From the UHGV virus genome UHGV-0302986: 31,756 nucleotides of DNA; one strand, written 5' to 3'. The notes under the pieces are model-generated. The model made no database searches and was not told the origin of the DNA. It was given only the letters and a program-made list of their open reading frames with translations. Numbering within the stretch: the first letter of the stretch is position 1; the number at the start of each line of letters is the position of its first letter. The translations under genes were made by a program, and so were the position numbers. Of the stretch, positions 1 through 31,756 are shown in pieces. The stretch comes from a virus.

Positions 1-73
1 ACACCTTTTTAAAATACAGCCCCAATAAACTGCAGAATATTATCCCATATAATATCCTGCAGTTCGTAATGCA

Positions 74-424
74 CTATTCGATAATGGGTCCTGTTGGCCA
101 TTCAATATCCGGTGCAGTTGATGTATCAACACGGTTCAGCAATACCCGATACTTCTTCCAGGCTTCCACCACCAGCACGACAAGATGCCGCATACAGTGA
201 CCCAGTCAGTCCAGTTTCCAGACAACCAGTGCGTCACCTTTTTGAAGGCGCTTTAAAGCACGTTTTAATCCAGGTCGGCCTGTCCTTATTCCGCTTAATT
301 TATCTTCAAATATTTGTTCACATCCTGCACAAACAAGAGCGTTTCGTTGCAGGTCTGTATTCTGGTCATTTGTTGATACCCTTACATAGCCAATCAGCAC
401 GCTGAATCTCCCGTCCAAAAGCAC
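74..424 (-). pseudogene. pin: Gin/Pin-family serine DNA invertase, degraded remnant
   Basis: ORF 206..424 translates to ...VLIGYVRVSTNDQNTDLQRNALVCAGCEQIFEDKLSG...LVVWKLD, the conserved N-terminus of Gin/Pin/Hin/Cin invertases (probable GTG start at 400). In-frame TGA at 206..208 sits where the family has Arg (WKLD-R-LGRSM). The continuation [14 protein letters not shown] keeps similarity briefly, then diverges and ends at TAG 74..76. No C-terminal HTH domain is found in any frame of 1..205. Confidence 0.6.
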
Positions 425-454
425 AAATCATGCCATGCAGGCCAGAAACCGCCA

Positions 455-480
455 TTATCTAAAACCTCGGTTTACAGGAA
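455..480. repeat. gix/hix-like 26-bp invertase crossover site, left boundary of invertible segment
   Basis: TTATCTAAAACC-TC-GGTTTACAGGAA: two imperfect 12-bp half-sites around a 2-bp core, matching the remembered Gin/Hin site pattern. An inverted copy lies at 3508..3533, with 24 bp of identical flank (ACGGTAAA...) continuing inward. Confidence 0.7.
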
Positions 481-1425
481 ACGGTAAATCAGGCTTCTGG
501 CGCATTACAGAAAAACCAGAACGGCGCAGATATTCCGGGAAAAGATACCTTCACCAAAAACATTGGTGCCTGCCGCGCATATAGCGCATGGCTGAATATT
601 GGTGGCGATAGTCAGGTCTGGACAACTGCGCAATTTATTTCGTGGCTGGAGAGTCAGGGGGCATTTAACCATCCTTACTGGATGTGCAAAGGCTCATGGG
701 CTTATGCAAATAATAAGGTTATTACAGATACAGGTTGCGGAAATATTTGTCTTGCAGGTGCTGTGGTGGAAGTTATTGGCACTCGCGGCGCAATGACCAT
801 ACGCGTTACTACGCCGAGCACGTCCAGCGGTGGCGGAATTACTAACGCTCAATTCACTTATATTAATCATGGTGATGCTTACGCTCCTGGCTGGCGACGA
901 GACTACAACACGAAAAACCAGCAGCCTGCATTTGCTTTAGGGCAAACAGGACGCAGGGTCGCAAATGATAAAGCTGTTGGCTGGAACTGGAATAGCGGTG
1001 TTTATGATGCAGATATCAGTGGTGCATCGACATTAATCCTCCACTTCAATATGAATGCGGGGAGTTGCCCTGCTGTACAGTTCCGCGTGAATTACAGGAA
1101 CGGCGGTATTTTTTATCGTTCAGCGCGTGATGGTTATGGCTTTGAAGCTAACTGGTCAGAGTTTTACACCACAACACGCAAACCCTCTGCGGGGGATGTT
1201 GGTGCATATACGCAGGCAGAATGTAACTCAAGGTTTATTACAGGTATTCGCCTTGGCGGTCTGTCATCTGTTCAGACATGGAAAGGCCCCGGCTGGTCTG
1301 ACAGGTCAGGTTATGTCGTTACGGGTTCAGTTAACGGAAACCGTGATGAATTAATTGATACAACTCAGGCAAGGCCAATTCAGTATTGCATTAATGGGAC
1401 GTGGTATAACGCGGGGAGTATTTAA
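469..1425 (+). CDS. Silent alternative side-tail-fibre C-terminal cassette (promoterless; expressed only after inversion)
   Basis: The frame is open from the crossover site to the stop at 1423..1425 and contains track ORF 682..1425. Translation starts LGLQETVNQASGALQKN..., parallel to stf LGLQETVNRARNAVQKN..., and ends IQYCINGTWYNAGSI versus stf IQKYINGTWYNVVQV. An in-frame TAA at 460..462 lies in the outer half-site and would be left behind on inversion. Confidence 0.6.
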   Translation, partial: GLQETVNQASGALQKNQNGADIPGKDTFTKNIGACRAYSAWLNIGGDSQVWTTAQFISWLESQGAFNHPYWMCKGSWAYANNKVITDTGCGNICLAGAVVEVIGTRGAMTIRVTTPSTSSGGGITNAQFTYINHGDAYAPGWRRDYNTKNQQPAFALGQTGRRVANDKAVGWNWNSGVYDADISGASTLILHFNMNAGSCPAVQFRVNYRNGGIFYRSARDGYGFEANWSEFYTTTRKPSAGDVGAYTQAECNSRFITGIRLGGLSSVQTWKGPGWSDRSGYVVTGSVNGNRDELIDTTQARPIQYCINGTWYNAGSI

Positions 1426-1427
1426 CG

Positions 1428-1961
1428 ATGATGCACTTAAAAAACATTACTGCTGGCAACCCTAAAACAAAAGAGCAATACCAGCTAACAAAGCAATTTA
1501 ACATCAAATGGCTTTATTCAGATGATGGAAAAAACTGGTATGAGGAACAAAAGAATTTCCAGCCAGACACTTTGAAAATGGTCTATGACCATAACGGCGT
1601 TATTATTTGTATTGAAAAGGATGTTTCAGCAATTAATCCAGAGGGTGCAAGCGTCGTTGAATTACCTGATATTACAGCAAATCGCCGGGCTGATATTTCG
1701 GGGAAATGGATGTTCAAAGATGGCGTAGTGATAAAGCGAACTTATACCGAGGAAGAGCAGAGGCAACAAGCGGAAAATGAAAAGCAAAGCCTGTTGCAAC
1801 TTGTCAGGGATAAAACCCAGCTATGGGACTCACAGCTACGGCTGGGCATCATTTCCGACGAGAATAAACAAAAATTAACCGAGTGGATGCTCTATGCGCA
1901 GAAAGTCGAATCTACAGACACTTCCGGCCTGCCAGTAACGTTTCCCGAACAACCAGAATGA
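1428..1961 (+). CDS. tfa: Tail fibre assembly protein (cassette B)
   Basis: 177 aa; [25 protein letters not shown]...ANRRADISGKWMFKDG...LPVTFPEQPE is a paralogue of the minus-strand Tfa at 1990..2517. It lies immediately after the alternative fibre tip, as in Mu G / e14 P segments. Confidence 0.85.
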   Translation: MMHLKNITAGNPKTKEQYQLTKQFNIKWLYSDDGKNWYEEQKNFQPDTLKMVYDHNGVIICIEKDVSAINPEGASVVELPDITANRRADISGKWMFKDGVVIKRTYTEEEQRQQAENEKQSLLQLVRDKTQLWDSQLRLGIISDENKQKLTEWMLYAQKVESTDTSGLPVTFPEQPE

Positions 1962-1964
1962 GAG

Positions 1965-1991
1965 AAGGCCCGCTATCGGGCCTTAATTTTT
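1965..1991. terminator. Hairpin between convergent tfa genes, probable bidirectional terminator
   Basis: AAGGCCCG-CTAT-CGGGCCTT stem-loop followed by AATTTTT on the plus strand. Confidence 0.45.
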
Positions 1992-2517
1992 ACTCTGGTT
2001 TTTGTGGCCATTCAGGATTTGCCGTATCCACACGGCTGGCCAGAACACTGTAGCGTTCCCATGCTTCCAGTCGTGTGCGTTCCTCGTCTGTTGCCATATT
2101 CAGCCTGACAGCGCGTTCCAGCGGTTGGATGACTGATTCAGCTTCGGAAAGCAATGCGGCCTTTTGTGATTCGGCCTGTTGTTGTTGCTCGTCTGCCGTA
2201 TAAATCCGTTTAACCACAGCTCCGTCCCTAAACATCCACTTACCGGAATCATCAGCGCAGCGGTTGGCTGTAATATCTGGAACCTCAACGACGCTATAAC
2301 CTTCAGGGTTAAGCGTGGAGGCATCTTTGGTGATGGCGACAATAATATTATTTGCATCGTAAACAATCTTTATTGTGTCTGGCTGAAAGTTTTTCACTTC
2401 CTCATACCAGTTTTTTCCGTCTTCGGACCATAACCAGATAACATCAAAATTCTTTGTTAGCTGATATTGTTCTTTTGTTTTTGGATTTCCAGACTTAATA
2501 TTTTTTAAATGCTGCAT
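1990..2517 (-). CDS. tfa: Tail fibre assembly protein (cassette A, currently coupled to stf)
   Basis: 175 aa; [30 protein letters not shown]...[16 protein letters not shown]...EWPQKPE, Tfa family, directly downstream of stf. Confidence 0.85.
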
Positions 2518-2520
2518 AAA

Positions 2521-5400
2521 TTACACCTGTACGACGTTATACCATGTGCCATTGATGTATTTTTGTATTGGTCTGAATACTGCCGGATCATCGCCATCAA
2601 CTGCACCGATAATGCCAAGCCCCGTAATTGCATGACCTGATTTCTCATACATCACGCCTTTTTGCATAGTCTGAACAACACGTGTACCAAGTCGGACATC
2701 TCTCACATAACGTGAGTCAAAATTACCATAATTGCCGGGAATAACTTGCGCACCGCAAAGCCAGTTGCCATTGTTGTCCATGTACGCCTGACCATCGGTG
2801 CCATTGGCTGTCCTTGAGTTATTAATCATGTAGATGCCAAATTGCTTATTCCCCAGTCCACCAATCATAAATTTGCGATCAGCGTGGTCCTGACGAAGTA
2901 ATGCCTGCGCACCATCGGTGGATACCGCATTGCGTCCCAAAATAACATTCTGGTCACGCATATGAATCCACATGCCGGTACTACTGTTAATTGCAAAACG
3001 GTTTGCAAATATATCCCCTGTAACATCAAGACCATGCCCCATGCTTATCCGACCAGTTCTGAGATTAAGCGTAAAGGGGCGTAGTGGCCCTATACCACCA
3101 TTTTCTCCCTCATTCTCTCGTGTAGGGATGATATGCAGGCATTCTTCAGAACGACGAAAAATAGCACCAAAAGATGAATTAAATATCCTCAGTGCATTGA
3201 CTGTCGATATTTTTACTTCACTGCTGAAAAGGGCTTTAACAAGGACAGACAAAGCATCCCATTTAAGAGTCATCAGGTCTTTTGTTGTGGTGCTCTGGCG
3301 GCTTCTCCATTTGAAATATTCATTGCCGTTGTCGCCTGTTTCAAACCACATGTATGAATCAGTGTCGCTGTCGGCATTATTTTTAAAACCAATCTTTGCC
3401 CAGTCAGTATTTCTAATCCAGGCAAGGATTGAGTCGTTTTCAAAAGTAAGCCCACCGGACAAGGTATCGCCATTCTTTTGCACGGCGTTCCTGGCCCTGT
3501 TTACCGTTTCCTGTAAACCGAGGTATTCGATAACGGCAGCAACGGTCGATTTCGCAAGAATATCCCGCCCGACTTTTGTCAGGGTTGCCAGGCTGGCGAC
3601 ATCATTCCCCGTAAAATACGGAAACCTGTCTGCCGCAGTAGCAAGCCCGGCCAGCGCCGTCAGGGTGGCATCTTTCGGTTGCTTACCCGCAAGCGCGTTA
3701 GTCATGGTGGTCGCAAAATTCGGGTCGTTGCCCAGCGCCGCCGCTAACTCGTTCAGCGTATTCAGTGCGTCAGGCGACGAGTCTACAAGGGCGGCAATCG
3801 CGGCCATCACATAAGCCGTACTTGCGATCTGAGTATTATTAGTACCTTTTGGCGCAGTTGGCGTTGTTGGCGTTCCGGTCAGTGCAGGACTATTTAAGGG
3901 CGCTTTCTTGTTCGTTTCATCCATTACCGCCTTAACCGCTTTTGGTGTCGCAGCCAGCGTTTCAGACGGGCTGTTAGTGGCGCTACTGAGCTGAACCACA
4001 CCTTTTTTCGTCGTACTCGCATCTTCCAGAGATACGGCATCAGCAATATCCTCTGCCCGTTTTGCCGCTGTTTCGGCACGCGTTGCCGCGGATTCAGCAG
4101 CAACTTTGCTCTGAGATGCAGCCGTCGCACTGCCTGCCGCCTCTGATGCTTTCGTTGTTGCTGTCGTGGCACTACCTTTCGCTGCTGACGCTTGTCTGGT
4201 CGCCTCATCTTTTGAAGCAGACGCAGATGATGTCGATGACGCCGCTGAACCAGCGGACGATGCGGCTGCCGCCTTAGAGGAAGCAGCATTGTCTGCTGAA
4301 GTCTTTGCATTTGTTTCAGAGGTTTTTGCTGCAGAAGCAGACCTCGCTGCTGCAGTGGCTTGCTCAGTGGCTTCGCCAGCCTTCGTTGTGGCTGTTGAAG
4401 CGGATGATGCGGCGCTTTCTGCCGATTTTCCGGCAGCGGTGGCACTGGCTGAGGCCTGCCCGGCACTTGTTGACGCAGCACTGGCAGACGACGCAGCCGC
4501 TGTTTTTGAACCTGCCGCAGCTGAGGCGCTCTGTCCCGCTGCTGTTTCAGAAGACTTAGCGTTCGTCTCGGACGTTTTTGCCGCCTTCGCGGAATTTCCT
4601 GCCGCTGTTGCCGAGGAAGCTGCGCTACTGGCGCTCGAGGATGCGTTCGTTTCTGATGATTTTGCCGCCTCTTTTGAAGCCGCCGCATCCCGGGCTGAGG
4701 TGGCAGCTTCTGACGCTTTCGTAGTCGCGGTGGATGCAGAAGTGGCTGCTGATTGTTGTGACGCTGCAGCATTCGTTTCTGACGTTTTCGCGGCACTGGC
4801 ACTGGTAGCTGCCGCGCTTTTTGAGGACTCTGCAGCGGCAGCACTTTTTGATGCTTCAGTGGCCTTTGTTGATGCCGTTCCTGCGCTGGAAGTCGCTGAC
4901 TGAGCCGACGACGCGGCCTGTCCGGCTGACGTGCTGGCTGCGCGTGCTGAGCCTGCAGCATCAGTCGCATGGGTTGCCGCCTCACGGGCTGATGTGCTGG
5001 CATCACTGGCTGACTTCTTTGCGGCTGCCGTGTTCTGTGCCACCACGGACGCGTTACGCGCCACCTCTTCCACCATCAGCTCAAAACGGCGCAGTGCCTC
5101 CGGACGGGCATCATCCTCCGTCATGGCACCGAGAAAATCATTCAGCGTACCGGGTCAGGAATCTTCATACACTGTGATGGTCCCGGCATGTGACGGCGGG
5201 AATCCTTCCACCAACAGAATAACGCTGTACTGACCGTACTCAACGTCCATACTGTAACGCCCGGCTTCATCCGGATTTTCTGAGGCCAGCGTGTTCACCA
5301 CCACCGTGGTACTGTTACGTTTTGCTTTCAGCTGGATTGTGCAGTTCTGTACCGGTTTTCCTGTGCCGTCTTTCAGTACACCTGAAATCTTTACTGCCAT
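2521..5400 (-). CDS. stf: Side tail fibre protein Stf, interrupted by an in-frame TGA at 5155..5157
   Basis: N-terminal ORF (ATG at 5400) MAVKISGVLKDGTGKPVQNCTIQLKA...TITVYEDS matches the lambda Stf N-terminus. TGA at 5155..5157 is followed in the same frame by PGTLNDFLGAMTEDDARPEALRR... (track ORF 2521..5124, 867 aa), a long Ala/Ser/Thr-rich shaft and a C-terminal tip ending INGTWYNVVQV. Confidence 0.85.
3508..3533. repeat. gix-like crossover site inside stf, right boundary of invertible segment
   Basis: Minus-strand reading TTATCGAATACC-TC-GGTTTACAGGAA is an inverted copy of 455..480 and encodes stf residues IEYLGLQE. Confidence 0.7.
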
Positions 5401-5410
5401 ATTCACCCCA

Positions 5411-5438
5411 CAAAAAAGCCCGCCTGAACCGGCGGGCT
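5411..5438 (-). terminator. Rho-independent terminator downstream of lom, just upstream of stf
   Basis: Minus-strand hairpin AGCCCGCC-GGTTCA-GGCGGGCT followed by TTTTTTG. Confidence 0.6.
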
Positions 5439-5464
5439 GTCATAACACTGTGTTACCTGGCTAA

Positions 5465-6064
5465 TCAGAATTTATAACCAACACCCACGATGAACCCGTC
5501 AGTGCGCCAGTCACCACTGCCGGAGCCTTCATAAGCGACATCAATGGCCACGGATTCGGTCGGGTTAAACTGCACGCCAGCCCCCCACGCCAGAGACGTG
5601 TTGCTGTGGCGACCGTCATCACTTCCGGTCAGCACATCGTGCGTTTTCCCCTTGTTGTCAGTTACGCGGAGATAATCCCCGGAGAAAGTCGACACACGGC
5701 TGTAAGCCACGCCTGCCATCGCATACGCGCTGAACCATTCATTCACGCGTACAGACGGCCCCGCCATCACGCTGAACCAGCGGTTACGCACGGAATCTTC
5801 ATGCCAGCGGGTATCGCTGTAATGGGTCAGCTGGCGATTCTTGTCTCCTGCATAGCTGAACGACGTCACCATCCCCAGTGTGTCCGTAAACTCATAACGG
5901 TATTTCACGTTAATCCCGTTCAGATCATCACTGCCGGGAACGTTCGTCCGGGCATGAAGATACCCCGCGCTCAGCGTGGACTGATGTTCAGACGCCCATG
6001 CAGGCGCACCGGATACGGCCAGACAAATGGCTGCGGACAAAATGGCGGCATAAAGTTTACGCAT
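5465..6064 (-). CDS. lom: Outer membrane protein Lom (Ail/Lom family)
   Basis: 199 aa; MRKLYAAILSAAICLAVSGAPAWA signal peptide, then a beta-barrel sequence ending GFIVGVGYKF. Position between J and stf is as in lambda. Confidence 0.9.
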   Translation of the reverse strand: MRKLYAAILSAAICLAVSGAPAWASEHQSTLSAGYLHARTNVPGSDDLNGINVKYRYEFTDTLGMVTSFSYAGDKNRQLTHYSDTRWHEDSVRNRWFSVMAGPSVRVNEWFSAYAMAGVAYSRVSTFSGDYLRVTDNKGKTHDVLTGSDDGRHSNTSLAWGAGVQFNPTESVAIDVAYEGSGSGDWRTDGFIVGVGYKF

Positions 6065-6086
6065 AATTACCTCTCGCTTTTCTGCA

Positions 6087-6113
6087 ATAAAAAAGGCGTC
6101 ATTTCTGACGCCC
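6087..6113 (-). terminator. Rho-independent terminator downstream of J
   Basis: Minus-strand hairpin GGCGTCAGAAATGACGCC followed by a T-run (TTTTTATT). Confidence 0.6.
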
Positions 6114-6130
6114 GTTATGGGTTATAAAAT

Positions 6131-9100
6131 TCAGCTGATACTGATACCTGCTGTGGATTTCTTCATCACCACAACCAGCAGATCGCTGATACTGGTTGTT
6201 GGTGTCCAGTTATTCGCTCCTGATGAAGATACGGTGAATGTCAGTGTCAGCGTCCCCTGTCCGGCAGGCATATCTATAACTGAGGAAAATACGCCCTGAG
6301 CATCCGTCGTGGACTGATTAAAAATCTCCTGACCATTGCGGGTCACTCTTAACCGGCAGGTTGAATACCAGTATGACTGTTGGTTATTACTGTTGAAATT
6401 CTCATGCTTACCACCGCGGAATAACACTGGCGGTATCATGACCTGCCGGTCAAATTTCTGATCATCACTGATTCTTACCGTGATGGTGCCACTGGCATAA
6501 CTGTTCGTGCGGGGGAAAGACTTGCTGACCGTTTTGACAATATCGCCTTCAATCTGATTGGCTGACAGTTTCCCCTTAATCTGACAGTTTTCATTAATCG
6601 TGACATTGTTGAGCGTCCCTGAATTTGCATTCACATTACCGCTGATATCCGCATTTTTAGCGGTCAGCTTTCCGTCTGGTGTCAGGGAAAATGCCGGCGG
6701 ATTTCCACCGCTGGTAATGGTGGGAGCCGTCAGGCGTTTCAGGAACACGTCGTTCATGAATATCTGATCGCCCTGACCAACAAACATCGGTTTTGTGTTG
6801 CCATTCGCAGGATTAACCATCGCAATCCTGTCCGCCGCCAGCAGCACCTGACTCTGCATGCCGTCAGGGGTATTCTCAATACCGGCACCAATACCCGCGA
6901 TATAAAGGCGTCCGTCCTGCATCTGCTGCAGCTTCACAGCCCACATGCTGTTCAGGTTATTATTTGTATCAACCTGAACCTTCTGTATCTGCTGAATTGC
7001 AGCACTCTGGTCTTCCAGTTTCTTATTGACGGTCTGCGTGATTTCATTGCTGACATCCGTAATGGACGTCCTGATTTCAGCCAGGTCAGGCGCAAGCTGA
7101 CCGTTATCAATCTGCGTCCACAGCTCCTGAGCCAGATGGGTTTTCCCTATCTCGCCTTTGAAAAAATCCAGATAACCGGATGCATCATCACTCGGCTGAC
7201 CAACAGCCTCCACGAATGCCGATTTGCCAACGGTGTTCACACTGCGGATATAAAAGTAATAATCATGGCCCGGTTTGATATTGATACTGGCGGCTATCCA
7301 GTACAGCGCCGTGCCAAGATAGCGTGCTGTGGTTTCAACCTGCCTGATATCCGCAATCCGCTTTTCCGAGAACCAGAACTCAAACTGTACCGTCGGATCA
7401 TAAACCGCAAGATGCGGCGTGGCGGTTATCTGAAAATAGCCCGGCGTCAGCTCAATCCGCGACGGCGCTGCCGGTGCGGCAATCCGGAACGATACCGACG
7501 CCGGATCGCCCTGCTGCCCCCACGCATTTACTGCCCGGACTGTCAGCCTGTAGTTCCCCAGCGCCAGTTGTGTGAAGCGGTAAGTGGTTTCCGTCGTCCG
7601 GGCCGTGCTGACCAGCCGCTCACTGCCGTCATCCGCTGTTACGGTCAGACGGAGCAGGAAGCTCACGCCCTTCACCACCTTCGGTGTGTCCCATCGCGCC
7701 AGCACCTGATATTCCCCGCTGTCTGCAGTGACTTCGGCGGTCAGGTGCTGCACTGCTGGCGGCGTGACACCATTCACCGTGCCGCTCTGGTCACCGTCAA
7801 AGTGCGCCCCGTTATCCACGATGGCTTCTTTTTCCGGTACATGCTGCACGGCGGTGATGGCATACGTGCCGTCGTCGTTCTCACGGATACTCACGCAGCG
7901 GAACAGGCGCTGGCGCAGCGTCGGCAGCTTCAGCCCCCACACGCTGTATTCAGCAACGCCGTCAGGAACACGGCTCACTTTCACCTTCACGCCGTCGGTG
8001 ACGGACTGAACCTCCACGCTGACCGGATTGCCACTTCCGTCAACCAGGCTTATCAGCGTGGTGCCGGAAGATGGCAGCGTGATTTCACGGTCGAGCGTCA
8101 GCGTCCGGGTCTGGCTGTTTACCGCCAGCACGCGCCCGCCGGTGCGGATACCGGCATAGTCATCATCGCAGATTTCAATGACATCGCCCGGTACATGGCG
8201 AAGCCCTTCGGCACCCACGCTGAAGTCCACGGTCTGCGTTTCCAGCAGTTCTGTTTTAATCAGCCACAGCCCGGCGCGGTGTGCCTGCCCCCGGCTGGTA
8301 CAGCCAAAAGCATCCATCTTCGTGACGTTACGACCGTAACGGGCAATGGCCTGCGTGTCCTCCACAAGCTCTGTCGCCGTCTCCCAGCCGTTATTCGGGT
8401 CAATCCAGTTCACCTCAACGGCATTATGGCGGTCCTTCAGGGCGCTGAAGCTGTAGCGGAACGGCGCACCATCATCCGGCATCACCACATTACTGCGGTT
8501 ATAGGTCCACACCTTATCCGACGGTCGGTCCTGCACGAACGTCAGCGTCTGCCCGTTCCATACCGGCATACAGCGCATCGCAGAGCAGAAATCACTGAGC
8601 ACATCCCACGCCTTGCGCTGTGTGGTCAGGTACGCATTACAGGTGATGCGCGGCTCCGTGCCGCCAAAACCGTCCGGCACCGACTGATCGCAATGCTGGC
8701 CGATGACATACAGCGCCCATTTGTCCACATCCGCCGCACCAAGACGTTTCCCCATGCCGTAGCGCGGATGGGTCAGCATATCCCACAGACACCAGGCCAT
8801 GTTGTTGCTGTATGCTGGCTTAAACGTTCCGTCCCAGATACCGCTGTATTGCCGCGTCTGCGGGTTATAGTTCGACGGCACCTGCAGAATGCGCCCGCGA
8901 AGATGATAATTACGGCTCACCTGCTGGCTGCCGAACTGCTCCGAATCCACCTGCACGCCGACCAGTGCCGTGTTCGGGTAGCACTGTTTCACATCGATGA
9001 TTTCGGTGTATGACGACCAGAGCGTTTTGTTCTGCAGCTGGTCTGTGGTGCTGTCCGGCGTCATTCTGCGCATCCGGATATTAAACGGGCGCGGCGGCAG

Positions 9101-9613
9101 GTTATCCACCACCACCGAGGCCAGATACTGCGAGGTGGTTTTGCCCTTAATGGTGATGTCTTTTTCCGTCACCCAGCCACCGTTACGTTGTATCTGAACC
9201 AGCAGGCGAACTTCCGACGGATTCCGGTCCCCCTTTGAGGTGGTTTCCACCAGTGCCTGCACACCGAAGGTAAAGCGCAGACGGTCGATGTTTGCCGACG
9301 TGATGGTCCGGGTAATCGGCGTGTCGTACTTCACTTCCGTACCCAGCACCGTCTCGGAGCCGGAGGATTCAAATCCCTCCGGCGGTGTCTGCTCCTGCTC
9401 ACCGGCCCGGAACACCACCGTGACGCCGGATATATTGGTATTCCCCTCACTGTCCAGCACCGGCGTACTGTTCAGCAGCACGCTTTTTAATCCATCCACC
9501 GGACCTTCAACCGGCCCTTCGCTGATGGCATCGATCACACTCAGCAGCTGCGTGGACTTCAGGTTGTCCTTCGCTTCGCGCGGGGTATGCCCCTTACTGC
9601 TGCCTTTACCCAT
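6131..9613 (-). CDS. J: Tail tip / central tail fibre protein J
   Basis: 1160 aa; the N-terminus [39 protein letters not shown] matches lambda J; position after I. Confidence 0.95.
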
Positions 9614-9673
9614 TCGTCATGCTCCATAAACGATAAAACCGCCCGGAGGCGGTTTCACATAAAACATTTTGCA

Positions 9674-10315
9674 TCAGCGACCAATCACCACAACCTGACC
9701 ACCATCCCCTTCGTCTGCCGTGCTGATCTCCTGAGAAACCACGCGTGACCCCACGCGCATTTCACCGTACAGAACCGGCAGAACATTGCCCTGGGCAACC
9801 ATGTTATCCAGTGAAGAAAAATAGGTATTCTGTTTGCCGTTATCCGTTGTCTGTGTGCGGGGGGTTTTGGGTTTAGGGGCCAGCATCTGTGCAACACCGC
9901 CAAGCGTCATACTGGTACCGAGAGAAAACAGCAGATTACTCGCCATAATTCCTACCCCCGGCATCCATATAGCAACCGCCATAACAGCCGCCCCCAGCAC
10001 AGCCTGAAACACACCGCCACTTTTGGCTCCTGCCAGACGCGGCACGATATGGATCACGGCACCATTTTCCAGCGGCTCATTAAGACGGGCAGACAATTCG
10101 GTTTCACCTGCATCACGCCCGGCAATGCGTACCTGGTACCAGCCGTCGCTCAGTTTCTGACGAAATGCCGGGATCTGCATGGCCAGCGCCCGGATGGCTT
10201 CGGACCCCGTTTTCACTCGAAGGTCGATGCGGCGGCCAAATCGTTGTAAATCCCCGTAAAGGCAGATGCGCGCCATGCCCGGTGACGCCAGAGGGAGTGT
10301 GTGCGTCGCTGCCAT
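9674..10315 (-). CDS. I: Tail assembly protein I
   Basis: 213 aa; MAATHTLPLASPGMARICLYGDLQRFGRRIDLRVKTG...; overlaps the 3' end of K as in lambda. Confidence 0.85.
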   Translation of the reverse strand: MAATHTLPLASPGMARICLYGDLQRFGRRIDLRVKTGSEAIRALAMQIPAFRQKLSDGWYQVRIAGRDAGETELSARLNEPLENGAVIHIVPRLAGAKSGGVFQAVLGAAVMAVAIWMPGVGIMASNLLFSLGTSMTLGGVAQMLAPKPKTPRTQTTDNGKQNTYFSSLDNMVAQGNVLPVLYGEMRVGSRVVSQEISTADEGDGGQVVVIGR

Positions 10316-10956
10316 TTGTCGGTATACCTCTCTCGTTTGCTCAGTTGTTCAGGAATATGGTGCAGCAGCTCGCCATCACCACAGTAAATGGCGGCATGAT
10401 TCGGCACCGATGAACCAAAACAGCACAGCAGCACATCGCCCGGTTGTGCTGATGACAACGGCACCTGATACAGCCCTGTGGCCTCCAGATTATCCAGATA
10501 GAGATTCTGGCCGTTACGCCACCAGTCATCCTCACGATGAAAGTCCGGCATCTCAATCCCCGCCAGATGATAAGCATCCCGGAACAGTGTGTAACAGTCC
10601 GTCACACCGTGCTCAAAGCGCCGCCCGGTGAGATGCGGCACACAGCGGAACTTATGAATCGTCCCCCGGCAGACCAGCCACCACGGCAAATCACTCTGCA
10701 CCTGCAGCCGCCGGTCGGCCTCACTCAGCCAGGGCAGACCACCGGGGTGGCTGTGGACCAGCGCCACAATCTCACCCTGCATTTCTGCCTGCAGCCAGTC
10801 TTCCGGCGACATACGGAAATACGCCTCCGGCTCACCGGAGATATTCACGCAGGGAAAATATCTTTCCCCCTCCGGCGTGCTTACCACGAAGCCGCACGAC
10901 TCCGCTGGCGCACATCGCCGGGCGTGCGCCAGAATCGCTGATTCTGTCTGTGTCAT
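10213..10956 (-). CDS. K: Tail assembly protein K (NlpC/P60 + MPN-like)
   Basis: MTQTESAILAHARRCAPAESCGFVVSTPEG...HSHPGG...; coordinates are the longest ORF and the true start may be internal. Confidence 0.85.
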   Translation of the reverse strand: MTQTESAILAHARRCAPAESCGFVVSTPEGERYFPCVNISGEPEAYFRMSPEDWLQAEMQGEIVALVHSHPGGLPWLSEADRRLQVQSDLPWWLVCRGTIHKFRCVPHLTGRRFEHGVTDCYTLFRDAYHLAGIEMPDFHREDDWWRNGQNLYLDNLEATGLYQVPLSSAQPGDVLLCCFGSSVPNHAAIYCGDGELLHHIPEQLSKRERYTDKWQRRTHSLWRHRAWRASAFTGIYNDLAAASTFE

Positions 10957-10961
10957 GGGAT

Positions 10962-11660
10962 TTACTGCGAAAGTTTGTTAATGGAAAGGAAGCCGCCAAA
11001 GTTGCCGACGTTATTGCGGAACTTACAACCGCTCAGGCATTTGCTGCATTTATCCTTCGTGATATCGGACGTTGACTGGTCATATTCATCCGCGACAGCC
11101 GGACCGCTATAACCGCACTCGTCACCGCGATAGGTCCAGGTGCAGGTGTTGGCCAGCATGATACGTCCCGGAAAAACAGCGCCATCCGTTTCCGTCGGCG
11201 TGGACAGTACAAAGGAGGCACTCACCGCGCTCAGTTCGCTGCACTGCTCAATGCGCCAGCGGCTGATCACCTCCTGCTCCGGATCGGCTTCGCTGTTTCC
11301 GTTGACGAAGTTCACCGCATCCAGAAAACGGGCGTAAACCTTACGCCGGACCACCGTTCCGCCGACCAGACTCTGCATATCTTCCGCCATCCCGGTGACC
11401 ATACCGTACAGGTTAGAAACCGTCAGCGTGGGGCGCGTACTGGTGCCTTTGCCATTCAGTTCAAAACCGCTCCCCTGAATGGGATACGGCTGATACTGTC
11501 GCCCCTGCCAGGTGACCGGCTCACCTTTTTCGTTCTGCTCATTACAGAAAAAATAACGTTCTCCACCGACCTCTGTCAGGTCGATTTCCCAGAGCACCAC
11601 GCTGGCCGACTGCTCCGCACGGGTGCATTCATTCAGTGTTTCCTGCCGGATATCCTGCAT
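10962..11660 (-). CDS. L: Minor tail protein L
   Basis: 232 aa; MQDIRQETLNECTRAEQSASVVLWEIDLTEVGGERYFF..., same length as lambda L. Confidence 0.9.
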   Translation of the reverse strand: MQDIRQETLNECTRAEQSASVVLWEIDLTEVGGERYFFCNEQNEKGEPVTWQGRQYQPYPIQGSGFELNGKGTSTRPTLTVSNLYGMVTGMAEDMQSLVGGTVVRRKVYARFLDAVNFVNGNSEADPEQEVISRWRIEQCSELSAVSASFVLSTPTETDGAVFPGRIMLANTCTWTYRGDECGYSGPAVADEYDQSTSDITKDKCSKCLSGCKFRNNVGNFGGFLSINKLSQ

Positions 11661-11989
11661 CAGTTCACCACCTGTTCAAACTCTGCGCTGAACTCAACAC
11701 GCAACATACTGACCCGCGACGACCATTTTGCGCAGGTCACCTTTATCTGCCGCCACTCATAAGGCGGCGTCCACAGAAAGGATTTCCAGCCCCCGTGCTC
11801 TTCCAGAAACGACTCCAGTACCGTGGCCTCCTCACGGGGGACAGAAAGCGTCACGCTGTACGTTTTCAGGTTGGCATTCAGCCCGGCAGGCGCTCGCTGA
11901 GAATAGCCATCACCAAAGCGCACCTTTCTTACAGAAGGGACCGAAGCCACATCCATACCGGGTTTCACTTTCCAGCGGAAGGTCTTCAT
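11660..11989 (-). CDS. M: Minor tail protein M
   Basis: 109 aa; MKTFRWKVKPGMDVASVPSVRKVRFGDGYSQRAPAGLNANLKTYSVTLSV... Confidence 0.9.
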   Translation of the reverse strand: MKTFRWKVKPGMDVASVPSVRKVRFGDGYSQRAPAGLNANLKTYSVTLSVPREEATVLESFLEEHGGWKSFLWTPPYEWRQIKVTCAKWSSRVSMLRVEFSAEFEQVVN

Positions 11990-14547
11990 CGTCCACCTCC
12001 GGAGAACAGGCCACCATCACGCATCTGTGTCTGAATTTCATCACGGGCACCCTTGCGGGCCATGTCATACACCGCCTTCAGAGCAGCCGGACCTATCTGC
12101 CCGTTCGTGCCGTCGTTGTTAATCACCACATGGTTATTCTGCTCAAACGTCCCGGACGCCTGCGACCGGCTGTCTGCCATGCTGCCCGGTGTACCGACAT
12201 AACCGCCGGTGGCATAGCCGCGCATCAGCCGGTAAAGATTCCCCACGCCAATCCGGCTGGTTACCTCCTTCGTGAAGACAAACTCACCACGGTGAACAAT
12301 CCCCGCTGGCTCATATTTGCCGCCGGTTCCCGTAAATCCTCCGGTTGCAAAATGGAATTTCGCCGCAGCGGCCTGAATGGCTGTACCGCCTGACGCGGAT
12401 GCGCCGCCACCAACAGCCCCGCCAATGGCGCTGCCGATACTCCCGACAATCCCCACCATTGCCTGCTTAAGCAGAATTTCTGTCATCATGGACAGCACGG
12501 AACGGGTGAAGCTGCGCCAGTTCTGCTCACTGCCGGTCAGCATCGCCGCCATATTCTGTGCAATACCATCAAAGGTCTGCGTGGCTGCACTTTTTACCTG
12601 CGACATACTGTCCGTGGCGCTCTCTTCCCACTCACTCCAGCCGGACTTCAGGCCTGCCATCCAGTTCCCGCGAAGCTGGTCTTCAGCCGCCCAGGTCTTT
12701 TTCTGCTCTGACATGATGTTATTCAGCGCCAGCGGATTATCGCCATACTGTTCCTTCAGGCGCTGTTCCGTGGCTTCCCGTTCTGCCTGCCGGTCAGTCA
12801 GCCCCCGGCTTTTCGCATCAATGGCGGCCCGTTTTGCCCGTTGCTGCTGTGCGAATTTATCCGCCTGCTGCGCCAGCGCGTTCAGGCGCTCCTGATACGT
12901 AACCTTGTCGCCAAGTGCAGCCAGCTGGCGTTTGTACTCCAGCGTCTCATCTTTATGCGCCAGCAGGGATTTCTCCTGTGCAGACAGCTGGCGACGTTGC
13001 GCCGCCTCCTCCAGTACCGCGAACTGACTCTCCGCCTTCCACAAATCCCGGCGCTGCTGGCTGATTTTCTCATTTGCTCCGGCATGCTTCTCCAGCGTCC
13101 GGAGTTCTGCCTGAAGCGTCAGCAGGGCAGCATGAGCACTGTCTTCCTGACGATCGCCCGCAGACACCTTCACGCCGGACTGTTTCGGCTTTTTCAGCGT
13201 CGCTTCATAATCCTTTTTCGCCGCCGCCATCAGCGTGTTGTAATCCGCCTGCAGGATTTTCCCGTCTTTCAGTGCCTTGTTCAGTTCTTCCTGACGGGCG
13301 GTATATTTCTCCAGCGGCGTCTGCAGCCGTTCGTAAGCCTTCTGCGCCTCTTCGGTATATTTCAGCCGTGACGCTTCGGTATCGCTCTGCTGCTGCGCAT
13401 TTTTGTCCTGTTGACTCTGCTGCTCAGCCTTCTTTCGGGCGGCTTCAAGCGCAAGACGGGCCTTTTCACGATCATCCCAGTAACGCGCCCGCGCTTCATC
13501 GTTAACAAAATAATCATCCTTGCGCAGATTCCAGATATCGTCCGCTTTCTTAAACGCGGCCTCTGCCTTAATCAGCATCTCCTGCGCGGTATCAGGACGA
13601 CCAATATCCAGCACCGCATCCCACATGGATTTGAATGCCCGTGCTGTCCTGTCTGCCCAGGTTTCCAGCGTGCCCATGTTCTCTTTCAGGCGGCGGGTCT
13701 GGTCATCAAACCCTTTCGTCGCGGCCTCGTTCGCCGCCTGCAATGCCCCGGCTTCTTCGCCGGAACGCTGCAACTGAGCAACATACGCAATCTGCTCCGC
13801 CGTCACGTTATGGAACTGGCGCGCCATCGCTGTCAGCCCCGACGTCGGGTCAGTGGTCAGCTTCCCGAAGGCTTCAGCGACCTTGTCCACCTCCACGCCG
13901 GATGCAGAGGAGAAACGCGCCACACTCTGGCTGATGGACGCAATCTGAGCCTCACCGCTTACCCCCGCCTTAACCAGTGCGCTGAGTGACTCGCTGGTCT
14001 GGTTAAACGTCAGCCCTGCCGCCTGCCCGGCTCTGGACAGGACCAGCATACGATCTGCCGTCAGCCCGGCCTGATTGCCGGAAAGGACCAGCGTTTTGTT
14101 GAAATCGGACAGGGTTGAGTTGCCCTGATACCAGGCATACGCCAGCGCACCGGTCGCCACCGCCAGCGAGGTGGCCCCCACCATCGGCAGGGTGATCGCA
14201 CCGGCAAGCCCCCGGAACATGGGGATCATCCCGCCGAAGGAGTCCTTCACCTGACCCCCCTGTTGCAGCAGGATCAGCCACGGACTTTGCCCGCCTGCAA
14301 GCTGCGTGGCCACGTCAGTGAACTGCGCAGGCAGCATACGCATGGCGGCTTTATACTGCCCGACGGAAATTCCCGCTTTCTGTGCAGCCAGCGCCTGCCG
14401 GTTCATCGACTGTTCAACGACTGCCGCTGTTTTTTTCGCATCACTTTCCGTACCGGAAAAATGACGCCTGACTCTGGCCATCTGCTCGTCAAATCTGGCC
14501 GCATCCAGACTCAAATCAACGACCAGATCGCCTACCGGTTCAGCCAT
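11986..14547 (-). CDS. H: Tail tape measure protein H
   Basis: 853 aa, same length as lambda H; MAEPVGDLVVDLSLDAARFDEQMARVRRHF... Confidence 0.95.
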   Translation of the reverse strand: MAEPVGDLVVDLSLDAARFDEQMARVRRHFSGTESDAKKTAAVVEQSMNRQALAAQKAGISVGQYKAAMRMLPAQFTDVATQLAGGQSPWLILLQQGGQVKDSFGGMIPMFRGLAGAITLPMVGATSLAVATGALAYAWYQGNSTLSDFNKTLVLSGNQAGLTADRMLVLSRAGQAAGLTFNQTSESLSALVKAGVSGEAQIASISQSVARFSSASGVEVDKVAEAFGKLTTDPTSGLTAMARQFHNVTAEQIAYVAQLQRSGEEAGALQAANEAATKGFDDQTRRLKENMGTLETWADRTARAFKSMWDAVLDIGRPDTAQEMLIKAEAAFKKADDIWNLRKDDYFVNDEARARYWDDREKARLALEAARKKAEQQSQQDKNAQQQSDTEASRLKYTEEAQKAYERLQTPLEKYTARQEELNKALKDGKILQADYNTLMAAAKKDYEATLKKPKQSGVKVSAGDRQEDSAHAALLTLQAELRTLEKHAGANEKISQQRRDLWKAESQFAVLEEAAQRRQLSAQEKSLLAHKDETLEYKRQLAALGDKVTYQERLNALAQQADKFAQQQRAKRAAIDAKSRGLTDRQAEREATEQRLKEQYGDNPLALNNIMSEQKKTWAAEDQLRGNWMAGLKSGWSEWEESATDSMSQVKSAATQTFDGIAQNMAAMLTGSEQNWRSFTRSVLSMMTEILLKQAMVGIVGSIGSAIGGAVGGGASASGGTAIQAAAAKFHFATGGFTGTGGKYEPAGIVHRGEFVFTKEVTSRIGVGNLYRLMRGYATGGYVGTPGSMADSRSQASGTFEQNNHVVINNDGTNGQIGPAALKAVYDMARKGARDEIQTQMRDGGLFSGGGR

Positions 14548-14974
14548 ACCGGACTCCTCCTGCGATCCCTTCTGATACTGTCATCAGCATTACGTCATCC
14601 TCCGTCATGTCCGCCACATCCGGGGAAGTAGGGATAACTTCATTCCCGTCCGGGCCAAAGCGGACACCTCCGGCAAGCCCTGCCGCTTTCTGCATCAGCA
14701 CATCATCTTCAGGCTCTTCGTCAGCCTCACGCCGGTTCAGCAAACTGAAATCCAGCGGATGCATATCCGGATCGCTGAAAAACAGGCTGAGCACGGTGTA
14801 CGTCAGCCCGGAAAAGTGCATATCCAGCAGAACATCATGAAAATAATGGGTACTGTAAAAGCGGTGCCAGTCGGCATACTCCGTGGATGACATCCCGGCA
14901 AGCATGGCACGCCAGTCGGGTCGCCCCATCTCACGCGCCAGTTTCAGGGCAAAACTCAGCTCACCGTCGAACAC
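14540..14974 (-). CDS. T: Tail assembly protein T frame, expressed as G-T fusion by programmed -1 frameshift
   Basis: Track ORF ...FDGELSFALKLAREMGRPDWRAMLAGMSSTEYADWHRFYSTHYFHDVLLD...; it opens in the -1 frame exactly at the slippery site in G. Confidence 0.85.
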   Translation of the reverse strand: MFDGELSFALKLAREMGRPDWRAMLAGMSSTEYADWHRFYSTHYFHDVLLDMHFSGLTYTVLSLFFSDPDMHPLDFSLLNRREADEEPEDDVLMQKAAGLAGGVRFGPDGNEVIPTSPDVADMTEDDVMLMTVSEGIAGGVRYG

Positions 14975-15378
14975 TTTCCCGCAAAAACAGGCTCTGCGGG
15001 CCCGGCGTCCTCTGTCTGTTCAGGGGCATTATTCACCACAAACTCATACATACCAGACAGCCGGTACACCACGTTTTCAGCATGAGAAATTGCCTCCGTG
15101 GGCCAGGTGGTAAGCACTTCCTGCTCAATCTGTTTAACGGCTTCATTCATGGACGGCATCTGCGTCTTCTGCGGATGGTTATGCCACAGGGACATCGCCA
15201 CCAGAAACGCGCCGGTTTTGATGGCGTCTTCCACAGTAAACTTCCGGTTGCTGTCTGACTCCGCCTGTTCTGCCTGCCGTTTCATCAGGGCGAGATGCTC
15301 AATACGCTGCAGGGCTGACAGTTCAGAAAGCGTGACGGTCACACCGTTATGTTCAAATGATTCGGTTTTCAGGAACAT
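14956..15378 (-). CDS. G: Tail assembly chaperone G
   Basis: 140 aa; MFLKTESFEHNGVTVTLSELSALQRIEHLALMKRQ...AGKCSTVS. Confidence 0.9.
   Translation of the reverse strand: MFLKTESFEHNGVTVTLSELSALQRIEHLALMKRQAEQAESDSNRKFTVEDAIKTGAFLVAMSLWHNHPQKTQMPSMNEAVKQIEQEVLTTWPTEAISHAENVVYRLSGMYEFVVNNAPEQTEDAGPAEPVFAGKCSTVS
14974..14980 (-). promoter_or_regulatory. Programmed -1 ribosomal frameshift slippery heptamer G GGA AAG (G to G-T)
   Basis: The minus strand reads GCG GGA AAG TGT TCG ACG GTG AGC TGA in the G frame. A shift to -1 reads GGG AAA GTG TTC GAC GGT GAG CTG AGT..., which is the T ORF. Confidence 0.85.
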
Positions 15379-15393
15379 CGCTGACTCTCCGGA

Positions 15394-16134
15394 TTAACTG
15401 GCGGTGACGTTGATTTCTGCAACCGCAGCAAACTCACCATTACCGGATACGACCGGAATGTTGACCTTGCCTGCAGCAACACCTTTCACGGTGATGGTCA
15501 TACCACTGACCGACACGGTGGCTTTTGTTTTATCCGCAGACACCGCACGGAAGCTCTTGTCGGTTGCGCACTCCGGCTGGAATGCCACGGTCAGCGTGGT
15601 GCTCTGCCCTTTCACTACGGAAGCACTGGCGGGTGTCACCGTCATGCCGGTTGTCGCCGTCACCGTGCTGCGATCTTCTGCCATCGACGGACGTCCCACA
15701 TTGGTGACTTTCACCGTGCGGGTGATCACTTCCTTCGCCGTCACCGCCTTACCGATACTGCTGACCCAGCCACGGAACACATCGACCGTGCCGTTCGGGA
15801 AGCGGATTTTATAGGCACGGGTATCGCCTTCATTAAACCACGCCAGCAGCGCCTGCTGCCCCTGCTCTCCGGGCATCCACGCCAGCGTGAAGCTGGTATC
15901 TCCGGCAGATTTCTGCCCCTGCCCGGTCGCAGTCCAGTCCGCATTTTCATCATCGAGATAGCTGTCGTCATAGGACTCAGCGGTCAGTTCGCCGGGCGTC
16001 AGGTCTTTAACTTTTGCCAGACGCGACCAGTCAACGTCTGAAAGCGGATTCGCATAAGGGTCACCGCTCCCCTTATAAACCAACAGGGTGGTCCCGGCAC
16101 CTTTCACCGGCATTGTAGGATTTGGTACAGGCAT
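15394..16134 (-). CDS. V: Major tail protein V
   Basis: Track ORF 15394..16164; the lambda V start [16 protein letters not shown] is at its internal Met (ATG ending 16134); C-terminal Ig-like region ...[16 protein letters not shown]. Confidence 0.9.
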
Positions 16135-16141
16135 AGCGTCC

Positions 16142-16537
16142 TCACATTTCATAGGTAATGACATACGTCAGATCGGCTGAACTCCACAGGCCCGCATCAT
16201 CGTCGCGCCGGTAGTCATAGCCACTGGCCACCATACTGGTGATCAAATCTGACAGTGCCGGGATATCGCTCATCACCGGATAAATCCGGGACTCCATCCA
16301 CGAATCCAGCTCTGAATCCGGCACCTGAGCAGGCAGGAAAACTTCAATATGCAGCTCCGCCTGCCAGGTATCGCTGTCCAGCTCTTCGCCCGTGTATTCA
16401 GCGCCGGTGAGATAAACGGCAATTGCCGGAAAATCCGCCTCATCAAAAACAGCGGGGCGACCATCAAAAAGCGTCGCCCCGGTGTCATGCTTCTCCAGTG
16501 CATCCAGTACGGCTGCACGGAGTTCAGTATGTTTCAT
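16142..16537 (-). CDS. U: Tail terminator protein U
   Basis: 131 aa; [43 protein letters not shown]... Confidence 0.9.
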
Positions 16538-17112
16538 CGCTTTATTACCATTCTCAGTTGATGCTGCAGCGCATAGCCCAGCTCTTTCGGAAGACGTTCA
16601 CGCCGTATCCGTTCAATATTCTGTTTAAACGCCGTGGTAAGCGGCACCGCCATCGGGATTTTCACCACATCAATGGGGTAACGGTTTTTCCCGGCCACAC
16701 GCTGCATGACATGCCACCGGCCATTTTTCAGTTGCTGAATAAACGCGCCGGGAATACGACGGTTTCCCACCACAAGCACGCTGCCGCCACCTTTCAGGGA
16801 TGAACGCTGCCCCTTTTTACGACGTCTGCGGCGGGAAAGGACAACCCGCGCGTTACCCAGCTTGATTACGGGCAAATCCCCCCGGTTAACCCTGATTCTG
16901 GCCTGCGGATTTTTGACCGTGGCCCTTTTCAGCCTGGCCCTTTCCTTTACCAGTTTCCGGCGTACCTTTGTCTCACGGGCAACCTGTGCCACCGACTGCG
17001 ATATCGCGGATGAAGCAACGCGGTTAATGGCCATTGCGGCGGCACCGGGCACCGCCGTTCTGCTGATACGGCTGAGGTTTTCAACGGCCTGCTCAAGACC
17101 TTTTATGGCCAT
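16534..17112 (-). CDS. Z: Tail completion protein Z
   Basis: 192 aa; MAIKGLEQAVENLSRISRTAVPGAAAMAINRVASSAISQS... Confidence 0.9.
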   Translation of the reverse strand: MAIKGLEQAVENLSRISRTAVPGAAAMAINRVASSAISQSVAQVARETKVRRKLVKERARLKRATVKNPQARIRVNRGDLPVIKLGNARVVLSRRRRRKKGQRSSLKGGGSVLVVGNRRIPGAFIQQLKNGRWHVMQRVAGKNRYPIDVVKIPMAVPLTTAFKQNIERIRRERLPKELGYALQHQLRMVIKR

Positions 17113-17123
17113 ACATCCCCCTT

Positions 17124-17477
17124 TCAGCGGCGACGGTTAACGGCAGGCGGTACGCCCCGCCCAAGCCAGAGATGACAGCTTCCGCCATCATCCGGCGAAA
17201 TCCGGTCTATCCAGAAGTTTTCCTCACCGATGGTCAGCGTGTCGCCACGCCGCAGCTGCCGCACATCATCAGTCCGGACAAACAGGGACGGGCTGGAGCC
17301 TTCAACGCGCACCCCCTGTCCGGCATAGCTGATATTTTCAGGGTCATCAAAAACACCACGTATCACAGCACCGGACTGCTCACCGGATGTCATGGTGGCT
17401 GACGTTCCCATGTACCCGCGTATCGTTTCATCGGCGCGGGCAATGGCAGCATCGAACAGGTTATCGGAATCAGCCAC
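17124..17477 (-). CDS. FII: Head-tail connector protein FII
   Basis: 117 aa; MADSDNLFDAAIARADETIRGYMGTSATMTSGEQSG... Confidence 0.9.
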   Translation of the reverse strand: MADSDNLFDAAIARADETIRGYMGTSATMTSGEQSGAVIRGVFDDPENISYAGQGVRVEGSSPSLFVRTDDVRQLRRGDTLTIGEENFWIDRISPDDGGSCHLWLGRGVPPAVNRRR

Positions 17478-17488
17478 AGCGCCTCCCG

Positions 17489-17884
17489 TTATTGCATTCT
17501 GGCCAGGCCATGTTCTGTCATTTCGGCTGCCACACCGGCAGAGACACGAAACGCCGTTCCCGGCAGCACAAATGCCACAGGCTCATCCCGCGTGGCGTGA
17601 AGTGCATCAGTATGCAGCGTCACCAGTGCCACGACCGTGACCAGAGCAGCCGTATCAATCACGGTATCCGGCTGCGCTGATACCACCTCATTTTCATGTC
17701 CGGTCAGCGCATTTTCCGGGCTGACAGATGTGTCCTGACCGGCAGCGTCATCCGTGTCATCAAGCTCCTCTTCCAGCTCTGCCACACGGAGCACCAGTTC
17801 TTCTTTCGTCCCCGTCAGGCTGACATCACGGTTCAGTTGCTCACCCAGCACCTGAAGACGGGCAATCAGTTCATCTTTCGTCAT
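17489..17884 (-). CDS. FI: DNA packaging protein FI
   Basis: Track ORF 17489..17923; the lambda FI start MTKDELIARLQVLGEQLNRDVSLTGTKEEL is at its internal Met (132 aa). Confidence 0.85.
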   Translation of the reverse strand: MTKDELIARLQVLGEQLNRDVSLTGTKEELVLRVAELEEELDDTDDAAGQDTSVSPENALTGHENEVVSAQPDTVIDTAALVTVVALVTLHTDALHATRDEPVAFVLPGTAFRVSAGVAAEMTEHGLARMQ

Positions 17885-17925
17885 GGACTCCTCCACAGAG
17901 AGAAAATGGCCCCGAAGGGCCATGA

Positions 17926-18951
17926 TTACGCCAGTTGTACGGACACGAACGCATCAGGATCAGCCAGCAGCATCAGCGGTGCTGACTGAATCATGGTGAA
18001 CTCACGCGCCGGATCGCCGGTGGTCACCCAGTTTTTCGGGTAGCGGGCAGAGGCGTTAATACCTTCGCGCTGTGCGTCCGCATCCTGAATGCAGCCATAG
18101 GTGCGCAGACCGCGTGCCTGAGTGTTCCCCAGCACCATCGTGTTGTCCGGCAGGAAGTTCTTTTTGACGTCGTTTTCCACGTACTGTCCGGAATACACGA
18201 CGATCGCCGTATCGCCATACATCCCCTTATAGGACACCGCTTCGCCCAGGTCTTTTACCGCTGTCTCCAGTTCGGAATGAGAGCCGCGACGGGTATCCAG
18301 CTTCTCCTTGACGGCTTTGAAGGAACGGAACAGCGCCCAGCCTTTCGGATCAAACACGATGATATTCACCACGCCGCTGGCGTTCAGCGCGTAGGCTTCG
18401 ATATCGTCGGTCGGGTCATACGTGGACTTGTCACGCTTGCTCCACTCCGTGCCGCCGGACTGCGTGATGTTGTTCGCCGCACTGCGGCCCATATCCACCT
18501 CAACCGGATCGAAGGCTTCACCGGTCATGGTGTATTTGCCCTTGAGCACGGCAGAAACTGCCTGCATCTCTTCGACCTGAGCAATGGCCAGCTCTTCGTC
18601 ACGCATGTTCTGCAGGATGATGCGACGGCGGCGGTAAGCCGGGTCCGCCAGATTCTGCGGATCTTCATCCGGCAGGCGACGCAGGGTCATCTGCGGATTC
18701 ACTTCATGCTTGGGTTTGACATATCCCGGCGTAAATTCAGAGGTGGAGCCGCCACGGGAACGGATAACCTCACCGGAAACAATCGGCGAAACGTACAGCG
18801 CCATGTTTACCAGTCCCGGAATTTGTGAGAGATAGACTTTCTCCGTAGTGAAGGGATAGCTCTCACGGAAAAAGAGACGCAGAAACAGCGGATCAAACTT
18901 AAATTTCTGCTCATTTGCCGCCAGCAGCTGGGCGGTTGTGTACATCGACAT
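17926..18951 (-). CDS. E: Major capsid protein E
   Basis: Track ORF 17926..18978; the lambda E start MSMYTTAQLLAANEQKFKFDPLFLRLFFRESYPF is at its internal Met (341 aa). Confidence 0.95.
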   Translation of the reverse strand: MSMYTTAQLLAANEQKFKFDPLFLRLFFRESYPFTTEKVYLSQIPGLVNMALYVSPIVSGEVIRSRGGSTSEFTPGYVKPKHEVNPQMTLRRLPDEDPQNLADPAYRRRRIILQNMRDEELAIAQVEEMQAVSAVLKGKYTMTGEAFDPVEVDMGRSAANNITQSGGTEWSKRDKSTYDPTDDIEAYALNASGVVNIIVFDPKGWALFRSFKAVKEKLDTRRGSHSELETAVKDLGEAVSYKGMYGDTAIVVYSGQYVENDVKKNFLPDNTMVLGNTQARGLRTYGCIQDADAQREGINASARYPKNWVTTGDPAREFTMIQSAPLMLLADPDAFVSVQLA

Positions 18952-19006
18952 AAAAAAATCCCGTAAAAAAAGCCGCACAGGCGGCCTTTAGTGATGAAGG
19001 GTAAAG

Positions 19007-19339
19007 TTAAACGATGCTGATTGCCGTTCCGGCAAACGCGGTCCGTTTTTTCGTCTCGTCGCTGGCAGCCTCCGGCCAGAGCACATCCTCATAACGGAAC
19101 GTGCCGGACTTGTAGAACGTCAGCGTGGTGCTGGTCTGGTCAGCATCAACCGCCAGAATGCCAACGGCAGCACCGTCGGTGGTGCCATCCCACGCAACCA
19201 GCTTACGGGTGGAGGTATCCAGCATCAGCGGGGTCATTGCAGGCGCTTTCGCACTCAATCCGCCGGGCGCGGTTGCCGTATGTGCCGGGTCACTGTTGCC
19301 CAGCGGCTGGTAATGGGTAAAGGTTTCTTTGCTCGTCAT
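19007..19339 (-). CDS. D: Capsid decoration protein D
   Basis: [43 protein letters not shown]...AISIV (110 aa from the third codon of the track ORF). Confidence 0.9.
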
Positions 19340-19348
19340 AAACATCCC

Positions 19349-20648
19349 TTACACTGGTGTGTTCAGCAAATCGTTAACGGCATCAGATGCCGGGTTACCT
19401 GCAGCCAGCGGTGCCGGTGCCCCCTGCATCAGACGATCCAGCGCAGTGTCACTGCGCGCCTGTGCACTCTGTGGTGCAGCTGCCAGAATGCGGCGGGCCG
19501 TTTCCACGGTCATACCGGGGGTTTCTGCCAGCACGCGGGCCTGTTCTTCGCGTCCGTGAGCCTCCTCACAGTTGAGGATCCCCATAATGCGGCTGTTTTC
19601 TGCCGCAACCGCTGCGGTGATCTGCGCGTTCACGTCCGGCTGCGCCGCGCTGGCGTTTTCGCCCTCCGTCGCTGGCACCACGTCAGTAACGTCAGTCTGC
19701 GAAGCAGTGGCTGAAACAGTTGTTGATTGAGTCTCTTTGGTCATTCGCCCTCCTGAGAGACGGGATTTACGCGCATCCAGTGCATCACGCATGACGGTGA
19801 TCGCATCGGTGCTGTTAACAAGTTCATCAGCCAGTCCGGCATCAATGGCCTCCTGACCGCTGTACACTGCAGCCTCGGTATCCAGCACAGCCTGCACAGA
19901 CAGGCCGGTATATGCCGACACCTTCTGTGCAAACATCCGGCGGGTTGCGTCCATCCGGGACTGCAGTGTCTCCCGGACGTCATCCGGAAGATGGCTGTAG
20001 GGATTGCCATCCACCTTATGGCTGCCGCTGTAAATCAGCGTGATTTCCACACCCTGTTTCTCCAGGGCAGCACCGTAATTACTGTGAGCCATCATGACGC
20101 CGATGGAGCCTGTCCGGGCGGTCTGCGTGACCAGACGCCGGGAGGCGGCACTGGCAAGCAGCTGACCTGCACTGCAGTTCATGTCGTTGGCCAGCGCCCA
20201 TACCGGTTTTATGTCACGCACACGGGCGATGATGTCAGCGCAGTCAAATGCCCCCGCCACCATTCCGCCTGGCGTGTCCATATCGAGCAGAATGCCGTCC
20301 ACCATCGGGTCGCTGGCAGCCTGTTGCAGACGGGCGATAATGCCGTTGTAACCGGTCATCCCCGAGTACGGCTGCAGCGCCCGCGTCCGGCTGACCAGCG
20401 TGCCGGACACCGGCAGCACGGCGATGCCGTTCATGACCTGATAACTGCGGGCCTGTCGTGGTCCGTCATCATCACCGGATAATGCCAGCGTCGCGAGTGC
20501 CTCCTGGGCAGTCAGGCTGTCGCCGGACACCGCATCCGTCAGGCGGCTGATCCCAAGCTGGCCTGCAAGCGCACAAAAGAAAACCCGCGCATAGGCGGGT
20601 TCAAGCATCAGCGGCTCATTAAAGGCCATGCTGGCAATATGCGGGAGA

Positions 20649-20668
<20 letters not shown>
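19349..20668 (-). CDS. C: Prohead protease / minor capsid protein C, with nested in-frame scaffold gene Nu3
   Basis: GTG start at 20668 overlapping the end of B; (M)TAELRNLPHIASMAFNEPLMLEPAYARVFF...; 439 aa. The C-terminal part corresponds to the lambda Nu3 nested reading frame (internal start not mapped here). Confidence 0.9.
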
Positions 20669-24349
<3,681 letters not shown>

Positions 24350-24375
<26 letters not shown>

Positions 24376-24895
24376 TCAGCAACCCCGGTATCAGTTCATC
24401 CAGCGCGGCTGCTTTGTTCATGGCTTTGATGATATCCCGTTTCAGGAAATCAACATGTCGGTTTTCCAGTTCCGGAAAACGCCGCTGCACCGACAGGGGG
24501 ATCCCGTCGAGAATACTGGCAATTTCACCTGCGATCCGCGACAACACGAAAGTACAGAATGCGGTTTCCACCACTTCAGCGGAGTCTCTGGCATTCTTCA
24601 GTTCCTGTGCGTCGGCCTGCGCACGCGTAAGTCGATGGCGTTCGTACTCAATAGTCCCTGGCTGGAGATCTGCCTCGCTGGCCTGCCGCAGTTCTTCAAC
24701 CTCCCGGCGCAGCTTTTCGTTCTCAATTTCAGCATCCCTTTTGGCATACCATTTTATGACGGCGGCAGAGTCATAAAGCACCTCATTACCCTTGCCACCG
24801 CCTCGCAGAACGGGCATTCCCTGTTCCTGCCAGTTCTGAATGGTACGGATACTCGCACCGAAAATGTCAGCCAGCTGCTTTTTGTTGACTTCCAT
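24350..24895 (-). CDS. Nu1: Terminase small subunit Nu1
   Basis: 181 aa; MEVNKKQLADIFGASIRTIQNWQEQGMPVLRGGGKGNEVLYDSAAVIKWYAKRD..., immediately downstream of cos. Confidence 0.95.
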
Positions 24896-25070
24896 TGTTC
24901 ATTCCACGGACAAAAACAGAGAAAGGAAACGACAGAGGCCAAAAAGCTCGCTTTCAGCACCTGTCGTTTCCTTTCTTTTCAGGGGGTATTTTAAATAAAA
25001 ACATTAAGTTACGACGAAGAAGAACGGAAACACCTTAAACCGGAAAATTTTCATAAATAGCGAAAACCCG

Positions 25071-25094
25071 CGAGGTCGCCGCCCCGTAACCTGT
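25071..25094. other. cos: cos site: cosN cohesive-end sequence plus flanking right-end bases
   Basis: AGGTCGCCGCCC (reverse complement of the lambda 12-nt cohesive end GGGCGGCGACCT) at 25071..25082, followed by CGTAACCTGTCG (reverse complement of the lambda right-end terminal bases). The flank 24896..25070 matches the remembered lambda cosB region upstream of Nu1. Confidence 0.85.
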
Positions 25095-25283
25095 CGGATC
25101 GCCGGAAAGGACCCGCAAAATGATAATAATTATCATCTGCATGTCACAACGTGCATCTACGCCATCAAACCACGTCAAATAATCAATTATGACGCAGGTA
25201 TCGTATTAATTGATCTGCATCAACTTAACGTAAAAACAACTTCAGACAATACAAATCAGCGACACTGAATACGGGACAACCTC

Positions 25284-25517
25284 ATGTCAACGAAGAACAG
25301 AACCCGCAGAACAACAACCCGCAACATCCGCTTTCCTAACCAAATGATTGAACAAATTAACATCGCTCTTGATCAAAAAGGGTCCGGGAATTTCTCAGCC
25401 TGGGTCATTGAAGCCTGCCGCCGGAGACTGTGCTCAGAAAAAAGAGTTTCTCCTGAAGCAAACAAAGAAAAGAGTGACATTACTGAATTGCTCAGAAAAC
25501 AGATCAGACCAGATTGA
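25284..25517 (+). CDS. Small basic cos-proximal protein, possibly DUF3950 (YlcI-like), possible ribbon-helix-helix
   Basis: 77 aa; MSTKNRTRRTTTRNIRFPNQMIEQINIALDQKGSGNFSAWVIEACRRRL...; an equivalent ORF sits next to cos in lambda and DLP12 (from memory); transcribed opposite to the late operon. Confidence 0.6.
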   Translation: MSTKNRTRRTTTRNIRFPNQMIEQINIALDQKGSGNFSAWVIEACRRRLCSEKRVSPEANKEKSDITELLRKQIRPD

Positions 25518-25558
25518 AGCAATTTAGATAATCGTGCAGACTACACCCCTCATATCAC

Positions 25559-25984
25559 ATGGAAGGTACTACAATGGCTCAGGTTGCCATTTTTAAACAA
25601 ATATTCGATAAAGTGCGAAATAATTTAAACTATCACTGGTTTTATTCTGAACTAAAACGTCACAATGTCTCACATTACATTTACTATTTAGCCACAGAGA
25701 ATATTCATCTTGTTCTTGAAAACGATAATACGGTTTTAATAAAAGGACAGGGTAAGGTTGTAAATGTAAGATTTTCAAAAAATAAATGCCTTATAGAAGC
25801 CACCTTAAAAGGATTCAAATCAGGAGAGTTATCATTTTACGAATACAGGAAAAATCTTGCTACAGCAGGGGTTTTCAGATGGATTACAAATATCCACGAA
25901 AACAAAAGGTATTACTATACCTTTGATAATTCATTACTCTTTACTGAGAACATTCAGAACACTACACAAATATTTCCGCACTAA
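25559..25984 (+). CDS. DUF1398-like protein (YbcV/YdfO family) of unknown function
   Basis: 141 aa; ...[58 protein letters not shown]...[38 protein letters not shown]. The true start may be the internal Met at 25574. Confidence 0.6.
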
Positions 25985-26475
25985 ATCATAACGTCCGGTT
26001 TCTTCCGTGCCAGAACCGGACTCGCTGGCATGATGAAATATGTGTACCCGGTAACCCCGGTGTGCATCGTTTTTGATTATTCCCACACACTCGCGCAGAA
26101 GGAGTTCCCCGTCGGGCTACGGTCTCTGTTAATACGGGAATACGGCGACGATACAGCGCATGATGTGTCAGGCTTGAATACCTTTATCCTTTAAAAGGGA
26201 TATCAGTTAAGTTATCCCGTGTAGGGTATAAGCCATTATCAAAGCCACTCTGTAGGAAGTGGCTTTTGTAATGGCAATAAAAAGCCCCGCGAATGCGAGG
26301 CTAAATCCTGGTATTTGTAATGACTGGCTCTTATCTCAACGCAGCCCCTTACCGCGCGCAAAATGCTCAATATCAAGCATCAGCAATGAGATGTTTAATC
26401 TGGATTCACTCCAGAAGTGAGCACCACCCTGTCTACAGAGCCAGATGTGAAGGATGATGAGTAAAATTATCGCTA

Positions 26476-26943
26476 TCATCGAAGGCATTGCGTCCTGATG
26501 TATTCCTGAAGCGTTCTCAGTGCTGTTTGGTCGCGGATAATTCCGTCCCGGATACCGAGAACGTTTCGTCCAGCAACTGGAGAGAGTTCGACGGTGGCAT
26601 CATTGCCCATGCCGGAGGCGCTGGAGGTTTCGGCTGAGGATGGCACAGGGCATTTTCCTTTGACGAGCACCCGACCACCATTATCAAGCTTGCGCCGAAG
26701 AGCATCATTTTCAGCTTTCGCATCAGCTAACTCCTTCGTGTATTTATCATCGAGTGCATCAGCATCACGCTGGCGCTGCTGCATGTCAGTAATGGTGGCG
26801 TTCGCCTTCTCCAGTTCACTGGCCTTGTTATCGCGCTGTTCTTTGTAGGCGATTGCATTATCACGGTAATGATTAACAGCCCATGACAGGCAGACGATGA
26901 TGCAGATAACCAGAGCGGAGATAATCGCGGTTACTCTGTTCAT
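26476..26943 (-). CDS. Rz: Spanin inner-membrane subunit Rz
   Basis: [38 protein letters not shown]... with N-terminal TMD and coiled coil; start taken at the internal Met of the track ORF, abutting the endolysin stop. Confidence 0.85.
26517..26723 (-). CDS. Rz1: Spanin outer-membrane lipoprotein Rz1, embedded in the +1 frame of Rz
   Basis: Track ORF with lipobox-like VVGCSS followed by a proline-rich segment [16 protein letters not shown]; the exact start is uncertain. Confidence 0.7.
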
Positions 26944-27437
26944 TGCTGACCCCACAAACAGATTTCACGCTCAATCTCACGACGAGTCATGAGACCTTTC
27001 CATTGCTTACCGCCAGCATATGTCCAGCGACGTAGCTGATCACATGCGCCTTTGATATCGCCCTGGTTTATTTTGCGAAGAAGCGTCGATGTTCTGAAAT
27101 TGCCAGCGCCCACGTTGTAAACGAACAAGTAAAGAGCGCCGCGCGTTGTTTCCGGTATATCAACTTTTATGTACGGGTTAATTTGTCTGGCGACCGTGGC
27201 AAGGTCTTTATTCAGGAGGGCTTTGCATTCTGCTTTGGTATACGTTTTACCGAGCATGATGTCTTTTCCTGTATGCCCGTGACATACAGTCCATACACCA
27301 ACAATATCTTTGTATGGTATGTAGCTGACACCTTCCAGACCATCGTTACCACTTGGGCCAGTGATTAACACTGATGCTATAGCAATTGCTCCGCCACCAA
27401 TAGCAGCAGCAACGGCTTTTCGTAATGATGGAGGCAT
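26940..27437 (-). CDS. R: SAR endolysin (phage-21 R-type lysozyme)
   Basis: 165 aa; [44 protein letters not shown]... The Gly/Ala-rich N-terminal signal-anchor-release domain and the catalytic region resemble R21. Confidence 0.85.
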
Positions 27438-27652
27438 TATTCACCTCTCGCAGCCTTGCGCTTATCTTCTTTAATCTTGAAATAAAGGTTTGTCAGGTAC
27501 GTCAGCAGGCCAAATACCAGGCTACCCAGCACACCTATTGCTGCCCACTGTGAGGGCGTGACTTTATCGAGCAGCTGTAAAAACCAGTAACCGGCACTAC
27601 CTGCTGAGGTGCCATAGGCGACACCCGTTGTTAACTTATCCATGGATTTCAT
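27437..27652 (-). CDS. S: Pinholin (phage-21 S-type class II holin)
   Basis: [71 protein letters not shown]; 71 aa with two TMDs and the dual-start motif MKSM. The track ORF extends upstream to 27697. Confidence 0.85.
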
Positions 27653-28240
27653 AACCCCACCTCGCAGACAAAGCGGGTGTAAATTGAGGGAATACAACGT
27701 ATCGCAAAAAAGCAGAAACGTAACAGACTCGGAGTCAGTGAATAACTCAGGTATTGAGTTATCAGCTAATATCGAGACTCAAAAAATGGAAAAACCAGCT
27801 CGACGGCGGGTTTAAGCTGTGTGACGAAGTAACCACTCTTAACAGCATAACCAATTTTTTACGTACGTAAACCGCTGAATGATATTTATGAGAATGCTAC
27901 CGAGTGTTCAAAACTCCACCACAAATACATAAGAAAACCTCAACAAATAACCAATAAATAATTTCAGACGTTATTTTTAGTTGATTTAAATTAAACTGCC
28001 GAATTATAGAACCCCCATAAATAACAGCCATTAATATAAATTAGCTAATAGGTTTATTTTTGTTCAAATAAGAGCCATAAATAGGTTTCGATAGAAAAAG
28101 TTCAGATAAAAATAGAGATCTACTTCACAAATTAAATGAGAAACTAAAACTTACATCTTGAAATAATCACATTGATTAGATGAATATTTATCGCGCAGTG
28201 ACATCATTTTTTAATAATAGTTCAAAAAAAAGGGCTCACG

Positions 28241-29323
28241 ATGAAAAAATTAACAGTGGCAATTTCTGCTGTAGCTGCATCAGTACTGATGGCGATGTCT
28301 GCTCAGGCAGCTGAAATTTATAATAAAGACAGTAACAAGCTGGATCTGTACGGGAAAGTTAATGCTAAGCACTACTTCTCCTCTAATGATGCAGATGATG
28401 GTGATACTACTTATGCCCGTCTTGGCTTCAAAGGTGAAACCCAAATCAACGATCAACTGACTGGTTTCGGTCAGTGGGAATATGAATTCAAAGGCAACCG
28501 CGCTGAATCTCAAGGTTCCTCCAAAGACAAAACCCGTCTTGCATTTGCAGGCCTGAAATTCGGTGACTACGGCTCAATCGATTACGGCCGTAACTACGGT
28601 GTAGCATACGACATCGGTGCGTGGACTGACGTTCTGCCAGAATTCGGTGGCGATACCTGGACCCAAACAGATGTATTCATGACTGGTCGCACCACAGGTG
28701 TTGCAACTTATCGTAACAACGACTTCTTTGGTCTGGTTGATGGCCTGAACTTTGCAGCTCAGTATCAGGGCAAAAATGACCGAAATGAAGTAACTGAAGC
28801 TAATGGCGATGGTTTCGGTTTCTCAACTACTTATGAGTATGAAGGATTCGGCGTGGGTGCAACCTATGCTAAATCTGATCGCACTAATAATCAGGTTATC
28901 TACGGTAACAACGGTCTGAATGCTTCTGGTCAAAATGCTGAAGTATGGGCAGCTGGTCTGAAATATGATGCGAACAACATCTATCTGGCCACCACCTATT
29001 CTGAAACCCAGAACATGACTGTTTTTGGTAATAACCATATTGCCAACAAAGCACAAAACTTCGAAGCTGTTGCACAATATCAGTTCGACTTCGGCCTGCG
29101 TCCATCCGTTGCTTACCTGCATTCTAAAGGAAAAGACTTGGGTGTTTGGGGTGATCAGGACCTGGTTGAATATGTTGATGTAGGTGCAACCTATTACTTC
29201 AACAAAAATATGTCCACTTTTGTTGACTACAAAATCAACCTGATTGATAAGAGCGATTTCACGAAAGCATCTGGCGTTGCTACCGATGATATCGTTGCTG
29301 TAGGTATGGTTTACCAGTTCTAA
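28241..29323 (+). CDS. nmpC: Outer membrane general porin (OmpC/NmpC/Lc family), prophage moron
   Basis: 360 aa; signal peptide [59 protein letters not shown]-terminal ...VGMVYQF. It lies opposite to and between Q and the lysis genes, preceded by a ~540-bp AT-rich region. Confidence 0.9.
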
Positions 29324-29338
29324 TTTGATTACTAAAAG

Positions 29339-29372
29339 ATATGTTGTGGGAGGCTTTGCCTCCCCAACATAT
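29339..29372 (-). terminator. Large hairpin; candidate late-operon terminator tR' (Q-antiterminated) on the minus strand
   Basis: ATATGTTGTGGGAGGC-TTTG-CCTCCCCAACATAT stem-loop; on the minus strand it is followed by CTTTTAG; it lies downstream of Q and before the antisense nmpC. Confidence 0.35.
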
Positions 29373-29459
29373 AAGTGGCTCCCTCAAGCCACTTCCTTTA
29401 GAAGCACAACCTTGCTTCTAACTATACAAACCTTCTGTTATATATTACCCTTTATTTTT

Positions 29460-29487
29460 GGGGGCGTTTCAACGCCCCATTTTTAAT
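29460..29487 (+). terminator. Rho-independent terminator, plus strand, downstream of nmpC
   Basis: GGGGGCGTT-TCAA-CGCCCC hairpin followed by ATTTTTAAT. Confidence 0.55.
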
Positions 29488-29511
29488 AACTTTTAGTAAA
29501 TAATTGGCGTA

Positions 29512-29895
29512 TTAATTAGAGTTATTAACAACGATATCCATCTCTAACCGGATATCTAATGCCATTAACATCCCTTCAATTATGCCCTCAGCCTTCTGTA
29601 ACCTTTTCCCGATATAACCATCAGAGCAGCAATGCTTACCTGCCAGTGACATGAATGTCATACCGACTACATAATAATCTACTAATAAATCGTGCAAATC
29701 GCTGTTGTTCTTTTTCAGACGGGCCATGCACCCGCAAATGATCATCGCGTCATCGTCACAACATTGCGGGCGAGATTTTACTTTTGAAGTAATTAATCCC
29801 TTAAAACCGGCGGCAATGGACGACCAGGTCACATCTTCATGATTATTAGCCGCCCACGCTCCCCAACGCTCAAGAACCATCTGAATATCACGCAT
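29512..29895 (-). CDS. quuD: Late gene antiterminator Q (DLP12 QuuD / phage-82 type)
   Basis: [62 protein letters not shown]... (127 aa from the internal Met of the track ORF). Confidence 0.85.
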
Positions 29896-29980
29896 CAACT
29901 TACTCCACAAAAATCAGACCAGAACGCCAATTACAAGCAAAAATCAACGAAACAGTATTAGTTGATTGTTATCTCTGACT

Positions 29981-30118
29981 TCATACTCCTGCTCCTGTCA
30001 GGGTTTTGGCGTAATTCTTCAGTATTCGGTAATCGGTCAAAACAGAACCGGGGAAACGATATAAGCGCAGACGCCCCCAGCGGTGGCGAAGACGTTCTGC
30101 CATATAAAACTCAAACAT
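29981..30118 (-). CDS. ylcG: Small protein YlcG-like
   Basis: 45-aa ORF below the track cutoff, translated by hand as [45 protein letters not shown]; its ATG overlaps the rusA stop (TGATG). Confidence 0.6.
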   Translation of the reverse strand: MFEFYMAERLRHRWGRLRLYRFPGSVLTDYRILKNYAKTLTGAGV

Positions 30119-30480
30119 CATTCATTCCCCATTTCGGTGATGGTCAGTTCCAGCCTCCCACCTTTGGTAACAGGCATCTTCACAACGCGGTAATCAACGA
30201 CCTGAGCATCATCCAGCCAGAAACCTGCTTTAGTGAGTGCGTCAAAAGCGGCTTTTTGCAGATTATCCAGGTCACGGCGACGGCGATCCGGCATGTGGCA
30301 CTCAATGCGGATTTTCACAGGCATAGCCAGGCCGATATCCAGCATTGCGTTTTTAATGATTCGGGCGACGTTATCGCGGTATGCCTGCCCCTCTGCGCTG
30401 ACGTGCGTGCGCCCGCGATTATGGCGGTAATAGCGATTATTGCTCGGAGGCCAGGGTAATGTGATGCTGTAGGTATTCAC
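30118..30480 (-). CDS. rusA: Holliday junction resolvase RusA
   Basis: 120 aa; [50 protein letters not shown]... Confidence 0.9.
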
Positions 30481-30767
30481 GCCTTAATAACCCCCTCTTT
30501 CAGCCAGATAACCTGTGTTCTCGCCATACCTTCCAGCGCGCATTCTTTTGCATATGCAGCATCGACAAAATGTGTGCGGCGGTCGATTTCGTCGTGGCAG
30601 GCAGAACATGCAATGGTGGCAATCAGGTCTGGCGGTTTGGTACCGGTGCCGCACAATCCAGTCAGCCGGATATGTGCCAGTACAGACGTTTCAGGGTTGC
30701 CATTACATACGCCAGGGATTCTTACCTGGCATTCCCGACTACGCGCTGCTTTTCTCAAATCAGCCAT
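30477..30767 (-). CDS. ybcO: YbcO-like protein (DUF1364, putative nuclease)
   Basis: [64 protein letters not shown]... (conserved Cys/His); start taken at the internal ATG that overlaps the ninE stop. Confidence 0.8.
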
Positions 30768-30930
30768 GATTCCTCCTTGCTGCCAGTCGCAACCATTTTT
30801 TATCAACCAGGCTGGCGGTATATCCGAGCAGTGTTGGTATTTCGGAAGGCTTCAGCTCCGGTTTACGCTTACGACGATCTGGTACTCTGTAGATGTGTCC
30901 GTTCATGACACGAATAAGCGGTGTAGCCAT
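30760..30930 (-). CDS. ninE: NinE-like small protein
   Basis: 56-aa ORF below the track cutoff, translated by hand as [56 protein letters not shown]; its ATG overlaps the ybcN stop (TAATG). Confidence 0.6.
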   Translation of the reverse strand: MATPLIRVMNGHIYRVPDRRKRKPELKPSEIPTLLGYTASLVDKKWLRLAARRNHG

Positions 30931-31385
30931 TACGCCTCCTGCTTGTCGCGGAGCAGCTGGAACTCGCAGCTCTGCGGAATAGTCAGGTGGCAGCCAATAT
31001 TCACCGCCCAGGCTTCAACCTTACACAGGAAGACATACATCTCTCCGGTATCAAGATCGGAGGTATGGCGTAACGACTGGATAGTGGTGATATCACCGGT
31101 TACAACATCAACCAGGTCTTTGGTTTCATAACCGAGATATGTGTGTTTGAGAGCATCTTTTACCCAAGCTGGAGTAGCGAACGTTTTACCCCTGCTGATG
31201 AGGTATTCACTGATTTCGCTGTACCACATGTGGCTGAGTGCATTCTGGGAAAGACTGCGTTTCTCACGCCACGGTTTAAGCACCATGCGAAAGCATTTGC
31301 CCTCCTCCAGATAAGGCTGGATCTGCCGACCGATAGCGGTGAAGTTACCGCGATGTAATTTGATGCCATCTTGTGGGAGATTCAC
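30930..31385 (-). CDS. ybcN: YbcN-like protein (DLP12 nin-region protein; DNA base-flipping family)
   Basis: 151 aa; (GTG start) [62 protein letters not shown]... Confidence 0.8.
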
Positions 31386-31483
31386 GCTTCACCTCCGCAG
31401 AGGTCAAACGCTGGATACAATATATCGCAGGTGCATTTCTGCATCTGTGGAGGGAGAAGAGAGTTTGGATTGTGTGTGCGCAT
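31382..31483 (-). CDS. Small ORF, possibly YlcH-like
   Basis: 33-aa ORF translated by hand as [33 protein letters not shown]; its stop overlaps the ybcN GTG start (GTGA). Naming is from memory and uncertain. Confidence 0.35.
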
Positions 31484-31619
31484 AAACGTCCCCGTTTAGC
31501 GCAGAAGTCACCGGAGTTGTTCAGGCTCCGATGACATGATTATGGCGAGTTGATTATCGCAAATCAAAGGTTTTAATTGTGCTTTATTCCTTCAAGCGTT
31601 GCCTTCATACCAACCAAAG

Positions 31620-31756
31620 GGTAATGACTCCAACTTATTGATAGTGTTTTATGTTCAGATAATGCCCGATGACTTTGTCATGCAGCTCCACCGATTTTGA
31701 GAACGACAGCGACTTCCGTCCCAGCCGTGCCAGGTGCTGCCTCAGATTCAGGTTAT
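31620..31756 (-). mobile_element. insB: IS1 terminal region (partial, runs off the window edge), including the 3' end of insB on the minus strand
   Basis: GGTAATGACTCCAACTTATTGATAGTGTTTTATGTTCAGATAATGCCCGATGACTTTGTCATGCAGCTCCACCGATTTTGAGAAC... matches the remembered IS1 terminal inverted repeat and adjacent sequence; the minus strand encodes ...[18 protein letters not shown]-stop (stop at 31636..31638). Confidence 0.8.

What the first reader, a model, noticed from the sequence alone, without database searches (positions are those of the whole stretch)
74..424. The invertase next to the shufflon is degraded (in-frame TGA, C-terminus missing)
The first ~72 codons are near-identical to the Gin/Pin N-terminus, including the catalytic-serine region YVRVSTNDQ. 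A TGA then replaces the conserved Arg of WKLDRLGRSM, similarity fades within ~30 codons, and a TAG ends the frame at 74..76; no DNA-binding HTH domain is found in any frame. The switch is therefore probably frozen in its current orientation unless a related invertase from another prophage acts in trans, which is known for this family. A remembered feature of Gin/Hin systems is a Fis-dependent enhancer within the 5' part of the invertase gene; that part is retained here, so a trans-acting enzyme could still have what it needs.
Basis: partly seen in the sequence, partly recalled or inferred. Interest (0 to 1): 0.5.

Follow-up and report, generated by a model that had tools for sequence, protein, structure and literature searches.

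The report
Truncated invertase beside a still-flipping switch
The DNA-flipping enzyme gene next to this prophage's tail-fibre switch is a dead stump fused to a scrap of another gene, yet near-identical E. coli strains carry the 3-kb segment in both orientations, so other invertases in the cell almost certainly flip it; the same module was described in strain EC958 in 2014.

Summary
On the minus strand a Mu-gin-type invertase gene starts at GTG 400, not 424. It runs 64 codons and hits TGA at 206-208 in place of the Arg of DRLGR.

Similarity does not fade. After 34 more nt that resemble pinE (205-172), the sequence joins abruptly, and in frame, to the last 32 codons of the resident lambda-type tfa gene (171-77, TAG 76-74). 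No HTH domain is present in the window or in 6 kb downstream in a near-identical genome.

The same stump and junction occur in 783 of 5426 complete E. coli genomes, including EC958 prophage Phi4 (97% identical). Forde et al. 2014 described that truncated invertase and saw both orientations in one culture.

"Probably frozen" is not supported.
- The computed flip of 467-3521 occurs at 100% identity in at least 40 genomes.
- Strain ET76 equals the flipped window, with 9 mismatches in 29.5 kb.
- PSS-13 and 13C1065T differ only by the inversion over about 11 kb.
- Two chromosomal flank haplotypes each show both orientations.

Both 26-bp crossover sites are intact. The first 112 nt of the stump, where the enhancer is expected, are identical to Mu gin. 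Trans action is inferred; one flipped genome carries an intact pinR. This is known biology of modest interest.

The parts
209..400 (-). Remnant of a Mu-gin-type DNA invertase gene: GTG start and 64 codons, including the catalytic-serine motif YVRVSTNDQ.
   Evidence: 61/64 residues identical to Mu Gin. Pfam Resolvase positions 2-73 of 145. PGAP calls it 'recombinase family protein' WP_001378636.1 in the identical locus of PSS-13. 93.5-95.9% DNA identity to gin of Mu, D108 and P88.
206..208 (-). In-frame TGA replacing the first Arg of the DRLGR catalytic motif.
   Evidence: Alignments A2 and A3: intact homologues have CGC or CGG here. The same TGA is present in EC958 Phi4.
172..205 (-). Last invertase-derived stretch ([12 protein letters not shown]). 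It is pinE-like rather than gin-like, and its first 9 nt are heavily mutated.
   Evidence: The 25 nt ATGCGGCATCTTGTCGTGCTGGTGG are identical to K-12 pinE and unlike Mu gin. Phage gin alignments all stop at window ~210.
74..171 (-). 3' end of the resident lambda-type tail-fibre assembly gene tfa (last 32 codons plus TAG), joined in frame to the invertase stump.
   Evidence: 96.5% DNA identity to the tfa 3' end and downstream DNA of strain 55989. It matches residues 163-194 of the 55989 Tfa protein. Pfam Caudo_TAP positions 104-130 of 131. PGAP: 'tail fiber assembly protein, missing N-terminus'.
289..400 (-). Stretch 100% identical to the first 112 nt of Mu gin. This is the expected position of the Fis-dependent recombinational enhancer. 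Candidate Fis cores lie at 365-379 and 316-330.
   Evidence: Alignment A3. G-N13-C 15-mers spaced 49 bp apart, with the proximal one centred 95 bp from the crossover centre. The Hin enhancer lies ~100 bp from hixL (PMC3798978). Enhancer function here is inferred, not tested.
455..480 (-). Invertase-proximal 26-bp crossover site TTCCTGTAAACC GA GGTTTTAGATAA (core at 467-468).
   Evidence: Inverted repeat I2. One of only two matches in the window, with none expected by chance. One mismatch from the Mu site in A3. Near-identical to the EC958 Phi4 sites in Table 3 of PMC4134206.
3508..3533 (+). Distal 26-bp crossover site inside stf, TTCCTGTAAACC GA GGTATTCGATAA (core at 3520-3521).
467..3521 (.). 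The 3,055-bp invertible segment.
   Evidence: Found precisely inverted in 13C1065T and ET76. The flipped junction is present at 100% identity in >=40 genomes.
481..1425 (+). Silent alternative C-terminal part of the tail fibre (open frame from the crossover site, 314 codons).
   Evidence: A computed flip gives an uninterrupted fibre ORF. Pfam gp37_C. It is the expressed arm in ET76.
1428..1961 (+). Silent alternative tfa' (177 aa).
   Evidence: Pfam Caudo_TAP, full length. Protein WP_000972143.1 in relatives.
1990..2517 (-). tfa in the expressed orientation (175 aa).
   Evidence: Pfam Caudo_TAP. WP_032234139.1.
2521..5400 (-). Side tail fibre gene stf. The constant part lies upstream of 3533 and the variable part inside the segment. 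In this window it is interrupted by TGA at 5155-5157.
   Evidence: ET76 and PSS-13 have CGA at that codon.

Best explanation
Window 400-74 (minus strand) is the right-hand scar of a cassette replacement.

A Mu/P2-type invertible tail-fibre cassette of about 3.8 kb replaced the distal part of stf and most of tfa in a lambda-like prophage at the lambda attachment site. The cassette comprises the variable fibre end, tfa, an inverted tfa', an inverted alternative fibre end, and gin. Its right junction was an illegitimate join with no evident microhomology. That join cut the invertase gene after codon ~76 and happened to land in frame on the last 32 codons of the resident tfa. The stump later acquired a TGA and further substitutions in the DRLGRS motif.

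The stump cannot make a recombinase. It has no second Arg of the catalytic motif, no E-helix and no HTH domain. What survives are the cis elements: both 26-bp crossover sites, and the first 112 nt of gin, where the Fis-bound enhancer lies at about 95 bp from the near site.

The segment therefore remains a substrate. Full-length Gin/Pin-family invertases encoded elsewhere in the cell bind the two sites, are activated by Fis on the retained enhancer, and invert 467-3521. Candidate donors are Rac pinR, Qin pinQ, e14 pinE, P2-like or Mu-like prophages, and P1-type plasmids.

Shown:
- the anatomy and the junction;
- the inability of the stump to encode an enzyme;
- the natural occurrence of both orientations on otherwise identical backgrounds.

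Inferred:
- that the flipping is done by trans-acting serine invertases;
- that the retained gin 5' end serves as the enhancer.
For: Anatomy and junction:
- establish the layout.
- Strain 55989 has J-lom-stf-tfa-DGC at the same site without the cassette.
- Homology to 55989 resumes at window 171 on one side and 3929 on the other.
- The cassette interior is 90-93.5% identical to invertible cassettes of a Mu-like and a P2-like prophage that carry intact invertases.

The truncation is old and widespread:
- The stump occurs in 783 of 5426 genomes.
- The identical TGA and junction occur in EC958/ST131 Phi4 at a different chromosomal site, at 97% identity with no gaps.

The segment still flips:
- The computed flipped junction is found at 100% over 609 nt in all 40 listed genomes, and 229 genomes reach >=80% coverage.
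- The window-orientation junction is at 100% in 25 genomes, and 135 reach >=80% coverage.
- Of 60 genomes with a 100%-identical stump, about 40 are flipped and about 18 are in the window orientation.
- 13C1065T matches the flipped window with 1 mismatch in 4,930 nt. Its 6 kb of chromosomal flank is 100% identical to PSS-13, which has the window orientation.
- ET76 matches the flipped window with 9 mismatches in 29,493 nt.
- Two flank haplotypes differ at 44 of 5,000 positions, and each contains both orientations.
- Both orientations give open fibre frames and intact tfa genes.

The cis elements are intact:
- There are two sites only.
- The first 112 nt are identical to Mu gin.

Trans donors are plausible:
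- 13C1065T carries an intact 196-aa pinR with Resolvase and HTH_7 domains.
- 50 of 60 stump-bearing genomes have another gin/pinE-like locus.
- 3,426 of 5,426 genomes have DNA matching the pinE 3' half.

Literature:
- Forde 2014 reports the truncated Phi4 invertase, both orientations in a single culture, and concludes that the enzyme acts in trans (PMC4134206).
- PinQ/PinR invert the e14 segment in trans, and PinE inverts the Mu G segment (PMC12529663).
Against: - No experiment or read-level data for this genome were available, and the window does not contain the rest of the genome. Whether this strain has a compatible invertase is unknown.
- The crossover products cannot separate site-specific exchange at the 2-bp core from homologous exchange anywhere in the 25-nt identical part of the repeats.
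- Ten of the 60 inspected genomes show no second gin/pinE-like locus on the chromosome, yet they occur in both orientations. Their state may be inherited.
- The enhancer assignment rests on identity to Mu gin and on recalled positions of the Gin/Hin enhancers. The Fis-motif scan is uninformative on its own.
- In this window stf itself has a nonsense codon upstream of the switch, so flipping here may have no phenotypic output.
Confidence: 0.8

Rival explanations
1. The switch is frozen. With its own invertase destroyed, the segment stays in the orientation it had when the gene was truncated. The two orientations seen in databases are two old, separately inherited alleles.
For: The stump cannot encode an enzyme. 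Ten of 60 genomes with the stump have no other gin/pinE-like locus on the chromosome. In M9682-C1 a deletion has removed the second crossover site, so that copy really is fixed.
Against: Backgrounds that are identical or nearly so differ only by the inversion: 0 differences in 6 kb of flank plus 1 in 4.9 kb, and 9 in 29.5 kb. Both orientations occur within each of two flank haplotypes. The homologous EC958 Phi4 module was heterogeneous within one culture (PMC4134206).
Confidence: 0.1
2. The inversions are made by general homologous recombination (RecA) between the 38-bp imperfect inverted repeats, not by a site-specific invertase.
For: The arms share a 25-nt identical stretch. Exchange anywhere in it gives exactly the observed product.
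Against: From general knowledge, 25 nt is at the lower limit for RecA-dependent exchange. That fits poorly with flips recurring faster than single-nucleotide changes. The longer tfa/tfa' repeat (161 nt, 75% identity) is not the endpoint used. The repeats are canonical invertase sites with a 2-bp core. Trans inversion by Pin-family enzymes is documented experimentally (PMC12529663).
Confidence: 0.07
3. The stump still yields an active or regulatory protein. This could be through TGA readthrough, giving a 108-aa Gin'-'Tfa fusion, or as a 64-aa peptide that modulates other invertases.
For: The GTG start and leader are conserved. PGAP annotates a 64-aa CDS in many genomes. The junction to tfa is in frame.
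Against: Even with readthrough the product lacks the catalytic Arg (now His), half of the Resolvase domain, the E-helix and the HTH. The EC958 copy has additional stops: TGG to TGA in the stump and TAG in the tfa part. That argues against selection on the reading frame.
Confidence: 0.03

Closest known systems
E. coli ST131 EC958 prophage Phi4: truncated invertase EC958_1582 with a 3,106-bp invertible tail-fibre segment (Forde et al. 2014, PLoS One, PMC4134206)
   Same: The stump, TGA and gin::tfa junction are the same: 371 of 383 nt identical with no gaps. The 26-bp crossover sites are near-identical and the architecture is the same (stf, tfa, inverted tfa', inverted fibre end, stump). Both orientations were observed there, and trans action was proposed.
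   Different: It is a different prophage at a different chromosomal site, next to ompW/trpA rather than bio. The variable cassette content is only 71-80% identical. The EC958 copy has extra stop codons, and the tfa remnant and downstream DNA differ.
Phage Mu G segment with gin
   Same: The crossover site differs by one base. The first 112 nt of the gene are identical. The ~3-kb segment carries two fibre ends and two assembly genes, and the enhancer is expected inside the 5' end of the invertase gene.
   Different: Mu gin is intact (193 aa with HTH) and is followed by com and mom. Here the gene ends after about 76 codons, and the host element is a lambda-like siphovirus prophage, not a Mu-like myovirus.
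e14 P segment with PinE, inverted in trans by PinQ/PinR of Qin/Rac (Kirigo et al. 2025, NAR, PMC12529663)
   Same: This is a tail-fibre inversion in a defective E. coli prophage, driven by an invertase encoded in a different prophage. Both orientations occur among deposited genomes.
   Different: e14 keeps its own active pinE. Its segment is 1.8 kb with different sites. A host phenotype (T2 adsorption block) is shown there and none is shown here.
Salmonella H segment with Hin, also inverted by Fin of prophage Fels-2
   Same: It shows cross-reactivity among the DNA invertase subfamily. A Fis enhancer lies about 100 bp from one site inside the invertase gene (PMC3798978; PMC12529663).
   Different: That system is a promoter inversion controlling flagellin, not a coding-sequence swap, and its own invertase is intact.

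Membership tests
DNA invertase subfamily of small serine recombinases (Gin/Pin/Cin/Hin) | N-terminal catalytic domain with the nucleophilic serine (Ser9 motif YxRVST) | tested here: met
   YVRVSTNDQ is present. Pfam Resolvase E = 3.5e-18, but only profile positions 2-73 of 145.
DNA invertase subfamily of small serine recombinases (Gin/Pin/Cin/Hin) | Complete catalytic pocket (DRLGR arginines) and the E-helix for dimer/tetramer formation | tested here: not met
   The first Arg is TGA and the second Arg is His. Everything after residue ~76 has been replaced by tfa sequence.
DNA invertase subfamily of small serine recombinases (Gin/Pin/Cin/Hin) | C-terminal helix-turn-helix DNA-binding domain (Pfam HTH_7) | tested here: not met
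   Absent from the stump. There is no tblastn match in the window or in 6 kb downstream in PSS-13. It is present in the intact homologue and in PinR.
Invertase-type invertible segment (G/C/P-segment type) | Two 26-bp crossover sites in inverted orientation with identical 2-bp cores, one of them inside the fibre gene so that inversion swaps in-frame C-termini | tested here: met
   Sites at 455-480 and 3508-3533 with a GA/TC core. The computed flip keeps the fibre frame open.
Invertase-type invertible segment (G/C/P-segment type) | Fis-dependent enhancer in cis (in the natural systems, inside the 5' end of the invertase gene) | tested here: inconclusive
   The first 112 nt are identical to Mu gin, and candidate Fis cores sit about 95 bp from the site. 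Fis binding and enhancer activity are not testable with these tools.
Invertase-type invertible segment (G/C/P-segment type) | The segment is actually found in both orientations | tested here: met
   Within-culture evidence exists for the homologous EC958 module.
Shufflon (multiple-inversion system, R64/Rci type) | More than two crossover sites giving many arrangements, with a tyrosine recombinase Rci | tested here: not met
   There are only two sites in the 31.7-kb window, and the associated gene is a serine-recombinase remnant.
Tail fibre assembly protein Tfa (Pfam Caudo_TAP) | Full-length ~175-195-aa chaperone | tested here: not met
   The 74-171 piece covers only profile positions 104-130 of 131. 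It is a 3' remnant. The two tfa genes inside the segment are full length.

The most novel reading that the evidence does not exclude
The stump persists because its first ~110 nt are kept as a cis-acting enhancer. On this reading the cassette is a self-sufficient, invertase-less module that relies on whatever Gin/Pin-family enzyme the cell carries. It spreads between lambdoid prophages by homologous exchange through the stf 5' part on one side and the tfa 3' remnant on the other. That would explain why one ancient junction is found in 14% of E. coli genomes, at different prophage sites, and with different variable contents. Flipping driven by host-domesticated PinR/PinQ could also give defective prophages a host-level role, as reported for e14.
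Probability: 0.3. Interest if true: 0.45.

Novelty: already known. Interest (0 to 1): 0.25.

Why it matters
For annotation, the 'recombinase family protein' of 64 aa and the neighbouring tfa pseudogene are two halves of one recombination scar. The adjacent 'partial' fibre genes are the silent arm of a working switch, not decay.

For biology, a switch can outlive its own enzyme as long as its sites and enhancer stay in cis and the cell carries a cross-reacting invertase. Orientation of such segments therefore cannot be predicted from the local gene. Complete-genome comparisons will show these regions as recurrent 3-kb inversions.

None of this is new in principle. The contributions here are the exact junction map, the prevalence figure, and the zero-SNP orientation pairs.

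Tried and rejected
- **Gradual decay of the C-terminus.** Rejected. Alignments show a sharp junction to tfa.
- **Sequencing or assembly error for the TGA.** Rejected. It is shared by hundreds of independent complete genomes.
- **Microhomology at the junction.** Against pinE and the 55989 tfa I found none (pin ...GCTGGTGG | TGGAAGCC... tfa). The true parents are not available, so this is only approximate.
- **An intact gene with the same gin-like/pinE-like mosaic.** None was found. Every hit covering the whole 259-nt stump that I inspected was truncated.
- **Fis-site scan with G-N13-C 15-mers.** Too degenerate to be evidence by itself.
- **Promoter and terminator scan of 1-700.** Nothing found.
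- **e14 pinE as the trans donor in 13C1065T.** e14 is absent there. An intact pinR was found in Rac instead. The second gin/pinE-like locus counted in that genome was not located.
- **Johnson's 2015 review of DNA inversion (PMC4384473).** Not held. The 1985 enhancer-mapping papers are not in the library, so the enhancer position in gin rests on recalled knowledge plus the Hin description in PMC3798978.
- **Per-genome table of orientation against invertase content for all 783 genomes.** Not possible, because the search tool lists at most 60 rows.

Full report
**Setting.** The window is the late region of a lambda-like prophage. All of the following lie on the minus strand: terminase, portal, capsid, tail, J, lom at 5465-6064, and stf. 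In near-identical genomes it sits at the lambda attachment site. Just beyond window position 1 come a diguanylate cyclase gene, ybhB and bioA.

**Layout at the low-coordinate end.**
- stf occupies 2521-5400 on the minus strand.
- tfa occupies 1990-2517 on the minus strand.
- An inverted tfa' occupies 1428-1961 on the plus strand.
- An inverted alternative fibre C-terminus is open from 481 to 1425 on the plus strand.
- The feature in question follows.

Two 26-bp sites in inverted orientation bound a 3,055-bp segment. They lie at 455-480 and 3508-3533 and share a GA/TC core. They are the only such sites in the window, so this is a two-state G-segment-type inversion, not a multi-site shufflon.

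**Checking the observation.** On the minus strand the sequence from GTG 400 encodes VLIGYVRVSTNDQ... It is identical to Mu Gin at 61 of 64 residues and is followed by TGA at 206-208. Mu gin and the intact E. coli homologues are annotated from the GTG that corresponds to 400.

The TGA replaces the first Arg of DRLGR. The second Arg is His and the Ser is Cys. Pfam sees Resolvase profile positions 2-73 of 145 and no HTH_7. An intact homologue from IHE3034 shows both domains. tblastn with Gin finds no further piece in the window or in 6 kb downstream in PSS-13.

The lesion is real. 161 records carry the 259-nt stump at >=99% identity, and 783 of 5,426 genomes carry it in all.

**What the 'fading similarity' really is.** Alignment with K-12 pinE and with the tfa 3' end of strain 55989 shows a sharp junction.
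- Invertase-derived sequence runs to ...GTGCTGGTGG at window 172.
- From 171 to position 1 the window is 96.5% identical to the last 32 codons of a lambda-type tfa and the DNA downstream of it.
- Pfam assigns the post-stop peptide to the extreme C-terminus of Caudo_TAP.
- PGAP annotates the same thing in identical loci.
- The junction is in frame.

The stump is itself a mosaic. Alignments to gin of Mu, D108 and P88 all end at about 210. The 25 nt before the junction are identical to pinE and unlike gin.

**Origin.** Strain 55989 has, at the same chromosomal site, J-lom-stf-tfa followed by the same diguanylate cyclase gene, with no invertible cassette. Its homology to the window stops at 3929 on the stf side and resumes at 171.

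The interior of the window's cassette is 90-93.5% identical to invertible cassettes of a Mu-like prophage (with com downstream) and a P2-like prophage. Both of those carry intact invertases. The simplest reading is a cassette replacement whose right end was an illegitimate join inside the invertase gene.

The event is old. The same TGA and the same junction occur in ST131 strains in a different prophage next to ompW/trpA. That copy is 97% identical, with no gaps, extra stop codons and a different variable cassette.

**Is the switch frozen?** I inverted 467-3521 in silico. The fibre frame stays open in both states, at 867 and 853 codons counted from ATG 5124.

The junction 'stump + site + currently expressed fibre arm' exists only in the flipped state.
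- It is found at 100% identity over 609 nt in every one of the 40 listed genomes, and 229 genomes reach >=80% coverage.
- The window-state junction is at 100% in 25 genomes, and 135 reach >=80% coverage.
- I matched accession lists by hand. Of 60 genomes with a 100%-identical stump, about 40 are flipped and about 18 are in the window state.

Three close comparisons make the point.
1. Strain 13C1065T carries a reciprocal, precise inversion. The flipped window aligns to it over 4,930 nt with one mismatch. Its 6 kb of bio-side flank is 100% identical to PSS-13, which has the window orientation.
2. Strain ET76 equals the flipped window, with 9 mismatches in 29,493 nt.
3. A second flank haplotype differs at 44 of 5,000 positions and also contains both states, in ETEC6 and M9682-C1.

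Inversion has therefore happened repeatedly and recently, after the invertase was destroyed.

**How it most likely works.** The cis requirements are intact: two canonical sites, and a gin 5' end whose first 112 nt are identical to Mu gin. In Hin the enhancer lies about 100 bp from the near site, inside the invertase gene, with a Fis site at each end (PMC3798978). That the Gin enhancer occupies the equivalent position is my recollection of Kahmann et al. 1985 and was not checked here. The homologous positions in the window are about 316-379, roughly 95 bp from the crossover centre.

The enzyme must come from elsewhere.
- Cross-reaction within this subfamily is established. PinQ/PinR of Qin/Rac invert the e14 P segment, PinE inverts Mu G, and Fin inverts the Salmonella H segment (PMC12529663).
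- For the homologous EC958 Phi4 module, Forde et al. described the truncated invertase lacking the HTH and found both orientations in one PacBio data set. They concluded that another prophage's invertase acts in trans (PMC4134206).
- In 13C1065T I found an intact 196-aa pinR (Resolvase + HTH_7) in Rac.
- PinR is too divergent to be counted by the DNA search. The figure of 50 of 60 genomes with another gin/pinE-like locus is therefore a lower bound on possible donors.
- DNA matching the missing 3' half of pinE is present in 3,426 of 5,426 genomes.

**Limits.** I could not see the rest of this genome or any read data. The sequence of the product cannot exclude RecA-mediated exchange within the 25-nt identical core of the repeats. 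The enhancer function is inferred.

In this particular window stf has a CGA-to-TGA nonsense change at 5155-5157. That change is absent from ET76 and PSS-13. Whatever the orientation, full-length fibre is not made here without readthrough.

**Verdict.** The 'frozen' inference is not supported, and the 'trans' alternative is. The module and its behaviour are already in the literature for EC958. What is added here is the exact junction, its prevalence, and natural near-isogenic pairs that differ only by the flip.

Noticed in passing
window 5155-5157 (minus strand): The tail fibre gene really starts at ATG 5400. In this window it carries an in-frame TGA at codon 82, where ET76 and PSS-13 have CGA. 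The gene served by the switch is therefore itself interrupted in this genome.
   Followed up: yes
window 172-209: The invertase stump is a mosaic. It is gin-like up to about 210, then has 25 nt identical to K-12 pinE, with a cluster of substitutions (including the TGA) at the boundary. I found no intact gene with this combination.
   Followed up: partly
L001 6701-8032 (just outside window position 1): A sensor diguanylate cyclase gene lies between the tfa remnant and ybhB. It is also present in strain 55989, which lacks the cassette, and is absent from K-12 at this position as far as I recall. It is probably prophage cargo at the bio-side end.
   Followed up: no
L012 (M9682-C1) 8300-9998: In this O6:H16 ETEC strain the flipped segment is cut by a deletion inside tfa and joined to a J fragment. 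The second crossover site is lost, so this copy is genuinely locked.
   Followed up: partly
window 29494-31619: This 2.1-kb stretch, carrying a Q antiterminator and a NinB-like ORF, is missing in ET76, where an IS1 and a truncated integrase follow. Relatives of this prophage are degraded to different extents. 13C1065T has lost all genes between the stf 5' end and the lysis genes.
   Followed up: partly
window 28241-29323 (+): A full-length general porin gene (Pfam Porin_1, annotated ompC in ET76) sits inside the prophage between the lysis genes and the Q region.
   Followed up: no
L010 (EC958 Phi4) versus window 500-3500: The truncated gin::tfa end is 97% identical between the two prophages, but the variable fibre and tfa content of the invertible segment is only 71-80% identical. 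The same scar is linked to different cassettes.
   Followed up: partly
L001 1301-4180 (PSS-13): PGAP splits an uninterrupted 959-codon stf into a 'partial' N-terminal pseudogene and a 'hypothetical protein'. In several genomes it also labels the silent fibre arm as an incomplete gene. These look like annotation artefacts of mosaic fibre genes.
   Followed up: partly

What the first reader, a model, noticed from the sequence alone, without database searches (positions are those of the whole stretch)
455..3533. Invertible tail-fibre segment: two fibre-tip/tfa cassettes between inverted gix-like sites
A 26-bp site at 455..480 (TTATCTAAAACC TC GGTTTACAGGAA) is repeated in inverted orientation inside stf at 3508..3533, with 24 bp of identical inward flank. 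Between the sites lie the current stf variable C-terminus plus tfa (minus strand) and a promoterless alternative fibre C-terminus plus a second tfa (plus strand). Inversion at the core would fuse the constant stf part in frame to the alternative tip (..IEYLGLQETVNQASGALQKN...INGTWYNAGSI), leaving the TAA of the outer half-site behind. This is the Mu G / P1 C / e14 P-type host-range switch, here on a lambda-type stf.
Basis: partly seen in the sequence, partly recalled or inferred. Interest (0 to 1): 0.55.

Follow-up and report, generated by a model that had tools for sequence, protein, structure and literature searches.

The report
Orphan Mu-type invertible tail-fibre segment
This is a copy of the classic phage Mu "G segment" host-range switch, grafted onto the side tail fibre gene of a lambda-like E. 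coli prophage; its own invertase gene is a dead stump, yet natural E. coli genomes carry it in both orientations, so it is a well-known kind of switch, probably flipped by other prophages' enzymes.

Summary
Two inverted 26-bp gix-type sites (455-480 and 3508-3533, 24/26 identical, none expected by chance) bracket a 3.05-kb segment holding two convergent tip+tfa cassettes. Simulated inversion fuses the constant stf part in frame to the silent tip.

This is an orthologue of the Mu G segment (about 90% nucleotide identity). The expressed tip and chaperone match Mu S/U and the silent pair matches S'/U'. The closest phage copy is P88 (97%).

- The adjacent invertase is a remnant: 64 Gin-like codons, a stop, 17 more codons, then a fusion to a lambda-type tfa 3' end.
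- stf carries a nonsense codon (TGA, 5155-5157) absent from five relatives, so this copy probably cannot make a full fibre.
- The predicted inversion product exists in nature, with one mismatch over 5.2 kb. Among genomes with this orphan module, 58 have the window orientation and 97 the inverted one. Both occur in near-clonal strains.

The segment therefore still flips, most likely through Pin-family invertases supplied in trans. The first 112 nt of gin, where the Fis enhancer should lie, are identical to Mu. This is a new member of a known kind, of modest interest.

The parts
74..178 (-). 3' remnant of a lambda-type tail fibre assembly gene (tfa'), ...[30 protein letters not shown]. It is fused in frame behind the recombinase stump.
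   Evidence: RefSeq annotation of the matching locus in PSS-13. Translation. Megablast of this part hits tfaQ/tfaR 3' ends in thousands of genomes.
163..400 (-). Dead DNA-invertase remnant (gin'). It has 64 Gin-like codons from a GTG at 398-400 (95% aa identity to Mu Gin) and a TGA at 206-208. About 14-17 further PinE-like codons follow ([14 protein letters not shown]), and then the tfa' junction. The rest of the catalytic domain, helix E and the DNA-binding domain are missing.
   Evidence: Pfam Resolvase N-terminal domain, profile positions 2-73 of 145 only. Alignments with Mu gin, the P88-type invertase and K-12 pinE. Homology to an intact Gin-like invertase gene stops at position 210.
289..400 (.). 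Inferred Fis-dependent recombinational enhancer (sis), inside the retained 5' end of gin'.
   Evidence: Window 400-289 (gin nt 1-112) is 100% identical to Mu and P88. The Fis sites of the G system lie in the gin coding region about 550 bp upstream of the mom start (PMC3378877, with Mu coordinates). The hin enhancer sits about 100 bp from hix (PMC3798978). Function was not tested.
455..480 (+). gix-type crossover site next to gin' (TTATCTAAAACC TC GGTTTACAGGAA). Its in-frame TAA at 460-462 closes the silent ORF upstream.
   Evidence: It differs by 1 nt from Mu gix, TTATCCAAAACCTCGGTTTACAGGAA. It is identical to the site in a P2-like prophage that has an intact invertase.
469..1425 (+). Silent alternative fibre tip with no start codon of its own; an orthologue of the variable part of Mu S'.
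   Evidence: 96.5% aa identity to the Mu S' variable part. PDB 8JU3 'Tail fiber protein S,S'' E=1.5e-214. Pfam gp37_C.
1428..1961 (+). Silent tail fibre assembly gene, an orthologue of Mu U'.
   Evidence: 97.2% aa identity to Mu U'. Pfam Caudo_TAP E=2e-36.
1965..1984 (.). GC-rich hairpin between the two convergent tfa genes, terminator-like on the + strand.
   Evidence: 8-bp stem AAGGCCCG/CGGGCCTT followed by AATTTTTACT. This is a consensus match only.
1990..2517 (-). Tail fibre assembly gene in the currently expressed orientation, an orthologue of Mu U.
   Evidence: 93.1% aa identity to Mu U. PDB 5YVQ_B E=5e-107. Pfam Caudo_TAP.
2521..3519 (-). Fibre tip currently joined to stf, an orthologue of the variable part of Mu S.
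   Evidence: 70% aa identity to the Mu S variable part. PDB 5YVQ_A residues 171-502, E=4e-148.
3508..3533 (-). gix-type crossover site inside stf (TTATCGAATACC TC GGTTTACAGGAA), read through as VIEYLGLQE.
3522..5400 (-). Constant part of the lambda-type side tail fibre gene stf. It is interrupted by an in-frame TGA at 5155-5157 (codon 84).
   Evidence: Pfam PF08400 Prophage tail fibre N-terminal. Translation ..VYEDS*PGTLNDF... Position 5157 is A here and G (codon CGA) in PSS-13, ES6, ES1, PSS-16 and C2. Gene order J-lom-stf as in lambda.

Best explanation
The 3,055-bp stretch between the two cores (467-3521) is an orthologue of the phage Mu G segment. It sits at the 3' end of the side tail fibre gene (stf) of a lambda-like prophage integrated beside ybhB/bioA.

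In the window's orientation, which is the orientation of the Mu reference genome, the constant stf part is joined to an S-type tip followed by a U-type chaperone. An S'-type tip and a U'-type chaperone lie silent on the other strand.

Recombination by a serine DNA invertase at the 2-bp TC cores of the two inverted gix sites would turn the segment round. That would join stf in frame to the S' tip and place U' behind it, changing the receptor specificity of the fibre.

The cognate invertase gene is only a stump here and cannot do this. The two gix sites are intact, and so is the 5' part of gin that should hold the Fis enhancer. The segment is therefore an 'orphan' substrate, and I infer that it is flipped by Pin/Gin-family invertases encoded elsewhere (other prophages, plasmids or infecting phages).

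What is shown:
- the anatomy
- the homology to Mu and P88
- the in-frame fusion
- the defect in the invertase
- both orientations in nature, with breakpoints inside the 25-bp identical stretch

What is inferred:
- that an invertase acts in trans
- that the enhancer works
- that the tips change host range as they do in Mu

In this copy a TGA at stf codon 84, not seen in five relatives, should prevent synthesis of either full-length fibre.
For: Anatomy. The sites are inverted and not expected by chance, and the in-frame fusion was simulated. The layout is collinear with Mu gin-S'-U'-U-S.

Homology:
- 89.5% and 95% nt identity to Mu, and 97% between phage P88 and an O145 P2-like prophage copy (L006) that is itself 95.5% identical to window 210-4006
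- protein matches to solved Mu S, U and S' structures

Invertase defect. Pfam covers only profile positions 2-73 of 145. A stop codon and the tfa fusion follow.

Enhancer region. gin nt 1-112 are identical to Mu. The literature places the Fis sites there.

Both orientations in nature:
- The simulated inverted 5.2 kb matches ET76, EC6 and ES1 with one mismatch, which is the window's own TGA change.
- ES1, C2 and PSS-16 have the inverted segment at the same chromosomal site. C2 carries the identical truncated recombinase WP_001378636.1; ES1 and PSS-16 carry the same remnant under other annotations.
- Over 12 kb the window is closer to ES1 (inverted, 3 SNPs) than to ES6 or PSS-13 (same orientation, 5 and 7 SNPs).
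- EC31 and EC12 have no mismatch in 20.4 kb of chromosomal flank but opposite orientations.
- Nine sub-lineage signatures each occur in both orientations.
- Counts are 58 genomes in the window orientation and 97 inverted.

Invertases in trans:
- 55 of the 60 listed carrier records (54 strains) have further chromosomal matches to a query made of an anchor gene plus two invertase genes.
- The literature documents trans inversion: PinQ/PinR/PinE on the e14 P segment, PinE on Mu G, and Fin on the Salmonella H segment (PMC12529663).
Against: - No intact invertase lies in the 31.7-kb window.
- The closest genome, PSS-13, has no e14 at icd. Its second match was not identified.
- Five of the 60 listed carriers (for example ES6) show no second chromosomal match to the invertase query.
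- Differences in orientation between genomes are population evidence. They do not show flipping within one culture.
- Crossovers anywhere in the 25-bp identical stretch give the same product, so sequence alone cannot separate site-specific from homologous recombination.
- The stf nonsense codon means no phenotype is expected in this strain.
Confidence: 0.8

Rival explanations
1. Frozen relic. The segment inverted only while an intact gin was present, or only in some past hosts. In the window's genome it is now locked, so it is an inert fossil of a G segment.
For: gin is truncated and interrupted. stf has a nonsense codon, which fits a decaying prophage end. Five of the 60 listed carriers show no other chromosomal Pin-family match. 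PSS-13 lacks e14.
Against: The same truncated recombinase accompanies both orientations in near-identical backgrounds. EC31 and EC12 have no mismatch in 20.4 kb of flank. The window and ES1 differ by 3 SNPs in 12 kb. Nine sub-lineages each show both orientations. Flips therefore happened repeatedly after the truncation. Whether this particular strain can still flip is not known.
Confidence: 0.12
2. The inversions are made by general (RecA-dependent) homologous recombination between the 38-bp inverted repeats, not by a site-specific invertase.
For: The repeats share 25 bp of perfect identity, and no cognate invertase is present. The products would be indistinguishable by sequence.
Against: From general knowledge, 25 bp is at the lower limit for RecA-mediated exchange in E. 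coli, so events should be very rare. Yet orientation changes between genomes that differ by 0-3 SNPs over 12-20 kb, and the two orientations are near balance at 58:97. The sites are canonical gix sites, identical to those of a P2-like prophage with an intact invertase (L006). Trans-acting Pin enzymes are common in E. coli and are documented.
Confidence: 0.07
3. The inverted repeat is a coincidence of conserved tail-fibre coding sequence (the LGLQETVN motif) and there is no switch.
For: Both arms lie in homologous coding sequence for the same peptide motif.
Against: No matches are expected by chance. The sites match Mu gix at 25/26 and 23/26. Natural genomes carry the exact predicted inversion product.
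Confidence: 0.01

Closest known systems
Phage Mu / D108 G segment (gin, gix, S-U / S'-U')
   Same: Same order and orientation of all parts. About 90-95% nt identity over the segment. The gix sites differ by 1 and 3 nt. The silent tip and chaperone are 96.5% and 97% identical to S' and U'. The expressed chaperone is 93% identical to U. The gin 5' end is identical over 112 nt.
   Different: The constant part is a lambda-type Stf (PF08400, behind J and lom) and not the Mu S N-terminus. The expressed tip is only 70% identical to Mu S, with a diverged block at 3042-3229. gin is a dead stump fused to a tfa remnant. The host element is a lambdoid siphovirus prophage.
Escherichia phage P88 (Xuanwuvirus, P2-like) and P2-like prophages of E. 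coli O145
   Same: These are the closest copies of the module. P88 is 97% nt identical to the O145 P2-like prophage copy (L006). L006 is 95.5% identical to window 210-4006. The L006 gix pair is identical to the window's.
   Different: They keep an intact 195-aa invertase and join the segment to a myovirus fibre gene next to baseplate genes. Homology to the window ends at position 210, inside the recombinase gene.
P1 / P7 C segment (cin, cix)
   Same: About 88-89% nt identity over the tip and chaperone genes, and the same logic of a tail-fibre C-terminus switch.
   Different: The C segment is larger (4.2 kb, PMC12529663). The invertase is Cin and it is intact.
e14 P segment of E. coli K-12 (pinE, stfP/tfaP/tfaE/stfE)
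   Same: An invertible tail-fibre cassette on a defective lambdoid prophage. It is flipped by several Pin enzymes in trans (PMC12529663; PMC4272514).
   Different: It is a 1.8-kb segment with different crossover sites (no gix match within 6 mismatches). PinE is intact and only 77% identical to the window's 64-codon stump.

Membership tests
Gin/Cin/Pin/Hin-type invertible DNA segment (serine DNA-invertase system) | Two 26-bp crossover sites in inverted orientation, each made of two 12-bp half-sites around an identical 2-bp core | tested here: met
   455-480 and 3508-3533. Both have the TC core and an identical inner half-site, GGTTTACAGGAA. They match Mu gix at 25/26 and 23/26.
Gin/Cin/Pin/Hin-type invertible DNA segment (serine DNA-invertase system) | A functional serine invertase gene adjacent to the segment | tested here: not met
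   Only 64 codons lie before a TGA, and about 82 codons in all before the fusion to tfa'. Pfam Resolvase covers positions 2-73 of 145, and helix E and the DNA-binding domain are absent. The cis parts are those of the family, but the locus is not a complete system.
Gin/Cin/Pin/Hin-type invertible DNA segment (serine DNA-invertase system) | A Fis-bound recombinational enhancer in cis, normally within the 5' end of the invertase gene | tested here: inconclusive
   The sequence is retained: gin nt 1-112 are 100% identical to Mu. The position agrees with the literature. Fis binding and enhancer function were not tested.
Gin/Cin/Pin/Hin-type invertible DNA segment (serine DNA-invertase system) | Both orientations occur, with breakpoints at the crossover sites | tested here: met
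   The exact simulated product is found in natural genomes. Breakpoints fall within 451-493 / 3496-3537. This was seen between genomes, not within one culture.
Mu G segment orthologue group (S/U versus S'/U' host-range cassettes) | Alternative fibre C-termini, each followed by its own chaperone, in opposite orientation and in frame with one constant N-terminal part | tested here: met
   ORFs and the in-frame fusion. Orthology to Mu S, U, S' and U'.
Mu G segment orthologue group (S/U versus S'/U' host-range cassettes) | Inversion changes the host range of the phage | not testable with these tools
   This needs adsorption or plaque assays. In this copy stf has a nonsense codon.

The most novel reading that the evidence does not exclude
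The invertase-less G segment may be a widespread, maintained module of lambdoid prophages. Its junction occurs in 536 of 5,426 complete E. coli genomes. Its orientation would be set by invertases of other prophages in the same cell, giving a cross-prophage phase-variation network. In that reading it would serve the host as well as phage host range, for example through fibre-derived proteins that block adsorption of other phages, as reported for e14 StfE2.
Probability: 0.12. Interest if true: 0.5.

Novelty: new member of a known kind. Interest (0 to 1): 0.25.

Why it matters
The switch itself is textbook biology: Mu G, P1 C and e14 P, with solved structures for the very tips and chaperone found here. 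The find adds no new mechanism.

Two points are mildly useful.

- It shows tail-fibre modularity. A Mu/P2-type invertible cassette has been spliced onto a lambda-type side fibre, and this hybrid has spread among different lambdoid prophages at different chromosomal sites.
- The cassette has lost its invertase but kept its sites and probable enhancer, and it is still found in both orientations in near-clonal strains. This is a natural example of dependence on invertases supplied in trans.

For genome annotation, the 'hypothetical protein', 'tail fiber protein' or partial 'phage tail protein' calls at the silent tip in RefSeq are the silent S' exon. The pseudogene calls on stf in this orientation, and on the silent tip in the other, reflect the switch state rather than decay.

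Tried and rejected
- I looked for the e14 pix sites with the gix pattern in K-12 e14 and found no match within 6 mismatches. The e14 P-type label was dropped in favour of the G type.
- I tried to identify the trans invertase in the closest genome, PSS-13, by reading the icd region. e14 is absent there. The second chromosomal match of PSS-13 remains unidentified, because the search tool lists only the best place per record.
- I used a chimeric query (diguanylate cyclase anchor + Gin-like invertase + pinE) to count extra invertase loci in carriers. It gives only a count of places, so a weak match to the anchor cannot be excluded.
- I considered that the recombinase was cleanly truncated at position 209/210, as the blast result suggested. 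Translation and comparison with pinE showed another 14-17 PinE-like codons after the stop, before the tfa junction.
- Two papers were not held in the library: Plasterk 1983 (PMC384254) and Mehta 2004 (PMC331406).
- The promoter scan gave fewer hits than shuffled sequence and is uninformative.
- No test could separate site-specific from RecA-mediated exchange, because there is no polymorphism inside the 25-bp identical stretch.
Full report
**Observation.** The 26-bp site at 455-480 (TTATCTAAAACC TC GGTTTACAGGAA) recurs on the minus strand at 3508-3533 with two mismatches, both in the outer half-site. None of 100 dinucleotide-preserving shuffles produced a match. The repeat finder extends the pair to 38 nt at 92% (451-488 / 3500-3537). 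The perfectly identical stretch is 25 bp (464-488).

Between the sites lie four reading frames:
- the variable end of a long minus-strand ORF, 2521-3519
- a tfa gene on the minus strand, 1990-2517
- a plus-strand tip ORF with no start codon, 469-1425
- a second tfa gene on the plus strand, 1428-1961

A GC-rich hairpin sits between the two convergent tfa genes at 1965-1984. Simulated inversion at the TC cores (467-468 / 3520-3521) fuses the constant part in frame to the silent tip. The silent frame is closed upstream by a TAA at 460-462 in the outer half-site.

**Context.** The window is the late region of a lambda-like E. coli prophage. It holds NinB, RusA, Q, holin, endolysin, Rz, the terminase-to-tail genes, J, lom and then stf. 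In matching complete genomes it sits beside ybhB/bioA, and a diguanylate cyclase gene ends just outside window position 1.

**What the segment is.** A search of the phage collection with the closely related module of an O145 P2-like prophage (L006, 95.5% identical to window 210-4006) gave these nucleotide identities:

| Phage | Identity |
|---|---|
| P88 | 97% |
| D108 | 94% |
| Mu | 90% |
| P7 | 89.5% |
| P1 | 88% |

Aligned directly, window 210-3042 is 89.5% identical to Mu and 3229-3533 is 95% identical. The annotated Mu map, read in the same direction, is gin(-), boundary, S'(+), U'(+), U(-), S(-), boundary. That is the exact layout of the window.

| Window part | Mu counterpart | Amino-acid identity | Solved structure |
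|---|---|---|---|
| Silent tip, 469-1425 | S' variable part | 96.5% | 8JU3 |
| Silent tfa, 1428-1961 | U' | 97.2% | - |
| Expressed tfa, 1990-2517 | U | 93.1% | 5YVQ_B |
| Expressed tip, 2521-3519 | S variable part | 70% | 5YVQ_A |

Mu's gix sites (TTATCCAAAACCTCGGTTTACAGGAA) differ from the window's by 1 and 3 nt. This is therefore a G-segment orthologue in the orientation of the Mu reference genome. It is attached to a lambda-type Stf (Pfam PF08400) and not to the Mu S N-terminus. The e14 P segment is a more distant relative. Its crossover sites are different, and PinE is only 77% identical to the recombinase stump here.

**The invertase is dead.** The ORF at 206-424 matches only profile positions 2-73 of 145 of the Resolvase catalytic domain. 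Counted from the GTG used by Mu gin (398-400), it has 64 Gin-like codons, including the active-site serine motif. A TGA follows at 206-208, where intact invertases have the Arg of KLDRLGR. After that come about 14-17 PinE-like codons ([14 protein letters not shown]). The frame then runs straight into the last 30-35 codons of a lambda-type tfa (74-178). DNA homology to an intact Gin-like invertase gene (O145 P2-like prophage L006) ends at position 210.

The tfa remnant has the orientation and position of lambda tfa behind stf. I infer that a donor block, running from the conserved stf/S region through the G segment into gin, replaced the resident stf 3' end and most of tfa.

This stump-plus-remnant junction is present in 536 of 5,426 complete E. 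coli genomes. It occurs in different lambdoid prophages at different sites, for example beside prfC in EC31 and EC12.

**The cis parts are kept.** Both gix sites are identical to those of the O145 P2-like prophage L006, whose invertase is intact. The first 112 nt of gin (window 400-289) are identical to Mu and P88. The literature places the Fis sites of the G system inside the gin coding region, about 550 bp upstream of the mom start. On the Mu map that is about 110 nt into gin. The hin enhancer lies about 100 bp from hix. I infer that the enhancer is retained. Its function was not tested.

**Does it flip?**
- The predicted inverted junction (802 nt) is found at 100% identity in more than 20 complete genomes.
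- The whole simulated 5.2-kb inverted locus matches ET76, EC6 and ES1 with a single mismatch. That mismatch is the window's own TGA change at 5157.
- ES1, PSS-16 and C2 have the prophage at the same ybhB site and the same recombinase remnant. C2 is annotated with the identical WP_001378636.1 protein, ES1 with a longer call of the same ORF, and PSS-16 has a pseudogene annotation. The segment is reversed in all three, with breakpoints inside the inverted repeats.
- Orientation does not follow relatedness. Over 12 kb the window differs from ES1 (inverted) at 3 positions. It differs from ES6 and PSS-13 (same orientation) at 5 and 7 positions.
- EC31 and EC12 have no mismatch in 20.4 kb of chromosomal flank and none inside the segment, yet they have opposite orientations.
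- Nine sub-lineage signatures in the hit tables each appear in both orientations.
- With queries that require the orphan junction plus the adjacent tip, 58 genomes have the window orientation and 97 the inverted one.

Repeated, recent inversion after the loss of gin is the simplest reading.

**How it flips.** The stump cannot catalyse recombination, so an enzyme in trans is needed. A query made of an anchor gene plus a Gin-like and a PinE-type invertase gene found further chromosomal places in 55 of the 60 listed carrier records (54 strains). Pin-family sequences occur in about 90% of E. coli genomes. Cross-action within this family is documented. PinQ, PinR and PinE all invert the e14 P segment. 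PinE inverts Mu G, and Fin inverts the Salmonella H segment (PMC12529663). Prophage tail-fibre segments flip continuously in culture (PMC4272514).

I could not identify the helper in any one genome. PSS-13 lacks e14, and five of the 60 listed carriers show no second chromosomal match. RecA-mediated exchange within the 25-bp identity would give the same product and cannot be excluded by sequence. I consider it unlikely given how often orientation changes between near-identical genomes.

**This particular copy.** stf runs from 5400 to 2521 but has an in-frame TGA at 5155-5157 (..VYEDS*PGTLNDF..). All five relatives examined have CGA at this codon. Unless this is a base-calling error, neither fibre form can be made in full here, so the switch has no expected phenotype in this strain.

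**Verdict.** The element is a new member of a very well known kind: the Mu G, P1 C and Pin family, with solved structures for its tips and chaperone. The added points of interest are the loss of the invertase, the evidence that the orphan segment still inverts in natural populations, and its wide spread on lambdoid prophages. Interest is modest.

Noticed in passing
window 5155-5157 (minus strand): There is an in-frame TGA at codon 84 of stf. Position 5157 is A here and G (codon CGA, Arg) in PSS-13, ES6, ES1, PSS-16 and C2. It is either a nonsense mutation so far seen only in this sequence or a sequencing error.
   Followed up: yes
window 74-209 (minus strand): The recombinase stump is mosaic: Gin-like to codon 64, then PinE-like (MRHLVVLV). 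It is fused in frame to the 3' end of a lambda-type tfa. In PSS-16 the stop at 206-208 reads TGG, which leaves a continuous pin'-tfa' fusion ORF. The junction occurs in 536 of 5,426 complete E. coli genomes.
   Followed up: partly
window 30-62: A near-perfect 14-bp palindrome, CTGCAGAATATTAT-CCCAT-ATAATATCCTGCAG, lies between the end of the neighbouring diguanylate cyclase gene (just outside the window) and the tfa remnant. It may be a terminator or a site of unknown role.
   Followed up: no
L001/L004 locus positions just left of window position 1: A 443-aa sensor diguanylate cyclase gene (AT-rich) sits between ybhB and the prophage end in carriers at the lambda attachment site. It looks like a cargo gene at the prophage end.
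   Followed up: no
window 28241-29323 (+): A 360-aa ORF of unknown function (PHROG 410, full-length match) lies on the strand opposite to the late genes, between Q and the holin. This is the position where lambdoid phages often carry cargo genes.
   Followed up: no
window 3042-3229: A block of the expressed S-type tip is too diverged from Mu to align at the DNA level, while the sequence on either side is 89-95% identical. This is a mosaic joint inside the tip, and the tip is only 70% identical to Mu S overall.
   Followed up: partly
L010 / L011 (E. coli EC31 and EC12), locus 19988-25446: The same orphan module (identical truncated recombinase protein WP_001378636.1) sits on a different lambdoid prophage, with an HK97-type head, integrated beside prfC. 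The module therefore moves between prophages. The two strains are identical in 20.4 kb of flank but have opposite segment orientation.
   Followed up: yes
NZ_AP027829.1 and NZ_AP023235.1 (hits H84, H85): In two carriers the locus is interrupted by insertion sequences, IS903B and IS2 respectively, within the 5.2-kb region.
   Followed up: no

What the first reader, a model, noticed from the sequence alone, without database searches (positions are those of the whole stretch)
5100..5200. In-frame TGA splits the side tail fibre gene stf after 81 codons
The N-terminal stf ORF (ATG at 5400) and the 867-codon ORF 2521..5124 are in the same reading frame, separated only by the TGA at 5155..5157. The minus strand reads GAT TCC TGA CCC GGT ACG CTG AAT GAT..., and homology to lambda Stf continues straight across the stop (..TITVYEDS / stop / PGTLNDFL..). 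This is either a nonsense mutation that silences the side fibres, as happened by frameshift in laboratory lambda, or a leaky stop: TGA followed by C is the weakest termination context in E. coli. Re-initiation at the ATG at 5124 is a third option, which would give a fibre lacking its tail-attachment N-terminus.
Basis: partly seen in the sequence, partly recalled or inferred. Interest (0 to 1): 0.6.

Follow-up and report, generated by a model that had tools for sequence, protein, structure and literature searches.

The report
Nonsense mutation in prophage side-fibre gene
A single C-to-T change has turned an arginine codon into a stop codon early in the side tail fibre gene of a lambda-like prophage of E. 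coli; this is an ordinary gene-killing mutation carried by a small group of strains, much like the loss of side fibres in laboratory lambda.

Summary
On the minus strand stf starts at 5400, runs 81 codons, meets TGA at 5157..5155 (next base C), and stays open in the same frame for 877 more codons to 2521.

The two closest complete genomes are E. coli PSS-13 and ES6, which carry the same prophage at the lambda attachment site. Both have CGA (Arg) at this codon. So did 123 of 127 related loci; none had a stop. The TGA is therefore a derived C-to-T nonsense mutation.

It is not an assembly error: four other public assemblies or runs carry the identical haplotype. It is also rare: no exact match in 5,426 complete E. 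coli genomes, IMG/VR or JGI metagenomes.

The stop lies inside the N-terminal collar domain that fixes the fibre to the tail (Pfam PF08400; lambda Stf residues 1-91, PDB 9e7m). The 81-residue product is incomplete. A product restarted at Met93 would lack the attachment domain.

I found no conservation of the stop, no SECIS, no RNA structure and no Shine-Dalgarno motif, so programmed readthrough or reinitiation has no support. Only basal opal leakiness remains.

Verdict: an ordinary pseudogene of low interest.

The parts
5155..5400 (-). 5' fragment of stf: ATG plus 80 further codons, then the premature TGA. It encodes 81 residues of the N-terminal collar (tail-attachment) domain.
   Evidence: Called as an 81-aa gene with a PF08400 hit in public assemblies.
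5155..5157 (-). Premature opal codon TGA (codon 82), followed by C. It derives from CGA (Arg) by a C-to-T change at window position 5157 (A on the + strand, G in relatives).
   Evidence: PSS-13 and ES6 have CGA. (CGA 123, CAA 2, CGC 1, AGA 1, stop 0 among 127 loci).
2521..5154 (-). The rest of stf, in frame with the 5' fragment (codons 83-959 plus the stop at 2521..2523): end of the collar domain, linker, Ala/Ser-rich shaft and receptor-binding C-terminus.
   Evidence: no further stop. (PF08400 to residue 134; PF21446 Gp34_trimer at 667-777).
5122..5124 (-). First in-frame ATG after the stop (Met93), start of the mechanical 867-codon ORF. The preceding 20 nt contain no GGAG, GAGG or AGGA.
   Evidence: read directly. 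Met93 falls in the linker (residues 92-101) of lambda Stf.
4999..5400 (-). Extent of the Pfam PF08400 'prophage tail fibre N-terminal' domain (codons 1-134), which the stop interrupts at codon 82.
5417..5438 (-). Intrinsic-terminator-like hairpin plus T-run between lom and stf, ending about 17 nt before the stf ATG.
   Evidence: Annotated as 'terminator' at the same place in phages Ayreon and mEp460.
5465..6064 (-). lom (Ail/Lom outer-membrane protein), the gene upstream of stf.
   Evidence: (PF06316, E 2.9e-121).
6131..9613 (-). Central tail fibre / host-specificity gene J, intact.
3500..3537 (.). Inner inverted-repeat arm (crossover site) inside stf, at about codon 621. It is the boundary between the constant part of stf and the invertible C-terminal part.
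   Evidence: 38 nt, 92% complementary to 451-488. In L133 the sequence switches to 489 onwards exactly here.
451..488 (.). Outer inverted-repeat arm of the 3-kb invertible segment.
1990..2517 (-). tfa (tail fibre assembly chaperone) for the fibre C-terminus in its present orientation.
   Evidence: PF02413, E 3.6e-37.
682..1961 (+). Silent alternative cassette: alternative fibre C-terminus (682..1425; the open frame reaches back to the repeat at 489) and its own tfa (1428..1961).
   Evidence: PF12604, PF02413. Joined to stf in strain ET76 and in GCA_965259545.1.
206..400 (-). Remnant (64 aa) of the serine invertase gene next to the invertible segment.
   Evidence: 'recombinase family protein'; PF00239 Resolvase, 64 aa.

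Best explanation
The TGA is a true, inherited nonsense (opal) mutation, Arg82 to stop (CGA to TGA, one C-to-T transition), in the side tail fibre gene of a lambda-like prophage integrated at the lambda attachment site of E. coli. It cuts the protein inside its N-terminal collar domain, the part that clamps the fibre onto the tail at the gpV/gpM junction. Translation ends after 81 residues, so the shaft and receptor-binding part are not made in useful amounts. Any virions this prophage produces should lack side fibres and adsorb through gpJ alone, as laboratory lambda does. Shown here: the base change, its polarity, its rarity, its presence in several independent assemblies, and its position in the domain. 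Inferred: the phenotype (fibreless virions) and neutral or weakly selected loss as the cause.
For: Sequence and frame. Polarity: the same prophage in PSS-13 differs from the window at only 15 of 31,000 bases, and both PSS-13 and ES6 have G at 5157, giving CGA. Phages phi458, ev099 and mEp332 have CGA. Among 127 loci with the same flanks the codon is CGA 123, CAA 2, CGC 1, AGA 1, and never a stop. Rarity: the 61-mer carrying the TGA has no exact match in 5,426 complete E. coli genomes, and shorter patterns spanning it have none in GTDB species representatives (35-mer), IMG/VR (29-mer) or JGI metagenomes (29-mer). Not an error: GCA_012309085.1 and GCA_012250175.1 are 100% identical to the window over 8,124 and 6,224 bases including the TGA. 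GCA_965259545.1 and Logan run SRR32285503 carry the same haplotype, and nine more similar places were not shown. Domain: PF08400 spans residues 1-134. Lambda Stf 1-94 is solved on the virion (PDB 9e7m/9mgh), with residues 1-91 as the collar domain and 92-101 as the linker (PMC12617516). Relaxed constraint: the five changes specific to the window's clade are all GC-to-AT transitions, and four of the five are missense or nonsense. Precedent: stf is dispensable and easily lost. Laboratory lambda carries a frameshift and no Stf was detected in its virions (PMC10721106). 19 of 21 low-adsorption isolates selected on plates had stf mutations (PMC2762979). An O157:H7 copy is annotated as frameshifted. 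In viable phages mEp332 and vB_EcoS-569R4 the reading frame from the stf start ends after 226 and 360 codons.
Against: No expression data exist. Basal UGA readthrough in E. coli is not zero: K-12 reporters with premature TGA averaged 0.5% at 37 C and about 7% at 18 C, nearly always inserting Trp (PMC11126739). A few full-length molecules are therefore likely, and a virion needs only 12. Stops at the same codon occur in two other haplotypes: TGA in GCA_002511655.1 and TAA in GCA_005400625.1, each one C-to-T step from a common sense haplotype. This could hint at a hotspot or at selection, although I found them only because I searched for this exact 81-residue product.
Confidence: 0.86

Rival explanations
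1. Leaky stop: the UGA-C codon is read through, mainly by tRNA-Trp, often enough to give a functionally meaningful amount of full-length Stf (R82W). The prophage would then make virions with few or variable side fibres, more of them at low temperature.
For: UGA is the leakiest stop in E. coli. Reporter means were 0.5% at 37 C and 7% at 18 C, with single sites at 2-6% and Trp inserted. Position 82 tolerates both Arg and Gln in relatives, so it is probably not structurally critical. From my own recollection, not checked here: Poole et al. 1995 (reference seen; paper not held) ranked UGAC as the weakest tetranucleotide, and an acidic residue at position -2 (Asp here) weakens termination (Mottagui-Tabar et al. 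1994).
Against: The stop is absent from 127 related loci and from all complete genomes tested, so it is not a maintained feature. The flanking sequence is identical to that of alleles with a sense codon, so nothing has evolved to promote readthrough. The downstream fold is no better than shuffled sequence (z -0.09). The reporter study singles out T and G, not C, as the influential next base. It also attributes the high K-12 values partly to K-12's weak RF2 allele, which (from my recollection) natural isolates usually lack. Fibres are trimers, so yield falls at least in proportion to readthrough.
Confidence: 0.08
2. Reinitiation: after terminating at the TGA, ribosomes restart at ATG 5124 (Met93), 30 nt downstream, and make an 867-residue fibre without the collar domain.
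For: The ATG is in frame and close to the stop. Restarts after nonsense codons are known in E. coli (lacI and rIIB restart work, from my own recollection).
Against: The 20 nt before the ATG contain no GGAG, GAGG or AGGA; the only weak match, GGTG, lies just 2 nt from the ATG. The product would begin in the linker, residues 92-101, and would lack residues 1-91, which form the collar on gpV/gpM. It could not attach to the tail. [quoted passage not shown] Even if made, the product is therefore non-functional as a virion fibre.
Confidence: 0.04
3. Sequencing or assembly error: the true sequence has CGA and the gene is intact.
For: It is a single-base difference from the nearest complete genomes.
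Against: The same T is present in at least four other public assemblies or runs, two of them identical to the window over 6-8 kb. One has the adjacent 3-kb segment in the opposite orientation, so it is a different isolate.
Confidence: 0.02

Closest known systems
Frameshift in stf of laboratory lambda (lambda PaPa; orf-401/orf-314), versus the intact gene of Ur-lambda
   Same: The same gene in the same place (J-lom-stf-tfa), with an N-terminal domain nearly identical over residues 1-94. A point lesion splits one gene into two in-line ORFs. The expected result is virions without side fibres that still infect through gpJ.
   Different: Here the lesion is a base substitution (CGA to TGA) at codon 82, inside the collar domain. 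Lambda's is a one-base frameshift after about 400 codons that leaves the collar domain whole. This allele sits in a natural prophage lineage, not a laboratory stock.
Spontaneous stf loss-of-function mutants selected for low adsorption on plates (Gallet, Shao and Wang 2009, PMC2762979)
   Same: Loss of Stf function by point lesions. Lesions in the 5' (attachment) part of the gene abolish function.
   Different: Those mutants were frameshifts (15) and missense changes (4) selected in the laboratory. No nonsense allele at codon 82 was reported in the passages I read, and selection is not shown for the present allele.
Programmed UGA readthrough in phage Q-beta (A1 protein)
   Same: A UGA inside a phage structural reading frame, with an open frame continuing beyond it.
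   Different: In Q-beta the stop is conserved and both products are needed (my own knowledge). Here the stop is a rare derived allele absent from relatives, so this is a resemblance only.
Gin/Cin/Pin-type invertible tail-fibre segments (Mu G, P1 C, e14 P)
   Same: The 3' third of this stf lies in a 3-kb segment flanked by 38-nt inverted repeats, with two alternative C-terminus plus tfa cassettes and an adjacent serine-recombinase gene. Both orientations occur among close relatives.
   Different: The invertase gene is reduced to 64 codons, so inversion must depend on an enzyme supplied in trans. The nonsense codon lies in the constant part, so it silences both orientations.

Membership tests
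Lambda-type side tail fibre gene stf (PF08400 family) | N-terminal 'prophage tail fibre N-terminal' / collar domain | tested here: met
   PF08400 over 1-134 of 134, E 1.3e-71, on the sequence with codon 82 repaired. Lambda Stf 1-94 in PDB 9e7m, E 1.2e-53.
Lambda-type side tail fibre gene stf (PF08400 family) | Gene order J - lom - stf - tfa at the end of the tail operon | tested here: met
Lambda-type side tail fibre gene stf (PF08400 family) | Uninterrupted reading frame giving a full-length fibre protein | tested here: not met
   TGA at codon 82. It is therefore a pseudogene or null allele of this family, not a functional member.
Programmed stop-codon readthrough | The stop codon is conserved among relatives that keep the downstream frame open | tested here: not met
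   0 of 127 related loci have a stop. No exact match of three nonsense haplotypes in 5,426 complete genomes.
Programmed stop-codon readthrough | A stimulatory context or downstream RNA structure | tested here: not met
   Fold z-score -0.09 against shuffles. No relevant Rfam match. The flanks are identical to sense-codon alleles.
Programmed stop-codon readthrough | The extended product is made at a measurable, reproducible fraction | not testable with these tools
   Needs a reporter assay, western blot or mass spectrometry.
Selenocysteine UGA | SECIS hairpin directly downstream of the UGA | tested here: not met
   The minimum-free-energy fold puts no hairpin directly after the UGA (the next stem starts more than 20 nt downstream) and is no more stable than shuffled sequence; no Rfam hit. 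Relatives have Arg or Gln, not Cys or Sec.
Gin/Cin/Pin-type invertible tail-fibre segment | Inverted-repeat crossover sites, one of them inside the fibre gene | tested here: met
   451-488 and 3500-3537, 38 nt, 92% complementary.
Gin/Cin/Pin-type invertible tail-fibre segment | Both orientations found in nature | tested here: met
   ET76 and GCA_965259545.1 have the opposite orientation to the window.
Gin/Cin/Pin-type invertible tail-fibre segment | A functional invertase encoded next to the segment | tested here: not met
   Only a 64-aa Resolvase-domain remnant at 206-400(-).

The most novel reading that the evidence does not exclude
Nucleotide 244 of stf (first base of codon 82, at the end of the collar-domain beta-sheet) may be a recurrent C-to-T site. 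A stop has arisen there at least three times in different haplotypes: CGA to TGA twice and CAA to TAA once. That would point to a mutational hotspot or to repeated selection for fibreless phage. In addition, the opal alleles might leak enough at low temperature (about 7% in reporters at 18 C) to give temperature-dependent, sub-stoichiometric side fibres.
Probability: 0.05. Interest if true: 0.4.

Novelty: new member of a known kind. Interest (0 to 1): 0.1.

Why it matters
It matters little beyond correct annotation. This stf should be labelled a pseudogene (internal stop, R82*), not two genes, as gene callers have done in public assemblies (81-aa and 867-aa products). It is one more natural example that side tail fibres are dispensable and easily lost in lambdoid prophages. 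Because the lesion is a single revertible base in the constant part of the gene, it also makes a clean natural null allele for anyone studying this prophage's adsorption, or the two alternative fibre tips carried by its invertible segment.

Tried and rejected
1. Assembly error: rejected, because the allele recurs in independent assemblies.
2. Private singleton: this was my first reading after searches found no exact match. The exact-protein look-up corrected it to a small clade.
3. Widespread allele: the 81-aa product is listed in 351 index blocks and on 212 contigs, which looked like wide distribution. Most of these are gene fragments cut off by contig ends that happen to stop at this codon, alongside similar fragments of 64-132 aa. 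They are not stops.
4. Selenocysteine or a structured readthrough signal: no Rfam hit and no fold better than shuffles.
5. Dcm hotspot: the mutated C is not in a CCWGG site (read directly).
6. Reinitiation signal: no Shine-Dalgarno motif before ATG 5124.
7. Checking the 'UGAC is the weakest context' claim at its source: Poole et al. 1995 is not held. The 2024 reporter study names T and G, not C, as the influential next base.
8. A frameshift in the nearest relatives: PGAP annotates stf in PSS-13 and ES6 as 'missing C-terminus' plus a separate hypothetical protein. By my arithmetic on the annotated coordinates the two pieces are in the same frame, and those genomes differ from the window's stf by only 2-3 substitutions and no indels. 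The gene is therefore continuous there and the split is an annotation quirk.

Full report
**1. The observation**

The finding is exactly as described. On the minus strand, stf begins with ATG at 5400. Eighty-one sense codons follow, ending ...GTG TAT GAA GAT TCC. Then comes TGA at 5157..5155, followed by CCC GGT ACG CTG AAT GAT TTT CTC GGT GCC ATG. That ATG, at 5124, is in frame (codon 93).

Translating 5400..2521 gives 960 codons with one internal stop, at codon 82. The ORF listing reports the 867-aa ORF 2521..5124(-) and the N-terminal ORF ending at 5155. An 877-codon open frame after a stop cannot arise by chance.

Homology runs across the stop. With codon 82 repaired, Pfam PF08400 ('prophage tail fibre N-terminal') matches residues 1-134 of 134 (E 1.3e-71). 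Lambda Stf residues 1-94 (PDB 9e7m/9mgh) align end to end (E 1.2e-53), with Gln where the window has the stop.

**2. Context**

The window is the late region of a lambda-like prophage of E. coli. In strains PSS-13 and ES6 the same prophage lies between ybhC and ybhB/bioA, the lambda attachment site. It has int and xis at the far end and J-lom-stf-tfa at the bio-proximal end.

An intrinsic-terminator-like hairpin (5438..5417, minus strand) precedes stf, as annotated in related phages.

The last third of stf lies in a 3-kb invertible segment:
- It is bounded by 38-nt inverted repeats at 451-488 and 3500-3537.
- It carries two alternative C-terminus plus tfa cassettes.
- The adjacent invertase gene is reduced to 64 codons.

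The stop lies in the constant part of the gene, so it silences both orientations.

**3. Origin of the stop**

PSS-13 differs from the window at only 15 of 31,000 aligned bases. Both PSS-13 and ES6 have G (+ strand) at 5157, which gives CGA (Arg). Phages phi458, ev099 and mEp332 also have CGA.

Among 127 loci with the same flanking 12 and 14 bases (120 IMG/VR contigs plus loci fetched earlier), the codon is:

| Codon | Count |
|---|---|
| CGA | 123 |
| CAA | 2 |
| CGC | 1 |
| AGA | 1 |
| any stop | 0 |

The TGA is therefore derived from CGA by one C-to-T transition.

**4. How common it is, and whether it is real**

The 61-mer around the TGA has no exact match among 6,172 places in 5,426 complete E. 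coli genomes. Shorter exact patterns spanning the TGA also found nothing in GTDB species representatives (35-mer), IMG/VR (29-mer) or JGI metagenomes (29-mer).

The exact-protein look-up did find it. GCA_012309085.1 and GCA_012250175.1 are 100% identical to the window over 8,124 and 6,224 bases. Logan run SRR32285503 differs at one base elsewhere. GCA_965259545.1 carries the same haplotype, with the invertible segment flipped. Nine more similar places were not shown.

The allele is therefore real and inherited in a small clade. It is not an assembly error.

The apparent abundance of the 81-aa 'protein' (351 index blocks, 212 contigs) is misleading. It consists mostly of gene fragments cut off at contig ends, and similar fragments of 64-132 aa are just as common.

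**5. Other stops at the same codon**

Two other haplotypes carry a stop at codon 82: TGA in GCA_002511655.1 and TAA in GCA_005400625.1. Each is one C-to-T step from a common sense haplotype, CGA in strain E2865 and CAA in an O157:H7 strain. Neither is present in any complete genome.

These are three independent hits at one nucleotide. But I found them by asking for this exact truncated product in a collection of about 15 billion proteins, so recurrence is expected and does not by itself show a hotspot. The mutated C is not in a Dcm site.

**6. What the stop does**

In Ur-lambda, Stf residues 1-91 form a collar domain: a six-stranded beta-sheet followed by a helix. Twelve copies of it clamp around the gpV/gpM junction. 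Residues 92-101 are a flexible linker to the trimeric shaft (PMC12617516).

The stop at 82 removes the end of that domain and everything beyond it. A product restarted at Met93 would begin in the linker and could not attach to the tail. There is no Shine-Dalgarno motif before that ATG.

Nothing marks the site as a recoding site. No Rfam family matches, and the RNA around and downstream of the stop folds no better than shuffled sequence (z -0.09). The flanks are identical to those of sense alleles.

Basal opal readthrough must occur. Reporters in K-12 averaged 0.5% at 37 C and about 7% at 18 C, with Trp inserted. The authors attribute the high values partly to K-12's weak RF2 allele (PMC11126739). 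That amounts to traces of full-length protein, not a designed product.

**7. Why this is ordinary**

Side fibres are accessory, and there are several signs that stf is easily lost:
- Laboratory lambda lost them through a frameshift, and no Stf was detected in its virions (PMC10721106).
- 19 of 21 low-adsorption isolates selected on plates had stf lesions, with missense changes clustered at the 5' end (PMC2762979).
- Broken or short stf genes are common in my sample. The frame ends after 226 and 360 codons in viable phages mEp332 and vB_EcoS-569R4, and 11 of 82 other correctly registered loci end before codon 500. An O157:H7 copy is annotated as frameshifted.
- The five substitutions specific to the window's clade are all GC-to-AT transitions, and four of the five are missense or nonsense. 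This fits relaxed constraint on a resident prophage.

**8. Verdict**

This is a genuine nonsense mutation (R82*, CGA to TGA) that makes stf a pseudogene in a small clade of E. coli. It is analogous to, but distinct from, the laboratory lambda frameshift. Confidence is 0.86, interest is low, and it counts as a new member of a well-known kind.

Noticed in passing
window 451-488 and 3500-3537 (segment 489-3499); L133 (GCA_965259545.1) 4864-5003: The 3' third of stf lies in a 3-kb invertible segment with two alternative fibre-tip plus tfa cassettes. An isolate of the same TGA clade has the segment in the opposite orientation, as does strain ET76. Inversion has therefore happened recently, although the adjacent invertase gene is only a 64-codon remnant (206-400, minus strand). 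An invertase supplied in trans is implied.
   Followed up: partly
window 4233, 5157, 9916, 11075, 17247: The five substitutions that set the window's clade apart from both PSS-13 and ES6 are all GC-to-AT transitions. Four change the protein: Stf A390T, Stf R82*, gpI A121T and gpL P196S. The numbers are small, but they fit relaxed selection or a biased mutation process.
   Followed up: partly
L134-L137 (public draft assemblies), contig ends at nt 244 of stf: Several draft assemblies break their contigs exactly at the first base of codon 82. The likely reason is that co-resident prophage copies are identical up to that point and first differ at the next base (CGA vs CAA). This produces many database 'proteins' of exactly 81 aa that are not truncated by a stop.
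   Followed up: partly
L130 (GCA_005400625.1) and L131 (GCA_002511655.1), codon 82 of stf: There are independent stops at the same codon in two other haplotypes: TAA derived from CAA, and TGA derived from CGA. I did not test whether this nucleotide is hit more often than other codons that can mutate to a stop.
   Followed up: partly
L006 and L007, locus 21521-24400 (= window 2521-5400): RefSeq (PGAP) annotates the continuous 959-codon stf of ES6 and PSS-13 as a pseudogene 'missing C-terminus' plus, in PSS-13, a separate 'hypothetical protein'. The two pieces are in the same frame with no stop between them. The cause is probably that the reference proteins carry the other orientation of the invertible tip.
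   Followed up: yes
window about 28241-29323 (+), by offset from L007 47241-48323: An OmpC-family porin gene sits inside the prophage between the Q-like antiterminator and the lysis genes. This is notable because lambda side fibres use OmpC as their receptor.
   Followed up: no
just upstream of window position 1 (L139 8125-8604; L006 17669-19000): A sensor diguanylate cyclase gene (MASE4 plus GGDEF) lies between the prophage's tail-fibre end and ybhB. That is where lambda's b region and attR would be, so it may be prophage cargo.
   Followed up: no
L128 2504-4807 (PSS-13, beyond the window's right end): In PSS-13 an IS1 insertion disrupts genes in the nin region of the same prophage, and several early-region genes are annotated as pseudogenes. 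The prophage lineage therefore shows other signs of decay. I do not know whether the window's strain shares them.
   Followed up: no

What the first reader, a model, noticed from the sequence alone, without database searches (positions are those of the whole stretch)
25284..26475. Cos-proximal accessory slot: two ORFs of unknown function and an ORF-free stretch where lambda carries bor
Between Rz and cos, on the strand opposite the late operon, lie a 77-aa basic protein (RNIRFPNQMIEQINIAL..., possibly ribbon-helix-helix or DUF3950) and a 141-aa DUF1398-like protein. They are followed by ~490 bp with no ORF of 60 aa or more, containing several hairpins (for example AAAGCCACT-ctgtaggaa-AGTGGCTTT at about 26241..26266). 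No Bor-like lipoprotein ORF is seen. This position is a classic moron slot, likely expressed in the lysogen, and neither product has an established function. If this window hides unexplored biology, this is the most likely place, but I cannot assign a mechanism from sequence alone.
Basis: inference. Interest (0 to 1): 0.5.

Follow-up and report, generated by a model that had tools for sequence, protein, structure and literature searches.

The report
Known lambdoid accessory genes plus terminators
The stretch between the lysis genes and cos holds two long-known prophage genes of unknown function (the same pair as ynfO-ydfO in E. coli K-12, also present in phage lambda), followed by a leftover of the bor promoter and a block of transcription-terminator hairpins, so it is an ordinary mosaic region and not a new system.

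Summary
ORF1 (25284-25517, +) is a YlcI/YnfO (DUF3950) protein. ORF2 is a DUF1398 protein, about 77% identical to K-12 YdfO (PDB 2HH8); its real start is probably 25574 (136 aa). No Bor homologue exists anywhere in the window.

The slot is not unexplored. K-12 Qin (nohA-ynfO-ydfO), K-12 DLP12 (nohD-ylcI-ybcW-ybcV-borD) and lambda itself (unnamed ylcI-like ORF, p79, p78, bor) have the same layout.

The 490-bp "ORF-free" stretch is a mosaic of three parts:
- 25985-26160 is the lambda p78-bor spacer, with a mutated bor promoter.
- 26183-26275 is a conserved structured block, also found in HK97, Sf6, epsilon34 and Stx2 phages. Its 18-bp hairpin shows covariation.
- 26278-26488 is a Rho-independent terminator plus a 50-codon ORF (Sf6 gp65 family) that travels with Rz.

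Both proteins are under purifying selection, and each occurs without the other, so they are independent morons and not a toxin-antitoxin pair. DUF1398 has an orphan fold. YlcI looks like a ribbon-helix-helix protein, but this is unproven. K-12 papers show transcription of ybcV and ydfO, and PdhR binding next to them. Function remains unknown.

Verdict: ordinary and already catalogued. Interest is low.

The parts
25073..25084 (.). cosN cohesive-end sequence (AGGTCGCCGCCC, the reverse complement of lambda GGGCGGCGACCT). It marks the packaging end of the slot.
   Evidence: Read from the sequence. Lambda J02459 position 48502 aligns to window 25085 (H24). The window is 96% identical to lambda across 24908-25446. 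The cos sequence itself is from established knowledge of lambda.
25284..25517 (+). ylcI/ynfO-type gene. The 77-aa basic protein has a disordered basic arm (residues 1-18) and two helices (19-32, 34-53), which is ribbon-helix-helix-like, plus a variable tail. The conserved module is codons 1-48 (25284-25430).
   Evidence: Pfam DUF3950 4.9e-21; NCBIfam NF041551; PHROG 949. The N-terminal 50 aa are nearly invariant and the tail varies. pN/pS is 0.16-0.23 among close copies and 0.07 at pS 0.62 against an HK97/Stx-type copy. The AF2 monomer has pLDDT 68.
25502..25532 (+). Candidate promoter region of the DUF1398 gene: a PdhR-box-like palindrome GATCAGACC (25502-25510; GGTCAGACC in K-12 and lambda) and a -10-like GATAAT (25527-25532).
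   Evidence: The motif is conserved in front of the DUF1398 genes of lambda, DLP12-like and Qin-like loci. PdhR gSELEX sites were reported at ybcV/ybcW and inside ynfO-ydfO, and ybcV mRNA fell 10-fold in a pdhR mutant (PMC7660256). Promoter function here is inferred and was not tested.
25574..25984 (+). DUF1398 gene (136 aa; the alternative start 25559 gives 141 aa). It is the counterpart of K-12 YdfO and YbcV and of lambda p78.
25985..26160 (+). Non-coding spacer homologous to the lambda p78-bor spacer. It contains a hairpin just after the stop codon (25993-26021) and a degenerate bor promoter: CGGTCT at 26120-26125 against lambda TGGACA, and TACGGC at 26141-26146 against lambda TACAAT. The 54-codon ORF at 26030-26194 inside it is not coding.
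   Evidence: 82% identity to lambda, ending at about 26160. The promoter is annotated in HK630. ORF54 has pN/pS 1.05, and indels that are not multiples of three occur in other alleles. There is one compensatory change in the 25993-26021 stem.
26183..26275 (.). Conserved structured block: hairpin H_a (26197-26218) and the long hairpin H_b (26232-26275). H_b has an A-tract and a U-tract on either side, as in a bidirectional intrinsic terminator.
   Evidence: The block is found in HK97, mEp phages, Sf6, epsilon34, Stx2 phages and Salmonella phages. Phage Ayreon annotates a terminator here. Fold z-scores are -5.6 and -7.3. H_b has 6 covarying pairs, with 22 double-changed cells against 7.1 +/- 2.3 in shuffles (0 of 500 reach the observed value) and lower values in the slid controls.
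26278..26302 (-). Rho-independent terminator H_c (AGCCTCGCATTCGCGGGGCT followed by TTTTT) for lysis-cassette transcription that has not been modified by Q.
   Evidence: Terminator scan. The same sequence is annotated as a Rho-independent terminator in epsilon34. Fold result.
26336..26488 (-). 50-codon ORF (Sf6 gp65, epsilon34 gp67, PHROG 11822, WP_001139678) that overlaps the Rz stop by 13 nt. It has a hydrophobic N-terminus, and whether it codes for a protein is unresolved.
   Evidence: Annotated by PGAP and in several phage records. PHROG 11822 1.8e-36. It always follows Rz, whatever lies downstream. pN/pS is 0.85 overall, 0.21 for codons 1-20 and 1.48 for codons 21-50, against 0.15 for the Rz control.

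Best explanation
The region is the ordinary right-end accessory region of a lambda-family prophage, built by recombination from three known modules.

1. **Two independent accessory genes read away from cos, against the late operon.**
   - The first is a YlcI/YnfO-type protein. Its conserved 48-residue N-terminal domain most likely forms a ribbon-helix-helix dimer and binds DNA (inferred).
   - The second is a DUF1398 protein of the YdfO/YbcV/lambda-p78 family. It is soluble and cytoplasmic, has an orphan alpha/beta fold, and is dispensable for lytic growth.
   - The DUF1398 gene appears to have its own promoter, overlapped by a PdhR-type box. It is therefore probably expressed from the prophage under host control (inferred from K-12 homologues).
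2. **A relic of the lambda p78-bor spacer.** The bor promoter has lost its -10 consensus and bor itself is gone.
3. **The 3' end of a lysis cassette of the Sf6/epsilon34 type.** It consists of a 50-codon ORF coupled to Rz, a canonical intrinsic terminator, and a conserved hairpin block.

The hairpins most likely stop the two convergent transcription units in the lysogen. These units are the accessory genes on the + strand and unmodified lysis transcription on the - strand. Q-modified late transcription reads through them.

Shown here: family membership, synteny with K-12 and lambda, the mosaic joints, purifying selection, independence of the two genes, and structure and covariation of the hairpin.

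Inferred: DNA binding by YlcI, the promoter and PdhR control in this phage, terminator activity, and any effect on the host.
For: - **Family hits:**
- **Same gene order elsewhere:** lambda-type phages, K-12 Qin and K-12 DLP12.
- **Mosaic joints:** 96% identity to lambda over 24908-25446 and 82% over 25501-26160, after which homology ends. 26183-26275 recurs in HK97, Stx2 and P22-like phages, and 26279-26480 recurs next to Rz in Sf6, epsilon34 and Ayreon.
- **How common the layout is:** at least 35 of 80 viral loci share the exact architecture Nu1-YlcI-DUF1398-ORF50-Rz. The 491-bp spacer matches 3519 of 5426 complete E. coli genomes.
- **Purifying selection:** YlcI 0.07-0.23 and DUF1398 0.06-0.42.
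- **Independence of the two genes:** DUF1398 homologues at 28-53% identity are stand-alone chromosomal genes beside bluF/bluR, a GGDEF gene, a TonB receptor gene and others. DUF3950 occurs beside an HNH endonuclease gene with no DUF1398 nearby. Lambda and DLP12 have ybcW inserted between the two genes.
- **Dispensability:** lambda p78 is non-essential by CRISPRi (PMC10695390).
- **Expression of K-12 homologues:** PMC7660256 and PMC4077768.
- **Hairpins:**; terminators are annotated on the same sequences in epsilon34 and Ayreon.
Against: - No expression data exist for this phage.
- The consensus scan found no sigma-70-like promoter on the + strand upstream of either gene.
- The PdhR-like box here has a G-to-A change in one half-site.
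- In the HK97-type allele of hairpin H_b there is no clear U-tract on either strand. 'Terminator' may therefore not be its only or real role.
- The core 26053-26250 is nearly invariant among alleles whose flanks differ by 10-20%. A plain terminator would not need that much conservation.
Confidence: 0.8

Rival explanations
1. The two ORFs form a type II toxin-antitoxin pair: a ribbon-helix-helix antitoxin (YlcI) followed by a DUF1398 toxin, which would stabilise the prophage or abort infection.
For: - A small basic RHH-like gene lies directly upstream of a roughly 136-aa gene on the same strand, 41-56 nt apart.
- There is a weak PHROG hit to HicB-like antitoxins, E = 0.007.
- 78 of the 80 closest YlcI loci have DUF1398 downstream.
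Against: - DUF1398 homologues are stand-alone genes in many Enterobacteriaceae chromosomes, with no YlcI nearby.
- YlcI occurs without DUF1398.
- In lambda and DLP12 an opposite-strand gene, ybcW, separates the two.
- The YlcI C-terminal tail, where an antitoxin would bind its toxin, is not conserved.
- YdfO overexpression is reported to increase oxidative-stress resistance (PMC4077768), and the solved YdfO structure 2HH8 implies the protein could be produced in quantity; neither fits a toxin.
- PADLOC gives no significant hit for either protein; the best is Csx23 at E 0.025 for DUF1398.
Confidence: 0.04
2. The conserved non-coding unit 25985-26275 encodes a functional RNA, and is not merely a set of terminators. 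It could be a prophage small RNA, or a processing or stability element of the late transcript.
For: - The core of about 200 nt is nearly invariant across alleles found in lambda-like, Ayreon and Stx2 phages.
- The region is strongly structured on both strands, z about -6.
- Hairpin H_b covaries, and the 25993-26021 stem has a compensatory change.
- The HK97-type H_b has no U-tract.
- Prophage intergenic regions of pathogenic E. coli are known to be rich in sRNAs (PMC4104026).
Against: - No Rfam family reaches its threshold. The best is STnc560 at 19.9 bits against a gathering score of 55, and the match rests mostly on the terminator stems.
- No promoter-like site was found inside the block.
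- The RNAalifold covariation term for 25985-26170 is about zero on both strands.
- The known EHEC prophage sRNAs map near Q/PR' and stx, not to this slot.
- Near-invariance can also come from recent spread by recombination at module boundaries.
Confidence: 0.12
3. The 50-codon ORF after Rz encodes a real small membrane protein that acts with the lysis cassette, for example by tuning holin or spanin function.
For: - It always follows Rz with a 13-nt overlap, in lambda-like and P22-like contexts.
- It stays open in all 11 distinct alleles, at 90.7-100% identity.
- The hydrophobic N-terminal 20 codons have pN/pS 0.21.
- It has its own PHROG family and is annotated by PGAP.
Against: - Overall pN/pS is 0.85, and codons 21-50 give 1.48.
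- Variable sites are not concentrated at third codon positions: 12, 5 and 10 at positions 1, 2 and 3.
- The family is narrow, with 65 clusters that are almost all E. coli.
- There is no Pfam or NCBIfam match.
- Many lambdoid lysis cassettes lack it, including lambda, DLP12 and 25 of the 80 viral loci.
Confidence: 0.3
4. The DUF1398 protein is a structural or envelope protein, as the database labels say ('head protein' in PHROG 413, 'putative envelope protein' in lambda records).
For: Only the labels themselves.
Against: - The gene lies on the strand opposite the late operon.
- It has no signal peptide or hydrophobic segment, GRAVY is -0.41, and a solution NMR structure of the homologue exists.
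- Lambda p78 is non-essential for plaque formation.
- Paralogues are scattered in non-phage chromosomal contexts.
Confidence: 0.02

Closest known systems
E. coli K-12 Qin prophage nohA-ynfO-ydfO
   Same: The order and orientation are the same: small terminase subunit, cos region, a 77-aa DUF3950 gene, then a 136-aa DUF1398 gene facing the lysis genes. The YlcI tail and the junction in front of the DUF1398 gene are of the Qin type. The DUF1398 protein is about 76-77% identical.
   Different: Downstream, Qin carries gnsB-ynfN-ynfR-ynfQ-cspI before rzpQ. The window instead carries the spacer, the hairpin block and the 50-codon ORF.
Phage lambda right end (Rz, bor, p78, p79, unnamed ylcI-like ORF, cos) and K-12 DLP12 (rzpD-borD-ybcV-ybcW-ylcI-nohD)
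   Same: The window is 96% identical from cos through the first roughly 54 codons of ylcI. It is 82% identical through the DUF1398 gene and the spacer, up to the bor promoter.
   Different: Lambda and DLP12 have ybcW/p79 inserted between the two genes, an intact bor promoter and bor itself. The window has none of these.
Lysis-cassette 3' end of Sf6 (gp65), epsilon34 (gp67 plus annotated terminator), Ayreon and HK620-like phages
   Same: Window 26279-26480 is 95-98% identical to these phages and includes the 50-codon ORF overlapping Rz and the Rho-independent terminator.
   Different: In those phages the block is followed by further late-strand genes (DUF2560, terminase of the P22 or Sf6 type). 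Here it meets the convergent DUF1398 unit.
Arc/MetJ/CopG ribbon-helix-helix DNA-binding proteins
   Same: YlcI has a basic N-terminal arm and an (I/L)R(F/W)P strand motif followed by two helices joined by a Gly turn. hhalign puts the motif in register with Arc. The helix layout in the AF2 model agrees.
   Different: The similarity is not statistically significant by sequence or by fold. No operator has been identified.

Membership tests
YlcI/YnfO family (Pfam DUF3950, NCBIfam NF041551) | Match to the family HMM above the curated cut-off | tested here: met
   Pfam 74.8 bits against a cut-off of 25. NCBIfam 35.7 bits against a cut-off of 30.
YlcI/YnfO family (Pfam DUF3950, NCBIfam NF041551) | Position next to the packaging genes of a lambdoid prophage, read away from them | tested here: met
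   The gene starts 200 nt from cosN and is divergent from Nu1. The same holds in K-12 and next to the HNH gene in HK97-type prophages.
DUF1398 (YdfO/YbcV/YcgX family) | Match to the family HMM above the curated cut-off, and the YdfO fold | tested here: met
Ribbon-helix-helix (Arc/MetJ/CopG) superfamily | Significant sequence or profile similarity to a known RHH family | tested here: not met
   There is no Pfam RHH hit even at E = 10. The family profile finds nothing in the PDB. hhalign against Arc and Mnt gives probabilities of 2.3% and 0.3%. The only hint is PHROG HicB-like at E = 0.007.
Ribbon-helix-helix (Arc/MetJ/CopG) superfamily | Strand-helix-helix fold forming an intertwined dimer | tested here: inconclusive
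Type II toxin-antitoxin system | The two genes are an obligate, co-inherited pair | tested here: not met
   Each gene occurs without the other. ybcW is inserted between them in lambda and DLP12.
Type II toxin-antitoxin system | The second gene product is toxic and is neutralised by the first | not testable with these tools
   This needs expression experiments. Reported YdfO overexpression was not toxic (PMC4077768).
Bor/Iss serum-resistance lipoprotein | A Bor-like lipoprotein ORF between the DUF1398 gene and Rz | tested here: not met
   tblastn with lambda Bor gives a best E-value of 8.4 anywhere in the window. Homology to lambda stops just after the mutated bor promoter.
Intrinsic (Rho-independent) terminator | A G+C-rich stem-loop followed by a U-run | tested here: met
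   H_c at 26302-26283 (- strand) has 8 pairs, 6 of them G-C, followed by TTTTT. H_b has UUUUGUAAU on the + strand and UUUGAUAAU on the - strand. Termination activity itself was not tested.
Described bacterial small RNA families (Rfam 15) | Covariance-model score at or above the gathering threshold | tested here: not met
   The best match is STnc560 at 19.9 bits against 55.

The most novel reading that the evidence does not exclude
The roughly 290-nt non-coding unit 25985-26275 is a functional structured RNA or DNA element in its own right. It is shared by lambda-like, HK97-like, P22-like and Stx phages, has a nearly invariant 200-nt core, and carries covarying hairpins at its edges. It could be a prophage-expressed regulatory RNA, or a processing or stability signal for the late transcript. 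On this reading bor in lambda is an insertion into the element.
Probability: 0.12. Interest if true: 0.5.

Novelty: already known. Interest (0 to 1): 0.15.

Why it matters
It matters little as a discovery. The genes, their order and the terminators are already catalogued in E. coli K-12, lambda, Sf6 and epsilon34.

The useful outcome is tidying:
- The two 'unknown' genes are independent modules under purifying selection, and they are not a toxin-antitoxin pair.
- The database labels 'head protein' and 'envelope protein' for DUF1398 are unfounded.
- The DUF1398 start codon should be 25574.
- The 54-codon ORF called in some phage records is not coding.

DUF3950 and DUF1398 are carried by most E. 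coli genomes, and their function is still unknown. The 48-residue YlcI domain and the conserved hairpin block are cheap, well-defined targets for anyone who wants to close that gap.

Tried and rejected
- **Live bor-type promoter driving a small RNA into the hairpin.** Rejected: the -10 is TACGGC where lambda has TACAAT, and the -35 is also changed.
- **Match to the Salmonella sRNA STnc560.** Rejected: it is far below threshold and is carried by the terminator stems.
- **EHEC anti-sRNAs (AgvB, AsxR) or Pas sRNAs at this slot.** The papers place them near Q/PR', stx and the holin genes, not between Rz and cos.
- **The 233-aa DUF3950-DUF1398 'fusion' protein as evidence of a functional link.** It is a read-through of TGA as Trp, an artefact of gene calling. 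In this window the two ORFs are not even in the same frame.
- **Internal sequence repeat in DUF1398.** The model shows the same helix-helix-three-strand unit twice, but BLASTP of the two halves is not significant.
- **Consensus RNA structure for 25985-26170.** The covariation term is about zero on both strands.
- **tRNA or tmRNA genes.** None found.
- **Lambda ribosome-profiling paper (Liu et al. 2013).** It is not held in the library.
- **Apparent spread of DUF1398 to Actinobacteria, Firmicutes and Bacteroidetes.** These are roughly 3.5-kb pieces of lambda right-end sequence (DUF1398 76% identical to the window's, as in lambda) and are most likely control-DNA contamination.
Full report
**Setting.** The window is a lambda-family phage or prophage with the late operon on the - strand. 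Holin is at 27437-27697, endolysin at 26940-27437, Rz at 26476-26955 (with Rz1 embedded), Nu1 at 24350-24895 and the terminase large subunit at 22450-24375. The lambda cohesive-end sequence lies at 25073-25084, and lambda position 48502 aligns with window 25085.

**Check of the observation.**
- Both ORFs exist at the stated coordinates on the + strand.
- The 77-aa protein matches Pfam DUF3950 (E = 4.9e-21) and NCBIfam YlcI_YnfO_N. Its pI is 10.6.
- The 141-aa protein matches DUF1398 (E = 3.3e-43). It aligns over its whole length with K-12 YdfO, PDB 2HH8, at E = 1.4e-69.
- No ORF of 60 aa or more lies in 25985-26475.
- The quoted hairpin is real but longer than described, with 18-nt arms at 26232-26249 and 26258-26275.
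- tblastn with lambda Bor finds nothing in the window.

Two corrections apply. First, the DUF1398 gene most likely starts at ATG 25574 (136 aa). That is where PGAP and the K-12 annotation start it and where distant homologues begin, and the sequence at 25559-25567 supplies a GGAAGG Shine-Dalgarno. Second, a 50-codon ORF on the - strand (26336-26488) that several records annotate lies inside the 'ORF-free' stretch.

**The slot is not unexplored: the layout is that of K-12 and lambda.**
- K-12 Qin reads nohA, ynfO (DUF3950, 77 aa), ydfO (DUF1398, 136 aa), then genes converging from the lysis side.
- K-12 DLP12 reads nohD, ylcI, ybcW, ybcV, borD, rzpD.
- Lambda-type phages read cos, an unnamed 64-aa ylcI-like ORF, p79 (ybcW), p78 (ybcV, DUF1398), bor, Rz.
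- The window is 96% identical to lambda from 24908 to 25446 and 82% identical from 25501 to 26160. Lambda thus carries both 'unknown' genes as well as bor.
- Among the 80 viral-contig loci with the closest YlcI, at least 35 have exactly the window's architecture.
- The 491-bp spacer alone matches 3519 of 5426 complete E. coli genomes.

**Anatomy of the 'ORF-free' stretch.** It is a mosaic of three parts.

1. *25985 to about 26160 is the lambda p78-bor spacer.*
   - The promoter annotated in HK630 (TGGACA ... TACAAT) aligns to CGGTCT ... TACGGC here. The -10 has lost its consensus, and homology ends a few bases later.
   - The 54-codon ORF in this part, called as a CDS in phage Kati, has pN/pS 1.05. 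Other alleles carry indels that are not multiples of three, so it is not coding.
2. *26183-26275 is a block that recurs in many phages.*
   - It is found in HK97, mEp phages, Sf6, epsilon34, Stx2 phages and Salmonella phages, always in the intergenic space between the lysis side and the packaging side.
   - It holds hairpin H_a (26197-26218) and the long hairpin H_b.
   - The whole of 26175-26320 folds with z = -6.1 on the + strand. The overlapping 26195-26340 folds with z = -6.2 on the - strand.
   - Across 15 distinct alleles H_b keeps its pairing through double changes: AAAGCC/GGCTTT becomes GAGACC/GGTCTC in the HK97 and epsilon34 type and AAGCCC/GGGCTT in the Stx2 type.
   - Six pairs change on both sides, giving 22 double-changed cells against 7.1 +/- 2.3 in shuffles (0 of 500 reach the observed value). 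All slid controls are lower.
   - H_b has an A-tract before it and a U-tract after it, the form of a bidirectional intrinsic terminator. Phage Ayreon annotates a terminator on it.
3. *26278-26302 (- strand) is a canonical terminator.*
   - It has 8 pairs, 6 of them G-C, followed by TTTTT. Epsilon34 annotates the same sequence as Rho-independent.
   - Upstream of it on the - strand is the 50-codon ORF, which overlaps the Rz stop by 13 nt.
   - This ORF follows Rz in lambda-like and P22-like prophages, whatever comes next.
   - Its coding status is unclear. Overall pN/pS is 0.85, with 0.21 for the hydrophobic first 20 codons and 1.48 for the rest, against 0.15 for the last 50 codons of Rz in the same loci.

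Window 25985-26275 is contiguous in Ayreon and, from about 26042, in Stx2 phage 1717. Its core, 26053-26250, is nearly invariant there. Lambda has bor where the 26167-26275 part sits.

**The YlcI-type protein.**
- The first 50 residues are almost invariant across the family, while the tail after residue 50 differs from allele to allele.
- In HK97- and Stx-type prophages, DNA homology to the window starts exactly at the ATG (25284) and stops near 25430. Upstream sequence is unrelated there, and the neighbour is an HNH endonuclease gene instead of Nu1.
- Against such a copy, pN/pS is 0.07 at pS 0.62. The conserved unit is therefore the 48-residue protein domain and not cos-linked DNA.
- The AF2 monomer model (pLDDT 68, about 80 in the helices) shows an unstructured basic arm (1-18) and helices at 19-32 and 34-53.
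- hhalign places the IRFP...G motif in register with the LRWP...G motif of Arc, but with no significance.
- A weak PHROG hit to HicB-like proteins, E = 0.007, points the same way.
- I take ribbon-helix-helix DNA binding as the most likely activity, but it is an inference.

**The DUF1398 protein.**
- The family is small and confined to Enterobacteriaceae. Only 196 of 1.84 billion representatives score E <= 0.001, and many of those are fragments.
- The apparent hits in Actinobacteria, Firmicutes and Bacteroidetes are roughly 3.5-kb pieces of lambda right-end sequence (DUF1398 76% identical to the window's, as in lambda) and are most likely control-DNA contamination.
- Foldseek against viral models finds nothing significant. 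The fold is therefore an orphan and gives no functional lead.
- pN/pS is 0.06 among close copies and 0.29-0.42 against the lambda, Qin and DLP12 types.
- Homologues at 28-53% identity in E. coli (ycgX), Citrobacter, Kluyvera, Pseudocitrobacter and Salmonella diarizonae are single chromosomal genes. They sit beside bluF/bluR, a GGDEF gene, a TusA-like gene, a TonB receptor gene and others, with no YlcI, Nu1 or Rz nearby.
- Lambda p78 is non-essential by CRISPRi (PMC10695390).
- The labels 'head protein' (PHROG 413) and 'putative envelope protein' have no support. The gene is antisense to the late operon, and the protein is hydrophilic and was solved by solution NMR.

**Are the two genes a pair?** No. 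Each occurs without the other. Lambda and DLP12 have an opposite-strand gene between them. The YlcI tail is not conserved. The 233-aa 'fusion' in the protein database is a TGA read as Trp. A toxin-antitoxin reading is therefore unlikely.

**Expression.** I have no data for this phage.
- For K-12, a genomic SELEX study found PdhR sites between ybcV and ybcW and inside ynfO-ydfO. It also reported a 10-fold drop of ybcV mRNA in a pdhR mutant (PMC7660256).
- ydfO is strongly but transiently induced by an ionic liquid, and its overexpression is cited as raising oxidative-stress resistance (PMC4077768).
- The PdhR-box core GGTCAGACC and a GATAAT about 20 nt downstream are conserved in front of the DUF1398 gene in the lambda, DLP12 and Qin types. 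The window has GATCAGACC at 25502-25510 and GATAAT at 25527-25532.
- This suggests a separate promoter for the DUF1398 gene under host control. The simple sigma-70 scan, however, found no + strand promoter.

**Most likely working.**
- In the lysogen the accessory genes are transcribed toward Rz and stop at H_b.
- Stray lysis-strand transcription stops at H_c, with H_b as back-up.
- After induction, Q-modified polymerase reads through both. This last step follows from established knowledge of lambda late transcription.
- The products are non-essential, host-directed or regulatory proteins whose targets are unknown.

**What remains odd.** The near-invariance of 26053-26250 across phage types, and the missing U-tract in the HK97-type H_b, are more than a terminator needs. 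No Rfam family matches. RNAalifold finds no covariation support for 25985-26170. I give a functional RNA or DNA element there a probability of about 0.12.

**Verdict.** Novelty: already known. Interest: low.

Noticed in passing
L018-L034, L048-L049; many ENA contigs of about 3.5 kb: Pieces of about 3.5 kb carrying the lambda right-end genes ylcI-ybcW-p78-bor-Rz (Bor and YbcW 100% identical to lambda's) appear in assemblies labelled Kitasatospora, Brevibacillus, Cohnella, Flavobacterium, Pedobacter and others. This looks like spiked-in lambda control DNA and inflates the apparent host range of DUF1398 and DUF3950.
   Followed up: partly
window 25574-25984; PHROG 413; lambda p78 records: DUF1398 proteins are labelled 'head protein' by PHROGs-based annotators and 'putative envelope protein' in lambda records. 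Neither label fits the strand, the soluble NMR structure, the non-essentiality or the stand-alone chromosomal paralogues.
   Followed up: yes
P0013 (233 aa), P0014; window 25515-25517: Database 'fusion' proteins joining DUF3950 and DUF1398 arise from reading the ynfO TGA stop as Trp. In Qin-type alleles the two genes are in the same frame, separated by that single stop. In this window they are in different frames.
   Followed up: partly
window 25284-25430; L164 939-1085; L161 923-1062: The first 48 codons of ylcI behave as a discrete mobile module. Homology to HK97/Stx-type prophages begins exactly at the start codon and ends at the end of the conserved domain. The copy in Stx2 phage 1717 is frameshifted.
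   Followed up: yes
window 25120-25136 and 25182-25214: A 17-bp perfect palindrome, ATGATAATAATTATCAT, lies 36 bp from cosN. An inverted repeat, ATCAATTATGACG / CGTATTAATTGAT, lies 70-100 bp upstream of ylcI. Either could be a protein-binding site (packaging or YlcI operator). Neither was tested.
   Followed up: no
window 26053-26250; L005 and L161: A non-coding core of about 200 nt is nearly invariant between alleles whose flanks differ by 10-20%, in phages with different neighbouring genes. In lambda the distal part of this unit is replaced by bor.
   Followed up: partly
window 25431-25445 and 25489-25503: A direct repeat, TGCTCAGAAAA(A/C)AGA, flanks the segment that replaces lambda's ybcW module. 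The repeat is absent from lambda. It may mark a recombination joint.
   Followed up: partly
window 24915-24981: A palindromic stretch just upstream of Nu1, in the cosB region, gives a self-match on the opposite strand (79% over 58 nt) and weak chance-level hits to miRNA models.
   Followed up: no

What the first reader, a model, noticed from the sequence alone, without database searches (positions are those of the whole stretch)
27698..29490. Intact phage-borne porin gene inserted between Q and the lysis cassette
A complete OmpC/NmpC/Lc-type porin with signal peptide is encoded on the plus strand, antiparallel to the late operon, with ~540 bp of AT-rich upstream sequence and its own terminator. 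The late transcript from the Q-dependent promoter must read antisense through the whole porin gene to reach S-R-Rz. In E. coli K-12 the equivalent nmpC is disrupted by an insertion element (from memory), so an intact copy is a candidate lysogenic-conversion function altering outer-membrane permeability or phage receptor display.
Basis: partly seen in the sequence, partly recalled or inferred. Interest (0 to 1): 0.45.

Follow-up and report, generated by a model that had tools for sequence, protein, structure and literature searches.

The report
Known lambdoid-phage porin gene (NmpC/Lc)
This is an intact copy of the long-known NmpC/Lc porin gene that many lambda-like E. coli phages carry between their late-gene activator Q and their lysis genes; it is real and probably functional, but ordinary and already described.

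Summary
Window 28241-29323 (+) encodes a complete 360-aa OmpC/OmpF-family porin. It has a 23-aa signal peptide, the PEFGG loop-3 motif and a C-terminal Phe. It lies antiparallel between antiterminator Q (29512-29895, -) and a P21-type holin-lysozyme-Rz cassette.

It is the classical qsr'-type porin module. Gene order and both flanks are about 95% identical to quuD-nmpC-essD of the K-12 prophage DLP12, where IS5 does cut nmpC 58 nt before its end. The protein is about 90% identical to K-12 NmpC and to Lc of phage PA-2. Both CRP sites annotated in the PA-2 record are conserved base for base. The 3'UTR is 96% identical to the DLP12 ipeX region.

The module is common. At least 80% of it is present in 2466 of 5426 complete E. 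coli genomes, and 42 phage records carry the porin, including viable phages and P1-like P7. Alleles evolve under purifying selection (dN/dS 0.05-0.12), with changes in blocks at the expected surface-loop positions. Published data show lysogens expressing such porins.

The antisense read-through by the late transcript is a sound inference from gene order, not a demonstration.

Verdict: already known, low interest. The one less-described detail is that the ipeX 3'UTR and the putative late leader and terminator occupy opposite strands of the same ~150 bp.

The parts
28241..29323 (+). Porin coding sequence (360 aa), NmpC/Lc type. The signal peptide is 28241-28309 and the mature protein starts at 28310 (AEIYNKD...).
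   Evidence: ORF. Porin_1 full-length match, E=3.6e-152. 330/365 identical to K-12 NmpC with IS5 removed. 90.4% identical to PA-2 Lc. Signal peptide identical to the one annotated in J02580.
28112..28132 (+). Promoter-proximal CRP site, as annotated in the PA-2 lc record. The core is AGAGATCTACTTCACA at 28114-28129.
   Evidence: 100% identical to J02580 misc_binding 1363-1383 and to DLP12. It aligns with a perfect TGTGATTTTGATCACA in P7 and JL22.
28158..28186 (+). Putative porin promoter: TTGAAA (28158-28163), 17-nt spacer, TGAATA (28181-28186). Inferred only.
   Evidence: TTGAAA and the following AGAT.AA.ATTT and CGCAGTGAC blocks are conserved between lambdoid and P1-like phage copies that are about 75% identical overall. 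The start site is not mapped. The consensus scan did not call it.
27817..27837 (+). Distal CRP site, as annotated in the PA-2 record, inside the AT-rich spacer.
   Evidence: 100% identical to J02580 misc_binding 1067-1087 and to DLP12.
27653..28240 (.). 588-bp AT-rich gap between the holin start and the porin start. It holds the porin control region. On the minus strand it is the last stretch the late transcript would cross before the holin.
   Evidence: GC is 28-34% at 27750-28200. About 95% identical to the DLP12 essD-nmpC gap.
29324..29487 (+). Structured porin 3'UTR, the ipeX homologue. Hairpins at 29339-29372, 29373-29394 and 29398-29421; intrinsic terminator at 29461-29478 plus a T run at 29480-29484.
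   Evidence: 96% identical to DLP12 and PA-2. MFE -58.5 kcal/mol, z=-9.0. Terminator found. The same four-hairpin layout with compensating stem changes follows the P7/JL22 porin. ipeX is described as a 167-nt RNA of DLP12 made as part of the porin transcript (PMC12197685).
29333..29372 (-). Candidate late-leader terminator (tR'): hairpin 29372->29339 followed by CTTTTA (29338->29333), ending 10 nt from the porin stop codon. Inferred.
   Evidence: Minus-strand fold, z=-7.1. K-12 and PA-2 have CTTTTT at this position. P7, which has no Q or pR', lacks the T run.
29421..29472 (-). Candidate late promoter pR': TTGAAA (29472-29467), 19-nt spacer, TAATAT (29447-29442). It is followed by a -10-like TATAGT (29426-29421) that could be the sigma-dependent pause element. 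Weakly supported.
   Evidence: Best match in a relaxed scan of the minus strand. Its position just downstream of Q fits the general Q cassette (bioRxiv 10.1101/651190). Not mapped, and the 19-nt spacer is atypical.
29512..29895 (-). Antiterminator Q, QuuD type (127 aa from the ATG).
   Evidence: PF06530, E=4e-53. Annotated as quuD in an identical E. coli prophage. Distant match to Q21 structures (E=7.6e-07).
27437..27652 (-). Holin, S21/EssD type (71 aa from the ATG at 27652).
   Evidence: PF04971, E=3.5e-35. Annotated as essD, 216 nt, in an identical prophage.
26476..27437 (-). Lysozyme (26940-27437) and Rz (26476-26955).
   Evidence: PF00959, E=3.6e-44, and PF03245, E=4.1e-29.

Best explanation
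This is the NmpC/Lc porin cassette of qsr'-type lambdoid phages. It is a self-contained 'moron' lodged in the cargo slot between Q/pR' and the holin.

In the lysogen the cassette is transcribed from its own CRP-assisted promoter, against the direction of the silent late operon. The product is exported by the Sec pathway, its 23-aa signal peptide is removed, and it assembles as a general-diffusion porin in the outer membrane.

The mRNA carries a structured 3'UTR (ipeX) and ends at its own intrinsic terminator. ipeX lowers synthesis of the host porins OmpC and OmpF after transcription. The lysogen therefore swaps part of its porin set for the phage's allele, which changes permeability and the surface offered to phages, colicins and antibodies.

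On induction, Q-modified RNA polymerase starting just downstream of Q ignores the leader terminator. It runs antisense across the whole cassette to reach holin-lysozyme-Rz.

Shown here: the identity, intactness, context, conservation and selection of the gene, and the conserved control sites and 3'UTR structure. Taken from the literature: expression in lysogens and the action of ipeX. Inferred: the exact promoters, CRP dependence in this copy, and the antisense read-through.
For: Gene and family: full-length Porin_1 match and end-to-end matches to solved porins.

Context: colinear with DLP12 quuD-nmpC-essD and about 95% identical in both flanks. Colinear with the PA-2 lc record. Both PA-2 CRP sites are conserved 100%. 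The proximal CRP site, TTGAAA and the 5'UTR blocks are also kept in P1-like phages.

Terminator and 3'UTR: terminator. The 3'UTR is 96% identical to the ipeX region. It is strongly structured (z=-9). Its four hairpins persist with compensating changes in P7/JL22.

Selection: dN/dS is 0.05-0.12 across 8 alleles, and all are open apart from the IS5 in K-12.

Spread: 2466 of 5426 complete E. coli genomes and 42 phage records, including propagated phages.

Cargo slot: phage 1H12 has a Q that is 88% identical but carries different cargo in the same interval. The slot downstream of pR' is known to take morons (PMC4104026).

Literature: NmpC is expressed from prophage Perceval (PMC9928086) and in CFT073 at RNA and protein level (PMC12890032). 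ipeX is made as part of the porin transcript and controls OmpC (PMC12197685; PMC5069750; PMC3333887).
Against: Nothing here measures expression of this particular copy.

The promoter hexamers are weak (TTGAAA-17-TGAATA) and were not called by the consensus scan.

nmpC has been called 'quiescent' in E. coli B (title of Prilipov et al. 1998, cited). The 28-34% GC upstream region could be silenced by H-NS.

The primary Lc, nmpC and ipeX papers could not be read, so the catabolite-repression and OmpC-receptor points rest on the GenBank annotation and on memory.

Porin alleles are not linked to one J receptor-binding type: ev243 has the same porin but a J C-terminus only 62% identical. Lowering the phage's own receptor therefore cannot be the general purpose.
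Confidence: 0.88

Rival explanations
1. The gene is intact but silent. It would be a 'quiescent' porin kept off in this host, for example by H-NS on the AT-rich upstream region, with no conversion phenotype under ordinary conditions.
For: The upstream region is 28-34% GC. nmpC has been described as a quiescent porin gene in E. coli B (reference title). The promoter hexamers are weak.
Against: dN/dS of 0.05-0.12 at dS up to 0.5-1.5 shows the protein is under selection. The control sites and 3'UTR structure are conserved across lambdoid and P1-like phages. Expression has been measured in LF82 and CFT073. Conditional expression (temperature, cAMP) would reconcile the two views.
Confidence: 0.15
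2. The important product is RNA rather than porin. The cassette would persist mainly to deliver ipeX, or to provide the late-leader/terminator structure on the other strand, with the porin as a passenger.
For: The 3'UTR is highly structured, and its hairpins are conserved with compensating changes in a different phage type. It overlaps the putative late leader and tR' on the minus strand.
Against: The coding sequence itself is under strong purifying selection and is open in all alleles examined. In K-12 the IS5 insertion kills the porin but is a laboratory-lineage state. Both functions coexist in the published model.
Confidence: 0.07
3. A protein is encoded antisense to the porin on the late transcript, such as the 'ORF1' annotated in the 1986 PA-2 record.
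For: Long stop-free antisense stretches exist, up to 166 codons in the window. J02580 annotates an antisense ORF1.
Against: The positions of antisense stops differ among all six alleles compared, and no stretch is conserved apart from one of 62 codons lying in the near-identical 5' part. None has a family match.
Confidence: 0.02

Closest known systems
lc (Lc porin, 'protein 2') of lambdoid phage PA-2, GenBank J02580
   Same: Same gene order (Rz, lysozyme and holin on one strand, porin on the other). The signal peptide is identical. Both annotated CRP sites are identical and the 3'UTR is 96% identical. The first ~400 nt of the gene are 99-100% identical.
   Different: The protein is 90.4% identical overall. 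From about 28650 onward nucleotide identity falls to 65-88%. There are 5 fewer residues, and replacements fall in blocks at the expected loop L4-L8 positions. The window copy is a different, mosaic allele.
nmpC of cryptic prophage DLP12 (qsr') in E. coli K-12, with ipeX
   Same: Same quuD-nmpC-essD-rrrD-rzpD layout and orientation. Both intergenic regions are about 95-96% identical, including the ipeX region.
   Different: The K-12 copy is interrupted by IS5B 58 nt before the stop, whereas the window copy is intact. 330 of 365 residues are identical. K-12 has a 16-bp deletion near the holin end of the spacer.
nmpC of P1-like phages P7 and JL22
   Same: Same cassette from the CRP site through the four-hairpin 3'UTR and terminator. 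The protein is about 82% identical.
   Different: It lies between odaA/hxr and ssb, not in a Q-S slot. No T run follows hairpin 1 on the opposite strand. L4 is longer.
Chromosomal general porins OmpC, OmpF, PhoE and OmpK37 (solved structures) and Salmonella OmpD
   Same: Same family and length, with the PEFGG loop-3 motif and a C-terminal Phe. E is about 1e-120 to 1e-135.
   Different: It is not the chromosomal ompC orthologue, although RefSeq names it 'porin OmpC'. It reaches only the OmpC subfamily cut-off and fails the PhoE and OmpF equivalog cut-offs. It is phage-borne.
Other cargo in the Q-S 'moron' slot (stx in Stx phages; Blc/YbgA in phage 1H12)
   Same: Same slot downstream of Q/pR'. 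In 1H12 a lipocalin gene is also antiparallel to the late operon.
   Different: The genes are different. The replaced segment in the window is 27664-29535.

Membership tests
General bacterial porin family (Pfam PF00267 Porin_1; OmpC/OmpF/PhoE) | Full-length match to the family profile | tested here: met
   Residues 29-360 match profile positions 1-337 of 337, E=3.6e-152, 507 bits against a cut-off of 23.7.
General bacterial porin family (Pfam PF00267 Porin_1; OmpC/OmpF/PhoE) | Cleavable N-terminal signal peptide and a mature N-terminus of the AE(I/V)YNKD type | tested here: met
   [23 protein letters not shown]|AEIYNKD. It is identical to the sig_peptide annotated in J02580. Solved mature porins align from residue 24.
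General bacterial porin family (Pfam PF00267 Porin_1; OmpC/OmpF/PhoE) | Constriction-loop PEFGG motif and a C-terminal aromatic residue needed for assembly | tested here: met
   PEFGG is at residues 133-137 and the C-terminus is VYQF. That these are hallmarks rests on established knowledge of OmpF/OmpC.
General bacterial porin family (Pfam PF00267 Porin_1; OmpC/OmpF/PhoE) | 16-stranded beta-barrel trimer that forms a diffusion channel | not tested
It is inferred from end-to-end homology to solved porins.
NmpC/Lc phage porin cassette (qsr' type) | Close sequence relationship to Lc and NmpC | tested here: met
   90.4% identical to PA-2 Lc. 330/365 identical to K-12 NmpC. The 5' 400 nt are 97-100% identical.
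NmpC/Lc phage porin cassette (qsr' type) | Location between Q and the P21-type lysis genes, transcribed against them | tested here: met
NmpC/Lc phage porin cassette (qsr' type) | Conserved upstream control region with CRP sites | tested here: met
   Both sites annotated in J02580 are identical in the window. CRP binding itself was not tested.
NmpC/Lc phage porin cassette (qsr' type) | ipeX 3'UTR between the stop codon and the terminator | tested here: met
   96% identical to DLP12 and structured. Rfam has no matching family. Regulatory activity was not tested.
NmpC/Lc phage porin cassette (qsr' type) | Expression in the lysogen with a fall in OmpC/OmpF | not testable with these tools
   Literature only.
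Moron (autonomous cargo unit in a phage genome) | Own promoter and own terminator, composition unlike the neighbours, and present or absent between genes that are adjacent or differently filled in relatives | tested here: met
   Terminator. The promoter is inferred from the conservation footprint. GC dips to 28-34%. Phage 1H12 has other cargo between homologous Q and holin genes.
Chromosomal OmpC orthologue (NCBIfam naming) | Score above the family cut-off and chromosomal ompC context | tested here: not met
   It passes only the 'subfamily' model NF007841 (515 against 484). It fails the PhoE and OmpF equivalogs. The context is a prophage late region, not the ompC locus.

The most novel reading that the evidence does not exclude
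The porin 3'UTR (ipeX) and the phage's late leader RNA with its terminator tR' would be the two strands of the same ~150-bp structured stretch (29333-29472).

If pR' fires constitutively in the lysogen, as in lambda, its short terminated RNA would be perfectly complementary to ipeX and the porin mRNA 3' end. The two convergent units could then regulate each other. That would tie outer-membrane remodelling to the state of the late switch.

Hairpin 1 would then serve both as an ipeX element and as tR'.
Probability: 0.15. Interest if true: 0.4.

Novelty: already known. Interest (0 to 1): 0.1.

Why it matters
It matters little as a discovery. Phage-borne NmpC/Lc porins, their place in the qsr' late region, the IS5 in K-12 and the ipeX RNA have been described since 1985-2006, and the module sits in nearly half of complete E. 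coli genomes.

It has three practical uses:
- Annotation: RefSeq labels these genes 'porin OmpC', which hides that they are prophage cargo.
- Phenotype prediction: an intact copy can change porin-dependent antibiotic entry, heat resistance, and sensitivity to phages and colicins.
- Allele diversity: variation concentrated at the expected surface-loop positions is consistent with pressure on exposed epitopes.

Tried and rejected
- Rfam scan of the whole window at gathering thresholds gave no hit, so ipeX could not be confirmed through a curated RNA family.
- The primary papers could not be opened: Castillo-Keller 2006, Highton 1985 and Prilipov 1998. ipeX and nmpC facts were taken from papers that cite them.
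- I tried to place the late promoter by homology to the Q21 system. The window's Q is only distantly related to Q21 (E=7.6e-07 over 80 residues), and the paper's text does not print the QBE sequence. The promoter therefore stays a weak consensus guess.
- The consensus promoter scan found nothing upstream of the porin. The promoter was instead inferred from conservation with P7.
- The MAFFT alignment of the 3'UTRs shifts hairpins 1 and 3 of P7 by a base or two, so many pairs are scored 'broken'. Folding P7 on its own shows the same four hairpins.
- A conserved antisense ORF is rejected.
- A link between the porin allele and J receptor type is rejected: ev243 has the same porin with a different J C-terminus.
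- The minus-strand fold of the spacer before the holin shows only a weak hairpin plus U run and a z-score of -2.3, so nothing is claimed there.
- A literature search for 'IpeX' alone returned only the human IPEX syndrome.
- I did not count how many genomic copies are intact. IS-split copies would be joined by the search tool and could not be told apart.

Full report
**1. What is in the sequence**

Window 28241-29323 on the plus strand is an uninterrupted 360-codon ORF.
- Its product matches the Pfam general porin profile over the whole profile length (positions 1-337 of 337, E=3.6e-152).
- It aligns end to end with solved OmpK37, OmpC, PhoE and OmpF chains, from residue 24 onward (E about 1e-120 to 1e-135).
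- The first 23 residues ([23 protein letters not shown]) are identical to the signal peptide annotated in the phage PA-2 lc record.
- The PEFGG motif and the terminal ...VYQF are present.

Every neighbouring gene lies on the minus strand:
- Q antiterminator, 29512-29895 (PF06530).
- P21-type holin, 27437-27652.
- Lysozyme, 26940-27437.
- Rz, 26476-26955.
- Further out, RusA, YbcO and NinB-like genes on one side and terminase and lambda-like head and tail genes on the other.

The stretch upstream of the porin falls to 28-34% GC. A clean intrinsic terminator (GGGGCGTTTCAACGCCCC plus a T run) lies at 29461-29484 on the plus strand.

The one correction concerns the spacer. Measured from the holin ATG used in homologues (27652), it is 588 bp.

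**2. What it is**

The segment is colinear with quuD-nmpC-essD-rrrD-rzpD of the K-12 cryptic prophage DLP12, and the porin has the same opposite orientation there.
- The Q-porin gap is 96% identical to DLP12 and the porin-holin gap 95%.
- With the IS removed, K-12 NmpC is 330/365 identical to the window protein.

The 1986 GenBank record of phage PA-2 (J02580: Rz, ORF2, lc) is also colinear. Its two annotated CRP-binding sites are conserved base for base, at window 27817-27837 and 28112-28132.

An identical copy, named 'porin OmpC' by RefSeq, sits in a lambda-like prophage beside ybhC in E. coli PSS-13.

The name is misleading. The protein passes only the OmpC subfamily model of NCBIfam and fails the PhoE and OmpF equivalogs, and its context is a prophage.

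**3. How common it is**

- At least 80% of 27698-29511 is found in one place in 2466 of 5426 complete E. coli genomes.
- Forty-two phage records encode the porin. They include phages propagated on K-12, E. coli C or ECOR13 and prophage Perceval of LF82.
- The P1-like phages P7 and JL22 carry it in a different genomic setting.

The antiparallel arrangement is therefore compatible with lytic growth.

**4. Is the gene functional?**

All eight alleles compared are open, apart from the IS5 in K-12. Pairwise dN/dS is 0.05-0.12 at dS of 0.07 to more than 1.5. That is strong purifying selection on the protein.

The window allele is a mosaic. Its first ~400 nt are 97-100% identical to PA-2 and K-12. 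From about 28650 onward identity drops to 65-88%, with dS about 1.0 in that part.

Amino-acid replacements and indels fall in blocks. These lie around residues 181-190, 219-232, 263-267, 293-309 and 335-344. They coincide with the indel positions against OmpK37. From memory of OmpF/OmpC topology, they also coincide with external loops L4-L8. I did not verify that assignment with a structure.

No antisense ORF is conserved among the alleles.

**5. Control regions**

*Upstream of the porin.* Comparison with the P7 and JL22 copies, about 75% identical overall, gives a footprint.
- The PA-2-annotated proximal CRP site aligns with a perfect TGTGATTTTGATCACA in P7.
- A conserved TTGAAA follows at 28158-28163.
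- Seventeen nt later there is a weak -10-like hexamer (TGAATA, 28181-28186).
- A conserved CGCAGTGAC lies at 28194-28202.

With a start near 28193, the CRP centre (28121.5) would be at about -71.5, a class I position. This is inference; no start site was mapped and the simple scan did not call the promoter.

*Downstream of the porin.* The 164 nt from the stop codon to the terminator fold into four hairpins (z=-9.0). They are 96% identical to the DLP12 region known as ipeX.

The P7/JL22 porins are followed by the same four-hairpin layout, with compensating changes in the stems. There is no Q or late promoter at that locus in those phages. The structure therefore belongs to the porin cassette.

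The cassette as a unit spans roughly 28106-29487.

**6. The late transcript**

The general Q cassette is the Q gene, then pR', a sigma-dependent pause element and a terminator, then the late genes (bioRxiv 10.1101/651190). The slot downstream of pR' is a known site for morons (PMC4104026).

In the window, only 188 bp separate the Q stop from the porin stop.

On the minus strand, the first ipeX hairpin (29372->29339) is followed by CTTTTA, or CTTTTT in K-12 and PA-2. It looks like the leader terminator tR', and its T run ends 10 nt from the porin stop codon.

The best promoter-like match upstream is TTGAAA-19-TAATAT (29472->29442), followed by a -10-like TATAGT. This assignment is weak because the 19-nt spacer is atypical. 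The window's Q is also too distant from Q21 to transfer the known binding site.

No intrinsic terminator was detected on the minus strand between 29330 and the holin.

Phage 1H12 has a Q that is 88% identical at the protein level and a holin/lysozyme region about 88% identical at the DNA level. It carries different cargo in the same interval: a lipocalin Blc gene that is also antiparallel, a YbgA-like gene and a hypothetical gene. Homology breaks at window 27663 and 29536.

It is not demonstrated here.

**7. Mechanism and rivals**

*Best explanation (confidence 0.88).* This is a classical lysogenic-conversion moron. In the lysogen the porin is made from its own CRP-assisted promoter, while ipeX in its 3'UTR lowers host OmpC and OmpF. 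On induction, Q-modified polymerase overrides tR' and reads through the cassette to the lysis genes.

Published work shows prophage NmpC expressed 10-fold above local background in LF82 (PMC9928086). It also shows nmpC genes induced at 37 C at RNA and protein level in CFT073, and cites a role in heat resistance (PMC12890032).

*Rivals.*
- A silent 'quiescent' gene (0.15). This is compatible with conditional expression.
- An RNA-only role (0.07).
- An antisense protein (0.02).

*The receptor idea.* From memory, Lc/ipeX serves to remove the phage's own OmpC receptor in PA-2. That cannot be general. Phage ev243 has an identical porin but a J C-terminus only 62% identical to the window's. The window's J C-terminus is 57% identical to lambda's.

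**8. Verdict**

The finding is real and correctly interpreted, but already known in every main respect. It has been in GenBank since 1986, is annotated in K-12, and is present in nearly half of complete E. coli genomes.

One detail I could not find stated in the papers available to me. The ipeX 3'UTR and the putative late leader and tR' are opposite strands of one ~150-bp structured stretch. That leaves room for antisense coupling between the two convergent units. I give it a probability of 0.15 of being functionally meaningful.

Interest: 0.1.

Noticed in passing
window 29333-29472, both strands: The porin 3'UTR (ipeX, plus strand) and the putative late leader with its terminator (minus strand) overlap completely. 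Hairpin 1 has a T run only on the minus-strand side in lambdoid copies and none in P7.
   Followed up: partly
L004 (phage 1H12) 444-3500, against window 27664-29535: A phage with a Q that is 88% identical carries a lipocalin Blc gene (also antiparallel), a YbgA-like gene and a hypothetical gene in place of the porin cassette. Its leader shows a clearer TTGCTG-17-TAATGT promoter, a TAGAAT pause-like element and a strong terminator.
   Followed up: partly
window 28650-29323: The porin allele is a mosaic. The 5' 400 nt are nearly identical to PA-2 and K-12. The 3' 60% is only 65-88% identical (dS about 1.0), which suggests recombination with a diverged porin allele.
   Followed up: partly
window 6131-6880 (-): The C-terminal 249 aa of the tail-tip protein J are only 57% identical to lambda J and about 90% identical to J of several Stx1/Stx2 phages. 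The receptor is therefore probably not LamB and remains unknown.
   Followed up: partly
window 25284-25984 (+) and 25985-26475: YlcI-like (DUF3950) and YbcV-like (DUF1398) genes lie antiparallel between terminase and Rz, as in DLP12. No bor gene lies between them and Rz; only a 50-aa hydrophobic ORF (26336-26488, -) is there.
   Followed up: no
window 27778-27812 (-): A weak hairpin followed by UUUUUCCAUUUUUU lies on the minus strand about 125 nt before the holin start. It might damp un-antiterminated antisense transcripts. The fold of the whole spacer is barely better than shuffles (z=-2.3).
   Followed up: no
L002 (E. coli PSS-13) and RefSeq hits: RefSeq names this prophage porin 'ompC: porin OmpC' in most genomes, which conflates it with the chromosomal ompC gene.
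   Followed up: no

What the first reader, a model, noticed from the sequence alone, without database searches (positions are those of the whole stretch)
31484..31756. IS1 end about 135 bp upstream of the nin-region genes
From 31620 to the window edge the sequence matches the IS1 terminal inverted repeat and the 3' end of insB on the minus strand. The element sits where the prophage early/replication region would be expected to continue, so it may have disrupted or deleted early genes and left the prophage non-inducible while the late and accessory genes are preserved. It also brings an outward-facing IS end next to ylcH/ybcN.
Basis: partly seen in the sequence, partly recalled or inferred. 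Interest (0 to 1): 0.45.

Follow-up and report, generated by a model that had tools for sequence, protein, structure and literature searches.

The report
IS1 end at contig edge
The last 137 bases of the window are the true right end of an ordinary IS1 insertion sequence that landed in a small accessory gene of a lambda-like E. coli prophage. The window stops there only because the metagenome assembler could not cross the repeat.

Summary
Window 31620-31756 is 137/137 identical to annotated IS1 copies: the right inverted repeat plus the last 39 codons of insB on the minus strand. It lies 136 bp upstream of ylcH.

Bases 1-31619 are collinear with a lambdoid prophage at the lambda attachment site (bio/ybhC) of E. 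coli PSS-13 and ES6, with 13-15 differences. In those and 11 other loci the sequence continues into a 118-aa ORF of unknown function (phrog_12412). So IS1 sits 47 nt from that ORF's 3' end, in cargo DNA about 3.7 kb past replication gene P, not in O, P or cI.

The window edge is the exact end of ENA metagenome contig ERZ27270028:k141_20157, so it is an assembly break in a repeat.

What lies beyond cannot be read. ES6 keeps a complete early region. Several other relatives carry IS1-bounded deletions of it. The truncated ORF that a simple insertion would leave is absent from a 15-billion-protein collection. I lean slightly towards a deletion or rearrangement (about 0.55) over a simple insertion (about 0.4).

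No credible IS1-flank hybrid promoter exists (best 7 of 12 matches). This is an ordinary, known element and of low interest.

The parts
31620..31756 (-). Right end of IS1. The element is oriented with its transposase genes on the minus strand. It is cut off by the end of the source contig.
   Evidence: 137/137 identity to annotated IS1A and IS1B copies. The contig ends at 31756.
31620..31642 (.). IS1 right terminal inverted repeat (GGTAATGACTCCAACTTATTGAT...). It abuts prophage DNA.
   Evidence: Sequence read directly. The same end is seen at the other IS1 copies. The extent of about 23 bp is taken from established knowledge of IS1.
31635..31756 (-). The last 39 codons and stop codon of insB (IS1 transposase C-terminus).
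   Evidence: Translation. The homologous full CDS matches PF03400.
31573..31619 (-). 3' remnant (14 codons, the stop codon and 2 nt) of a 118-aa prophage ORF (WP_000379700.1, phrog_12412, function unknown) that IS1 interrupts.
   Evidence: Collinearity with PSS-13, ES6 and PM4-5 annotation. Uninterrupted sequence in 13 loci. PHROG hit at 5e-71 and no Pfam family.
31611..31619 (.). CAACCAAAG, the 9 bp that would be duplicated on the far side if this were a simple IS1 insertion.
   Evidence: Inferred from the 8-9 bp IS1 target duplication (PMC5009759; example tacagcgta in PSS-13). The far side was not observed.
31484..31572 (.). Native intergenic DNA between the ORF remnant and ylcH. It holds one promoter-like site on the minus strand (TTGATT-17-CATAAT, 31567-31539) at chance level.
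   Evidence: 1 site found against 0.8 expected.
31382..31483 (-). ylcH-like 33-aa ORF, the first nin-side gene after the IS1.
   Evidence: WP_072130332.1.
30930..31385 (-). ybcN (NinB/Orf-family, 151 aa).
   Evidence: RefSeq annotation of identical DNA. phrog_72 at 2e-52.
29512..29895 (-). quuD, the late-gene antiterminator Q. It is the last gene of the early rightward operon and the one an upstream polar insertion would affect.
   Evidence: Annotation of identical DNA. The polarity logic comes from lambda (PMC10695390).

Best explanation
What is shown. A genuine IS1 copy sits at a target inside a small AT-rich accessory ORF (118 aa, function unknown) of a lambdoid prophage integrated at the lambda attachment site of an E. 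coli strain sampled in a gut-type metagenome. The ORF lies between the replication module and the nin/Q genes. Its last 14 codons remain in the window. IS1 is oriented so that a transcript coming from the early rightward promoter would enter at IRL, run through insA/insB in the sense direction, and leave at IRR towards ylcH-ybcN-ninE-ybcO-rusA-ylcG-Q. The window ends 137 nt into IS1 because the assembler (k=141-style contig name) cannot resolve a repeat that is present in dozens of copies in related genomes.

What is inferred. (1) Coding damage is trivial, because one accessory ORF is hit. (2) A 768-bp polar element between P and Q could lower Q expression on induction unless the phage's antitermination reads through it. 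(3) The far side is unresolved. I put about 0.55 on the IS1 bounding a deletion or rearrangement, so that the rest of the ORF is not next to it, and about 0.4 on a simple insertion with a 9-bp duplication and an intact early region. (4) The IRR end does not create a usable outward promoter.
For: IS1 identity and boundary.

Prophage identity and gene order.

Interrupted ORF and its lack of known function.

Contig end equals window end.

AT-rich target: 30-38% GC just right of the site against 52.8% for the whole window. This matches the known IS1 preference (PMC5009759).

Recent event: absent from all 5,426 complete E. coli genomes, including PSS-13 and ES6, which differ from the window at only 13-15 positions.

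Lean towards a non-simple far side: 12 predicted forms of the truncated ORF are absent from the protein collection that holds the source contig, while the intact 118-aa form is on more than 1000 contigs. IS1-bounded early-region deletions occur in relatives.

Polarity on Q from blocks in the nin region: PMC10695390.

No hybrid promoter. The requirement for a correctly spaced -10 is stated in PMC8764528.
Against: Nothing contradicts the identification.

For the far side, the closest complete relative ES6 has every early gene. PSS-13's nearby IS1A in ybcK is a simple insertion with a 9-bp duplication. In mutation-accumulation lines, IS1A insertions outnumber IS1A deletions about 5 to 1 (233 against 43; PMC5009759).

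The absence of the predicted remnant protein is negative evidence. It depends on gene calling and on short contigs having been kept.

Polarity on Q is extrapolated from lambda. No N-like gene was identified in the relatives' immunity region, so read-through capacity is unknown.
Confidence: 0.9

Rival explanations
1. Sub-question, far side: simple insertion. IS1 is complete (768 bp), flanked by a 9-bp duplication CAACCAAAG. The rest of the 118-aa ORF, P22AR_C, ybcK, emrE, P, O, cro-like, cI-like, the recombination genes, xis and int follow as in ES6. The prophage is then essentially whole, apart from possible polarity on Q.
For: ES6 and PSS-13 differ from the window at only 13-15 positions and carry the full early region. 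PSS-13's IS1A 1.9 kb away is a simple insertion with a duplication. IS1A insertions outnumber IS1A deletions 233 to 43 in MA lines, and IS1 hops locally (PMC5009759). A variant strain (GCA_048649865.1) has a contig break 4 bp from this site with the early region intact on the other side.
Against: I predicted the truncated product at 107 aa, with the TGA formed at the duplication/IRL joint. I also predicted variants for 7-, 8-, 10- and 11-bp duplications, alternative starts, and ends trimmed at the contig edge. None is in the 15-billion-protein collection, which does contain the source contig and several same-lineage assemblies.
Confidence: 0.4
2. Sub-question, far side: IS1-bounded deletion or rearrangement. 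The junction at 31619/31620 was made by IS1 intramolecular transposition (adjacent deletion or inversion), or by recombination between this copy and another IS1 in the same orientation. The rest of the ORF, and perhaps the whole early region with int, is then gone or moved. One concrete candidate partner is the IS1B next to ybhD, in the same orientation, 19.4 kb to the right in PSS-13. That event would remove everything from P22AR_C to ybhJ.
For: The predicted remnant of the ORF is absent. The same prophage family at the same chromosomal site shows IS1 joined to DNA near xis/int with the early region missing in VE-T9/XJ5.2, 2017.15.02CC and L014. In CP101010.1, IS1 joins the ybhC side directly to the porin gene. 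PSS-13's IS1B has the right orientation. IS1 is documented to make deletions and inversions by intramolecular transposition, leaving an element without direct repeats (PMC9330008).
Against: There is no direct observation. The insertion is young, being absent from relatives that differ at only 13-15 positions, which favours a one-step event. Whether the source strain has PSS-13's IS1B is unknown, and ES6 lacks it.
Confidence: 0.55
3. Assembly artefact. The IS1 tail is a chimeric extension of the contig, and no IS1 lies at this position in any cell.
For: The source is a metagenome assembly, and the IS1 part is shorter than the k-mer implied by the contig name.
Against: A 137-nt overhang into a repeat is what a de Bruijn assembler leaves at a true repeat boundary. 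By geometry, contigs from three other assemblies that are 99.98-100% identical to the window over their overlaps (L035 100%, L022 one mismatch, L038 two mismatches and one gap) stop 51, 76 and about 123 nt into the same IS1 piece. Related genomes carry about 40 IS1 places.
Confidence: 0.03
4. Regulatory activation. The IRR end supplies a -35 box that, with a -10 in the flank, forms a hybrid promoter driving ylcH-ybcN...Q constitutively.
For: IS1 ends carry an outward -35, and hybrid promoters have been documented (PMC8764528, PMC9330008).
Against: The best combination here is TTGGAG-18-TATGAA, 3+4 of 12 matches, without the conserved final T. The scan's threshold is not met at the junction. 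From my own knowledge, the better -35 (TTGGCA) is at IRL, which faces away from these genes.
Confidence: 0.05

Closest known systems
IS1 (IS1A/IS1B isoforms of E. coli; IS1 family)
   Same: The terminal 137 nt are identical to annotated IS1A and IS1B copies. The IRR sequence, the InsB C-terminus and the AT-rich target are all as expected.
   Different: Nothing differs in what can be seen. Only 18% of the element is in the window, and the isoform cannot be assigned because IS1A and IS1B are identical over this stretch.
Lambdoid prophage at attB-lambda of E. coli PSS-13 and ES6 (DLP12-like nin-Q-porin-lysis module with lambda-like head and tail genes)
   Same: Bases 1-31619 are collinear with 13-15 differences and the same gene order.
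   Different: Those two genomes lack this IS1. PSS-13 instead has IS1A in ybcK, and ES6 has none in the prophage. The window also has a TGA at codon 82 of the side-tail-fibre gene.
IS1-truncated prophage remnants at the same site (VE-T9, XJ5.2, 2017.15.02CC, CP101010.1)
   Same: In VE-T9, XJ5.2 and 2017.15.02CC, IS1 lies upstream of ylcH with IRR next to ylcH, in the same orientation. In VE-T9 the insertion is within 2 bp of this one relative to the shared left flank.
   Different: These are independent events in diverged alleles (95.8% flank identity, different right flanks). In them the far side is known to be near xis/int. In CP101010.1 the IS1 is not upstream of ylcH at all: it sits between ybhC and the porin gene, the nin genes and Q are missing, and its orientation was not checked. 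For the window the far side is unknown.
IS5 in nmpC of K-12 prophage DLP12 (from my own knowledge)
   Same: An insertion sequence inside cargo DNA of a DLP12-type Q-lysis module.
   Different: A different IS and a different gene. Here the porin gene is intact (28241-29323, 360 aa).

Membership tests
IS1 insertion sequence | Terminal inverted repeat of IS1 at the element boundary | tested here: met
   GGTAATGACTCCAACTTATTGATAG... starts at 31620, exactly where 13 uninterrupted loci diverge.
IS1 insertion sequence | insA/insB transposase genes (DDE_Tnp_IS1) | tested here: inconclusive
   Only the last 39 codons of insB are in the window. They are identical to annotated copies. The homologous full CDS matches PF03400. 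The rest lies beyond the contig end.
IS1 insertion sequence | Full length of about 768 bp with a second inverted repeat (IRL) | not testable with these tools
   The contig ends at 31756. No collection held the junction.
IS1 insertion sequence | 8-9 bp target-site duplication | not testable with these tools
   The far side is not available. Right-junction patterns were not found. The predicted truncated ORF products are absent.
IS1 insertion sequence | Preference for AT-rich targets | tested here: met
   30-38% GC in the 250 bp to the right of the site, against 52.8% for the window. PMC5009759.
IS-generated hybrid (fusion) promoter | Outward -35 in the IS end and a -10 in the flank at 16-18 bp | tested here: not met
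   The best candidate has 7 of 12 matches and lacks the final T. The scanner finds nothing at the junction.
IS1-mediated adjacent deletion or IS-IS recombination deletion | IS flanked by non-contiguous DNA without direct repeats, with DNA missing relative to relatives | not testable with these tools
   Only one junction is visible. The indirect evidence is (no remnant) and the precedents.
Lambdoid prophage (lambda-like late genes, DLP12-like nin/Q/lysis) | Collinear late operon, lysis cassette, Q and nin genes, integrated at attB-lambda | tested here: met
   Collinear with annotated PSS-13 and ES6 prophages between bioA/ybhB and ybhC.

The most novel reading that the evidence does not exclude
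The boundary just upstream of ylcH may be a recurrent, orientation-biased IS1 target in attB-lambda prophages. Two independent insertions lie 2 bp apart, a third assembly break of unknown cause lies 4 bp away, and two more insertions lie about 70 bp further out. All four IS1 copies have IRR facing ylcH. Such insertions would seed repeated loss of the early half while the Q-porin-lysis-late half is kept, which would be a reproducible route of prophage domestication rather than random decay.
Probability: 0.1. Interest if true: 0.35.

Novelty: already known. Interest (0 to 1): 0.1.

Why it matters
It matters little beyond annotation. The window edge should be read as an assembly break, not as a biological prophage end. 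The prophage should not be scored as either 'truncated' or 'complete' from this contig alone. If the IS1 does bound a deletion of int, xis, cI, O and P, the late genes, the lysis cassette and the OmpC-like porin are locked into the chromosome. That is the usual way cryptic prophages such as DLP12 arise. The clustering of independent IS1 insertions at this spot is a small addition to knowledge of IS1 target choice.

Tried and rejected
1. I looked for the exact left junction in 5,426 complete E. coli genomes, IMG/VR, GTDB species representatives and JGI metagenomes. There was no hit.

2. I searched for the predicted right junction (IRL, 6-12 nt, then AAATGTTTAGC...) in genome and metagenome contigs. 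There was no hit.

3. I looked up a 33-aa ORF that spans the junction. It is not on record.

4. I tried to reach the ends of same-lineage isolate contigs (JADIHZ010000013.1, CBDGWX010000052.1) through protein look-ups. The YbcN, PSS-13-portal and ES6-YbcK alleles are too common, or the tool reads only the longest contigs. Those junctions therefore rest on geometry, not sequence.

5. Adjacent deletion from PSS-13's IS1A in ybcK is rejected. That would place IRL, not IRR, next to the nin side.

6. Homology between IS1 ends and the target: CTCCAACTT, a 9-nt match to the IRR, lies 12 nt right of the site. About 3% of random 80-bp prophage windows do as well, and the VE-T9 allele lacks it. It does not explain the clustering.

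7. An IHF-like site (AATCAAAGGTTTT) lies in the shared left flank but has one mismatch to the consensus as I recall it. I did not pursue it.

8. I looked for an N-type antiterminator in ES6 between the repressor gene and kilR. No ORF of suitable size is there, so read-through of IS1 polarity cannot be argued either way.

9. The review PMC98933 is not held.

Full report
**Observation**

The last 137 bases of the window (31620-31756) begin with GGTAATGACTCCAACTTATTGATAG. They are 137/137 identical to the IRR end of IS1 copies annotated in RefSeq genomes:
- IS1A and IS1B of E. coli PSS-13 (L003 7831-7967 and 24675-24811);
- two copies in VE-T9;
- one copy in L006.

The minus strand of 31635-31754 encodes the InsB C-terminus ...[15 protein letters not shown]. 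The homologous full CDS is PF03400 DDE_Tnp_IS1.

The boundary is exact. Thirteen uninterrupted loci read ...CATACCAACCAAAG|AAATGTTTAGC, and the window reads ...CATACCAACCAAAG|GGTAATGAC. The ylcH-like ORF is 31382-31483 (minus strand), so the IS1 end is 136 bp upstream of it.

**Context**

Window 1-31619 is gaplessly collinear with E. coli PSS-13 (NZ_AP027704.1 3071678-3103296; 15 substitutions). It also matches ES6 with 13 substitutions and one indel. This is a lambdoid prophage at the lambda attachment site between bioA/ybhB and ybhC.

From left to right the window holds:
- an invertible tail-fibre segment, stf and lom;
- J to Nu1, a complete lambda-type tail, head and terminase set;
- ylcI and a DUF1398 gene;
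- the Rz-R-S lysis genes;
- an intact OmpC-like porin;
- Q (quuD), ylcG, rusA, ybcO, ninE, ybcN and ylcH.

In ES6 the prophage continues with a 118-aa ORF, P22AR_C, ybcK, ylcJ, emrE and a small ORF. Then come P, O, ydaT, a cro-like gene, an S24 repressor, kilR, gam, bet and exo. After several small ORFs come xis, int and ybhC.

**What IS1 hit**

The insertion point lies 47 nt from the 3' end of the 118-aa ORF (WP_000379700.1). That ORF matches only phrog_12412, of unknown function, and no Pfam family. It is cargo DNA about 3.7 kb promoter-distal to P, not a replication or immunity gene. The site is the left edge of an AT-rich stretch (30-38% GC against 52.8% for the window). This fits the documented IS1 preference for AT-rich DNA, with 8-9 bp duplications and no motif (PMC5009759).

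**Why the window stops**

The window's portal allele is on only six contigs in the public gene index, all 20-50 kb long. The one shown is ENA ERZ27270028:k141_20157 (33,028 bp). It is identical to the window over its last 21,108 nt and ends exactly at window 31756. The left end of the window is the first base after the stop codon of the flanking diguanylate-cyclase gene. So the window is the provirus part of a metagenome contig, and its right edge is an assembly break 137 nt into a repeat.

Three further assemblies end 51, 76 and about 123 nt into the same IS1 piece. I inferred this from contig lengths and offsets and did not see the end sequences.
- ERZ28599944 scaffold_315 (L035) is 100% identical to the window over its overlap.
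- GCA_015730745.1 (L022) has one mismatch in 19.6 kb.
- GCA_965259545.1 (L038) has two mismatches and one gap in 11.9 kb.

The junction is therefore real and shared by a small lineage. It is absent from all 5,426 complete E. coli genomes, so the event is recent.

**What lies beyond**

This cannot be read, and I could not find the other junction.

Evidence for a simple insertion:
- ES6 has the full early region.
- PSS-13's IS1A in ybcK, 1.9 kb away, is a clean insertion with the duplication tacagcgta.
- In mutation-accumulation lines IS1A made 233 insertions against 43 deletions, and it hops locally (PMC5009759).
- A 98.3%-identical variant prophage (GCA_048649865.1) has a contig break 4 bp from this site with the early region intact behind it.

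Evidence for a deletion or rearrangement:
- A simple insertion would leave the ORF truncated to 107 aa, because the 9-bp duplicate plus IRL creates GTT GGG TGA.
- That sequence is absent from a 15-billion-protein collection. So are eleven variants covering 7-, 8-, 10- and 11-bp duplications, alternative starts, and ends trimmed at the contig edge.
- The same collection contains the source contig and holds the intact ORF on more than 1000 contigs.
- In the same prophage family at the same chromosomal site, IS1 is joined to DNA near xis/int with the early region gone in VE-T9/XJ5.2, 2017.15.02CC and L014. In CP101010.1 IS1 joins the ybhC side to the porin gene.
- PSS-13 carries an IS1B in the same orientation 19.4 kb to the right, next to ybhD. 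It is a concrete partner for such a deletion.
- IS1 is known to make deletions and inversions by intramolecular transposition (PMC9330008).

An adjacent deletion from PSS-13's ybcK copy is excluded, because it would place IRL, not IRR, at the junction. I put about 0.55 on deletion or rearrangement, about 0.4 on simple insertion and about 0.03 on artefact.

**Likely consequences (inferred)**

The hit ORF is dispensable-type cargo. In lambda the whole nin region is dispensable, but transcription blocks there abolish plaque formation through polarity on Q (PMC10695390). From my own knowledge of the classical gal and lac work, IS1 is polar in both orientations, and lambda N-modified polymerase reads through such insertions. 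I found no N-sized ORF between the repressor gene and kilR in ES6, so read-through here is an open point.

The outward-promoter idea fails. The best IS1/flank pair is TTGGAG-18-TATGAA at 7 of 12 matches, and the scanner reports nothing at the junction. Hybrid promoters need a correctly spaced -10 (PMC8764528).

**Side observation on target choice**

Four independent IS1 copies lie upstream of ylcH in different mosaic alleles: the window, VE-T9/XJ5.2, E03 and 2017.15.02CC. All have IRR facing ylcH. VE-T9's copy is 2 bp from the window's relative to the shared left flank, although its right flank is unrelated. A 9-nt match to the IS1 end sits 12 nt right of the site, but that occurs in about 3% of random windows and is missing from the VE-T9 allele. 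This suggests a local hot spot, most simply explained by the AT-rich boundary. It is not established.

**Verdict**

This is a real, ordinary IS1 junction at an assembly break. The inference about lost early genes is plausible but unproven, and the promoter suggestion is unsupported. Novelty: already known. Interest: low.

Noticed in passing
window 5155-5157 (minus strand; stf, 2521-5400): The side-tail-fibre gene has TGA at codon 82, where PSS-13 and ES6 have CGA. Gene callers split it into 81-aa and 867-aa products. The 867-aa product is on record in only two draft assemblies. The 81-aa product is in 351 blocks of the collection, including DLP12-site prophages, so the stop at this codon is widespread. 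Lambda does not need side tail fibres to form plaques.
   Followed up: partly
window 451-3537 (with 206-400): This is an invertible tail-fibre segment. In GCA_047852925.1, GCA_019373795.1 and GCA_038716245.1 (L016, L020, L024) this 3.1-kb block lies in the opposite orientation, with a 42-bp overlap at 3496-3537. It carries alternative fibre C-termini and two opposed tail-fibre-assembly genes. The only recombinase gene beside it is a 64-aa resolvase-domain remnant (206-400), so inversion would need an invertase supplied in trans.
   Followed up: partly
window 31540-31625; L002 6640-6725; L031 end: IS1 insertions cluster here. The VE-T9 IS1 is 2 bp from this one in a diverged allele and in the same orientation. 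A contig of GCA_048649865.1 ends 4 bp away. E03 and 2017.15.02CC have IS1 about 70 bp further out, again in the same orientation.
   Followed up: partly
window 4233, 5157, 9916, 11075, 17247, 20812, 21928: All seven positions where the window differs from both PSS-13 and ES6 are G:C to A:T transitions in the window's lineage.
   Followed up: no
window 28241-29323: An intact 360-aa OmpC/NmpC-type porin gene sits on the opposite strand between Q and the lysis cassette. It is lysogenic-conversion cargo. From my own knowledge, the K-12 DLP12 counterpart nmpC is disrupted by IS5.
   Followed up: no
L003 24611-26353 (PSS-13) against L027 17300-22001 (ES6): PSS-13's IS1B next to ybhD replaces ybhI, ybhH and the start of ybhD, which are present in ES6. 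This is an IS1-adjacent chromosomal deletion just outside the prophage in the closest relative.
   Followed up: no
L045 8059-9039 and L048 8059-9039: In two other relatives an IS5-type transposase (DDE_Tnp_1, 326 aa) is inserted between P22AR_C and the 118-aa ORF. The same cargo interval therefore collects different insertion sequences.
   Followed up: no
L055 (CP101010.1) 919-2928: In this complete genome IS1 lies between ybhC and the porin gene. The nin genes, Q and the whole early region are missing, while the lysis and late genes remain. Four similar places were not shown by the tool.
   Followed up: no
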